Assembly: GCA_002104905.1 (NCBI GenBank)
Contig: MCFE01000163.1
Location: 62,001 to 126,000 of the forward strand
Length of the DNA: 64,000 nucleotides
Direction: 5' to 3'
Source: Basidiobolus meristosporus CBS 931.73
Lineage: Eukaryota > Fungi > Basidiobolomycota
Under the pieces are notes generated by a model that saw only the letters and a list, made by a program, of their open reading frames with translations, had not been told where the DNA came from and made no database searches. How positions within the stretch are numbered: position 1 is the stretch's first letter; each line of letters starts with the position of its first letter. Shown here in pieces: positions 1-64,000 of this stretch. The position numbers were made by a program, and so were the translations under genes.

Positions 1-560
1 TTCTGGATATGAGTAGCATGGGTTTCTGGTTGATTGATGAATTACAACAAAATAGACGGGTTTTTCCAAGTACAAGGTCAAGCTTGCAGTTCCCAAAAAT
101 ATAGGCCTGTAGGTCTTCTTCATAGTCAATGATCTTCATTCCTACTGGCTGCACATTACAGTTGATTATGTAAGAGTTCCCATCAGCTGAATTGACTGAA
201 GTGGATTTAGTGGGTTCTGAGTTGGCTCCAGCGTTCAAAGCAAATTGCTATGAAATGTACTCATGCAATGCTCCTGAGCCAGTTTTGATCTTGAGTGGTA
301 CTCCATTGATTACTCCATTTAAGTATAATAGCTTTCCTGAGTTTGAGGTCATCTGGGATAAGTGTTCTTCTGTCATATGGAAGGTGAGCTCAGAGTCTTC
401 TTCAAGTTCATCCCCTATGTTACTAAGCTCAAAGGCTTCAATATGGCTGAAGGTTCTTGATGACTTGTGTACATTTCTTCTCTGAGTGTAGTACTTTGCA
501 ATATGTCCCTGCTGGTGGCCATTAAACCACATCTTTCTTATAACATTCCTCTGAAGTAGG
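1..560 (-). mobile_element. Ty3/gypsy gag-protease fragment (degenerate), continues beyond the window start
   Basis: ORF 248..577(-) has a decayed zinc knuckle (NGHQQGHIAKY) and a decayed aspartic protease motif (INGVPLKIKTGSGA). It is the reverse-complement homologue of the gypsy copy at about 15100-15540. Confidence 0.85.
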
Positions 561-1296
561 ATTCTTCTGCATAGCATCTATTTCCATTGGCACAGATCCA
601 GAGACTAGACATTAAGCAAACATTTGCTCTGGATGCCAAGCTTAACCCAATTAGGACAGTTCTAGCCCTCGCAGCTGTACACAGTATAGATCCACTCCAA
701 ATGGATGTCAAAACACCACTTTTATATGGTGACATGCACAAATTATATATATGGAGCAATCAGAAGACTTTACCAGCCCAATAGGCCTCACAATGTGTGC
801 AGAATTAAGAGATTGCTATATGGACACAAACAGGCACCTAGAGCATGGTATAAAAAGATTGACACATGTCAATAGGAGATTTGGCTCAATTGTAGCATTG
901 CAGTATGCAAAATATATACAACAGCTCAAACAGGTGTCATCATACTTCTTTATGTGGTCAGCCACATAATAGCAACAAGTAACCAGGAGGTACTTGAACA
1001 GACAAAGCCAGATTTGCTTGGCAAGTTTAAGATGAAAGTTTGGAGAAAATAAAACTATTTTCTTGGAATTGAAAAGAAAGTTGTCATACCTGCACAGAGA
1101 ATTGTGCTAAATCTAAGTACATTGAGGACACTTGTAGATGCTACATAATTGAACAATGCTAGCCTTCAGCTACCACTATGGACAATATGCTCAAATTCAG
1201 CAAATCACAGCCAGTTTTAGGAGAAAATGGCCCAAAGTTGTACTAAAACTTTCCCTATCAATCCATGGTAAGTAGCTTAATGTACTTGATGGTGTC

Positions 1297-1476
1297 TTCT
1301 TGTCCAGTTGAACAAACTTACAGATATCTACCAGGTACTACTAATATGATACTGGAATACTCTGGAGCTGCTAATAGGCAGAAATATTCTTGTCCAGATG
1401 AACAAACTTACAGATATCTACCAGGTACCATTAATATGATACTGGAATACTCTGGAGCTGCTAATAGGCAAAAATG
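1297..1476 (+). repeat. 90-bp tandem duplication (2 units) inside the decayed copia RT
   Basis: tgtccagttgaacaaactta... at 1301 recurs as tgtccagatgaacaaactta... at 1391. The in-frame 30-aa repeat is visible in ORF 1265..1495. Confidence 0.9.
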
Positions 1477-1489
1477 TGATAGATATAGT

Positions 1490-3404
1490 GGATGAAAATT
1501 TGGATTATTTGGTATCATTCAGTAGCTCAAAGCTTACTCAGCAATTTTGGACTACTTTTGATCATTGTAGGACTAACTCGCATCCCTAACTAACATATTC
1601 CCTGTAAAGGAGAGGTCTGATGGGAAAACTACAGACTTTGAAAATCAAGATGCAAATCCAACTTGAGGGAAGAAAGCTTTGGAATAAAGAAACAGGAAAA
1701 GAAGCTGTGCGCAAAGAAACAGCAGGAGTGGATGAGTTTTGAGGGAAGGAGAGAGAGGCCTTTAAAGATATATGTATTGATGTGTAAGGTTCTTTCATTG
1801 GACAAATCCATGCTTCGAATACTGCCAAAGCAGCATGGGAGTTCTTGGAAAAGATCTTTAAAGTAAAGTCAGTATCAAGCAAGCATTATTTCATACAAAA
1901 GCTCATCAGCATGAGGAAAAAGTCAGATGATGACATGCTCCAACATATTACCAGTATAGGACACTTGCAGAAGAACTTTGCAGTATTAATGCTAGTGTAG
2001 ATCATGAAGAAAAGATACTCTGTCTTCTTTGCAGCCTACCAGATGGGTATGAGCCACTGGTACTTTTGTCTGAAATCAGAGAAGACAATCTGACTATAGA
2101 CTATGTCAGAGGTAGACTTCTCCACAAGGAACTCAAATGTAATGATCAAGCACAGAGGTGTGAAGACAATGCTTTATTCAGCTCAGAAATGTGTACAGAA
2201 AAGAAGGGAAAGCAGCAAAACCAAAGATAACCTGGTTGCTGTAGCTACTGTGAGAAGCCAAGACACAGGGCAAGCAAATGCAAGAAGAAACAAGCCAACA
2301 AAACCATATAACTACTGATGAACAGTTAGTTGTAAATGTTCAAGAGAGTTCAAATAACCAAAGTACTGAAATCTATGTTTACTCTTGAGCATTAGAGCAT
2401 ATATGCAGTATAAATGAATGATGCAGCAACTTAAAGACTGTTCCCATAAGAAAGGCTTATCTGGGAGACAACTCTGCACTAGAAGCTGCCACCAGTGGGT
2501 CTATAAAACCAAAAATGAGTGATATATTAAGGGCTACGGTAACAAAACTAACTGGCATACTCTATATACCTGGAATAGCTAAGAGCCTATTCTCAGTCAG
2601 GAAAGTAACTGATCAGGGGCTAAAGTTTGCTTTATTTAGCTAATTTACTCAATATTCTGTGAAAATGTACCAAAATAAACTTTGGGAATCAAAGATCACA
2701 ATAAATATGAGCTAGAATGCAAAATCATTGGAGCTGAGTATGTCAAAACTACTAAAAGTGATGAAACTAGCTGGATGTTGTGGTGTAGGTGGCTGAGACA
2801 CATTGGGGAGCGGAAAATAAGCCATCTGGTGAAGATTCAGCTTGTTTTGGGGCTAGATTACTCAATTCCAATTGAATTGAGTGTCTGAAAGGGATGCTTA
2901 TATGGTAAACAAACTAGGCAACATCTAAAGGAGCTCAGAGGGTATCAACATCACTATAGGGTTGGCTGATGTACACTTGGACATATGTGGCCCAATGAGA
3001 GCACTGTCTTTCAGAGCCAAGCAATATTTTATGGCTTTCATTGATGGCAAGGCAAGATATACATGGGTGTATTACCTCAAGACAAAGGATGAGGCTTTAG
3101 AGGCATTTAAGCACTTCAAGAGCATGAATAAACACAAACCAGATGTAAATTGAAGATGCTGCTCAACATAGGTTGCAAAATTCTGCTCATTTATGGGTAT
3201 ACTTCAATGGACCATTATTCCACATACTCCACAGCAAAACGGAGTAGCAGAATGTGCAAATATAACAATAGTAGCAATGGCAAGATCATGTTACCTCTAC
3301 AAAGGTCTACATACTGAGATTCTTTACAAATAAACAGCATTTCAACTGTTATCAATATTTCCTGATGGTTTCCTTTTATCCAACTCACCTCTTAAATTGC
3401 CACA
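1490..3404 (+). mobile_element. Internally deleted copia family-A element (partial 5' LTR, gag-protease-integrase remnant, partial 3' LTR) nested in a same-family element
   Basis: 1490-1590 matches the LTR start and about 3290-3404 matches the LTR end (...cttaaattgccaca). ATAGT flanks both sides (1485-1489 and 3405-3409). The gag/INT remnants match 8240-10010. Confidence 0.75.
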
Positions 3405-4238
3405 ATAGTGAGCTAGAATGGGGTAGGGATCTTATTGACAAATGCTCTACTGCTGGGTATGTATTACTTTATGCTGGTGCAGCTGTTATTTGGAATTGCA
3501 AGAAATAATTAACTGTGGCCCAATCTACAACTGAAGCTGAAAATGTTGCCGCTTGTCAAGCAACTAAGGAGGCTATGTGGCTATAGCTACTATCCAAAGA
3601 CTAAGGTTTTGATTCAGATGAACCAACATGCACTGACAAGAATATTCAAAGTTGTATTTCATTTGCTAGGAATCCCACTAATCATGCCAGAGCTCAGCAT
3701 ATAAATATGCAACACCACTTTGTTAGGGAAGCTGTAGAAAATAATTAAGTAGAGTTAGTTTGCTGCCTATTTGAAAAACTGGTGGCAGATGTATTGACAA
3801 ATCATTGGTTAGGCAACAGCTTGAGACTCCTGGAGAGGAAGTTGGATTAAGGAACTATAGTTGAGGGGAAATGTTGCAATACTGAGCTATTTGATATCAC
3901 TCAGCAGCTAACAATTTACTAAGCAATTCTGGATTAGTTTTGAACACTGAAGGACTAATTTACAGCCCTGACTTTACCACTTTCTTCAGATCTACAATGC
4001 TATTATTATTCCCTTATGGTCACATCAAATTGGCTCCTTTACCAAACATTGTGTGCCATCCTGAAACTGTTAGAGAATGCTGCTGAGTGCTGAGAGGCTC
4101 TCCTTACTTAGTGTTACAGCTGTGCTACTTTGACAGTAGTACAAATATTGAGCTCCTTTATGAGTAAACAGCAGCTCAGCTGTCATCACTATTTCCTGAT
4201 AAGTGCCATTTGTCCAAATCAGTTCCTAAGTTGCAACA

Positions 4239-6981
4239 GGATGTGCATTGACTGCAGAGCTCTCAGCTCAGTTACTGTAAAGAGTAGGAACCCCATACCT
4301 TGATTGATGAGTTTTTGGTCCAACTCATTGTAGCTACCATTTTCAGCCAGAGTGATCTCATGATAGGATACAACCAGATCAGGGTGAAACTAGAAGACAT
4401 TCCTAGGACAGCATGCAGGATTGGTAAGGAGCATTAAGAGTACTTAGTTGTGAGTTTTGGGCTTATTGATGACCTTAACGTAAACAGTCTTCCAGGAATA
4501 CTCAGAGATGTTTCTGGTAATTACCTAGATGTAATATTGATTTAGAGCAAGACAGAAGAGGACCACTTGGTGCACATGGAAAATGTCTTGAAGAAGCTAG
4601 GTGTGAACAAGCTATACCGCAAGCTAGCAAGGTTCTAATTCTTGAAGGTACATGCTGAATACCTGGGACACAAAGCAACTAGCACAGGAGTGACCTTAGA
4701 CTCCAAGAAGGTTAAAGTCATCAAAATCTGAGGCAGCCCAATATCATATTGTAATCAGATCATTCCTTGCAATGGTTTCCTATTATTGGAGATTTGTCAA
4801 GTCCTTTGCAACAATTGCAGCCCGTTTAGTTGATATTCTCCAGAAAGACAGTATCATGAAATGGGACATAGGCTGTGAGACTGCCTTTCAGAAGCTCAGG
4901 AATGAACTTGCTAAGCTTCCAAGCTTAAGAATCCCAGACTTCAGTACAGAGTTTACTCTGTGTACAGATACCTTAGACTATGCAATTGATAAATCACTGA
5001 GCTAAGAACATGAGGGAAAGGACTACCCACATGCTTTTGAGTTTAATCAACTGAACTCAGCTGAGCTAAGCTATCCAGTTCATGAGAAGGAAATGCTTGC
5101 TTTGACACACTGCTTGAAGACTTGGAGAAACTACATTAAAGGAGGAAAGTGTGCTGAGAAGACTGAATACCCCTCACTTCAGAATATACTTATGCAGAAG
5201 GTAATCTCCAGAAGAACGACAAGATGGAATAAATACACCTGGCAATTTGACTTGGAGATTATCTACTGTTCTGGGAAAAGCAACACAGTTGCAGATGCCT
5301 TATTAAGACTAGATCAATTTGCACAACTCAACTTTGTGCATGAATCAGATTAGCATAGCTATTGCCAAAGTACTTGGAGGAGCAATCCATTTGCAATGAA
5401 GTGGATGAGGTTATTAAGAAGATAATCCAGGATGAAGCCAGCAAGTTAGAAGTACGAGATAAAACACTCTTACAAACTATTGATGGAAGCACAGTTGTTT
5501 ATTGCCCTGATGTTGCTCACCTGCGTTTATTACATGAGCTACATAATGGATATGGACATCTTGAAATTGTAGGAACCTACAGCCTTATGAAAGCCAGAGC
5601 ATGGTGGCCAAGAATGAAACACAATGTTGAGAAGCTAGAGAAAGCATTCTCAAACGGCTAAATAAAACAAGGCCAACCACAGAGAGTTGCTGTACTCTTT
5701 TCCTTGGAGCTTATGAAGCCACTTGAGAGATGGGGAATTGACTTTACTGAAAGACTGCCAACCACCAAGAAAATGCAATCATTGAATCCTAGTAGCAACT
5801 GACCATGCCACCAAAAGGCCAGTGGCTTAAGTTGTACCTGTAGACAGTGAGTAAGAAATTGCAAATTTTATCTTCCAAGAGATTCTTATGCGGTCTAGAT
5901 GCCCTGCAGAGATTTTATCCAATAGAGGAGCAAGTTTTAAGGCAAAGATATTGAATATTTACCTGGAAATGCAGCAGATCAAACACTTGAAACCTTGGCA
6001 TATCACCCCATAACTAATGTAGTCACTGAGCAGTTTAATGGATTTGTTGGAAAAATGCTGACTAAGCATGCAAATGGAGCTGTCTGTAGATAGGATGAGT
6101 ATATTGACCAAGTACTTTTGGCATGCAGAGTTAGAGCATACAAAACCACCCAACAATGCCATTTTACTTTGTGCATGGACGTGAACCAAGGATTCAAGGA
6201 GATCTTGCACAACCAAAGCTACAGACACCTTAGAAGATGAACTTAATCAGCCAAGTTGACACCAGCAGTTGGAACAAAGATGTTAAGAGGCACAGGCCAA
6301 AGTGTCTTACAGTGCCAAAAAGATGATGCAAGGATTTGATAAGACTTTATTTCCAGAGGTGTTGATAGTTGAGAACTTTGTTTTGCTGAGAATCAACATA
6401 GATGAGGTTAGAGCCACAATGGACAGGACCTTTCAAGATTATCAGATAATATCCACTTGCTACCTACTAACTAGTGTGCATACATGATAATATCTAAGAA
6501 GATTTAGTTCATAGAGTCAGACTCAAGACTTGCTGCCAATCTTGTACCATTGAGACACTGGTATCACAAGAAATAAAATTCAGGAGAACTCTCTCAACTT
6601 TAGTAGGGGAGTGTGCTATGATCTACAGCCTGAATGCTTAACTTTGATCAGATTTTGTCAAATTAATTAGTTATATGCTTAGCCTATCTGTGTATCAGTG
6701 TTATATACCGGATCAGTTGTCTTAGTCAGGAGATGAGTCATCAGATCCTGATCATACAGAAACAGATATATTCTAGTATATTATAATTTGGTATTCATAA
6801 TGCAATCAAATTAGTCATCAGCCATAACCTGCATTTGGAAGTACAGTTGGTCAGCAACTGATCTGGCAAATATATTTAGGGAGCTGCGGAAACCTCAGTC
6901 AGAATCAGGTTAAGTTTTAGTAAGTGCAATGTTAGATAAACTCTCTATTCCTCTACAACTCTGGTATCAAGACTTGTAACA
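4239..6981 (+). mobile_element. Ty3/gypsy element 3' half (RT, RNase H, integrase remnants, PPT, 3' LTR 6614-6981), heavily mutated
   Basis: Remnant peptides [22 protein letters not shown]...TWRNY and ARAWWPRMK. Colinear with 16070-18589. PPT agtagggga at about 6602-6610; LTR tgctatgatc...cttgtaaca. Confidence 0.88.
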
Positions 6982-7819
6982 CCTCAACTTAAGGACCCAT
7001 GGTGATTTTAAGTCAGTTTCTGGCTCAAATTCTTAATGTACTGCATGATATACTAATAGATTAAAGGGACTTCTGCGAGTAATACATAGAGGACAAATTA
7101 AGGCACCGTTTCAAAGGCATTAGACACAGGGTAAGCTATTTTCTTGATGAATTAGAAGGTGAGCCTTGAGGGGAAGATTACAGACCACAGGCAACCACAT
7201 CTGGATCACCCCACTTGCTTTACTCATTTCCTTACCATCCCTTACAATGCTAATATACCAGCACACATCAGTTCAGTATACACCAGCACCCTTTGCAGGA
7301 GCACCATACACCAAGCTTACACATGTTGAGTCCATGTCTGAGGCTCAGAGTAAAAATACCAGAGCTTACTAAGTGCCTTCACACCTGGTAGTCAGCATAT
7401 TACTTCTGGTGAACTAATCACTAATGACTCACTGGAAGAGCCTTCACTACAGGAGCCATTGGCAAGTAAAAGAATGTGTCAGCATGTGGCACTTCAGGCC
7501 AGTTCTGCAATATCAACTGGGGCAATTCAGGGCTTCCAAGCAACTGTACTACAATTATCAACCATGAGGCAAAAAAACTGACTTCTGTACAAAGGTAGTC
7601 AAGATGATAGTCAACTATAAAGTAATGTAGGTGTGCAATGTGAATCACTGCCAATTGCTTCAGTAGTAGTCCCTGTCAGAGTATACCTAGGAGAAGTTGA
7701 TGAGAATGAGTTGAACTGCAATCATTTGTAATGATCTAAACAACACACTTTTTTGTAATTCAAATGAAGCCATCACTGACTAGGGGTCAGTATATTTCTG
7801 GCATAAATAATATCAAGGA

Positions 7820-8188
7820 TGTTGAAATATTGGACTATTTGGTATCATTCAGCAGCTAAAAATTTACTTAACAATTCCAGGCTAGTCTTAGTCACTGTAG
7901 GACTCATTTACTGCCTTAACTTTGCCACTTTCTCCAGATATATGATCTTGTGATTATTCCCCTATAGTCAGGATCAAATTAGCACTATTACCAAACATTA
8001 TGTACTAACCCTGAAACTGTTACAGAATTCTCCTGAATATTGAGAAACCCTCCCTACTTAGTGTTGCAGCTGTATTACTTCTACAAAGGTATAAATACTG
8101 AGCCTCTTTATGAATAAACAACAGTTCAACTATTATCACTATTTCTTGATAAGTTCCTTATATCCAAATCACTTCTTAAATTGCAACA
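7820..8188 (+). repeat. 5' LTR of the copia-A element
   Basis: tgttgaaatattgg...aaattgcaaca; contains TATAAA and AATAAA; direct repeat of 12133-12501. Confidence 0.97.
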
Positions 8189-8200
8189 GGTTATGAGCCC
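8189..8200 (+). other. Primer-binding site complementary to the anticodon arm of initiator tRNA-Met (half-tRNA priming)
   Basis: GGTTATGAGCCC abuts the LTR end and is the reverse complement of GGGCUCAUAACC in the tRNAiMet anticodon stem-loop. The same PBS occurs at 19982 and 28131. Confidence 0.85.
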
Positions 8201-8224
8201 CGATTGCCTTAATCTATTCTAAAG

Positions 8225-11200
8225 ATGACTTCTACCAGCAAACAAAGCAATACCAACATCTTCCCTGTAAAGGAGAGGTTTGATGGGAAGAACTACAGAC
8301 TTTGGAGAATCAAGATGCAGATCCACCTTGAGGAAAGAAAGCTTTGGAACATAGTAACAGGAAAGGAAGTTGAGCCCAAAGGAACAGCAGAAGATGTGGA
8401 GAAGTTTCAAGAGAAGGAGAGAAAGGCCTTCAATGCAATATGCATCAATGTGCAAGACTCCTTCATTGGACAAATCCATGCCTCAAATACTGCCAAAGCA
8501 GCATGGGATCCTTAGAGAAGATCTTTAGAGCAAAGTCAGTATCAAGCAAGCTTTATTTGAAACGAAAGTTCTTCAACATGAGAAAAAAGCCAGATGATGA
8601 CATGCTACAACTCATTACCAGAATGGAGACACTTGCAGAAGAACTTTACAGTATTAATGCTGGTGTAGATGATGAAGAAAAGATACTCTGTCTGCTTTGC
8701 AGCCTACCAGACAAGTATGAGCCACTCATACTTTCTTTTGAAAGCAGAGAAGACAACTTGACTTTAGACTATGTCAAAGGAAGACTTCTCCATGAAGAAC
8801 TCAGACGTAATGATCAAGCAGAGAAAATTGAAGATAATGCTTTATTCAGCTCAGAAAGGCATACAGAAAAGAAGGGAAAGCAACAAAACCGAAGAAAACC
8901 TGGCTGCTGTAACTACTGTAAGAAGCCAGGACACTGGGCAAGAGAATGCAAGAAGAAACAAGCAGACGAAAAACAGAAACTAGAGCAGGCAAACCATATA
9001 ACTACTGATGAACAGCTATTTGTCACTGTACAAGAGAGTGCAAGTAACCAAAGTAATGAATGGTATATTGACTCTGGAGCATCACAGCATATTTGTGGTA
9101 TAAAGGATTGGTTCAGCAACTTAAAAACTATTCCCGTAAGAAAGGTTTATCTGGGAGATAACTCTGCATTGGAAGCTACCGCCAGTGGGTCTATACAACT
9201 AAATATGAGTGATAACTCAGGGGCAACAACAGCAAAACTGACTGACGTACTCTATGTACCTGGAATAGCTAAGAACCTACTCTCAGTCAGTAAAGCAACT
9301 ACTCAGGGACTGAAATTTGTTTTTACTAAGCTGAGCTGCTCAATATTGAGTGAAAATGGACAAAAATTAGCTTCGGGAATCAGAGATCACAATATATACA
9401 AGTTACAATGCAAGATCATTGTACCTGAGTATGTCAACATTGCTGAAACTGATGAAACCAACTGGGAGACGTGGCATAGGAGGCTAGGACACATAGGGGA
9501 ACAGAAAATGAGCCAATTGGTGAAAAATCAGCTTGTTTTGGGCCTAAAATACTCAATTCCGATCAAATTGAATGTTTGTAAGGGATGTTCATATGGCAAA
9601 CAAGCTAGGCAACGTTTCAAGAGCTCAGAAGGCATCAATACCACCGAAATTTTGGCTATTGTATACTCAGACATATGTGGCCCCATGAGAACACTGTCCT
9701 TTGGAGCCAAGAGATACTTTATGACGTTTATTGATGACAAGACAAGATATACATGGGTGTACTTCCTCAAAACAAAGGATGAAGCTTTAGAGACGTTTAA
9801 GCACTTCAAGAACATGGCAGAAACACAAACTGGGTGTAAATTGAAGGTACTACGAAGTGACAATGGAAGAGAATACTGCTCAAAGGAGTTTGCAAAATAC
9901 TGCTTGTCTACTGGTATACTTCAACAGACCACAGTTCCTCATACTCCACAGCAAAATGGAGTAGCAGAACGTGCAAACAGAACAATAGTAGAGATGGGAA
10001 GATCTATGCTACATGATAAGGGAATGGACTACAAGTTTTGGGCTGAATCTGTTGCTACCGCTGTATACATCAAGAACAGATGCCCAACAACAGCACTACG
10101 TGATTCTACACCCTTTGAAGCATATACAGGCAAAAAACCAGATCTCCAGCACCTCAGGATCTTTGGCAGTGATGTTTTTATCACATCCCTGACAAAAACG
10201 CTCAAAGTTGGAACCAAAGAGTAGAAAAGGGATCTTTCTTGGGTATTGTGAAGATACTAAAGGGTATAGAGTGTATGATGGCAAAATTCAGAAGCTGATC
10301 AAGAGCAGGGACGTTGTATTTGAGGAAATTCAGATCAGAAAGCCACAGAAATCATTGGCCAGCTGCCTGATGATGCAATCAACACAAATGAAGAAGATAC
10401 GTACCAAATCCAGCCAGAGATGGAAGATACTTCTACCAGTTCCAGATCAGAACAGATTATCCCAGTTAGGAGATCTACCAGAATAAGAAATGCCCCTGGA
10501 TCCTGGTGGCAGACATCCAATGATCATGAAGAAGCTTATCTTGCCTTATGTGCCGAACCTCAGAATCTGGAACAGGCAATGCAAGGTCCAGATGCTACTA
10601 AGTGGCAACAAGCCATGCAGGAGGAGTACCAATCACTGATCAAGGCAAAAACGTGGGAACTGGTAGATTTACCAAATGGGAGAAAGCCAATAGGATGTAG
10701 ATGGGTCTACAAGATCAAGATAACCTCAAATGGTGCCGTTGATAAGTACAAGGCTAGATTGGTAGCTAAAGGCTATTCCCAGATCCAGGGACTAGACTTT
10801 AAGGAAACATTTGCTCCGGTTGCCAAGTTTAACTCTATTAGGACAGTTCTAGCCCTGGCAGCTGTACACAGTCTAGATCTACACCAAATGGACGTCAAAA
10901 CAGCCTTTCTAAATGGGAATTTGCAAGAAACTATATATATGGAGCAACCAGAAGGTTTTACCAATCCAAAAAGCCCCCATAAGGTGTGCAAACTTAGAAA
11001 ATTGTTGTATGGGCTTAAGCAGGCACCCAGAGCATGGTATAACAAGATTGACACATATCTAGAGGAAATTGGGTTCTCTCGTAGCACTGCAGATCACAGT
11101 ATATATGTGAAACAGCTCAAAAAGGGTGTGATCATCCTAGTTCTTTATGTGGACGACCTAATTATAGCTACAAGTGATCAAGAGGCACTTAAACAGACGA

Positions 11201-12138
11201 AATCAGATCTCTTCAGCAAGTTTGAGATGAAAGATCTTGGAAAATTGAGCTATTTTCTTGGAATTGAGGTCATATTTGACATACCTACGCAGAAAATTGT
11301 GCTGAATCAGTCTAAGTACATCAGGGACATTCTTAGACGCTTCAAAATGGAAAATTGCAAACCTGCAGCAACCCCTATGGACAATAACCTAAAATTAAGC
11401 AAATCTCAGCCAGTTATAGATGAAAACGGCTCAAATATGGACCAAAACTTTCCCTATCAATCAATGGTTGGTAGCCTATTGTACTTGATGGTGTCTACAC
11501 GTCCAGATATTGCAGTAGCAGTTGGAATAGTCAGTCAATTCATGCAGAATTATGGATCAGATCAAATTGCAGCAGTTAAGCGGATTTTCAGATATCTACA
11601 AGGTACCATAAATATGGTACTGGAATACTCTGGAGCAGCAAATAGGCAAAAATTTGATGGTTATAGTGATTCAGATTGGGGTAGGGATTTGATTGACAGA
11701 CGCTCTACCACAGGCTATATATTTCTTTATGCTGGTGCAGCTATTACTTGGAATTGCAAGAAACAACCAACTGTGGCACTATCTACAACTGAAGCCAAAT
11801 ATATGGCTGCATGTCAAGCAACTAAGGAGGCTATATGGCTACGAAAATTATTCAAAGACTTAGGTTTTATTTCAGGTGAACCAACATGTATTTACAAGGA
11901 TAATCAAAGTTGTATTTCATTAGCTAGAAATCCTACTAATCATGCCAGAACTAAGCACATTGATATACAGCATCACTTTGTGAGGGAAGCTGTAGAAAAT
12001 AACTTAGTGGAGCTGGTTTACTGCCCAACTGACAAAATGGTGGCAGACATATTGACAAAACCACTAGCTAGGCCACAGTTTGAGATCCTTAGAGAGAAAT
12101 TGGGATTAAGAAATTATTTAGTTGAGGGGGAGTGTTGA
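8225..12138 (+). pseudogene. Copia gag-pol polyprotein, broken by single-base deletions near 8510, 10180-10200 and 10328
   Basis: CNYCKKPGHWAREC knuckle; WYIDSGAS protease; WHRRLGH..C..C and D..D..E integrase (SDICGP, SDNGREY, NGVAER); LYVDD RT; YSDSDW/DNQS/ADILTK RNase H. Confidence 0.92.
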
Positions 12139-12501
12139 AATATTGGACTATTTGGTATCATTCAGCAGCTAAAAATTTACTTAACAATTCTAGGCTAGTC
12201 TTAGTCACTGTAGGACTCATTTACTGCCTTAACTTTGCCACTTTCTCCAGATATATGATCTTATGATTATTCCCCTATAGTCAGGATCAAATTAGCACTA
12301 TTACCAAACATTATGTACTAACCCTGAAACTGTTACAGAATGCTCCTGAATATTGAGAAACCCTCCCTACTTAGTGTTGCAGCTGTATTACTTCTACAAA
12401 GGTATAAATACTGAGCTTCTTTATGAATAAACAACAGTTCAACTATTATCACTATCTCTTGATAAGTTCCTTATATCCATATCACTTCTTAAATTGCAAC
12501 A
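12133..12501 (+). repeat. 3' LTR of the copia-A element
   Basis: Direct repeat of 7820-8188, preceded by the polypurine tract at 12124-12132. Confidence 0.97.
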
Positions 12502-12699
12502 AAGGATATCTCAGATTTGAGACAGAACCTCTCTATATAGACACCCTGCATTGATATATGTTATCTATAACATCAATGCAGCTATTTGACCTGTTATTTA
12601 CCTACCTGATTGGTTGCATACTCTCTATTACTACTTGTGCAACCACTGAACTCAGAAATTCACAAACCCAAAAAGCTAAATGGGCTATTCAATGGCAAA

Positions 12700-14480
12700 T
12701 CTGAAGGCAACATTGCTCACCTGTACTAACATTATATTGGCAGTACGAAGGCCTACAGATCATTTTGTATAATGCTAACATGCTAATGCACCAAGTGGTA
12801 TTTTCTTTTCTACCTCCCCTTGTGCCATGCATATATTCCACTGTAGGATCACCCCTCTATACTTGCTGACCTACTACTTACATATTTTACATTTAGTTTA
12901 AATGAAGAAAGCTATGGCATCCTGGGAAAGACCAGTACATATGCACACACCTGCTGAAATTGAAACACCTATATCATCTCAACTTTGCGGCTTTTTTAGT
13001 ATAATACTTGCAAAGCCCCCATAAACCTTGTATTGCTGGCAACACATACATCTTGCAAACATATTCTTGGTTGCTGTCAGTTTAGCTGTATATTCCACCT
13101 GAAAATCCACAAAGAGCTTCTTGATATTTAACTAATATTTTACTTCTCCCTGCTGTTTTCTAGTTCCTCTTATAGTTATGCTCTGGCTCTTGTTTGTATT
13201 AGTTCTTATTTGAATGATATACCCCTTGACCTGCAATCAGGAGGAACCCAATATTCTTTGGTAAGGAATTTCTAATAAAACTCAGTTGCTTGTTGTGCCC
13301 AACACAACTTTGCATTACTTAATTGATAACCCACGCATGGGGCAGCTTAGCATCTCAACACCCAAGGAATTAGTGTCTCCATGTGCACAGCTGTCCCTAG
13401 TATTTTCCAAATGTTCCTGGCTGTCTAACATGTGCCAACTCTTTACATTCCTAACAGACCTGAAGGTTATACCCTTAATAAGATTGGAATATGTTAATAA
13501 CTGCAACTTGACTTGTCTTCCTAGCTTGGCCTAATATTCTCAACACACCATCATAATGGAGTAGACAATAGTTACAGTTGTAGCAGAGATCCAGGCGTTA
13601 ATCTCCATGCTTCTAGTATAACCAGGCAAATCTTGTTACAAACTCCAGGCTAAAGCTGTAGATGTCTCAAGTTGGCATTGGTAATCCACCTCTAGACTAA
13701 TATTTCTACAATGTCATCTTATGTTTTCTAATGCTCCCAATATATTCCTAATAGAAATTGCTTCAGAAGGCCTCTTTAAAAAGTATATATCCAGTTCATG
13801 CAGTTCTTTCATTTGTAATGTTGCATATGCATATGAATATTGATTGGAGCCCATGAGAAGTTTTGGTAGCAGAAACTCTGTAATATCTTGCCAATCCTAC
13901 CAGATTTATGCAGTATCTCAAAGAGCTCATTCAGCTTGAAATGCCTCATGTACAACTTAGTCATTGATATAGGAATACTTTCAAAAGCAAACACATTGCT
14001 CCCAGTGGAAAGCTTTTGCTCCAAAAGAAACCTGCTTTCTTAAGTATCTCTGGCTTCTGCCTAATTCTATATTCTGGCTAATGGCCTAAAGCTTACTGAC
14101 TTTGCTGCAATTACCCGCTGACTTCTGTATGTTCCCTCTGTGGGAAGATAATTTTTTCTGTGCTTGTAAATAATTGGAAGTATTGTATGTCAGTTAAGGG
14201 AAAACTCTCTGGATCTCACATATTTCACAGCAATACCATCCATTGTGCCGAGAAAAGTTAGCTATCTTGCTGATAGATGGTATCACCAATGTAGAAAATA
14301 GTACGTACTTTTATATGATGTCTATTTGGTGGCATCCTGCTGGAAAGATTACAAAATTCATCCAGCAATGTGTACTAGTAGTCATCCAGGTTGGATGATG
14401 CTTTGGGCCTAGATACCAGTGACACTATCAGATTTCTGTTGTGATACTGATACTTTAAGATAAAACACTATTGAATCATC
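12700..14480 (-). mobile_element. Decayed CACTA/EnSpm-type (tnp2-family) transposase
   Basis: Nucleotide homology with 26740-27780 and 32580-33480, whose minus-strand translations carry tnp2 motifs. Boundaries are approximate. Confidence 0.7.
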
Positions 14481-14499
14481 TGGCAGAACAAGTCTATTA

Positions 14500-17400
14500 T
14501 CCCAGGCTCAAACACGCAATTGTATTATCGACAAGCATTGGTATGCTAAGAAAGTATCTTAAGAATAGCAGAACTATCAAAGGAAAAGAAGTCAAAAAAC
14601 CATAAGATTGCAGAGTGCTTGCAAAGACAAGAAGGCAAAGATGGCTGCACTACCTCAGCACTCATCAAGGAGAATGCAACATACACTGCAGGAAGCCCTT
14701 TGTCATAGTTGTAGTGAGGGACTTGACAGTGATAAAACCTGCAGCTTTCTTAGGAGTTCATTATAAGCAGCGCTGATAGCTCCAAGCAAGCAGCAAAGAA
14801 ACCTCAAGCAGCCAGGAGAGTGCCAGCAAGGAACAAGCAGGCAAAAACAAATTCACCAGTGCCATATTTATTCAGGAGGGAGTAGTGTACAATACAAGAG
14901 GCAAGAATGGAAGAATGCTATGCAACAAATTCTGGCCCAGTAAGCAACAGATACTCCAGATCCTTAGCCAGCAGCAACAAGTAATGACTACCATTGCTCA
15001 AAGCCAGCAAGACCCTGTCAAGAGCAACTTTAGTTTGAAGGTCAACCAATTGAAATAGACGCTATGCAAAAGAATCCTACCTCAGAAGAATGTAAGAAGA
15101 AAAAACTTTGCTTCAATTGCCATTAGCAGGGACATATTGTAAAGTACTGCCCTCAGAGAAGAAATGGACACCAGCCATCAAGAACCTTTAACCGTATTGA
15201 GGCCATGGAGCATAGTAACATGGAGGATGAACTTGAAGAAGCCTCAGAACTCACCTTCCATATGACAGAAGAATACCTATCCCAGATGACCTCAAACTCA
15301 GGAAAGCTATTATACTTGGATATAGTAATCAATGGAGTACCTGCCAAGATCATGATTGACTCAGGAGCATTGCAAGAGTACATGTCAGAGTAATATGCTT
15401 CAAAAGCTGGAATCAACTTGGAACCCACCAAATCAACTTCAGTCTCAACAGCTGATTAGAACTCTCACATAATCAACCATATTACTCAGCCAGTAAGGAT
15501 GAAGGTCAGTTACAATGAAAAGAGCTACAGGCCTATATATTTGGGAACTGCAAGCTTGACCTTGTACTTGGGAAAACCTGGCTATTTTGTTGTAATCCAT
15601 CAATCAACTGGAGAACCCATGCTACTCAGAGCCAGAAGGACAACAAGATCTTTGAGCTATTACCTGCCAGACTGGATTTTAACTTGGTCAGTTCCAGTGT
15701 GTGTGAAACAAGTGAACTTAGCAAGACACAGTTCTGTAGAGCACTAAGTAAAGGCACCCAGATGTTCCTCATGGCAGTATTACAGGAGGACTCCTCTACT
15801 CCAGTACCCCAGAAGGCCCAGACTCTTTTGAAGGAGTATTCAGACGTATTTCCAGAAGAGCTTGTAAGCCTACCTCCAGTCATAGATGTGGATCATGCCA
15901 TTGAAACAGGAGATAGCCCTCCAGTGAGTAAGACACCTTACAAAATGAGTCCATTGGAGTTGGAAGAGATGAAGAGACAAATAGATCAGTTACTGGAGCA
16001 AGGAGATATCAGACCCAGCAAGTTACCTTGGGGAGCACCAGTACTTTGTGAAGAAGAAGGATGGAACACTTAGGATGTGCATTGACTACAGAGCCCTCAT
16101 CTCAGTTACCGTGAAGAATAAGTACCCCATACCTTGGATTGATGAGCTCTTGGACCAACTCAATGGAGCCACTATTTTGAGCAAGATTGACCTCATGTCA
16201 GGATACAACCAGATTAGGGTGAAGCCAGAAGACATCCCTAAGACAGCATTCAGGACCAGATATGGACATTACAAGTACTTAGACATGAGTTTTGGCCTCA
16301 CCAATGCCCCTGCAACATTCATGACCCTGATGCAGACTGTCTTCCAGGAGTACTTAGACAAGTGTGTCATAATCCTATTATTGGAGATTTGTCAAGTCCT
16401 TTGCAAGTACTGCAGCCCCTTTAACTGAAATCCTCAAGAATTACAATACCTGCAAGTGGGACACAGCTTGTGAAACTGCCTTCCAGACTCTCTGAAATGA
16501 ACTTGCTAAGCTGCCAAGCTTAAGAATACCTGACTCCAGAAAAGAGTTTACTCTGTGCACAGATACTTCAAATTATGCAATTGGTGGAGTGTTGAGCCAA
16601 GAACACAAGGGAAAGCACTACCCAGTTGCCTTAGAATCCAAGAAACTGTACTCAGCAGAACAAAACTACCCAGTGCATGAGAATGAATTGCTTGCTATAG
16701 TACACAGTGTGAAGACATGGAGATGCTATATTGAAGGAGTCAAGTGCACTGTAAAGACCAATCATGCCTCCCTCAAGTATATATTTACTCAGAAGGTACT
16801 CTCTAGAAGAATGACAAGATGGAGTGAATACATTCAGCAATTTGACTTGGAGATTGTCTATTGCCCTGGTAAAACAACATGGTTGCTGATGCCTCATCAA
16901 GATTAGATCAAGTTGCACAACTCAACTTGGTGCAGGAAACAGATTGGCCTAGCCTATTACCAAAGTACTTGGAGGACCAAGCCATTCCTAATGTGGTGGA
17001 TGAAGATATTAAAAAGATAATCTGGGATGAAGCCAGCAAATATGTAGTACAGGTTGAAATAATCTACCAAAATGTTGATGTAAGCCCTATTGCCTATTGC
17101 CCTTAGGTTTCTTTCCTGGATTTAATTCATAAGCTATACAATGGATATGGATATCTTGGAACTGAAGGAACCTATAGCCTTGTGAAAGCCACAGCATGGT
17201 GGCCCAGAATGAAACATGACATTGAGAAGCTAGTAAAAACATGCCCAAATTGCCAAATTAACTAAGGCCAACCACAGAGAATTGCTGAACTCTTTCCCGT
17301 GGAGCCTGTGAGACCATTTGAAAGACAGGGCATTGACTTCATTGGAAGACTGCCAACTACCAGGATATGCAACCATTGGATCCTAGTAGCAATTGACCAT

Positions 17401-19030
17401 GCCACCAAATGGCCAGTGGCTAAGGCTGTGCCTATTGCCAGTGAAAAAGAAGTTGCATATTTCATCTAACATGAGATCCTTATGAAGTTTGGATGCCCTG
17501 TAGATATTCTATCCAATAGAGGTGCAAACTTTATGGCAAAGACTTTGGAAGCTTCCCTGGAAATGCAGCAGATCAAACACTTGAAAACCTTGGCATATCA
17601 CCCCAGAACTAATGGAGTCACTGAATGTTTTAATGGATTATTTGGAAAAATGCTGACCAATTATGCAAATGGATTTGTCAGTAGATGGGATGAGTATATA
17701 GACCAAGCACTCTTTGCATGCAGAGTCAGAGTACACAACACCACCCAGCAATTGCCATTTTACTTAGTGTATGGATGTGAACCAAGGATTACAGGAGATT
17801 TCACACAACCAAGGCTTACATACACCTTAGAAGATGAACTCAGTCAGCCAAGTAGACACCAGCAACTGGAGCAAAGACATCAAGAGGCACAGATCAAAGT
17901 ATTTCAAAGTGCAGAAAAGATGAAGCAGAGATTTGATAAGACTATAGCACCAGAAGCATTGACAGTTGGGAACTTTGTATTGCTAAGAAACAACAATTGG
18001 AAGAAGTTTGAGCCACAATGGACAGGACTATTCAAGATCATCAGAGAATGTCTATTTGCAACTTACCAACTAGTGGACAAACAAGGCAATATCTGGGAAG
18101 ACTTAGTGCATAGGGACAGACTCAAGCTTGCAAGACTTGCTGATAAAACTGAACCATCGAGATAGTGGCATCACAAGAAAAGAGATTCAGGAGAACCCTC
18201 TCTACTTTAGCAGGGGAGAATGTTATGATCTGCCACTTGAATGTTTAAGTTAGATCAGTTTTTAGTCAAATCAATTAGCTGTATGTTTAGGTTATCAGTA
18301 TATCAGTATTATCTATCAAATTAGTAGCATTAGTCAGCAAATAAACCAGCAGATCCTTATCAGTCAGAAATAGATATATTAGGTAGGATCTTATTGGGTG
18401 ATGATAATGTAATCAAATGAGTCATCAGCCACAGCCTACATTAGGAAATACAATTAGTGAGCAATTGATCTGGCAAAATGTATATAAGGAGCTGCTGGAA
18501 TCTCAATAATGATCAGTTCAAGAATTAGTGAATACAATACTAACTAAACTCCCTATCGCTCTACAACTCTTATACCAAGACTTGTAACAAAAGTGAAACA
18601 GGGTTACCCAAGCAGAGACAGAGATGCATGAGAAAAAGCCTTCATTCTCACAAATTAATGCCATCAGTCCAGAACAGGCCAAATCCCATCATGTTCAAGA
18701 AGAATTACCTACAAGACATCAGTTGTTTTCTCAAATTTTGGAGGTGCAGCCAGCTCAGCCATACTCCAGTGAGATAGATGTGCCTGCAGAGAAAAGCAAT
18801 TTGTCTACCACTGCCTCCATGTCCTCTGTTGTAGATAGAGTGGAGATTCCACTGACAGACAAAGCAGCAACATCAAGAACTCAAAAGACTATCACAATGC
18901 CTACAGTAAAATTTTGGAATACTAATAGGCACACCAAGAGGCTACAGCACTTGTTCAAGAGCAGTGCTCAAGAAAATGTACTCTAGTGTTGCAAGGATTT
19001 ATTGCAAAGACTGACAGATAAGATGCTAGC
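14500..19030 (+). mobile_element. Remnant of the CACTA-associated second ORF (14500-14870 and 18590-19030), split by a gypsy insertion
   Basis: Both flanks match consecutive parts of 36550-37500 (MLRKYLKNSR... and INAISPEQ...EELPTR...). Confidence 0.65.
14880..18589 (+). mobile_element. Ty3/gypsy retrotransposon lacking its 5' LTR (gag, protease, RT, RNase H, integrase, 3' LTR 18221-18589), with frameshifts and stops
   Basis: CFNCH.QGHIVKYC knuckle; IMIDSGA protease; [10 protein letters not shown]...[14 protein letters not shown]...[12 protein letters not shown]; YPVHENELLAIV RNase H; YHPRTNG..E..N and KFEPQWTG.FKI integrase. Confidence 0.92.
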
Positions 19031-19039
19031 CCTTATAGT

Positions 19040-19560
19040 GTTGGCTAAAGACCAGGACATTTGAGAGCTAGTGAATGAGCTTTGACATAAGGTGTATGGT
19101 TGCTTGGTAGGTGGCATCCTGGAATGAATTTGGCAAGAAGTAGGAATAAATCCTCAAAGCCCCCAATACTGATATTGGTGGAAACATGCCACTTTACTGG
19201 CCACAACATCACATCATTTGCCAGTAGATGTATCACTTGGCTCCACAAACTATCCTAAACATTTGTTTTCATGAGTGTTGTCTCATTGCATATTGGGATT
19301 TTGCTGGGCCAATGCAGGGTACTGTTGCTAAGGGAGATAGGCTCACAATTCAGCAGTGAGCCTTCTTTGTCAGAGCAATCCCTCTGCATGCCATATTCAG
19401 AAGGCTGAGGTGAACCCAAAGGTGTCACAAATTCACCTGACTCAGTTTACCCAAGGTGATAAGTATGGCTGGGTGCCATTATAGAAGTATCATGTGGCCA
19501 GAAAGCTATTGTTAGTACAATAATGACTGATAAATCATCATATATGACTTGTGTGAGTAT
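19040..19560 (-). mobile_element. CACTA transposase N-terminal remnant
   Basis: Nucleotide match to 34900-35400 (...TNISIGGFEDLFLLL...). Confidence 0.6.
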
Positions 19561-22500
19561 AGAGTAGCTTCATGGCTCTGGAGTATTCCTAGGAAGCTCT
19601 AAAGAGCATATGTGCATAGTATGGGGCTATTTGCATTGTGAAAATTTGTTATTCCACCTAAATATTCACCTAAGTTAGTCACTTAGATCATTACATCCAA
19701 ACCCTAGAGAATACTGACCAAATTCCTTGTTGGGATTTACTTAGAATATTTTCACCAAAATAGCAGGTATCCAGAACATGAAAATTCTCAAAGTTGCCCA
19801 AAAGCCCCAAATGTTGCACACATGTTCTTGGGATCTTTCTTAACCTATTCTACGTGTTTGTTATGCCAAGACCATGTAAAGGTATAAATACTACTTTTAC
19901 ATTCAATAAATCATTAAGTGAAAACCACATGATCAACTTGTCCTCCCAATCACTTCCAATATCTCAAACACTCATACAACAGGTTATGAGCCCTGAACTG
20001 TCACTCTCTGCAATGTGTAGCACTGCTATCATTGGAACGTTTCCATATGCTGAAAAGTTTGGTGGATCAGAATACTCTGCGTGGAAGGTGAGGATGAAGA
20101 TGCTGCTACAAGAAAGAGGCATTTGTGATATTGTCTTTGATGAGGATGTGATAGTAACCATCCTGAATAGTCCAACAGCTAAGTTTCAGGGTCTTATATC
20201 AGCCCTAGAGTCCAGTACTGAAGATCTGACATTAAATTACACACATGGAAGGCTCCAGGATGAATGATTAAGAAAATCAAGTGCAAATAAGAAGGAAGAA
20301 TAAAATGCTTTAATAAGCAATGATAGATAACAAAGAGGATACCAAAGCCCATTCTAAGGCAATACCAACCTGTTTTGGAACTACAGCATAAGGAAAGGAC
20401 ACACATTAAACCAGTGCTTCAAAAAGTAAAGGAGTCAGCAGAAAAAGTCTGAATATGGAAATGCTGCAACAACTGAACATAGACTATTCATAGCCTCACC
20501 AAATCTGACCACAAGCAAGGATTCTTGGATGTTTTATATTGACTGTGGAGCATCTCAGCACTTTACTCACCAAAAAGGACTTTTTACCCAATATCAAGAG
20601 AATCCAATTATGAAGGTTCTCATGGGTGACAATAGAATACTTCATGCAATGGGAGAAGGCACTATCCAAGTAAACCATAGAAACAGTGAGGGAGTCCATA
20701 TACTGACCTTTAAAGAAGTACTCTATGCACCAGAAATAGCCAAGAACATACCATTGGCAAGCAAGCCCACTGCAGAAGGACTCAGTTTCAGCTTTGACCA
20801 TTCTGAATGCAAGATCACTGATCAAATGGTGCCCATACTGCTTTAGGTATCAGATATCAGAACCTATACAAGTAAACTTATATTCCATCATATTTGGAAG
20901 CCAATATAAGTAACTTAAATGAAGAAATACCAATGCTTTGGCACAGGAGATTTGGGCACATCAATTTTGATTATTTGCACAAAATGATCAAAGATCAGCT
21001 AGTTTCTGGAGTAAATATTGATCCCCCAGCTGATTTGGAGCACTGTGAAGCCTGCATATATGGAAAACAAGCCAGACAACCATTCAAGAGCTTTGTGTTA
21101 ATCAAAACTAAGAAAAGATTAGATCTAATTAACTTAGATCTGTGAGGACCTAAGCAAAATTTATCCTTTAGCAGGATATAGTATCTAGTCACTTTTAGTG
21201 ATAATTATACAAGATACATGTGGGTCTACTATGAGGAAAGAAATGAAGAAGGTCTGTCTAAGTTCAGGGAGCTTAATACCATGGTGGAGAGAGAAACTGG
21301 AGGAAAATCCGGAAATATGCTCTAACAGTGGTAGACAATATACCTCAAAACTCTTCCTTGACTTCTGCAAGATTCTTGTGATAAAGCAAGAGACTACTGT
21401 ACCATGCTCCCCACTGCAAACTGGAGTGGTAGAACATGCTAATATATCAACAATTGATATAGCACAATCAATAATACATGATCAAAAATTATCCTATGAT
21501 CTTTGGACAGAATTAGGGGCCACAGTTGTATACATTGAAAATAGTAGTCATAACAGAATAATTTTTACCTCTACTCCACTAGAAGCATTGTATGAATTCA
21601 GGCCAAGTGCAGAACATCTGAGAACATTTGGGTATACAGCATATGCTAAAAACTGCTGGGAAATCTGTCAAAATTTTAGCCCAAAAGTGTAAAATGCATA
21701 TTTTTGGGCTACTGCATTGCAAGTAAGACATACAGACTATACAGTACCAAAGCAAGTCCAGGGATGTGTTGTTTTATGAAAATTCAAAATTTCACAAAAA
21801 ATAACATCAGATGATGACAAAAACTTGATCTCAGGTCCACCAAAAGTCCAGATTGAATCAAAGCAAAATAATGAAACCTTTCTCACTCCAGAGGACTCTG
21901 CTACTATGGTTCAGCCTGGATCAGTGCCCAGGAGTATCCCAGAAGCAATCATTACAGTATCAAGTGCCAAGAGATCCAACCAGGCAAGAAATAGCTCAAA
22001 TTATTATACCAGTGAGGGTACAAACTTAGCCTATGCCTATTCAGTCCATATTGATGAGCCCCAGACTATAAAAGAGGTCCTAAATAGCCCTCAGACAAAG
22101 TTTTTGAGATCTGTCATGACTTAGGAAGATCAGGCCCTGATGGAAAATCAAAATTGGAACTTGGTCAAACTACCAACCAACCAGAAATCAATTTGATGCA
22201 GATGGGTCTTCAAGACAAAAAATAAGGCTAATGGTACAACTGAAAAACACAAAGCAAGACTTGTGGCCCAAGGATACTCTCAGACAAAAAGGACTTGACT
22301 ATACTGAGGCCTTTGCACTGGTAGCCAAGTTTAATACCATCAGATTGCTAGTGGCTATTGCAGCCAAATACAAGCTTTTTGTACTTCAAATGGTTGTAAA
22401 ACTGCATTTTTAGATGGAGAGCTTGATGAGGATATGTATATGGAGCAGCCTGATGGGTTTGCTCACTAAGATAACCCCCATTTGGTTTGCAAGCTTAACA

Positions 22501-23250
22501 CATCTACATGTGGTCTCAAACAATCACCAAGAGCCTAGAATTGTAAGATAGATTCTTATTTGGAATCTTTAAGTTTCAAAGGAGTAATCCTATATTGTAG
22601 TATATACTATAAGCCATATAGAGCAGATCTAGCTCTACTAGCTCTATATGTGATTGATCTTATTATAGCTGCCAGTAACTTAGTAATATTGCAAGAGACT
22701 AAATCCAGCTTATCCAAAGAATTCAAGATGTCTGATCTAGGAGAACTCAGTTATTACCTAGGAATAAAGTTCTTCATAAACAGAAGTACCCAGACTATCA
22801 TCCTAAGCCAATCCAAGTATATTCAAGTTATACTAAAGTAGTACCAAATGGCATAATGTAAACCAGCTGCTACCCCAGTGTATACAAACCTTAGCTTGCT
22901 GAAAGCTCAACCAAATCAAGAGGGCTTGGTGCTGTCTGAAAGCCTGCACTTTCCTTATCAATCTATGGTTGGCAGTCTGGTGTATATAGTGCTTGGAATA
23001 TGTCAAGATATCCTGTATTCAGTGGGAGTTGTCAGCCAGTATAATGAGAACTATGGATCTGATCCTATTGCAGCAGTTAAGTGGATTTTTAGATATCTGT
23101 AAGGAACTACTGATATCTGCTTAAGATACACTTATTAGAACTCAGAGCATTTACAAAATTAGGGAAAAGTCCAACTTTTCATGCTAGAACTATACACATA
23201 GATACCAGACTTCATTTTGTATGTGAAGCTACATAGAATAACCAAGTTAG
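19560..23250 (+). mobile_element. Old Ty1/copia family-B element (5' LTR ending 19981, PBS, gag with deletion, PR, INT, RT, partial RH; no 3' LTR seen)
   Basis: LTR homologous to 27781-28130; PBS GGTTATGAGCCC at 19982; FYIDCGASQH, LWHRRFGH..CEAC and LALYVIDLII remnants. Confidence 0.85.
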
Positions 23251-23469
23251 CTTTAGCATTAGTAGACACCTACCAGTCATGCTCAGCTGCCAAGAACATG
23301 TATCTTGGACAAGATTTCCTTGCTAAGAAGATGCTGCCAGGGGGAGAAATGAAAAATGCAATCAACAGAACTACCCTGCTGATGGATGAGATGGCATCTA
23401 TGGACATACCAGCCACTGTTGAGGATGTGATAGTAACCATCCTGAAAAGACTGAGAGATGAGTTTCAGG

Positions 23470-24190
23470 ACCATCTATGTTACCACTGTAGAGTCATCTC
23501 TCTTTATTCACTTACCCACTACTACCTTGGGTATTCCACATATAGTGTGAATCAAAAAAATAAGTTATGTTCACATCTGTCCTCAGTATTTTCCAACTTT
23601 TGCTGGATGTCCTCCATGTACCAATTCATCACATCCATGACAGACTTGAAGGTAATATTCTTGATGAGATTGGAAAATGGTAGTACCTGCAACTTGACTT
23701 GTCTCACTATCTCCCCATACATCCACTCCATAGGAAACTCCCAAAAGGCAAAGCAAGGCCCAATATTTTCCCAACAACAAGCAGATGCAGCAGAGAATGG
23801 ATACAGCAGCAGAAGAGATCAGCACAATCAGCTTTATGTCTGTAGTACAGCCACTCATATTGTATCACAAATTTGTTGCATAAAAGCTGTAGATATGTCA
23901 AGTTGGCATCAGTTATCTGCCTCTGAACATATGTTCCTACAAATTCACCATATGACTCTCAATGCTTCCAGTGTATTCTTGGTAGAAATTGCTTCAGAAG
24001 GCCACTGGAATAAATATAAATCCAGTTCATCCAGTCCCTTAATTTGCATTATTGTATATGCTTATGACTATTAAGTGGAGTTTGTGAAAAGTACTTTGGG
24101 TAGCAGATACTCTGCAGTATCTGGCCAATTGTTTCAAATTTCTCCAGTATCTGTGGTAATGGAAATTACTTTATTACTACTCAAAAAACT
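23470..24190 (-). mobile_element. Decayed CACTA tnp2 fragment
   Basis: Matches 27360-27780 plus 32580-32800 (HSLLHL...WEFPMEWMW). It provides the uninterrupted reference for the copia-B insertion site. Confidence 0.72.
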
Positions 24191-24644
24191 TTCATGATGC
24201 CTACAGTGAAATTTTGGACCATTAACAGGCACACACCAAGGTTGCAGCACCTCTTCAAGAGCAGTGCTCAGAAATATTTTACTGGAATATTGTAAGGACT
24301 TATTGCAAAGACTGATGGGTGAAGTGTTGTGTTGTATTATGTATAGTTTGGGCATGTTCTACAATGTAGAGGCTAATCAAAACTATACAACAACTTGCAG
24401 TATGCTAATACTGAAATAGTTTACTGGGAGTTTGATATACCAATTGAAGATATAACTTTCACTAATATCCTCAATCCTAGGCTTAAAATATACTAAAGGC
24501 AGTGTTTCTTACTTCTACAGCAGTGTTCTGACCTACTGTTGACTAATGGGCTTATTTACTTTTACAGTAACTTTTCCTTATTTGGAAGTCACTTTCCTTT
24601 CTGACAAAATATATCTTGATATGGAAATTCTGAACTCCCCTTTA

Positions 24645-24890
24645 ACCTAGAGGGGTGTGGTGCAGAAGTCTCCAAAGGGGTATTTAGACCTAAAGGGGTG
24701 ACTAAAGGGGCTTCTTTAAAGTAAAGGGGTGTCTTAAAGGGGTCTCTAAATGGTTCTTTCAGACTAAAGGGGTGCCTAAAGGGGCTTCTTTAAAGTAAAG
24801 GGGTTTCTTAAAGGGGTCTCTAAGTGGTTCTTTCAGACTAACAGGGTGTCTAAAGGGGTGTCTTTAGAGTAAAGGGGCTTCTTAGAGGGG
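24645..24890 (+). repeat. G-rich minisatellite: 74-bp unit x about 2.6, built from TAAAGGGG subrepeats
   Basis: ctaaaggggtg at 24690 and 24764 and ctaacagggtg at 24838 give a 74-bp period; more than 10 copies of (T)AAAGGGG or close variants. Confidence 0.9.
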
Positions 24891-26129
24891 ACTTTTCCAC
24901 CAGAAAAGTTGTGGTTTTCTTGTAGAACTTTGATTGGATTCTTGCAAGCTTTGCAGTCTCTTTACTGATGTACTACCAATCAAAGTCAGAATACTCAACA
25001 GTGCAAGTGATCCAGGGGAAGTTATATAACTTTTAAGCTTGTAACCATAGTGTGGAACTTCTGGAAAGAGAGGCTCTCTTCTATTATTCAGCTGGGGAAG
25101 TCATATATAAGAAAATTCTGCAGAATCAAAGTGCTTGGGCAATTGCACAAACAATACATGTGATACAAAGCTAAAATCTTGCAATGGCACAGATCAGACA
25201 TAGGCACAGTACCTGTGAGCATATCATGTGATTTGACTGGCTGGCTCAAAAGTACATGCAATTGAAGTCACCATAGCAATCCTAGTAATAGAGGCCTAGT
25301 ATATATGATAATTGCACTCTTTTGGTCATACTCAATAAGTACTGCTTCAAATGAGCTGTAATTTGAAACACGTGTTGGCTACTGCATGTTCTGTATGACA
25401 TAATATTCTTGGGTGGATTGCTTGTCAGGGTCTGGAGCATTTGTTCTTCAAGATTGTATACTCTTGATCTTTCACTTGTGTGTTACAATAGCAAAAAGCA
25501 AAATAAAGAAATGAGTGGAATATTGGGTTTGAGATATTGTAGTAATAGAATGCTTTCCATTACCGCAGAAGGGCTAGACTTAGCAGTGCCAGCTGAAGAC
25601 TAGGATATATGGGAACCAGTGAATGAACAATGGCATAATGCCAAAGGGTTCCTGCCAAGTCATGGAAAAAGGGTGTTACAGCAGAATTACCTACTGAATG
25701 GCATATTTAATGGAGTCACTTGTAGAGTGCAAGGTTGGGCTTAATGCTAGTGTTGGGTATAGGGACTTACATAGGTTAGTACAGCTGGCAAAAAAGAAAA
25801 TAAAGTTGAGCTATAACTGAGGTTTCAATGGAAATAAGCCAACTTGTATGCATGAAAAGTAAGTGCATTGGTTGAGTCAGAAAGTAAGGAGTGTGAAAGC
25901 AAGGTAATAACCAATCAGAGTACACAATCATAGGAGGTGATCTGGTGTCTGGGATCAAAAAGTGAGAAATCAACAGAGAACCAATCAAAAGCCATGTGTC
26001 TAGTGCTTTGACAAAATATTCTGACCAAGTGTTTTGTGAAATCTGGGATGCAATTTTTTTAATGGACTTTGCACAGTGTCCTAATGGGACCAATACCTCT
26101 TAGGCACAGAATATCTATTTGTGGCAGCC

Positions 26130-26370
26130 TTTTGATATGGTTGTTACAATTTTTTTTCATGGGAGTACCTCCTCTGTTGGTAAGCATTGCTTATTAAGGC
26201 ATGTTATTCTTCCTTCTGATTGGTACTTGATTCTCTTACTTCTTCATCCAGGAGCCTTCAACATACAAAACTTTAGGTTAAATCTTCATTTCCAAGCTCT
26301 AGGGCTGATACAAGGCCCTGAAACTTGTCTGTTAGGCTATTCAGGATGGTAATTATGACATCTTCATTAA
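26130..26370 (-). mobile_element. Copia family-B gag fragment, inverted
   Basis: Reverse complement of about 28610-28870 (IVTILN...FQGLVSA...KLLDEE). Confidence 0.7.
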
Positions 26371-27780
26371 TAGTTGGTATGCACACAGATTCCATCTAAT
26401 CAACCACCAGGGCAATTCCCTATGAAAAATAACTTGGTCCTGTAGGTGGATCGAATCCAAATCAGTCATCAGGATCCTGCTTGGAGACCATCATACTATC
26501 AGCAGCTAGGAGTTAGTGGCCCTCTTCATGATTTTTTGACAGGATCACAACAGTGTCTGGCTAATTTTACTGCCAAATAAAGTTAAAAACCTGACAGGGT
26601 TTCATTGGTGCTTAAGCAAGAATTGCATTGCATTGTTGTGGTCTTAATGCGCTCTGTAACTATTTTAAATGAATCTAATTGGCCTGTACATCTAGGTGCT
26701 ATATATGGCAAAAAAATTGACGGTGTTTTGATAGCCTCATTGCAAGTCATCATTGGCATTATCAGGGCAGTATTGTGCCCTACAGCTAGTTCTGTACAAT
26801 GCTACCATACCAACTTACCAAGTGGTATTTCCTTTTTCTACCTCCCCTTGTGCAACTCATATATTGCACTTTAGAATCACCCCTCTTTATTTGCTTACCC
26901 ACTACTGCCTTGGGTATTCCACATATAGCTCAAATCAAAAAATAGTATTGCCTCTTGCTTACTAACCTCTACAAATGTGCACACCTGCCACAATTGAAAT
27001 ACCTCTATCACCTCAACTTTACGGCTTTTCAGTGTGATACCTGCAAAGTTGCCATATACCTTGTACTGCTGGTAACATGTACATCTTGCAAAGAAATGCT
27101 TGGTTGCCACTTCTTCTGCCATGAATACCTCCTGAATATCCCCAAAGAGCTTTTTGGTATTTAGCCAATATATTCCTTCACCCTGCTGGATTCTAGTCCC
27201 CCTTATAGGTGCACTCTGGCTCTTGTTTGCATGAATTCTGTATTGAATAGTGTAGAAGTTGGCTTGTTACCAAGTGAAGCCCAGCATACTTTGGTAGAGC
27301 TTTCCTGATAAAAATTAGTTGCTTGTTTCACACAACCCAACTTTGCATTACTTAACTAACTACCCACACATTGGGGCTGCTAGCTTCTCAATTGCATAGG
27401 CATAGGTGTCTCCATGTGTACATCTGTCCTCAGTATTTCCCAACTGTTCCTGGCTGTCCTCCATGTACCAATTTATCATATCTATCACAAACTTGAAAGT
27501 AATATTCTTGATGAGATTGGGATATGGTAGTACCTGCAACTGGACTTGTCTTCCAATTGCTCCACACATTTGCTCCATAGGAAACTCCCAAAGGTGAAGC
27601 AAGGCCTAATATTCTCCACACACCAAGCAAGGTGGAGTAAAGAATAGATACAGTGGCAACAGAAATCTACATGTTCAGCTGTATGCTTGTTGTATAACCA
27701 CTCAAATCCTGTTAGTAACTTTGTGCACAACAGCTGCAGATGTGTCAAGTTGGCATTAGTAACCTGCTGCTGGATGAATA

Positions 27781-30700
27781 TGTTGTAAAGTTTGTATTTC
27801 CACCTAAATATTCACCTAACTTAGTCACTTAGATCATCACCTTCAAATCCTAGAGAATACTGATCAAATTCCTTGTTGGGATTTACTGAGAATATTTTCA
27901 CCAAAATACCAGGTGTCCAGAACATGAAAATTCTCAAAGTTGCCCAAACAGCCCCAAATGTTGCACACATGCTCTTGGGATGTTTCTTAGCCTATTCTAC
28001 ATGTTTGTAATGCCAAGGCCATGCAAAAGTATGAAATACTACTTTTACATTCAATAAATCATTAAGTCAAAACCACATATTCTACTTGTTCTCTAAAATC
28101 ATTTCCAATATCTCCAAGACTCTTACAACAGGTTATGAGCCCCACACTGTTACTCTCTGCAATGTCTACTACTGCTATTACTGGAATTTTTCCTCTGCTG
28201 AAAAGTTGGATGGATCTAACTACCAAGTGTGGAAGGTGAAGATGAAGATGCTGCTACAAGAAAGAGGCCTCTGGGACATTGTCATGCAAGAAGAATGCGC
28301 TCCTAAAAACGTGGGAGAGGAAGCCTTAAAGTACCAGAAGAAAGAACAAAGTGCCTTTAACTGCATTTGCCTTAATGTTAAGGACAAATTGCTAATTCAG
28401 TGCTCAAGAGCAAGAACAGCAAAGAATGCCTGGAAGGCACTAGAAGACACCTACCAGTCATGTTCAGCTGCTAAGAATATGTATCTGAGATGTAAATTCC
28501 TTACTACAAAGATGCTGCCATGAGAAGAAATGAAAAATCTAATTAACAGAATTACCCTGCTGGTAGATGAAATTGAATCTGTGGGTGTACCAACTACTGA
28601 TGTGGATGTGATAGTTACCATCCTGAATAGCTTGACAGACAAGTTTCAGGGCCTTGTATCAGCCCCAGAGTCCAGAATTGGAGATTTGACCTTGCATTAT
28701 GTATATGGAAAGCTCCTGGATGAAGAAATAAGGAAATCAAGTACCAATAAGAAGGACAAAGAAAAAGTTTTAATAAGCAATGATAACCAACAATGGAGGT
28801 ACCCAAGACCCTACAAAGGCAACAGCAATCTGTTTTGCAACTACTGCAAAAGGAAAGGACACACATCAGACTGGTGCTTCAAAAAGAAAGATAGTCTGCA
28901 GAAAAGCCTGAATGTGAATATGCTGCAACAACTGAAGATAGACTATTCATATCTGCACTAAAAATGACCACAAACAAGGATTCTCAGACGTGGTATATTG
29001 ACTCTGGAGCATCTCAACACTTCACACACCAAAAAGAACTTTTACCCAATATCAAGAAATTCCAATTAAGAATGTTTTCATGGGTGACAATAGAGCACTT
29101 GATGCAGTGGGAGAAGGAACTATCCAAGTAAACCCAAGAAGCAGTGAAGGAAGCCATACACTGACCTTTAAAGAAGTACTCTATGTACCAGAAAAAGCCA
29201 AGAGCTTACTATCTGAAAGCAAGGCCACTGCAGAGGGACTTAGTTTTAGCTTTGACAATTCTGGATGCAAGATTGCTGATCAAAATGGTGCCAATATTGC
29301 TTTGGGTACCAGAGATCAGAATCTATACAAGTTGACTTATATTCCATCATATTTGGAAGCCAATATAGGTAACTTAATTGAAGAGACACCAATGCTTTGG
29401 CACAGGAGATTTGGGCACATCAATTTTGATTATATGTGCAAAATGATCAAAGATCAGGTATTTTTGGAATAAAAGCTGATCCCCCAGCTGATTTGGATCA
29501 CTGTGAGGCCTGCATATATGGGAAACAAGCCAGACAACCATTCAAGAGCTCTGAGTTGATCAAAACTAAGAAAAAATTAGATCTAATTCACGCAGATCTG
29601 TGCGGTCTTATGCAAAATTTATCCTTAGATGGGATGAAATATTTTATCACCTTTATTGATGATTATACAAGATACATATGGGTCTCCTTCATGGAGAGAA
29701 AGGAAGAAGCTCTGTCTAAGCTCAGCAAGCTCAAAGCCATAGTTGAGAGAGAAACTGGTGAAAAAATCAAGAAAATATGCTCTGACAATGGTGGAGAATA
29801 TACCTCAAAACTCTTCATCCACTTCTGCAAAATTCATGGGATAAAGCAAGAGACTACTGTACCATACTCCCCACAGCAAAATGGAGTAGCAGAATGTGCT
29901 AACAGAGCAATAATTGATATGGCAAGATCCATGATCCATGATCAAAAATTATCCTATGATTTTTGTGCAGAATTACTTGCCACTGCTGTATATCTTAAAA
30001 GTAAGAGTTAATACACAATACCTTGTGGTTCTACTCCATTTGAAACATAGTATGGATACAGACCAAGTGCAGAACATCTAAGAATATTTGGGTGTACAGC
30101 ATATGCCAAGAAACTGCCCGGAAATCAGTCAAAACTTGAGCCAAAAAGTGTAAAATGCATATTTTTGGGCTACTGCAATGAGAGTAAAGAATACAGACTG
30201 TACAATACCAAAGCAAAGAAGCTAATCAAGTCCAGGGATGTTTTGTTTAATGAAAATTCAAAATGTTCACAAAAATGACATCAGATGATGACAAAAACTG
30301 ATATCAAGTTTGCAAATTGTCAGGATTGAATCAGAGCAAAACAATGATAATTTTTTCACTCCAGCGGACACTACAGCCATGGTTCAGCCAGAATCAGTGT
30401 GCCAGAATATCCCAGAAGTGATCATTCCAGTATCAAATGCCCAGAGATCCAATTGGACAAGAAACAGCTCAAATTACTATATCAATAAGGATACAAACTT
30501 AGCGTATGCCTATTCAGTCCATATTTATGAACCCCAGACTGTAAAAGAGGTTTGCAATAGCCCTCAGATCAAGTTTTGGAGATCTGCTATGACTGAGGAA
30601 TATCAAGCCCTGATGGAAAATCAAACTTGGGACTTAGTCAAATTACCAATCAGCCAAAAATCAATTGGATGCAGAGGGGTCTTCAAGATAAAATGCAAGG

Positions 30701-32575
30701 CTGATGGTAAAATTGAAAGATACAAAGCAAGACTTGTGGCCAAAGGATACTCTCAAACAAAGGACTTGACTATACTGAGACCTTTGCACCGATAGCCAAG
30801 TTTAATTCCATCAGATCAATATTGGCTATTGCAGCCAAATATAAGTTTTTTGTTTATCAAATGGATGTAAAACTGCATTTTTAGATGGAGAGCTTGATGA
30901 GGATATGTACATGGAGCAGCCTGATAGGTTTGCTCACTAAGATAACCCCCATTTGGTCTGCAAGCTTAAGAAACCACTAAATGGCCTCAAACAATCACCA
31001 AGAGCCTGGAATTGCAAAATAGATTCTTATTTGGAATCTTTGAGTTTCAAAAGAAGTAATGCTGACTATAGTATAAACTATAAGCCAGATAGAGCAAATC
31101 CAGTTCTATTAGCTCTATATGTGGATGATCGTATTATAGCCGCCAATAACCTAGAAACATTGGAAGAGACTAAATCCAGCATATCTAAGGAGTTCAAGAT
31201 GACCAATCTAGGAGAACTCAGTTACTACTTAGGGATTAAGTTCTCCATCAACAGAAGTACCCAGACTATCACCCTAAGCCAGTCCAAGTATATTCAAGAT
31301 ATACTAAAGAAGTACCAAATGGAAGACTGTCAACCGGCAGCTACCCCAATGGAAACAAACCTTAACTTGGTTAAAACTCAACCAAATCAAGAGAGCTTGG
31401 TGCCATCTGAAAGCCCTGACTTTCCTTATCAATCTATGGCTGCAATTCTGATGTATATCATGCTTGGATCACATCTGGATGTCTCATATTCAGTGGGGGT
31501 TGTCAGCCAACATTATCAGAACTATGGATCTGATCATATTGCAGCAGTTAAGTAGATTTTTAGATATCTAAAAGGAACTGCTGATATCTGCTTAAGATAA
31601 ACATAAAAGGACTCAGAACAGGATCTTGTGGGATACTCTGATGCAGATTGGGGACAAAATTTGGAACACAGAAGATCCACCACAGGATACACCTTACTTT
31701 ACTGTAAAGGAGCAATTTCATGGAATTCAAGAAAGCAATCAACTGTAGCTCTTTCTACCACAGAGGCAGAGTATATGGCAGCCTGTGAAGCTACAAAGGA
31801 AGCAATGTAGCTAAGAAAACTTCTTACAGATTTAGGCCTTTGTCAAAAAACGCCTATTACTTTATTTCAAGATAATCAAGGATGTAGACAATTAGGTAGA
31901 AATCCAACTTTTCATCCTAGAACCAAGCACATAGATATTAGACATCATTTCATACATGAAGCTTTAGAGAATAACCTGACTAGCTTAGTTTACTGTCCTA
32001 CAGATCAAATGATTGCTGACATATTTACCAAACCATCAGCTAGAGACAAGTTTGAATATCTTATTTTGTATGTGAAGCTACATACAATAACCAAGTTAGC
32101 TTAGTCTGCTGTCCTTCAGATGAAATGATTGCAGACATATTTACCAAACCATTAGCTAGAGACACAACTGAATATCTTAGGTCAAAATTAGGACCAGTCA
32201 GTATGAGCATTTAGCTGAGTGGGAGTGTTGTAAGGATTTGTAATTCCACCTAAATATTCACCTAACTTAGTCACTTAGATCATTACCTTCAAATCCTAGA
32301 GAATACTGACCAAATTCCATGTTGGGATTTACTGAAAATATCTTCACCAAAATACCAGGTATCCAGAACATGAAAATTCTCAAAGTTGCCCAAACAGCCC
32401 CAAATGTTGCACACATGCTCTTGGGATCTTTCTTAGCCAATTCTACATGTTTGTAATGCCAAGACCATGTAAAAGTATAAATACTACTTTTACATGCAAT
32501 AACTCATTAAGTCAAAACCACATAATCTACTTGTTCTCCCAAATCACTTCCAATTTCTCCAAGACTCTTACAGCA
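27781..32575 (+). mobile_element. Full-length but decayed Ty1/copia family-B element
   Basis: 350-bp LTRs (27781-28130 and 32226-32575) with about 22 differences by eye; TSD GAATA (27776-27780 and 32576-32580); PBS at 28131; CNYCKRKGHTSDWC, WYIDSGAS, HADLCG..SDNGGEY..NGVAE, LYVDD, YSDADWG..STTEAEY. Confidence 0.95.
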
Positions 32576-33672
32576 GAATATTCCTACAATGCTCACATAT
32601 GTCTCCCAGTGCTTCCAATGTACTCTTGGTAGGAATGGCTTTAGAATGTCACTTAAATAAATACATATTCAGTTTATCCAGTCTTTGCATTTGTATTGTT
32701 GCATGTGTATGAATATTGATCAAAGCCCATGAGAAGTACTTAGGGTAGCAGATACTCTGTAATATCTTGCCAATTCTTTCAAATTTTCCAATATCTCAAA
32801 GGGCTCATTTAGCTTGAAATGCCCTATGTACATCTTAGTCATCAGTATAGGGATATTGTTGAAAAGCAAATGCAATGCTCCCGGTGGAAAGATTTTGCTT
32901 CAACAGATACCCTCTATCTTAAGTATTTCAGGTTTCCAATTGATTCTATATTCTGGCCAATGGCTTATAGCTTGCCAACTTTGCTGCAATTGCATGCGGA
33001 CCTCTGTATGTTCACTCTATGGGAAGACAATGTACTTAGTGTTGGTGCTTGGGTAACAATAATGTGTGTGAGTTATGAAGTAAATCCCCTGGATCTCACA
33101 CACTCAATAGCAATACCATCCATTGCGCCCAGAAAAGCCTGCTATCTTGCTGATGGCTCAGGTATCTCCAATGCAGATAATAATATATGCTTTGACATGA
33201 TAGCCATTTGCTGTTATCCTTCTGGAAAGCATACAAAAATCATCCAGCAATAGATACAGGTAGCTATCCAGGTTGGACAGTGATTTAGGCCAAGATACCA
33301 GTGAGACTACCATCAGATTTTGGCTCTGATCCAGTAAGATGAGTGACAGATTCAGGTTGATGAGAATCAGTGGGCAGCAGGATTTGCTGGTAGAGTACTT
33401 GTTTGTTGAGAATCCATCAAGTACAAAAGTAAAGGCATGATCATACATACCTTCAAAGTAGCCCTTACCTCTTAGCTGTTTGTAATGTTGTCATCAAATA
33501 TATTGTATATGCTTGTGCTTAATTGATAATGAGTGTGGTACTTTATAGCTTTGCAATATTTGTTGGACTGTATGAGCTACTTTAAATGGGGTATTACCAG
33601 AATATATCTGGCATGTTAATAATGTTTCCCTCAATGGTGGTTGATTTTGGACCATTTGGACACATTGTAGTG

Positions 33673-34318
33673 GGGTCACAGTGACACCCACTGACAGATG
33701 TGCTCATTCCTATATTTTCTACTTCCCTATTTCTCTACTACCCTTGTTTTAGTTTTATCTCATTTGTCTTACTTGGTCAGTACTAACCCATAAGCTGGCT
33801 CACTATCACAGCTGCTTACCTTATTGCATAGGTTATCCCTCACTTTATGTAAGATTACTAGCTATAAGTGCTCTAATATTAGGCAAGCACCCGCACCAGT
33901 ACCTGTGACACATGACTAAACTGTGTCACCATCCCTACCATTTTCACCCCATATATGGTATCCCTATGCTACACAGGCTTCATAATACTGATCCCTGATT
34001 GGTTGGATGTGCTGTGCCTCTTCAAACCTTCTGGCACATACTTAGAACATTCTTAGGTCATTCTGATGTCATTAAGATTTCTATTGACATCAAGAACCTT
34101 CTGGAACACCATGATTAGTAATCACTTAGCCAGTAAGAAAAGTATTTAAGGGAGGCTATCCCTCAACAATAAATCATCATCCCTTTTATCAATATACTGA
34201 CTTGTTGATTAGTGTGATCACTGCTACCTACTGCTACCTGAGCTTCCAACCCAGACCACAGGACACTCCCAGGAAACCATGCTGACAGCCAACTTACCTT
34301 GGAGGCACTAACTGTGAC
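33673..34318 (+). mobile_element. Possible solo LTR of a third family
   Basis: Termini (g)gtcacag...ctgtgaca, internal TATTTAA and AATAAA-like signals, and it interrupts the transposase. No convincing TSD found. Confidence 0.35.
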
Positions 34319-35869
34319 AAATGCTCAGAGTAGGTATCTTTTATTATATTTGATTCTTTCCCAAGTTTGTTCTTGTACAGGCAAAGATACTTTTCTGTCT
34401 TTATAACTACTGACCACAGCTGCATTCTTATCAAGTCCCTGCTGGTGGAGTTTACAGTTGTTTGACTTTGGAAGCTCTAGTACATTGTCATCTCAAAGGA
34501 TGCTGAATACAGCACATACTTTTGTTAAGATACCAAGCAAGTTGGGGATTGTAGCTCAATAGTTTTCCCTTTACAAGCTGGTGGCTTTATTCCCCTTCAC
34601 ATTAGATTAGAGACAAAACCCCAGGTATTCCTAGCTAGCTTTTGCTAGAGATTATTGCACCCAGTGAGCACCCCACACACAAAACACTTGAGAAGTGTTG
34701 GACATATCTCTCCCTTGGACTTATACACCACCACAACATTGCAATGATGGCATTTTTGGATGTAAATGCCATGCAAATGTTAACACATGCTAGAATCAGG
34801 ACAGTCTCTGTGCCATATGTTGCCGGCCACATGATGGTTGTCCACTTGTACCATGTACATGGTCAGTTGTATCCCAGGATGATTATGGCAAGAAGTAGTA
34901 GTAAATCCTCAAAGCCCCCATTACTAATATTAGTATAAACACACCACTTCTCTAGCCACAACATTACATGAATTGCTGGTGGATGGATTACTGGGCTCAC
35001 TTGGCTCCATAAAGTATCCTTGGCATTTGCTTCAACAGGTGCTGTCTCATTGCATATTGGGATTTGACTGGGCTCATGCATGGTACTGTTGTTAAGGGTG
35101 ATTGGCTCACAATCCATCAGTAAGCCTTTATTGTTGGAGCTATCACTCTGCATGCCATATTCAGAAGGCTGAGGTGAGCCTGAAGGCAGCACAAACTCAC
35201 CTGACTCAGTTTGTGCAAGGTTACAAAGGTGGCAGGTGCCAATATAGAAGTATCAACTGGCTGGCAAGATAATATTGGTACAGTAGTGACTGATGAATGG
35301 TCAAATATGAATTGGGTGGCAAAACACTGGCTGTGATCCTTGTAATACTTCAAATGCTGTCTGAGTCCTTCATGGCTGAGAGGCTTGCTACAATAGACAC
35401 ATGGTCTTTTTTCTCTTCTCTTACAGTGTTGAGTTAAAGTAGTCTTGTCCATGGGGCAAACAGTTTGACCTGCAACAATTTGATGCTATTCTATTACTTT
35501 TTGGTCAATACTCATGTGAATTTAAGACAGTCTTGTATTTGAGACATTGCACCTATATGAATGTAAGATTAAATGATGACCTGCCATTGTAAGCATTATA
35601 AATAAAGTTGTGGCATCATATACCCACATATATGTAGCACTATTTCCCCTTTTGCTTGACTCACTCCCATATATATGCTGCCAAAAAATTAAGCAAGGTT
35701 GTCTGGTTCTCAACTAAACCCCACTGCTGACAGCAGCAGAAGAATGGTTGGACAACAGCTTGCTTTGACATTCAGTGCAACAAGTGGGGCCACATCCAAA
35801 AAAAGCCATGTTGACAGTGTGTCCACCAAAGGTAATAATGCAGACTCCTCAGGCTCTCAGTAAGGTAGT

Positions 35870-37960
35870 CAATTGAGAGCTTCTGCAGGGCTGCAAGCTG
35901 ACTGTTATGTTCAGGCAGATGAGAGTATAGGAAATGTAGTACCTTCAGTTGAAGACCAGAAGCTGGCCACTTTAATATCACCTCCACCTATATTAGCAAG
36001 TACGTTGTCAGCTCATACTGAAGCATTAATGAAGCAACTGGGTGCTGTGGCTGATAGGATAGATGCAATAGCCCAGAGAAATCAGGAAATAGTCCAGAAG
36101 CAGGATGAGCAGATAATACCTGTAGAGCAATCAACATCCCAGGTAGAGAAAGCAGTATCTTTGCTTCAAAGAAGGAGCTCAAGTAGGTCAATATCCCAGC
36201 CAAGAATTGAGCAATTTCCCAATGTAACAGTAGAGGAACACTGTACTGTCTTTGAAATACAATAACAGTGCCCAAAGATAAAACCCACAGATAAACCTAT
36301 CACAGCATGGAAGGAAGACAATGTGGAGCTTATCCCAAAGCCTAAAAATCAAAGAACATTGAAGATCCATGAAGCCATTGAGTGCAACAATGAAGAGTGG
36401 GCTAATATTCAAGAGGCCATCAGAAGTCTATCATGCCATCACCTTAAGGTTGGTATACAATGGGACCATCAGGAACTCCAGGCCATGCAGAGTGTGCTTG
36501 ACTTGTTACATGAGCATTATCCTGGATTCAAATAGGCAGACAGATTTTGGGCCTGCATTAGTATGCTGAGAAAGTATCTTAAGAATAGCAGAAAATATCA
36601 AAGGCAGAAGAACAAGGGAGTCATGGCTAAAAACCAGTGGCTTCCTCAAGAGCCCATTACAAGCAGGGCCAAAAGATCCAAACAGTTGTTGAAGAGATGT
36701 CAGGTAGCTGGAAGAGTGCCACCTATGGACAAGCAGACAGACACAGATGCACCAGCACAACATTTATCAAGGAAAAAGTGTAGTACCACTCTAGAAGCAT
36801 TCACTCAAAGTAGCAGTGAAGGACCTTACAGTGATAAAAACCAGCAGCTTTCTCAGGAACCTGTACCACCTACAGCTGAGAGCTCAAAACAAGCAGTAAA
36901 GAAATGACAAGTTGCCAGGAGAGTGCCAGCAAGGGACAAGCAGGCCAAAACAGATGAGTCAGAGCAGAATTTATCAAGGAGAAAACATAGTTCATTACAA
37001 GAAGCATGCAGAAAAAGTAGCAGTGAAAGACCTGGCAATGATAAATGAAAAGGTAAAGGGAAAAATGTCTACCCCGGCCTGAGACAGGGAAGCATACAAA
37101 AAAACTGCAGCTCTTGCTAATTAATGCTATTAGCCCAGAACAGACTGAATCCCATCATAGCCAAGAAGAGTTACCAACAAGAAAGCAGCTGTTTTCACAA
37201 GAGTTGGAAGCACAGGTGGTTGAGCTACACTCCAGCAAGGTAGATGAGTTAGCAGAGAAAGGCAATTTGTCTACTACAGCCTCCACATCCTCCATTGTTG
37301 ACAGAGTTAAGATCCCAGTGACAGACAATGCTACCATGTCAAGAACTTGAGCAACTATCACAATGCCTTTGGTGAAACTTGGAACAATAATAGGCACACC
37401 AAGAAGTTGCAGCACTTATTCTAGAGCAGTGCTCAGGAAAATACACTTGAATATTGCAAGGATTTATTGCAAAGACTGGCAGATAAGGTGCTAGACCTTG
37501 CAGTGCTGGCTGAAGACCAGGATGTGTGGGAACTAGTGAATGAACAGTGGCATAAAGCTGTTGGGTTCCTATTGAAGTCATGGAAACAGAGCATTACAGC
37601 AGATATATTTATTGAGTGGTGGATTTTAATGAAGTAAATTGTTGCATGTACAACTGAAGTTTCAACAGATCAATTTGTACACATAAAAAGTAAGAGAAAC
37701 AATTGAGTCAGGAAGTACAGTGTGTGAAAAAGAGGCAATAGCCAATCAATGTACACAAACATAGGAGGTGATTGAGTGCCCAGGATCAAAGAGTGAGAAA
37801 ATAGCCAGAGAACCAATCAAAAGCCACTAAAACATTGTTGAGATGGACAATTTTGACTAAGTTTTTTGTGAAATCTGGGGTGCAATCATTTTTCAACAGT
37901 CTCTGCACAGTGTCCTGACAGGATCCATACCTCTTAGTCACAGGACTTGGAATTTGTAAT
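35870..37960 (+). pseudogene. Decayed second ORF of the CACTA-like element (coiled coil followed by a W-x-H-Q...YPGF...W...MLRKYLKN segment)
   Basis: ORFs 35873..36265, 36323..36535, 36563..36907 and 37114..37350 read as consecutive fragments. Paralogous pieces lie at 14500-14870, 18590-19030, 24200-24320 and 25560-26110. Confidence 0.5.
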
Positions 37961-38459
37961 GGCCATTTGATGGGACCATCACAATAATTTTTCATAGGGG
38001 GTCTAAACTGCTGGTGTCTGTATCACTAAGACACTACAGTAAAGGCTCCTGCTTCTCTAGCTTTTTGGGTGCTCAAAGTATCTCCAAAGGCCTCTGTGTG
38101 TCTTGCACATCACCGTCAAAAGTTCCTTGATGGCAAGTCTAAGGTGTAACTGCTGAAGGTAGGTCCAGTGATCAGCTGATACCTACTAAGGGCCAAGTGT
38201 TACTGATAAAATGGATGATTTATTAGTGAGGATTTGACTTCCCAATGAGAAATGACATGATCAGCTCTGCTATGCTAGTGCATTGGTGTTGCTTCATTCT
38301 TAAAGTCACTGGTATTGGCTTTGCAATATGATGAAACATACTTCAACTTGAACAGATTTCAATATCTGATGCTTAAGGTAATATGGATACTATTTGGACT
38401 GGTGCTCCCGTATCTAGAATTGTCAGACCTGAAACCAAGTCCTCTTGATGCAACTACTC

Positions 38460-38888
38460 CTACATAGAGTACCTGCATGGCTTTGGAGTACTCCTAGGAA
38501 GCTCTAAAGAGCATATGTGCATAGTATGGGGCTATTAGCATTGTAAAAATTTGGAATTCCACCTAAATACTCACCTAACTTAGTCACTTGGATCATTACC
38601 ATCAAGTCATAGAGAATACTGACCAAATTTCTTGTCAGCATTTACTTGGAATATTTTCACCAAAATACCAAGTACCCAGAATATGAGAGTTGTCAAAGTT
38701 GTCCAAACAGTCCCAAAGTTTGTACACATGTTTTTGGGACCCTCCTAAACCTTCTCTATGTGTTTGTTATGCCAAGATCATGTAACAGTATAAATACTAC
38801 TTTTACATTCAATAAATCATTAAGTGTAAACCAAATTATCTACTTGTCCTTGCAAATCACTTCCAATATCTCCAAAACTCTTACAACA
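38460..38888 (+). mobile_element. Solo (or orphan 3') LTR of copia family B with an extended 5' segment
   Basis: Matches 19560-19981 along its whole length and ends ttacaaca; not followed by the PBS. Confidence 0.75.
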
Positions 38889-41489
38889 ATTTGAACACCT
38901 TTAATATTCTTAATGATCTATGCTCCTGCTATTCTGGTGAGAATATCCTCAGTAAATCTTGACAAAGAATTTGGGCAGAGCACTCCAAAATCTGAAGACT
39001 TGGAACCTAGTGACTAAGCTAGGTGACTATTTAGGCTTAATGACAAAGTTGGCTGCTGGTGGTTGTTAGGTTCCTGATAATATTGGTAATCTTGTCTCAA
39101 TGAGTCACTGATTGAATCAAATCATGCTGTGAATCTTGTTAGGTTCTACAGAGCTTGTGTGAATCATCCATACAGATTTCTAATTATGTAGTGGTGTATA
39201 GGTCTCAGAGTGATTGATGACCAACACTGTGCAAATGGCTTGTGTGAGGTGCCCACTAGGTGCAAGAACATCTGGCCATAGTATGCTTGAAGTACCTGGG
39301 ATTTGTCATTACACCAATATGATGGGAATAAAGTCAAAAGCCTGTCCCATTGAAAACCTGAAACTTGGAATTCATCAGATTTCTCACTGGTATTCTGCTG
39401 GCAATGAACTGGTGCTTTCTATTCATATTTTCAGGTGAAAACTCCCTCAAATTAGTAGGTGGCTGATTATCAGGTTTGATATGAATGCTAGTTGGCCCAG
39501 CCTCCTTCTTGAAAATATATCTGCTTGTCTGCCAATAAGCCAAAACCTGGGATATTGAGGGCTGTAGGTATTGGAAAACTTGGAGTTCAGCTGCCATTGT
39601 GATGGTATGCTGCTGGCCTTTTCATAACTTTTCTCTCAGGGGTCAGGCAAAAGTTATTGAGCCACAGTCCCTAGCTTGGTTGGTGTCATAGAAAAGTATG
39701 TGGTGGGCTCAGCATCAATTGTGGTGATTATTTATCAAAGGCACTGAAGTCAAGAGAACTGTAAACTCCACCAGCAGGGACTAAATCAGATTGCAGATTT
39801 GTACAATAGTTACAAAGACAGAGAAGAATCATTGCTTGCAAAAGTACATATTTGGGAAAGATTGAAATACAATGAAGGATACAAATTCTAGGTCCTCCTT
39901 AGAAGTAGTGCCTCCAAGGTCAGTTGGCTTGTACAGTTTCCTGGGAATGTCTCTTGGTCCAGGATTAAAAACTCAGGTAGCAGTAGGTAGCAGCAACAAC
40001 ACTAAGCAACCAAGTTCTCCCAAAAATCTTGAACAATACCAAGTCCCTCACAACACTGGATACCAGATGTTTTGGTGAAAATATCCAGAGTAAGCCCTAA
40101 CAATGGGGATGGATAGGAAATAGTAAGGTTCATAGGTGGTGATCTGCCTGACCAAGCCAATGTAAATATACAGGTATAAGTATAATACTTACCACAGGAA
40201 GTAGCATGGCTTGGCAAGCTTGTCAATCGCTAAGGATTATTTCCAATTCTACCACCGTGATACTTGAAGATAATCAAGCTTATATGCAATGAGGTAGAAA
40301 TGCTATGTCTGAATAAAGTGTATGGATGTTGAACACCATTTAATCCAAGAGACTATACTTGGCCATGGCAGCAGAGCGTGCGACAGTCACCAAGAATATC
40401 CAGAAGTCCGTGTGACCCAGAGAGCTACCCACCAACTTGACTTGACATATTGGGGGATGGTCGGAGTATCATCCAGTTGGCAGAAAAAGGCACAGTGACC
40501 GGATGTTCCCGGGCATCTCCAAAATACATCCCCCCCAAAATCACTCTCCGCTGCCACCTTCAATCTGGTGAGCCAATGTTCGAACTCCCGGGATCACTGC
40601 CAACACTTCGCATTCACTTGCAATAGGCTATGGGTCCCAAGGTTGCTGTCACTTTGCTTTGGCTGGGCTTCTGCTGGCCTGGGGCAAGACTGCATGCTCT
40701 ACACCACCGTTGGCATGAAGGATGTTGTTGGTTTTGCTGAGGTGAACCCTAACGTTGGCTATGGCACAGCTGAGCGTCAGTATACAAGCGATCGGAACGA
40801 CCTTCCAGAACTGTGTACCACAGCAGTAACCACAACTCAACATCCGTATTGGGGGGGCCGCTGCCTGGACCGCGGATGTCACATCCCAACTGCACCAACA
40901 CTTCTGCAGAAGAAATGGACCCGCTTGCAAAGTGGGTTTGGAACCTCCCTCCCCCCGTGGCAACAAATCGGCGTGGCTTGAACCATGGACCAGATCACGG
41001 TCCGACCGGAAGCCCACCAACCAGAGTAGGGGTGAATTTCCAATGGATTACCGAGTCCTACCATCTACGATCAGGAGACCACCCTTCCCGAGACGTGCTA
41101 GGACGTTGGGCGCCGTTCCCATCCCCCAACAAAGCGTGGGTTGGATCCAACCGGTTTCCGAGGTCTGGTGTCACATAACCTGACCGGTTGGGCATCCGGT
41201 CGTTGAGCACGAAGTACGGTTCCCCGTCCGCCATCCACTCGGAGCCGAATCTTACCCCCCCCCTCCTTCCCCACCAATCCAGTTTCTTCCCGGGCACGTT
41301 GTCCCATCCAAGAGCAACGGATCATCTAAAATCCTATTGAGAGGGGGGGGGTGAGAAAAGGGAGGGACTTCCCAGACTACCTTGGCCAAACAAAACAATC
41401 GAGGGGATGTTAAGTAAACAGGTTCACAGTTGTTTATTACCAGGTGTTTGGTTAGGGGTGTGGGTGTGGGTGTAGGTAGGAGTGGCGGC

Positions 41490-42017
41490 TCACGCCTGGC
41501 GAGCAAAGTTCTGGGTCCAGTAGGCACCATTAGCCACGTACCCGGAACCGAAGTGGGTGTACTGGGGGTTAAGGATGTTCCTACGATGTCCGGGGGAGTT
41601 CATCCAGCCCTTCATCACCGCGTCGATGCTAGCATACCCCTTGGCAACATTCTCGCCTATAGCGGACCACTTGAATCCGGTCTCGTTGACCCGCGTGCTC
41701 AGGGGTCTGCCCGGCTCGTCGTGGGTCATCTGGCCGACCCGAGCCTGGTAGTCGGTGTGCTTCTGGGCGGCTTGCACTAGGCGATCGTCGAGCTTCAGGG
41801 CGGGTTGTCCATTCATCTGACGTTGCTGGTTGACCAACTGGAGCATCTTCTGCAGATCCCCGTTACCAGTGCCGGAGCCAGTCTGGCCGGTAGAGGGGGG
41901 GAGCTTCTTGGGACGGGAGGGGATGCGCCGCACCGGGCGACCCATGGGGGCGGCGAAGATCAACACCGCCTGGAGAAGGAGGAATGAGATGCAAATGAGG
42001 ACGGTCCAGCCTTTCAT
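41490..42017 (-). CDS. Secreted CAP/SCP (PR-1-like, bacterial YkwD-type) protein, 175 aa, intronless
   Basis: ATG at 42017 (MKGWTVLICISFLLLQAVLIFA, signal-like). CAP motifs LVNQQR...LVQAAQKH...MTH, GENVAKG, VMKGWMNSPGHRRNIL and YWTQNF. Confidence 0.92.
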   Translation of the reverse strand: MKGWTVLICISFLLLQAVLIFAAPMGRPVRRIPSRPKKLPPSTGQTGSGTGNGDLQKMLQLVNQQRQMNGQPALKLDDRLVQAAQKHTDYQARVGQMTHDEPGRPLSTRVNETGFKWSAIGENVAKGYASIDAVMKGWMNSPGHRRNILNPQYTHFGSGYVANGAYWTQNFARQA

Positions 42018-42697
42018 TTTTACTTGTTTCTGTCGAACAACAGAGATATACGCTTCCCCCCCCCAACGGGGGTGACCACCCATTTATACATGGACCCGGT
42101 GGCAAGGTCACGATCCGTGGTATGTTACTCAAGTCACAGTCAATTTCACTGCTCCAATGTGGCACTCGGGAGGAAATCACCTGCATGGTTTTCGTTGGAT
42201 TCGATGTAGTGGTGGATTCTCTTGGGACCGAGTATGGACCGCAGCTTCTGCTCGTGGCAAGCACCCGGTTGCATCGAAAGCTCTTGTGTCGCGGGCTACC
42301 TGCTGTCGGGGATGAATTGGCAGGTGTGGAATGAGGCTGGCAGGATATGGTAAGCGTTTGATGTGACACACATCGACCGTCTAGGTTACGGTGGGATCCT
42401 GCTAGCGAGGGATCTTCCCAAGAGAGACGGGGATCATCGACCGCAGGTGATGTTTGATATACAAAGGAAAAGCACTTTTGAAAACTCATCTTTAATCAGA
42501 TTGATGGTGTCAACCAAGAATGGCCGGGATGTTGGGGCCAGATTGTTCTATTAACAGGGATCGGTGGAGGGGGGGTGGTTGTCCGGCCGGCTCGGATATT
42601 ATATTACAGAACACACTGGTGGAGACCGGACATTCTAGGACTACTTGAGACGGGTGAAAATCTACAGATCGGTGTGCACAGCTCCATCACTTTTAAG

Positions 42698-43510
42698 TCA
42701 GGTGCAGCTCTGAAGGCTCAACGGGGTGGGAGGCTGGGTGATTTGGACATCCTCCGTGCAATAGAAATGGGTACCGAAGATGGGGAAGCAATCGGCGCAT
42801 ATGTATTCGTCCTTTCGACACCGCTCGCACCATTGTTTACGAACGATCCCCCCGGGAGAACAGTCAAAGCAACGGCCTCTGCCACAGGTCCGACAGTAGA
42901 CTGGCAACTCGCTGTGCTTCTTGGCGAGGATGTCGATGTGGAATTTTGGATTGCATGTGAGTCGGACCAGGGTGTTTCGTAAGGCTGGCAGCAGCCAGGA
43001 CACCACCCCGCAGTAACGTTTCCGAAACTCCGCCTCGGTGGGGTGGCCGAACAGGTTCAGCGTTTGGAAGTTTCCGAAAGGGGGTCGGTTGGTTCCCAGG
43101 AATCTCTGGAAAAGGGACACCAGGGTGATGATATCCAACCGGTTGCAGTTGAGAAGGGAAAGCTGGTTCAGTTGGGAGCATTTTTTGAACACCAGCTCCA
43201 GACAATCCGCAGTCACCTCGGTGTTGTTGAAGGAGAGCTCGTTGATCTGGTTCGCGGAATCTGCCAACAGACCCGACTGGAACGCCTGGTTGATTCTGGA
43301 CTCGATCGCGGTTTGTTGTTCGTGGAGTTTGCTGGGATTGGTCAACCTGAAGTGGTGGATGTTTAGGTTGACCTTTTGCCAGCAGTTGCTTCTGGAAAGG
43401 GAAAGGTAAAGTCGGTGGCATGTGAGGGCTACATGGATGATGTCAGGTGTGGAAAGGCTTTGGCATATTTGATCCAAGAGCTCTTGGGAGAGTGTGGGCA
43501 ATGAATGCAT
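42698..43510 (-). CDS. F-box protein with a short LRR-like region and a Cys-rich C-terminus
   Basis: N-terminal LPTLSQELLDQICQSLSTPDIIHVALTCHRLY is F-box-like; LNQLSLLNC.RL is LRR-like; CxxC clusters near the end. Confidence 0.75.
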   Translation of the reverse strand: MHSLPTLSQELLDQICQSLSTPDIIHVALTCHRLYLSLSRSNCWQKVNLNIHHFRLTNPSKLHEQQTAIESRINQAFQSGLLADSANQINELSFNNTEVTADCLELVFKKCSQLNQLSLLNCNRLDIITLVSLFQRFLGTNRPPFGNFQTLNLFGHPTEAEFRKRYCGVVSWLLPALRNTLVRLTCNPKFHIDILAKKHSELPVYCRTCGRGRCFDCSPGGIVRKQWCERCRKDEYICADCFPIFGTHFYCTEDVQITQPPTPLSLQSCT

Positions 43511-43964
43511 GGAAGATGATGGTTGATGGGAATTGGGAGAGGGTGACTAATTTAAAGGAGCCACGGTGGGATGTGACTGGATAGGCAACTAATCGCAATG
43601 CAAACCCAATCGAAGCCCATCGGCGCCAATCGTGCAAGTTCCTATAAGTCGCCTTTGACTGAATCAGTCTGGAAATGCTAGAAATGTATTGGTATATATG
43701 GCAGGCATTCATTGATTGTTCTTACACAGAATCTCTGTCATGTGATTCCCTGTGCATGGGGCAGTTTCCGTAGTGAGACGAAACTGTGTATAAACATGTT
43801 TCCACCTAAATGCGATGGGGTTGAGGGTTTAGTATTGAGTAGCCATTACATATATATATATATATTTATTTATTAGAGTTTTCATTGAAGATACATAATA
43901 TAGCCGGGTGAAATCTGCACCAGCCGTGGCAATGCATTTGATGGATATCATCTCCGCTCCCCGC

Positions 43965-46016
43965 TTAGAGTTCGTCGTGCTCAGGCACATCCTCTGAAGC
44001 CTGGCCATCGGCCTGGCCGCCAGCCTCCCCGTAAAGTTTGCTTGTGATTGGATTTACAACGGCCTCTAGCTCGGCTTTCTGCTCGTCTATATCCTCCTTG
44101 GTTGCCGAAGAGGCGTGCTCCTCCAGCCAATCAACCTTGGTCTTGATGGTGTCCAAGATCTTGGTTTTATCTTCCTCGGAGAGTTTGCCACCTAGCTGGG
44201 ACTCGTCATTGACTTGATTCTTCAGGGTGTACAACAGATTCTCGAAGCCATTCTTGGCCTCGATGCGGTCCTTTAAGGCCTTGTCCTCGTCGGCGAACTC
44301 CTCAGCCTCACGAACCATTCGCTCGATCTCTTCTTCCGAGAGTCTTTCCTTGTCGTTGGTAAGAGTGATGGATTCGGATTTTCCGGTCGCCTTGTCGGCA
44401 GCAGAGACTTTGAGGATCCCGTTGACGTCGAACTCGAAAGTGACCTCGATCTGGGGGACTCCGCGGGGAGCTGGGGGGATCCCAGTAAGCTCGAACTTCC
44501 CTAGAAGGTTGTTATCCTTGGTCAGCGGTCTCTCTCCCTCAAATACTTGGATCAGCACTGCCGGCTGGTTGTCGACGGCGGTGGAGAAGATCTGAGACTT
44601 CTTGGTGGGAATGGCAGTATTCCGAGGAATCAGCTTGGTCATAACACCCCCAGTGGTCTCTATACCAAGAGTCAATGGGTTGACATCTAGCACAACCAAG
44701 CTCTCCACTCCCTCATCTCCGGACAGGATTCCTCCTTGGACGGCGGCCCCATAAGCAACTGCCTCATCGGGGTTGATACCTTTGGAGGCCTTCTTGCCGT
44801 CGAAGAACTCTTCCAGCAACGCCACCACCTTGGGAATACGAGTGGACCCACCGACAAGGATGATGTCATGGATGTCAGATTTCGACAGGCTGGAGTCCTT
44901 TAGGACCTGCTCCACCGGCTTAATGGTTTTCTTGAATAGATCGTTGTTCAACTCCTCGAACTTGGCCCTGGTCAAAGTCTCGGAGAAATCCTCGCCATCG
45001 AAGAACGACTCGATCTCCACTCTGACCGACATCTGCGAAGACAGGGTTCGCTTGGCCTTCTCCACCTCTCTCTTCAACTTGCCCATGGATTTCAGGTCCT
45101 TCGTGACGTCCTTCTTGGTCTTCTTCTTGTATTGTTTGACGAAGAAATCGATCACCCGGTTGTCAAAGTCCTCTCCTCCGAGATGGGTGTCGCCAGACGT
45201 TGCGAGGACCTCGAAAACCCCGTCATCAATGGAAAGAAGCGAGACATCGAAAGTGCCTCCACCCAGGTCGAACACCAAGATATGCCGCTCCCCTTCAGTC
45301 TTATCCAGGCCATAGGCGATGGCGGCAGCGGTGGGCTCACTGATGATGCGCAGTACGGTCAATCCGGCAATGGTACCAGCATCCTTGGTGGCCTGACGTT
45401 GGGCATCATTGAAGTAGGCGGGGACGGTCACAACAGCATGGGTCACCTTCTTGCCCAAGTAAGCCTCGGCGGTGTCCTTCATCTTTCCTAGGATCATGCT
45501 GGAGATCTCTTCAGGGGTGAAGACCTTGTCCTGGCCCTTGACCTTCACCTGGATGTTGGGCTTTCCTTCGTTATCCACCACGGTGAATGGGAAATGCTTG
45601 AGATCGTCCTGGACCTCTTTCTCGTTGAACCGACGACCAATCAATCGTTTCGCGTCGAACACAGTGTTGGTGGGGTTCGAGGGGGCCTGATTCTTGGCGG
45701 CATCACCAATGAGTCGCTCTTCGTCGGTGAACGCGACGTAGGATGGAGTGATCCGATGCCCCTGATCGTTGGCAATGATATCAACATGGCCGTTCTTGAA
45801 CACACCCACGCACGAGTACGTGGTTCCTAGATCAATCCCGATCACTAAAGAAAACCCCCCAAGTCAGGTCAGCAGCAACCCCGGCAAGAAAAGTGCGAAC
45901 GTTGGCTTACCTGTTCCGTAATCTTCCCTGGACTCGTTCTCAGCACGTGCCACCAGAAGTGGCGAGAGCAGAAGCAGAAATGGTATCAAGAGTGTAGAAA
46001 ATCGGGATTTGCGCAT
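43965..46016 (-). CDS. KAR2: ER Hsp70 chaperone BiP; exons 46016-45911 and 45844-43965
   Basis: Signal peptide [25 protein letters not shown]; GIDLGTTYS and [10 protein letters not shown] Hsp70 motifs; C-terminal HDEL; 66-bp GT-AG intron 45910-45845. Confidence 0.98.
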
Positions 46017-46480
46017 CTTCCTCTACTTCGCGTGGTTATAAATGGTTCGCAGTCTAGTCGGTGAATTGGGTGAAGCGAGAGGCAATGTAGTTTGGCTTCT
46101 TCAAAGAAGAACTGTACAAAAGGAGACGAGCGTCCATCAAGCAACTTTTATACGAAGCTAAGCCTTCGAATTGAACGGACTGTCAATCCTTGAAAACCAG
46201 TGACAACAAGACGTTGTCAGCCGTTGATTGGTTGATTCAGCGATGCGACGGACAAGCACTCAGCGAGCTGATCAACCACTTGCCTAACCCCGAATATAGA
46301 TTTGGAGCCCGATGATTTGCTGAAACGATACAAGGAGAATGTGGAACGTGAGAGAATTTTGGGACCCATCGGTAGCGTGGTGGGTATTATTGATGAAATC
46401 TACGCCAAAGCACAACATGGAGTTTAACTGATCTTGCAGATACTTTTATTAAGGATTCAATACGAAAGTTGAATGATTGC

Positions 46481-47591
46481 TTAATCGAAGAGACCGAAGC
46501 CCATGTCATCATCAGACTCCTCAGCGGCTTCCTCGACCTTAGCGGCGGCAGCGGGAGCATCAGAGGTAGCAGCGGCGGCAGGGGCGGCAACAGCGAAGGC
46601 AGAAGGATCAGCAAGGTAAGCCTTGATCTGTAACGGGAACCATGCGGTTAGTAGGTGTGGGTGAGAAAGGAAGAATTGTCCCAATGGTTTGTCAGGAAAA
46701 AATTAGAGTGTAATAGATTTTGGTAAAATCAATGCGTGAAACGCTCAAAATAATCGTTTTCATCATTTCAAACCGATTGGGACAGTCAGTGGAAGAAAGG
46801 GTTACCTTCTCAGCGGCCTCGAAAGTGTAGTCGGTGGCAACGGAGACGGCCAAAACGTTCTTGTAGGTGTTGATAAGAACGTGGGGGACGGAAGCCAAAG
46901 TGGGGAATCCGATTTGGAGAGACAAAGCGGCAACATTTTGGACACCGGCCATGAAGTGACCAAGGAGGACATCATCGGTGATGTCCAAGATCTCGCTGGA
47001 GAAGCAGTTACCTTGGTCGTAAACTTGAAGAACCTCCATACCGTAGGTGAAGGGGGAGATGTTCAACATGTTAAGAAGGGTGGCTTCGGAAGGACCGACC
47101 TTGTGGCCGACCTTAACCAAGTGGACATCATTGATGATTTCAATGGTACCACGGGTAATCTTGGTGGGGACACCGAGAGCTTGGAAGAAGGAGGTCTTAC
47201 CGGGCTCCATACCAGTGTTACCGGCAGGAATGATGACATCGACGGGAGCGACGGCACCAGACTTGGCGGGAGCAGCGACACGGTTAGCGGTAACCATCTC
47301 ACGGATGTCCTTCAAGTCGGAGTTGGTGAAGACGAAACCAACGTTTCCTTTGACGAAAGGCAAGAGCTTCTCGTAGTTGGGGTTCTCCTCAAGAAGAACC
47401 TTCAAGGCACGACGGATCATGGTGTTCTTACCCATGAGAACGACACCTTCGCCACGGAGGGACTGACGAATTTGGTGCATTTGGTTGGAACCGACATTGT
47501 CGACACGGACAATGAAGATGGATTGATAGGTCTCGAGGAGATCCTTCAACTTATTGAAATATTCAACCTTCTTTTCACCCTTGGCAGGCAT
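46481..47591 (-). CDS. RPP0: 60S acidic ribosomal protein P0; exons 47591-46806 and 46627-46481; probable 5'-UTR intron 47666-47598
   Basis: [26 protein letters not shown] and C-terminal [13 protein letters not shown]; GT-AG intron 46805-46628. Confidence 0.98.
46688..46771 (-). ncRNA. Intronic box C/D snoRNA with an 18S rRNA guide
   Basis: C box ATGATGA (46766-46760); D box CTGA (46695-46692); flanking stems TGTCCCAAT/ATTGGGACA and GGTTTG/CAAACC; 16-nt guide complementary to the conserved 18S sequence GAAAAAAUUAGAGUGU. Confidence 0.88.
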
Positions 47592-48270
47592 TTTAATCTA
47601 GACAACAGCAAAATCTTAGTCAAGGCACTAGATGGATGTCATCAACTGCACTTATGATTCACATACCAAAGCAAATCCAACCGGAAGTAGAGGACGAGAC
47701 GAATCTGCTGAAAACCGAATTTAAAGTAGTGTCATCGGGCAACCATCCGCCCTGATTGGACATCTCACTGGATGAAAAAAACTTTGCCAGTCGGGTGAGA
47801 TTTTTTTTAACCAGGGGTATGTTACTTAGGCCAAACTAAATGCTGCCATTGACCGCACTAGATATATACGAACTATGTGCCGCCATACACCACGGTGGTT
47901 TTATGCAAACTATATGATATCACACCAGATAGATGCTGGCTATATGCTGCCAGATACCGCACCACTGGTACCACTACAAACCATATGCACGCGGCCTCGT
48001 TGACATGATCCAATTTATTAAAGATTCTCTATGGTGATAGTGTGGGGAGGGCAGAAACAACTTGGGTTGGCGCGGTATTAAAGGGGCCGACAACACGACG
48101 AAAAAGAGACCAAAACACTGAGATGAAAGTTTCCTTGTACATTGACTGGTGGTATTAAAGGGGATAGAGAAATAGCACTGCAGATGGGTTGTGCCGAGGG
48201 GGGAAGGGTTTAGACGCTGCCAACATGGCCTACGGCTACTGAGGAGAGGGTAGGGTCAAGGATCGAGAGT

Positions 48271-49538
48271 TCAGGCCCGAGGAATGTCGATCACAGTGTC
48301 CAGGACTGCCGTGACATCCTCCACATCTTTGAGGTCCTCCAAGAAAGGAACCAGATCCAGCAGCTCCGTGTCGTGTGGGTCGTTGAACCAGGAGCTCACT
48401 GGCACAGCATTGGTTGGGTGGAATATGTAGCTAGCTGGAGAATTATCAAGGATCATCACCTCGCGTATGTCCCGGCCTAGTTGGGACAGGTCCTGATGCA
48501 AATAGATGAGCAACAGCCCTCAGCACGCCTGAAAGAAAGAGGGACTAACCTTTACGTAGTTCCCGCCATAGTTGTAGCACGATTCTCTGAACAACCGGTA
48601 GTGCACCACCTTGTGGATGTCAAGCATGTCCAAGACTGGATCGGCGTACTACAGGAAGAGACAGTCATCAACAAAGCTGAATCGGAGCGTATTGTGGAGG
48701 GGGTGTCGTTACTTTGGCCAAGCTCGCGGTGAATACCACAATCTCGAAGGATTTCCCGACCTCCTTCAGGAATTCGTCTACTCCTGGACGTTTCAAGACG
48801 TACACATTATGGTACTGCCCCTCTATCTCTACTGGAATCACAAAATCCGCCTGCTCGACGACCTGATCATGTGCTGCGATTAGGCCAATATCAGATGGAT
48901 ACGGTCAGCTTCGATTTACCTTGAAGGAGCTATGGACCAACGTCTCGTCGAGGTCAAGAACAAGGCATTTCCTGCCCTGATGTTCCTTGGCGACGGGGCC
49001 TAGTAGATACTTGTTCTCGACCTAGCTTACGGTTACCTAAGGTATGTAGGGAACAACGAACCGGGCTCACTTACTTGAGTGGGAGGCTCAACAACTGGTT
49101 GAACTTCCGGGGTTGGAGGAGCGGTTTCTTCTTTTTCGGGAAGCAGGCTAGTGGACGAAGCTTTGGAAGCTGGCGCGTGTTTATCGTGGTTAGGTTGTGG
49201 AGCCGGTGGTTTGACCTCCTCGGCAGGTTCGTCGAGGTACGCCTTGGCACCACAGGCGCAGCGTAGCAGCTTTGTTAGGAACGAGCGAGAGGATTTCTGC
49301 CCAGACTTCTTTCTATGAGCTGAAGAGGCTTTTCCCTTGTTGAAAAGGGTGTCTTTCGGCCGCGGATCTGAATTCAGAAGGAGGGGTAAGAATCAGGGGG
49401 ATGGAGACCTCATACGAGCGGGGTACCTTTCTCCTCCACACCAGGCAAAGGCTGTCCTGAGGCGTGACTACCTTCCTGCCATACTTGGGCAATGGGATTA
49501 TTATTGGCGTTAATTACTTGAGCGCTTACTCCGGTCAT
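48271..49538 (-). CDS. PSR1: NIF/FCP1-family CTD small phosphatase (Psr1/CTDSP-like); 6 exons: 49538-49427, 49367-49075, 49021-48920, 48862-48713, 48648-48550, 48492-48271
   Basis: [48 protein letters not shown] and ILDNSPASY; N-terminal LLRCAC putative lipidation motif; all introns GT-AG and in frame. Confidence 0.93.
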
Positions 49539-50404
49539 AGTAAAGTTATCGTGTGTTTAAAGCGACTTTCAAAAAAATACAAAGGTTATATATTCACAAA
49601 GCAAAATTCCAAGGGAAATAGTGAGAATAAGGGGGATGCCCAGTGGTACGGAGGATGGGAGCTTGTGTTGCGGGAGAAGCGCTTATGTTACAAGAGGAGA
49701 AATAGCGAAAACGTTATTGCGGATACAAAGAGGGGGGACCAGAGGATATAGTTGGGAGAGTAGCTGGGCAAGCAGAAAAGACAAATGTTCAAACGCACAC
49801 CATCAATTCATGGAACCTCGTGCGAGTTGCTTCAGCAGTATTATTAGGAATGTTACTTGAATCAATTCTTAATTGAAGTTAGAAAAGGAGATCTATTGTA
49901 ATCATGAACATAAATATAAGGAAAAGGAGATCCATTATGACCCATCCAGCAGTATTAAGGACCAGCAGTTTCCCCTTATTCTTAAGGTACAGCTAGAACA
50001 GAAAGGGATGGCATTTGTCGACGAAAACATCGCCATTGGCCTCTGAAATATTCCCCCATTTTCCTCGTCAATGTGGCACACCGTATGACCGTGTGTCACT
50101 CAAACATCCTACATACTCGCTACTGATCCATCGGACAGATCTGAGCTCCAGAATAGATAATTCCACAACACTCCTGCTGCTTAATCAGCTGAAACATGAC
50201 CAGGAAGACCATCAACTATCGACCATCAGCCCTAACATTGTACTTGAGATGAAGATTGATACGCATGCTGGTCTAGGCAGATACAAATCAGGACTGCTTT
50301 TCCCTGAGGTTATACTATTTAGTCATTGAATATCAATCAGGAAAACTCCCTAGTATCAATCAGCTTCATTTAATACCCTTTCTAGTTCCCACATCTTTAC
50401 CGTA

Positions 50405-51834
50405 ATGAGCAACCCACCACAACCAGATCCCTTCACCAGTGCTCGTTTTCAAAAAGCTCTCCAAATCATCAGCAGTTTTCCTGTTGACAGCTCCACCCTA
50501 AACCCAACCATCCAAGAACGTTTGGAGGTACAGACCAAGACTCCAATTATTCAGTACCGCAGCTAGTGCTAATCCCCTTCGTTTCGCCACAGTTCTACGG
50601 TCTTTACAAACAGGCCACCGTTGGTAACTGTACCATTTCAAAGCCCCCCATCTACGACCTGGTTGCCAGAAGTAAATGGTTGATTGCTGGGTTTGGATTT
50701 GCTGCCGGTTGACCCGTCCTAAACTCTTTGTTCGATAGGGAATCTTGGTGCTCTTATAAGGATCTAGAAAAGCAACATGCCAAAGAAAGATATGTGGAGC
50801 TTCTTGTACAGGTACGTGCCGACGAACCCCAAGTTTCCCAACGAAACGTCTAAGCTAACCGCGGCCATAAAAGTTTCTGAAAAAATTCCCGGATATACCT
50901 CAGGCCATCACCCTTGTGGACGCTTTTGAGCGTTCTCGAAGGGGATCTGATCCCGAGATGAGCAACGTGGGAAACGAAGGTACTTCAACACTTGAAAAAG
51001 TTCTCAGCAACATAAATTGAAGTGGAAGCCTTAAATTGGTAGTGTTGGCCAAATCGGAATCCGATACCGACTCTCCGGTTCCTTTAGAAGAGGGGGACTT
51101 CTATTCTGACGAGGATCAAATGGGCCAGAGCGGAAATATGAGCGAGCTCTCTGGCACCTACGGGAATAAAAAGTCCAGGAGCCTCACAAACTACCAAGGA
51201 CAACTGTTCGCTAACCCCTCGTACATGCCAGGAAACAGCAACCATCTCGCAAACTCGTCGTCGTCTATTTTCTCCGGCTACCAAGGCAAAGGGGGGTACA
51301 CTCAGCCAACAGGAAGGTCTAGGGATGACTACCGAGATGATGGCGGAGAGTCCAGCTCCAATCCTGAGGCGGAGAGGGCACTGGAGTATCTTCAAACCCA
51401 GGTCGCTGCCTTGAACGAAAGAATCGAAATCCTCCGCAGAGAAATCGTCGACAGAGAGAAGAAAAAGTTGCAGGAGAAGCACGGGATCAAGCACGTGCTT
51501 AAAGTAAGAGCGCGCCTTCGTTCGCCAAGAAGCACCACTAACCTGGCAATTCTTCCCGTAGACCATCATCAAACACGCATTCATCGACTTTGTGATAGTG
51601 GCCATCCTGTTCACCTACTTTTACCGAAAAGGCCACCCGCTGGCGTTTATCATAGGGACGCAGCTTCGACAGCATCTCACACAAACCCTGCTCACCGTCG
51701 TGGCAACTCTCAAAGGTAATCGGCACTTTTATCACGATTGCTTCCCCACATTACTAAGACAGCCCACCAGATGCGCCGAAGCTTTGGAAACTAATCAAAT
51801 GGTCCCCTCGTCAGAGTTAATTCGGATGGAATAA
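50405..51834 (+). CDS. Acyl-CoA-binding domain protein with coiled coil and C-terminal TM (ACBD4/5, Atg37-like); exons 50405-50527, 50593-50678, 50739-50811, 50874-50979, 51043-51503, 51562-51834
   Basis: FQKAL..I...RLEFYGLYKQATVGNC...P.IYDLVARSKWESW...AKERYVELL ACB signature; hydrophobic FIDFVIVAILFTYFY near the end. Confidence 0.88.
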
Positions 51835-52134
51835 GTTGTAAATGATGAGATTGTTCTCGAGAAAATTTTTATCAATTCCTGTCCACCAATCTAATAAATC
51901 CTGTGTATTTCTGAGGGAATCTGGATAAATTACTGCCAATCAATCGAATCTCATTTAAGGTGGTCTTGAATGGGAAACCAGGCGAGATTAAGCACCACCG
52001 AAAGAATTGAAAAAAATTGTCCCTTCTCTTAATTTTCCCGAAACCAGACGAACATATTGACATACTTGCAGAGAGTTGCTAAAACAAGCGCTGTATCTCA
52101 TACCCCTTAGAGTACTTGGAAAAACTGCCGGAAA

Positions 52135-54414
52135 ATGCTGCGCGGCTTGGCACGACGTTCTGCCTTACTAAACAATAGGTCTACTCTTTCGAAATGCGTG
52201 CAACATGGACGTCGTTTCAGTCTAGTCAGGCCTTTAGCTTCAGCCGTAACCAAAAAGGCCTTAGGTATGAATCCTTCTGGACAGAGCCTTCCATTTATAC
52301 TTTGTTCACATGCTCTTCCCCATCTAGAAGCTCGCCCCACCCTCTTAAAAACCCCAGGGGAGCAGGTGCTGGAAAGCTCTGCATCTAGCGCTCTCCATGC
52401 TGAGATTAAAGAGCTGGTCTATAACAATGCTTCCCCTACTCTTGAATCCTTTCATCAAGCACTCAAAAGCTGTGCGGCAGCAGGGGATTTGAACAGTGCT
52501 CTTGAGGTTCTAACATCCATGTATAGTGAGACCACTCGCTCGGTTACTCCATCATTCGAAACATACCAACTCCTACTTGAAACTGCCAAAGAATCCGCCG
52601 ACGTCGACCTTACCATTTTCCTAGTCAAAAGTGTCTTGGAGGGAAGAGCGCCGGTAGCTTACAGCTCCGGACAACAACCGGAGGTGGCTTTGAACCTGAG
52701 CGAATTCACCGCGGAGAGTTTGGAATTGAATTTGGACGTGTGGGAATCGTGCCTTTCTGCCTTGGTCTCTCCGAGCAAGATATGGTCCGATGACTACGGC
52801 CGTTTGGGCACCGAGGCCCTTTGGGTGTTGCAGAAAATGAAGGAAGTCGGGGTCAGATCGTTCAATGAGAACATCTGGGGCTTGTTCATTCGGGTATGTC
52901 CGGTTTGGTTCGCTGATCCTCCAACGTAGTTTCTCACGCATTCTGTTTCTAGACCCTTGGCTGCACCGGCAGCGAGGCCTCAATTCCAGGCGTTCTGCAT
53001 CAATTGCTCGCTAGCGATGAGGCGATGACACCCAGTATTTATGCCCAGGCAATCTGCGCTTATTCGAGGTGCGGGAACCTTCCTAAAGCCCTGGAGCTTT
53101 ACGATGAGATGGTATCCATATACGGTGCTTCTCCTTACAAGGAACCCCTTTGGGCACTTGCGATGAACACCAGCAAGGCGGGTGACTTCGCGAACACCAA
53201 GAAGCTGGCCTTGGCGGCACAAAACCTTGATGCCGCTCACTCGTCCGAAAAGAGGTCTTATGATTTCACGCCACACTTGCTCAGGGTGAGCAGCAATGCG
53301 ATCAGAAAGAAAACCGGAGTCAACAGCGAGAAGTTGATCAGCCATTGGGACTCGTTGATCGCCGAGGTTGAGGAATCTGGAAAGCTGTTCGACAAGGAGT
53401 ACTTCGGGCTTTACTTGGAGGGACATGGGTGTATGAACCTATTGGACGCTCAGAAGTATCCAATTGATCATATCAAGCGCATGCTCCAATCCACAGGAAA
53501 CCTCACAGGCCTAGAGGCGTATCAGGCAGCCATTGCTAGCTATGCCAGAACAGGCGAGTGTGCCGAGAAGCCTAAATTCCGACTACAAAGAATACTCGAG
53601 ATCGGCGAGATGATGAAGGCCCAAGGGCTCGAGTTCGATGCTACCGTGTATTACCACATGTTCGAAGCATGTCTACCCCATCAGGTTTTCGCCTACGGGC
53701 CCGAATCCAACATCACCTCCATCAAAAACGCCTCCCTGGACTACGACTTTGACTGGTCCGTGTACGACGTTGAGCGAATGATGATGAAGCAAGGGATCGC
53801 ACACAACCGCAAGACGTTGTTGGCCATGTTCTATGGGTTCGCCTTTGGTGGCCAATACGAGTCGATCAAACGCCGCTGGCGTGAATTGAGTCTGTCCAGG
53901 GTGCACCGCGACCGCGACCTTTACACCTCACTGGTGTCCATCCTCAAGGAAGACTACAAAGAAGCGATCTACGCGTTGACGGTCGTGCGCCATCAGATGT
54001 CAAGGGAAAGCCCACCTATCGAGCCGGATGCCAATCTGTTCAGTGCAGCTATTCGATTGCTGCTCGCTAACAAAGGATACCTCAGCCACCCTTGATGTGT
54101 TGGACTCCTTCAGCCAGAGCCAGGCCCGGCCGACCGAGGCGATGTACGAGTCCCTGGTGAGGGCGTGTCTAAGTGCGCCCCGACTGCTTGATCGAGCTAT
54201 GGAGATCATCAACCGAGCCAAGGCCCAGGAGATCACGCTCTCGGACAGCACCTGGGAGATGGTGGTCACACACCTCTTAACCAAGGAGAAAAACCCCAAA
54301 GAGGCCAGATTCACATTCAATGCGTACACCGCCATCCGACTGATGAACAAGGTTCCGCCCTCCGACTGGATCCGAGTGATGCAGTCGGAGTTCGAGAGCA
54401 AAAAGCGAAAATGA
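52135..54414 (+). CDS. Mitochondrial pentatricopeptide-repeat (PPR) protein; probable introns 52255-52329 and 52894-52952; apparent +1 frameshift near 54052
   Basis: Arg/Ser-rich presequence-like N-terminus; PPR-like units such as SIYAQAICAYSRCGNLPKALELYDEM, AYQAAIASYARTGE and MYESLVRAC. Confidence 0.8.
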
Positions 54415-54752
54415 GCCCCACCCCACTCCGCCTCCCCCCCCCACCACAAGCACATTCATTCCCAACTTAGCATGTTTGAAGTAATTTCTCACTCGGTTGT
54501 TCTCTATACAGCATAGACGGCATTTTTCACGATGTACATTGATCAACCACCTTTGTTTCTTAATAAATCGCATTCGTCTTGTACTGTTCCACCTCCCGCA
54601 CCACACTACTCTGTCGTGAACGAATTTTTTTCGCAAAAATTTGTGGCCGGGCACGGGACCCCCGGAGAGCCAATCTGAAGATTCAATAAAAGAAATTCAA
54701 GTGTGCCACGCATGTCTCTCTCTCCAATCTATCGTACGTCCGTTCAATCGTA

Positions 54753-55405
54753 ATGGTTAGTATACCGTTTAGCCTCGGTGTGGAGGATGGATGAACACCA
54801 ACGAAGTTGGATCTATGCTAGCGGACGTTCACTAAACTTCTCAATCCTAGGGTATCGACATTAAGAAACACCACGTTAAGAACGGCAACAGAACTGAGCC
54901 TCGTAGCCAGGATGTCTACCTTCGCTTGTTGGTGAAGTTGTATCGCTTCCTTGCCCGTCGTACTGATGCCAACTTCAACAAGGTCATCTTGAAGCGTCTC
55001 TTTATGTCTCGCGTCAACCGCCCCCCTCTCTCCATCTCCCGCTTGGCCCGTTACGTCAAGGGTAAGGAGGGTAAGATCGCCGTTGTCGTTGGTACCGTTA
55101 CCGACGATGAGCGTCTCTTGGAGGTCCCTAAGCTCTCCATCTGCGCTCTTCGTGTCACCAAGACCGCTCGCGCCAGAATCTTGAAGGCCGGTGGTGAGAT
55201 CATCACTTTCGACCAATTGGCCCTTCGTTCCCCCACCGGTTCCAACACCGTTCTCTTGAGAGGTCCCAAGAACTCTCGTGAGGCCGTCAAGCACTTCGGT
55301 GCCGCTGGTGTTCCCAAGAGCCACGCCAAGCCCTATGTTCGCTCCAAGGGACGCAAGTTCGAACGTGCCAGAGGACGTCGTGCTAGCCGTGGCTACAAGA
55401 ACTAA
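54753..55405 (+). CDS. RPL18: 60S ribosomal protein L18 (eL18); ATG-only exon 54753-54755, intron 54756-54850, exon 54851-55405
   Basis: [11 protein letters not shown]...[17 protein letters not shown]...[24 protein letters not shown]. Confidence 0.97.
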
Positions 55406-56691
55406 GCAGTTCACCACTCGATTAGACGGTCATCTTCCATTGAGCCTTTGGTCAATCATTGGTAACATTGGCATCCGGATCATCATTCATAATAAACAAT
55501 TCCCGATACTAGCCAACTTATGTGACATCTTCTATCAGTTAATTAAATGCGTGGTTAAGTTATCCCAGGCATCCCCATGCTTATCAATCGAATCCACGGG
55601 AGGAGACGCTTCGGTGCTTATCTATTTACTTAAAGCTTATCACGCTGCCTAAAGCAAAACAAACCAGACAAATTAACCTCGGATTAGGACGAACGCTCAT
55701 ATTAAGGCCGGAAATCCCGCGATGAAAGGGGATACTGGGTCCGGATACGGAAGCGTATAGGCTCGTGTCTTGATATTAGACATTGTACTAGGCAGGTCGA
55801 TATGTCCATGTGATATGGATGCTTGTTTTTGGCTCCTTTTAAGCACAAAGTGTGGTCCGTTCATAGGCGACTGATGATAAGGCTTAAACGAGCAACATGC
55901 AAAGTCACCATTTTCACCAGTTAAGTGCACAAGCCGCATCATGATGATTTGTCCTGCGATCCAAATGCGTAGGATGGGCTTGGCGAGTGCCTATTCAGGC
56001 TAGATATGATGAGCGTAGACAACGAAAATCCACCATTAAAATCCACCATTAAATTGTTATTGTCGTTCCCAAGAATAGTGTGCGGGAATCGTGTGCGAAT
56101 GGACCGCCAGGCGGAGGCTTCACTGGAATGGATTCGAAAGAAGATCCCTGGGTAAGTGAAGCCCATTCGTCAAGCTAAATCGAATGGAAAAAAACCCCCC
56201 AAATAAATGGACATGTGGAGTGATTGCTGCAATGCTACCAGAGATGTGGTCGAATAACAAGTGGAGGTCTAGATTTGCGAATGCACATTTGATCTCTGTA
56301 TGCTTTGATTTGCACACTCGATCCATTCTGGCGTGTATCGTTCGCCGTCTATATTGGGTAAGGTGCATCTTGGATGGTTGGCCCAGAGTCAAGCTGTGCT
56401 ACAGTGGCAGCGATATGTCGATATTCTTCAGATAGATGCACCACAACCTAACCGCATATGATATATCTTAAATTGGTAGATCAAACGATTGATGCATCTC
56501 CGCTATATACAGCCCAATACACAACAAACTCGCCGAAAATTCTTCTTGGATGTCTATTAATTTTTACATTGGAAGTTTCATACATGTGCCAACGAATGAA
56601 CATGGGGGTGATGAGATTGAGGAGTGTAGCGCTGGTGGACAGCACTTGTCAAGCGGGAGGGAGGTGGTGATAGCAAAGCTGTGCAGTTCAT

Positions 56692-57189
56692 CTAGGGCTC
56701 AGGGGAAAGGTTCACCCACTTGAGCCGAACTTTCTTCCCACGCGAAGGTTGTTGGGGAAGAGGCATATGTGTACGCAAATGTCGCCGTAGATTGGACTCC
56801 ACGTTGAAGCGCTTTTGACACCCATGGTAACTGCACTCGAATGGCTTCTCTCCGGTGTGCGAGTACATGTGGATCCGCAGCGCGCTTGGCCTCTGGAAAC
56901 TTCGTGAGCATAGTGTACAGTGGTGTCTTTTATTTGTGTCGGAGGCAATGTCAGAATGGGATGGCGAACTACCGGCAGAAACTGACTGGTGTAGCATGCC
57001 CATCCCCATGCTCTCCTCGTAGTCCTGAGTATCATCGGATTCTCGTGCGAATGGATCCTCTTGTTCTTCGAGCTCTCTGTTCGGGTATTCGATGATTACT
57101 GGTATCTTTTGGTCTACAATATCATCTGAGGTATTTAAAAGAAAGGCGATGTCCAGTCTTGAGATGTCCCGGGTGTTTCTGCTGTCCAT
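56692..57189 (-). CDS. Two-finger C2H2 transcription factor (Nrg1-like fungal type) with an N-terminal LDIAFLLN motif
   Basis: [50 protein letters not shown]. Confidence 0.9.
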   Translation of the reverse strand: [165 protein letters not shown]

Positions 57190-58291
57190 GTAGAGTAACT
57201 GAAGAGCAAGTGGTGATTAGGTGGAGGGGGTGGCTATTGCATAAGCATCAAAGGTCTATGTCAATGTACAACGGGGAAGAATTAGTAGAAAAGGAAGTTC
57301 AAAAATGATTAGAAGCAATATGGAAACTGGAAAGCAACTCAGCAGGGAGAGTGCATCGCTTGGATTATATAGAAAACTGAGTGGAGTATCAGACAAATTT
57401 GTCATTCGTGGCCAGCAAATGAGACGATAGGGTGAGGGATTCGGCCGAATTTAGCATAGAAGGTATTATATAAGTGGTCTCATGTAATCGTGAGCCACTC
57501 TAGCCTAGAAAATGTCAAGTAAGCCTCTGGTCAACCTCGCTGCACGCAAACCTCTCTAAGACTCACTTGACTACCACCAGATTTAGTGGGCAAGCCCAAA
57601 CCTAGCGAATGAATGCTCGTATCTCCTCTCCTGTTTCACCGGCATCAAATATAGTAAGGAAGGACGCGGAAAAGGCGGAAAAGGCGGGAAGCCCTGGCAT
57701 CCCTTATATTTGTTTGTGAGACCCGAATATTGTGGATTTGAAACGAAGCAGCCTTGATGTTTTATTGCAATTACCCTCGTAGGTTGGTGATCGTACGGAA
57801 ATCTATTTATCACCACCAACACCAAGCTGACCAATCTCGATCAGAAAGTTGCATACCATCTCACGCAATTACCTATATGGAAAGTGGGGAGGTAGGCTTT
57901 GTACTACGAGGGTCGAGCGAAAGATGAAGCGTACCGGGGAGTGAAAAGTAGTGCATCGATTGACTTTAATGGGCATGGCTGAAGTGCGCCGTGTTGGTGC
58001 TGACTTGGCCTTACTTCACATATGAGTGTGGCGAGGTCCAAGACCGCTGTCGCACATATATTCTCAATTGAAACTAGCCGCTTTTGGGTTAGTGAATAGC
58101 AAAGTACTCATCGAATAAACAGGTTGGGTGGAGTCTAGAATCTCTCTTCACCAAAATAGATTAGATATGATTCCTATAGTCTAGGGCTAGGGGTTTGATT
58201 TGGGTGAGTGCTGTGGCCTGTTCATTCCATGGAGTACTCATGATGGACCCCAGCTGGGCCGCAACAAAACACTGCTTTATTTTTATGGCTT

Positions 58292-58774
58292 CTAATGGCT
58301 TTGCTTCACCGCATAGACATGATCGGAATTGATCGTCATAGAGATGTTGTGGTCGAGTCCATGAACTTTACAGAGTTGGTTAATGTTTGGATCTCGCTTA
58401 AATGGGTCCATACTGAGCTTTACATGTACCTGTGACTTTTTGGAGTTCGCTTTCATCGGATTTGCTTAGTAGAGAAGATACATCTTGTAGAAGCTTGTTG
58501 ATGGTCTTCACTTCATCTGGTTTACCAAGATCACCAGTAGACTTTTAGTAATAGATCGATGTTAGTCTAGGCGTCCCTGTTCCTTCAAAACGACATGAAC
58601 TTACCGAGATCAGATTTCCCTCAAGATCGGAAACGAATGACCCGGTGTGGTTGGGTAGAGAGGCAAGTGCTTGGAACGACGATTGCTCGGCCTAACGGAA
58701 TTTCTGGTTAATCTCAAGCATAGCTCTGTCTCTCTCTCTACTGTGATATAACTTGTGGATGCTTTACTTACCAT
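58292..58774 (-). CDS. LAMTOR4-like Ragulator subunit, 91 aa; exons 58774-58772, 58691-58605, 58541-58430, 58365-58292
   Basis: Spliced by eye: MAEQSSFQALASLPNHTGSFVSDLEGNLISSTGDLGKPDEVKTINKLLQDVSSLLSKSDESELQKVTVHGLDHNISMTINSDHVYAVKQSH. Three GT-AG introns (80, 63 and 64 bp) keep frame, and the pattern resembles LAMTOR4 (roadblock fold). Confidence 0.72.
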
Positions 58775-58868
58775 TTCTGTAGTTACGAATCAAGGAAATA
58801 GCCAAAGTCACCATTGAAAATTGGGGAAGGGGAGGCACGTGATCAGGAAAATTTCATCATGCATAACT

Positions 58869-61841
58869 TTATTGATGTTGAATCAGATCTAGAAGTTGGG
58901 GGTTAATCAGAACAGGGCGAACAGTGTTGGCCGCAGAAAGGAGTGGATTTTCGAATCTGGCTGATGCACTTTTCAATGCAGTAACAATCATTTGCTAAGG
59001 TAGGGTTAGCGGTGGTTATCAAGGTTATGTATGCTGATGAGTCGGATTTACCTGGTATTGGGCATTGTCATCGTTCAGTTGCAGCATCAGGGTCCTTAGA
59101 ATGTTTTCTACATGACTCCCCTCAAAGTTTGGTGAAACGGCGTCTAGTAGCCGTGAAACGCTGATAACTGCTTCGTTTCTTACTTCATCCTGAGCATCGT
59201 CCAGTCTCTTCAAGATCTCCGGATACATGGCGATGATCAATCGATCTAATGTTTGCTTAGCATGGATCCACGTGATGGTTAGGGTTGGCACCACTTACCA
59301 TCAGCCATCTGGGGGCAGAAGCATTTCGTCGTCTCCTCCAGCAGTTTCAGCGATCTGAGGCGCGTGCCCGGAATCTCATCTTCCAAGGATTGGCACAGAA
59401 TCATGACCAGCTGGTTGGACTGCTTCGGATCTAGCGAAGTGCTGGAGCGGTTGGATCTCAGCAAAACGTATAGGCTCTCCATGGCTGCTGCCCTTACTGT
59501 TGGGGTCTTTTGAGGCGGGTGGTATTCTAGATTGGGCAAAATGATCTCAAAGACTAATGACACAGCGTGTTGATCCTTAATAGATGTGTGCTGGAACACG
59601 CTGTTCAACGTCTGGAAGATCCTATTCCAGTTTTTAGCATTGTTTCAGTTTTTAGCATTGGGATGAAAACCCAGATTGAATGAAGCATCCCTACCGAACC
59701 CTAAGCTCCGAGTCTCGTTTGATATCAGTGAGCGTTTTCAAGCTGCTCAACACCTGGTCTAGATGGGGTTCGATGAATTCTCCTGATTCCACCAACAGTC
59801 GGCAGAACATTCGGAATTGCTCCGAATCTGTGTTCCACTTGGATTCGCTGCGCTTGAGCTTCTCGAGAAGATCATCAAAGTATTCGGCTACAAGTTCACT
59901 TGGGTTTGCGAATCCGTGCATAGCAGAGAGTGCGGAGATCGCTGCAGGGATCTTATCTGCGCCCTGGAGAACATTGGTTAGCGAAGCTCGCAGCATCTAT
60001 TTCTCAGAATCACCACCTTGCGGTCGTCTTCAAGGATCAGCAGAAAATGAAGCAGCTGGTATCCTTCTGGGCATTTGGTCAACGTTATCCCTCCTTCGGA
60101 CATTTTCGTCACGAGATTGTATGCGATGTCCACTGAGCTCTGGACGCATTCCTCTTGAATGAATTTCCTGTGGCAAAGAGTCTCAACCAGCCAAGGGACG
60201 ATCCCCAAAAGTTCGGAGCAAGAGGACCCACGAATGCATGACTCGAGCACCATTAAAAGGTTGGGGCGGGTCTCTTGGCTAGCCATATTGATCTGCTGCA
60301 CAGTCAGGTGAGCATAGATTGAAGGGTGCACATACTTTCCCAGAGTCACTGCACATTTGATTCCCTAGCCAAGCGTTAACATGGTTGAACGTTACGATAG
60401 AATGAGCTTCGCCTACCTGACTGACAACAGATGAATCTTTGTGTTGAGCCTGCATGTACAGACTCTGTAGAATTTTGGCTGTGTGGACCTCGATGGCTTT
60501 TCCCGCGTGCTCTATCAATGTATCAAGGACCTTCAAGGCCAGCACTCTATCAGTAGTGCACCAATGCTGTGTGTCTTCGAGAATCATGGGAAGAGCGTAT
60601 TCAATTGAATTCTGGGCCAACGATCCTGACGAGCAGCGTTAGAACTGATGCTATATCGCTTGGAAAGATAGCTCGCTTACCCGTTGACTTATCACTATCG
60701 CCATACCACTTTTCCAGGTCGGTAAGGTATTGACGGCATAATGTTTGCAAATCTCCAACTTCGTCGGACATTCCTGCGAACACAATTGGCAGGATTTTGA
60801 AGCTGGAGGTGTCTTGAATTGATTGATGGATCCAGTGCTTAACTACAGTGTAAAGCTCTTGGCGGACTGATGCTGACTTGTCGAAGACCAACTTATGAAG
60901 GTGTTCCAAAATCAAGTCGAGGCTAGCCATATCCAACTCCACCAGCACTTCAAGTGCCTAATGATGAAATACGTTAGATTCCCAACGACCCTACGCTGCG
61001 TAAAGAGCGATTTACCCGAAGCGAAGATATTCTAATGGACGAATGTCGATGTGTTAAAGAAGGTATCAATGCTTTGACTAATGGTTGAGCCTGTAAGCGA
61101 AGATCTTTTCCAGCAATTCTACCAAGCTCGGTAACTAGCTGAATCGAGCGCTGCAGGAAATACGAGAATCAGTAAGTATGGTCAGAATATGCTTCTGAAC
61201 TAAGCACTCTACTTTTTTCAACTCTGGAAAGACATCCTGTAAACTGGCTTGGAATATTTCTACAAGAATATTGACCACGTCGTGCTCATATCCTCCTTGC
61301 TTGATGACTTCTCCGCACACCTCAATCCATTCCAGACGGATTTCTTCAACACTCTCGATGTTTTCCTCGGTCAGCCTTTCTTTAGCTACCTTAAGCACCC
61401 TCAGTTTATGCTGAACTGGTGATTCTTTTTCGAATTTGATGAAGCTTAAATGTCCACAATACTTAGAGGCAGTTCTTTGACAAGTAGCTGCCAAGTATAC
61501 ACTTACTTTGCGATGATCTTGACGCTTAATTCTCGACATTTCTCCACTGAATCAACACTCATGCTCAACAAAGTCTCCCCGAGGGCTTCAAAAAGCGCCA
61601 CATAGACCGCATCATCCTTCTTGCTTCCGAATATGACTTTATCTATGCTTTCCAAGGCGCGACGTTTACTCACACGATCAGTACCTGTGTCATTTAGCCG
61701 ATTGACATCGCGTTGAATGGACTAACGTCGGAAGAACAGAAGGGTCAATAAGAAATCGAGCAGAAAGTCCGAATCGAACTGCAAGAATACCTGAAGGGTA
61801 AGATCATACAGTGACAGCTGCTCTGTCGTGAGATTCGACAT
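58869..61841 (-). CDS. DNAAF5: HEAT-repeat protein, dynein axonemal assembly factor 5 (HEATR2) homologue, multi-exon
   Basis: N-terminus LQSIQRDVNRLND...KRRALE...SVDSVEKCRELS; IESVEEIRLEWI; LQDVFPELKK; LVFDKSASVRQELY..V..W; KRLDDAQDEVR; first intron 61790-61722. Not every internal splice site was checked. Confidence 0.8.
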
Positions 61842-62016
61842 TCTACTATGTGTTGTATATAACTAAGAGAAACTAAACAATGAGTACCACAGCCAATAGT
61901 TAAGCAAAAGAGCGCAAAAGAGCGGCGAATAGCCACCATTATCCAAGATTAATATCCATTCGTGATTAAGAAAATAAACAACATTCCGATTTATTAATTT
62001 TGAGAAATTTTCTTCT

Positions 62017-64000
62017 TCATGTGCGTTTCTGCCATATTGTGCATTCAGCAAAAATAAATTCATATTTCCGCTGAGTCTCACGAAGTACAAATGGCACGTG
62101 GAAGGAATCCAAAGTACCGTCGACATTTAGGGATTCGAAAGTATCCCGGAAGCTGGGGTCGTGTGGCTTGACACGAACAAGGTCAAACCAGGGGCTCAAA
62201 ACCTGCTCCAGGCCGTCACGAGTAGTCACATTTTCGCCATCAACCTTCTTGCCTCCGATCCAATTTTCGAATGGAGTGAAGTCAGGCAACCAGGTGTTCG
62301 GCGACAAGATGACAAGAAAACCGCCTGGTACGATGCGTGTGTGAATGGTTTCAAGGAAAGATATGGGGTTGTAGAGACGGTCCAGCACATTGGCGGCCAA
62401 AACACAATGGAAATTGAAGTACACAGGATTGGTGGAGTTCAGGTTGCATGCGTCTCCTTGAAGGAAGAGAACTTTATCTGCTATCACCTGGCGTTCAGCT
62501 GCCTTCTGGCCTACGGGCTGTGGGCCGAAAAGCTGCTCAACCAACTGCAAACCAGCTGAACCATCCAACGGAAGGTCCGAGGATCCTAAAACAACCTCAC
62601 GAAGTGCTTGGATCTCTCCTTCAATGGGTGTTGAGTACCGAATGCTGCCCCGTTGGGCTAATTGGTAGCCCACTTGGATGAACCGTGCCGATAAGTCCAC
62701 TCCCACAACTTGGTCAAAGAACTGCGACATCTCGAAGGTTGAGCGCCCGGTAGCACATCCAAGATCCAAAGCGCGGATGTCCTCCTGTCCTCTCAGCTCA
62801 GAGAACTTCGAGTTCCGCACCAATGCTTCACAGATTCGGGCAGAAACTGCTTGGAAGGATTGCACATTGGGGAAGGGGGGTTGAGGACCATAGTGTCCCT
62901 CACAATAGCAGTTGACTTGGACATCGGTTTCGTACGGATTTCCAGAGGTTTCCTGGCCATTTCCTGTGACGAAAATGTTCTTGGCTTCGAAATCAGCCTC
63001 TCCATCAAGCGCCAGGGCATCTTGACCTATCGGTTGCACAACACGGAAACCGGCGTGTTGATAGAAGTGTCTTCTGAATGCATAGCGAGAATAGATTGTG
63101 GCTTCATTGCCAGTGGCAACCCAGGAGCCGCCTTTGATCAAATTGTGTTGATCATCGAAGGTAGGCGCGGTGAAGTCGTCGTACAGCGGGTGCACCTTGA
63201 AGTCAGCAAAGGGGTACATGCATGTCTTTGTCCATTGCCATACATTCCCCATGATGTCATAGAACGGCCCGGTCTGATACTTGTTAACAGGGCAAGATGA
63301 GGAGTACTTTTGCAGGCCAATATTACAACCGTCCAGCATGTAGTCAGGACCAATCGGGTGGGTGCCCGTTTTTTTGTGCTCCTCCTCCATTGCGTATTGG
63401 AGCATGTGGTTGTACTCTTCCTCGGAGGGCAGACGGGTGAGTTTCCCGGATTTCTGGCTATACCAGCGACAGTACGCATTAGCCTCCAACGCGTTGACTT
63501 CAACGGGCCAGTCCCAGGGCATGCTCGCAGTCTCAGCCAACATGTTCCTCAAGACGTAGGACCCGTCTTCTTTCTTGACCCAGAACCGGGGGGCTTCCGG
63601 CTTGATATACTGGACCCAACGCCATCCTTCCTCGGACCAATATCTCTCTTGGTGGTAGCCGCCATCGTTCATGAATTGATAAAACTCGGCGTTTGATATC
63701 AGTGTCTCGCCAGCTTGGAAGCCGGGGACGGACGCTTCGTGGTAGCCATACTCGTTATCCCAGCCGTAAATGTTGGCGAAATTCTTGAGGTGTGCCTGCG
63801 TGCGCGCCGTGTCCGAGTGGAATGGTCGGCCAAGGGTAACAGAGCCAGCTGGAACCGAGACTAATCTAATGTTTGTCGCGGAAGGATCGTAGGAATTCCA
63901 TTCCTGGCAATCTTGCTTGAAGAATGATTTGTAATCCGGATTAAGATAAGATAACGGGAGATGACGTATGAGCACTGAAGAGGTTTCCAAGTGAATGCGC
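62017..64000 (-). CDS. ovoA: Ovothiol biosynthesis enzyme OvoA (5-histidylcysteine sulfoxide synthase, FGE-sulfatase-like domain, C-terminal SAM methyltransferase); 5' end lies beyond the window
   Basis: The frame at the window edge reads RIHLETSSVLIR (the iron motif HERIHLE, truncated by the edge). Further motifs: WDWPVEVNALEA, GNVWQW, HPLYDDFTAPTFD.QHNLIKGGSW..TGNE, SRYAFRRHFYQHAGFR, then NPYETD..RALDLGCATGR..GVDLSARFI..LQGDACNL..VPFVLRETQRKY. Confidence 0.93.
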   Translation of the reverse strand, partial: RIHLETSSVLIRHLPLSYLNPDYKSFFKQDCQEWNSYDPSATNIRLVSVPAGSVTLGRPFHSDTARTQAHLKNFANIYGWDNEYGYHEASVPGFQAGETLISNAEFYQFMNDGGYHQERYWSEEGWRWVQYIKPEAPRFWVKKEDGSYVLRNMLAETASMPWDWPVEVNALEANAYCRWYSQKSGKLTRLPSEEEYNHMLQYAMEEEHKKTGTHPIGPDYMLDGCNIGLQKYSSSCPVNKYQTGPFYDIMGNVWQWTKTCMYPFADFKVHPLYDDFTAPTFDDQHNLIKGGSWVATGNEATIYSRYAFRRHFYQHAGFRVVQPIGQDALALDGEADFEAKNIFVTGNGQETSGNPYETDVQVNCYCEGHYGPQPPFPNVQSFQAVSARICEALVRNSKFSELRGQEDIRALDLGCATGRSTFEMSQFFDQVVGVDLSARFIQVGYQLAQRGSIRYSTPIEGEIQALREVVLGSSDLPLDGSAGLQLVEQLFGPQPVGQKAAERQVIADKVLFLQGDACNLNSTNPVYFNFHCVLAANVLDRLYNPISFLETIHTRIVPGGFLVILSPNTWLPDFTPFENWIGGKKVDGENVTTRDGLEQVLSPWFDLVRVKPHDPSFRDTFESLNVDGTLDSFHVPFVLRETQRKYEFIFAECTIWQKRT

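What the first reader, a model, noticed from the sequence alone, without database searches (positions are those of the whole stretch)
62017..64000. Complete-architecture ovothiol synthase (OvoA) in a fungal genome
Seen: a 657-codon open frame with the OvoA signatures (RIHLETSSVLIR iron motif, the HPLYDDF Tyr-containing motif, SRYAFRRHFYQHAGFR) fused to a C-terminal class I methyltransferase. Established: fungi typically make ergothioneine via Egt1, whose methyltransferase is N-terminal, while ovothiol (OvoA/OvoB) is known from bacteria, trypanosomatids, stramenopiles and marine animals. Inference: this fungus may make ovothiol A or a related 5-thiohistidine, which I do not know as a described fungal pathway. 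The gene has no intron over about 2 kb and sits 175 bp upstream of an ordinary intron-rich fungal gene, so it is genomically integrated rather than a contaminant read. It could be an ancient retention or a horizontal acquisition. No OvoB-like PLP lyase is visible in the window.
Basis: partly seen in the sequence, partly recalled or inferred. Interest (0 to 1): 0.88.

Follow-up and report, generated by a model that had tools for sequence, protein, structure and literature searches.

The report
Expressed ovothiol synthase gene in Basidiobolus
The early-diverging fungus Basidiobolus meristosporus carries and transcribes a complete gene for OvoA, the enzyme that starts synthesis of the antioxidant ovothiol, which suggests that a fungus can make ovothiol-type thiols, although fungi are known only for ergothioneine.

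Summary
Window 62017-64000 (minus strand) encodes the last 660 residues of an 833-residue OvoA. The contig is B. meristosporus CBS 931.73 MCFE01000163.1. The missing N-terminus is intact just outside the window and carries one 57-nt intron.

- **Family:** the full protein passes both NCBIfam OvoA models (574 bits against a cut-off of 400; 223 against 170). It fails EgtB (152 against 360). It matches the solved OvoA 8KHQ at E 2e-173, and all nine active-site residues described for 8KHQ are conserved.
- **Genomic status:** DNA depth is flat across the gene and its intron-rich neighbour. A cDNA-like run covers the gene with one gapless contig.
- **Copies:** a paralogue (about 80% identical) shares the intron position. 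B. ranarum has both copies. A stand-alone copy of the methyltransferase domain also exists in this genome.
- **Phylogeny:** the gene belongs to a small clade with shared insertions. Three of its uncultured members lie on eukaryotic contigs. The clade sits in the OvoA type of Geobacterales, Endozoicomonas and 8KHQ. Choanoflagellate and diatom OvoA belong to the other type, and joining the two groups is rejected (AU p 5e-6).

An old, separate acquisition is likely, but no donor was identified. The product, the lyase partner and Egt1 status are untested. The scan had flagged this gene and its paralogue in other windows. This is a new member of a known kind, of moderate interest.

The parts
62017..64000 (-). 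3' part of the OvoA gene. It encodes residues 174-833 of the 833-residue protein P0001, with the stop codon at 62017-62019. The gene continues beyond the window for 173 more codons and one 57-nt intron.
63991..63993 (-). Codon of His176, the third iron ligand and second His of HERIHLE. His76 and His172 lie outside the window.
63037..63864 (-). FGE-sulfatase-type domain of the sulfoxide synthase (P0001 residues 219-494).
   Evidence: PF03781, E 1e-27
63181..63183 (-). Codon of Tyr446 in HPLYDDF. It is the counterpart of the catalytic Tyr406 of the solved OvoA 8KHQ.
62020..62940 (-). C-terminal SAM-dependent methyltransferase domain (P0001 about 527-833; ovoA_Cterm).
   Evidence: PDB OvoM/OvsM matches
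62743..62766 (-). SAM-binding motif I, DLGCATGR (P0001 585-592).
62485..62586 (-). Insertion inside the methyltransferase domain (P0001 about 645-678, 'PLDG..G..FG'). It is shared only with the other long-form OvoA sequences and with the stand-alone methyltransferase of this genome. It is absent from the bacterial, choanoflagellate and diatom OvoA in the comparison.
61842..62016 (.). 175-bp spacer between the OvoA stop codon and the called start of the next gene on the same strand.
58292..61841 (-). Neighbouring HEAT-repeat gene (DNAAF5-like) with at least 12 spliced introns. It shows that OvoA sits in ordinary fungal chromatin.

Best explanation
This is a functional, transcribed nuclear gene of Basidiobolus meristosporus for OvoA. 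Its N-terminal DinB plus FGE-sulfatase-like module most likely uses Fe(II) and O2 to join L-cysteine to C5 of L-histidine, giving 5-histidylcysteine sulfoxide. A PLP-dependent lyase, not identified here, would then release 5-thiohistidine. The C-terminal SAM methyltransferase domain would methylate the imidazole nitrogen to give ovothiol A. This chemistry is inferred from family membership and conserved catalytic residues; it was not measured. The gene belongs to a small 'long-form' OvoA clade marked by shared insertions. The three uncultured members with informative flanking genes lie on eukaryotic contigs. The clade lies in a different major OvoA type from the choanoflagellate and diatom enzymes. 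It therefore most likely entered an ancestor of these eukaryotes separately, probably from a bacterium, well before the two Basidiobolus species split. I put the origin part at about 0.6.
For: Identity: the full protein scores ovoA_Nterm 574 bits (cut-off 400, model 3-444 of 444) and ovoA_Cterm 223 bits (cut-off 170), while EgtB scores 152 (cut-off 360) and SenA 141 (cut-off 420). The solved OvoA 8KHQ matches at E 2e-173. The residues described for 8KHQ (metal H71/H162/H166, Y406, R62, Y68, V102, F409, T413; PMC10696552) align to H76/H172/H176, Y446, R67, Y73, V109, F449 and T453, all conserved. The AlphaFold model has mean pLDDT 91.

Real fungal gene: it lies on a 148-kb contig between proteasome, threonine synthase, HEAT, ribosomal L18 and PPR genes. 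It has a GT..AG intron with a CTAAT branch site in the Trp114 codon. DNA contigs have flat depth of about 200 and bridge OvoA to its neighbour. A cDNA-like run, which shows 12 spliced joints in the neighbour, covers OvoA gaplessly at word depth 929 against about 80-130.

Constraint and age: paralogue P0002 has an intron at the same codon and phase. Between the copies dN is 0.13 and dS is saturated. B. ranarum has counterparts of both copies.

Phylogeny: the split into two OvoA types has 100/100 support. The Basidiobolus group of five rows has 100/100 and the wider group of ten has 99/98. Contigs of P0003, P0005 and P0273 carry eukaryotic genes (DAG kinase, TTI1, PI3/4-kinase, MCM, F-box). Salpingoeca, Microstomoeca and Skeletonema OvoA lie in the other type. 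One clade of all these eukaryotes is rejected (delta lnL 442, p 4.7e-6).
Against: No product or activity data exist. No OvoB-type lyase was found within 10 kb, and the rest of the genome could not be searched. OvoA enzymes are promiscuous in vitro: they show cysteine dioxygenase activity and can couple hercynine at the ergothioneine position (PMC10696552). The in vivo product is therefore not proven. The direction and donor of the transfer are unresolved. Rooted on the other type, the clade is sister to all sampled type-A bacteria (87/94) rather than nested in a named group. A Bdellovibrio MAG sequence and a 26%-GC sequence of unknown origin fall inside the group of ten. Bacterial sampling was limited to top hits. 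I named the tested clade after seeing a first tree. Word depth of contigs is a poor measure of expression.
Confidence: 0.82

Rival explanations
1. Vertical retention: the gene descends from an OvoA of the opisthokont or eukaryotic ancestor and was lost in nearly all other fungi.
For: The clade branches at the base of type A rather than inside a bacterial group. It has eukaryote-specific insertions. Base composition is host-like, with gene GC 0.51 against locus GC 0.47. The intron and the duplication are old.
Against: Choanoflagellate and diatom OvoA are in the other major type, and one clade is rejected (p 4.7e-6). No named fungus other than Basidiobolus appeared among the listed best hits (120 per search) of three searches of 5.8 billion proteins. 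A Bdellovibrio MAG sequence sits within the group of ten. Retention would need two ancient eukaryotic OvoA types and very many losses.
Confidence: 0.12
2. Recent, Basidiobolus-specific capture from gut bacteria, like the roughly 5% bacterial-like genes reported for this genome.
For: Basidiobolus is reported to hold many candidate transferred genes with few introns (PMC7466969). This gene has only one intron, while its neighbour has at least 12.
Against: The best bacterial identity is only 43-45%, while eukaryote-encoded relatives reach 50-57%. The two paralogues share the intron and have saturated dS. B. ranarum has counterparts of both copies. No bacterial sequence carries the clade's insertions.
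Confidence: 0.06
3. The enzyme has drifted to another job. It might act as an ergothioneine-type C2 sulfoxide synthase, a cysteine dioxygenase, or a maker of another 5-thiohistidine derivative, rather than making ovothiol A.
For: OvoA is promiscuous in vitro. EgtB-IV enzymes are close in sequence (8VIH, E 1e-76). The clade has insertions in the methyltransferase domain. The genome also holds an extra stand-alone copy of that domain, K493DRAFT_311473.
Against: All nine mapped active-site residues and the SAM motif are conserved. Both OvoA equivalog models are passed. EgtB-IV proteins lack the fused methyltransferase (468 aa). Purifying selection acts on both domains, with dN 0.14 and 0.11.
Confidence: 0.1
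4. Contaminant or misassembly: a bacterial read set joined to a fungal contig.
For: None beyond the low intron count.
Against: The gene has a spliceosomal intron. It lies on a 148-kb contig with fungal genes on both sides. Logan contigs assembled separately from the DNA reads bridge the junction, and depth is equal on both sides. A paralogue lies on a second contig, and orthologues exist in B. ranarum.
Confidence: 0.01

Closest known systems
OvoA of Hydrogenimonas thermophila (OvoATh2, PDB 8KHQ) and other type-A bacterial OvoA (Geobacterales, Endozoicomonas, Betaproteobacteria)
   Same: Same three-part architecture of DinB, FGE-sulfatase-like and C-terminal methyltransferase domains. Identity is 43-45% over the full length. 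The metal ligands, catalytic Tyr and substrate-binding residues are identical, and the 'RYAFRRHF' motif is the same.
   Different: The Basidiobolus protein is about 130 residues longer. The extra length comes from insertions before YGWDNE, in the linker, inside the methyltransferase domain and near the C-terminus. It is encoded by an intron-bearing nuclear gene.
Eukaryotic OvoA of choanoflagellates (Salpingoeca rosetta, Microstomoeca roanoka) and diatoms (Skeletonema marinoi); by the literature also the metazoan lineage
   Same: Same domain order and presumably the same reaction. These are also nuclear eukaryotic genes.
   Different: They belong to the other major OvoA type ('RFHFRPHF', 'GNVWEWCED' consensus). 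The split has 100/100 support, and joining the two groups costs 442 lnL units. They lack the long-form insertions. That metazoan OvoA descends from a choanozoan ancestor comes from PMC8433421; I did not test it here.
Fungal Egt1 / EgtA (ergothioneine synthase)
   Same: It shares the DinB plus FGE-sulfatase sulfoxide synthase fold (AFDB matches at 17-22% identity).
   Different: Egt1 has an N-terminal EgtD-type histidine methyltransferase, acts on hercynine and sulfurises C2. The protein here has no such domain, has a C-terminal OvoA-type methyltransferase, and scores far below the EgtB cut-off.
Stand-alone OvoM / OvsM 5-thio(seleno)histidine N-methyltransferases (PDB 9BXL, 9BXH)
   Same: The C-terminal domain of P0001 matches them at E 2e-36 to 2e-42. 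This genome also encodes a stand-alone version, K493DRAFT_311473.
   Different: In P0001 the domain is fused to the synthase. The fungal stand-alone copy carries the long-form insertions, so it derives from the fused form and not from bacterial OvoM.

Membership tests
OvoA (5-histidylcysteine sulfoxide synthase / N-methyltransferase) | Score above the curated cut-off of the synthase equivalog model TIGR04344, over its full length | tested here: met
   574.2 bits against a cut-off of 400, covering model positions 3-444 of 444. The window part alone scores 373.9 because it is truncated.
OvoA (5-histidylcysteine sulfoxide synthase / N-methyltransferase) | C-terminal OvoA-type SAM methyltransferase (TIGR04345) fused after the synthase | tested here: met
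   223.2 bits against a cut-off of 170. SAM motif DLGCATGR lies at residues 585-592.
OvoA (5-histidylcysteine sulfoxide synthase / N-methyltransferase) | Three-His iron site: one His in the DinB helix bundle and two in HxxxHxE | tested here: met
   H76, H172 and H176 align with H71, H162 and H166 of 8KHQ. Only H176 lies inside the window.
OvoA (5-histidylcysteine sulfoxide synthase / N-methyltransferase) | Catalytic Tyr and the Cys/His-binding residues of the solved enzyme | tested here: met
   Y446, R67, Y73, V109, F449 and T453 correspond to Y406, R62, Y68, V102, F409 and T413.
OvoA (5-histidylcysteine sulfoxide synthase / N-methyltransferase) | Formation of 5-histidylcysteine sulfoxide from His, Cys and O2, and presence of ovothiol in the organism | not testable with these tools
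   This needs an enzyme assay and LC-MS.
Complete ovothiol pathway | A PLP-dependent sulfoxide lyase (OvoB or equivalent) in the same genome | not tested
   No such lyase is called within 10 kb on either side. The only PLP enzyme there is a standard threonine synthase. No tool allowed a search of the whole fungal genome. A word search of earlier notes found no such lyase noted.
EgtB / fungal Egt1 (ergothioneine sulfoxide synthase) | Score above the EgtB equivalog cut-off; for Egt1, an N-terminal EgtD-type methyltransferase | tested here: not met
   TIGR03440 scores 152.5 bits against a cut-off of 360. There is no Methyltransf_33 domain, and only 22 residues precede the DinB part.
OvsA / SenA (selenoxide and selenoneine synthases) | Score above the family cut-off, or close similarity to the solved enzymes | tested here: not met
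   SenA scores 141 bits against a cut-off of 420. OvsA structures match only at E 7e-15.

The most novel reading that the evidence does not exclude
Basidiobolus and a set of uncultured eukaryotes carry a previously unrecognised long-form OvoA lineage. It was acquired separately from the animal/choanoflagellate and diatom lineage and is marked by conserved insertions in the methyltransferase domain. It is accompanied in Basidiobolus by a second paralogue and a split-off methyltransferase. On this reading, the fungus really makes ovothiol or a further-methylated 5-thiohistidine. That would be the first fungal ovothiol producer and a second thiohistidine system in fungi besides ergothioneine.
Probability: 0.5. 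Interest if true: 0.6.

Novelty: new member of a known kind. Interest (0 to 1): 0.45.

Why it matters
Reviews assign ergothioneine to fungi and ovothiol to marine animals, protists and bacteria (PMC8433421). An intact, conserved and transcribed OvoA in a culturable fungus makes it directly testable whether a fungus makes ovothiol. The two paralogues and the split-off methyltransferase add to that case. It also adds a third independent eukaryotic OvoA origin to those reported for rotifers and hydrozoans. The insertion-bearing long-form clade is a distinct enzyme variant that could be studied biochemically. For Basidiobolus, a gut-associated fungus, an extra low-pKa thiol could matter for redox stress, but that is speculation.

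Tried and rejected
- **RNA runs:** the first search listed none, and the tool was busy twice. A search of kind 'any' then gave three runs. One of them (X3), labelled 'DNA?', behaves as cDNA.
- **Splicing of the OvoA intron:** this could not be checked with reads.
- **Naming the nearest relatives:** The listing of cluster members gave no names for P0003-P0007, P0121 and others. Organisms in AFDB clusters are masked. ESM Atlas taxa for a DAG kinase (L002) and an MCM fragment (L008) showed only 'eukaryote' (Chlorophyta/Mucoromycota and Streptophyta/Chordata clusters), so they did not resolve the taxa.
- **Gerdol et al. 2019:** this is the key paper on eukaryotic OvoA distribution. It is not held in the library, so I could not check what it says about fungi.
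- **Tabima et al. 2020:** the supplement tables of transfer candidates are not held.
- **dN/dS:** dS between the paralogues is saturated, so only dN is given.
- **Contaminant and Egt1 readings:** I considered both and rejected them (see Rival explanations and Membership tests).
- **Neighbouring threonine synthase as the missing lyase:** I considered this and set it aside. It has the standard THR4 domain set, and it is absent from the paralogue's locus.
Full report
**What is in the window**

On the minus strand, one frame is open from the window edge (63999) to a stop codon at 62017-62019, giving 660 codons. The 657-codon figure is the mechanical ORF from a TTG at 63990. Pfam finds an FGE-sulfatase-type domain (E 1e-27) followed by class I methyltransferase families. 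NCBIfam finds ovoA_Nterm at E 1e-111, matching model positions 151-444 because the window cuts it off. It also finds ovoA_Cterm at 224.6 bits, above its cut-off of 170. EgtB and SenA score far lower. The quoted motifs are all present.

**Where it comes from and the missing N-terminus**

A database search returned the window's own product as an 833-residue protein, P0001. It also returned a 79% identical protein named K493DRAFT_48442 of Basidiobolus meristosporus CBS 931.73. P0001 is encoded on contig MCFE01000163.1 (148 kb) of assembly GCA_002104905.1.

The upstream 173 codons are intact and hold the DinB-type part. They are interrupted by one 57-nt GT..AG intron with a CTAAT branch site, in phase 2 inside the Trp114 codon. 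The spliced CDS translates exactly to P0001.

The full protein scores as follows:

| NCBIfam model | Score (bits) | Cut-off (bits) |
|---|---|---|
| ovoA_Nterm (whole model covered) | 574 | 400 |
| ovoA_Cterm | 223 | 170 |
| EgtB | 152 | 360 |
| SenA | 141 | 420 |

**Active site**

The solved OvoA of Hydrogenimonas thermophila (8KHQ) matches at E 2e-173. Its paper names the metal ligands H71, H162 and H166, the catalytic Y406, and R62, Y68, V102, F409 and T413 around the substrates (PMC10696552). In the printed alignment these fall on H76, H172, H176, Y446, R67, Y73, V109, F449 and T453 of P0001, all conserved. The SAM motif I (DLGCATGR) is intact. An AlphaFold model built with 70 homologues has mean pLDDT 91. 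Its shape matches OvoA clusters.

**Is it a real, integrated, expressed fungal gene?**

- The flanks within 10 kb hold proteasome lid subunits, a FAD monooxygenase, threonine synthase, a HEAT-repeat gene, a zinc-finger gene, ribosomal protein L18 and a PPR gene.
- Two DNA runs give contigs with flat word depth of about 200 over OvoA and its neighbour. One contig bridges 61050-64000 and another runs from 61751 past the window end. These runs may be the assembly's own source, so they test the join but are not independent samples.
- A third run (2013), labelled 'DNA?', behaves as cDNA. Its contigs skip twelve stretches of 52-73 nt in the neighbour gene, and eleven of them are listed with GT..AG ends on the minus strand.
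- The same run covers OvoA with a single gapless contig over 62068-64000, plus 405 nt beyond the window. Its word depth is 929, against about 80-130 for the neighbour. The gene is therefore transcribed and apparently not weakly, although contig depth is a poor measure of expression.
- Gene GC is 0.51, against 0.47 for the locus.

**Copies in Basidiobolus**

- Paralogue P0002 lies on another contig. It has a 63-nt intron in the same codon and phase.
- Between the two coding sequences dN is 0.13 and dS is saturated. The duplication is therefore old and both copies are under constraint.
- B. ranarum has K7432_011690, which is 85.6% identical to P0002 and 80% to P0001. It also has a partial K7432_007843 that is 85% identical to P0001.
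- A 321-residue stand-alone protein of B. meristosporus, K493DRAFT_311473, is a copy of the OvoA methyltransferase domain. It scores 220 bits on ovoA_Cterm and is 49-56% identical to the long-form domains.

**Relatives and phylogeny**

Beyond Basidiobolus the nearest sequences are unnamed: P0003 (55%), P0004 (51%) and P0005 (50%), then P0007, P0121 and P0273 (about 41-43%). After these come thousands of bacterial OvoA at 43-45%.

The contigs of P0003, P0005 and P0273 carry eukaryotic genes:

- P0003: DAG kinase, TTI1 and RAB3GAP2.
- P0005: PI3/4-kinase.
- P0273: MCM and F-box.

These eight proteins and the stand-alone methyltransferase share insertions that are absent from every bacterial and other eukaryotic OvoA I compared. 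The insertions are 'PLDG..G..FG' in the methyltransferase domain, a longer linker with 'FE.KN', and a C-terminal insert before 'F.VPF'. The tree used only columns filled in at least 60% of rows, so most of these insertion columns did not enter it and they are largely separate evidence.

A profile search with the other half of the family showed two major OvoA types:

- **Type A** has the 'RYAFRRHF' motif. It contains Geobacterales, Endozoicomonas, Betaproteobacteria, a Bacteroidota MAG, 8KHQ and the Basidiobolus clade.
- **Type B** has the 'RFHFRPHF' motif. It contains Competibacteraceae, Aromatoleum and cyanobacteria, plus Salpingoeca rosetta, Microstomoeca roanoka and Skeletonema marinoi.

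An IQ-TREE analysis was run on 71 rows and 709 columns under LG+C20+F+G4. It gave these supports:

| Branch | Support |
|---|---|
| Split between type A and type B | 100/100 |
| Basidiobolus + P0003 + P0004 + P0005 | 100/100 |
| Ten-row group adding P0007, P0121, P0273, P0125 and P0138 | 99/98 |

P0125 has 26% GC and unknown origin. P0138 is a Bdellovibrio sp. MAG.

- Forcing the eight long-form rows into one clade with the eight labelled type-B eukaryotes costs 442 lnL units (p-AU 4.7e-6).
- Holding the eight long-form rows together costs only 13 lnL units (p 0.16). A single eukaryotic long-form lineage therefore fits both the tree and the insertions.
- Rooted on type B, the group of ten is sister to all sampled type-A bacteria (87/94). 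No donor group can be named.

**Reading of the origin**

The gene is not the OvoA lineage of the fungus's holozoan cousins. It is old within Basidiobolus, and its closest kin are eukaryote-encoded. The most economical account is one old transfer between a type-A bacterium and an ancestor of these eukaryotes, followed by insertions, intron gain, duplication and fission of a methyltransferase copy. Ancient retention of a second eukaryotic OvoA type cannot be excluded. A recent capture from gut bacteria is unlikely.

**What is known**

- Reviews place ergothioneine in fungi and ovothiol in marine invertebrates, protists and bacteria. They report OvoA transfers into bdelloid rotifers and hydrozoans (PMC8433421).
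[quoted passage not shown] Another paper calls the Egt1 synthase part of Aspergillus an 'OvoA-domain' (PMC5066259). That older remark may therefore partly reflect Egt1.
- No paper in the library combines ovothiol with Basidiobolus or with chytrids.
- Basidiobolus is reported to hold about 5% bacterial-like genes (PMC7466969).
- The proteins are public, but they are named only 'hypothetical protein' or 'sulfatase-modifying factor enzyme-like'.
- Earlier notes of this scan had flagged this same gene in an overlapping window, its paralogue, and the stand-alone methyltransferase. I checked all three here.

**What remains open**

- The product in vivo.
- The lyase partner.
- Whether Egt1 and Egt2 coexist in this genome.
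- The taxa of the uncultured long-form carriers.
- The donor of the gene.

**Verdict**

This is a new member of a known enzyme family in an unexpected host, with a distinct insertion-bearing subclade. Interest is moderate.

Noticed in passing
window 58292-61841 (-): The neighbouring gene is a DNAAF5/HEATR2-like HEAT-repeat protein (Pfam TPR_DNAAF5 and HEAT_DAAF5) with at least 12 spliced introns. It is a homologue of a dynein-arm assembly factor, in a fungus that, to my knowledge, has no flagella.
   Followed up: no
L001 7895-9521 (outside the window, 479 bp upstream of the OvoA start): A PLP-dependent threonine synthase (Thr_synth_N, PALP, THR4_C) lies directly upstream of OvoA on the same strand. 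No such gene lies at the paralogue's locus (L003), so the adjacency is probably coincidence and this is not the missing lyase.
   Followed up: partly
another contig of the same genome (protein P0210 = K493DRAFT_311473): This is a stand-alone 321-residue copy of the OvoA methyltransferase domain. It carries the long-form insertions and is closest to P0003 (56%). It could be a second methylation step, as needed for ovothiol B/C, or a split OvoM-like enzyme.
   Followed up: partly
proteins P0413 and P0430 (unnamed type-B sequences, about 1240 aa): OvoA is fused to a PF01594 (AI-2E family transporter) domain, which hints at a link between ovothiol synthesis and export.
   Followed up: no
proteins P0154, P0188, P0207 and relatives (1100-1900 aa): These are large fusion proteins in which the OvoA core carries an extra methyltransferase-like insert between the synthase and methyltransferase parts, or long N-terminal extensions. 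Their origin is unknown.
   Followed up: no
window 58686 and 61472: All three runs read T where the window has C at 58686. Both DNA runs lack one base at 61472, inside an intron of the neighbour gene. Several other single-run differences look like allelic variation.
   Followed up: no
L007 (protein P0125, 26% GC): A very AT-rich OvoA without the long-form insertions branches next to the eukaryotic long-form clade. Its host is unknown because the contig is only 2.4 kb.
   Followed up: no
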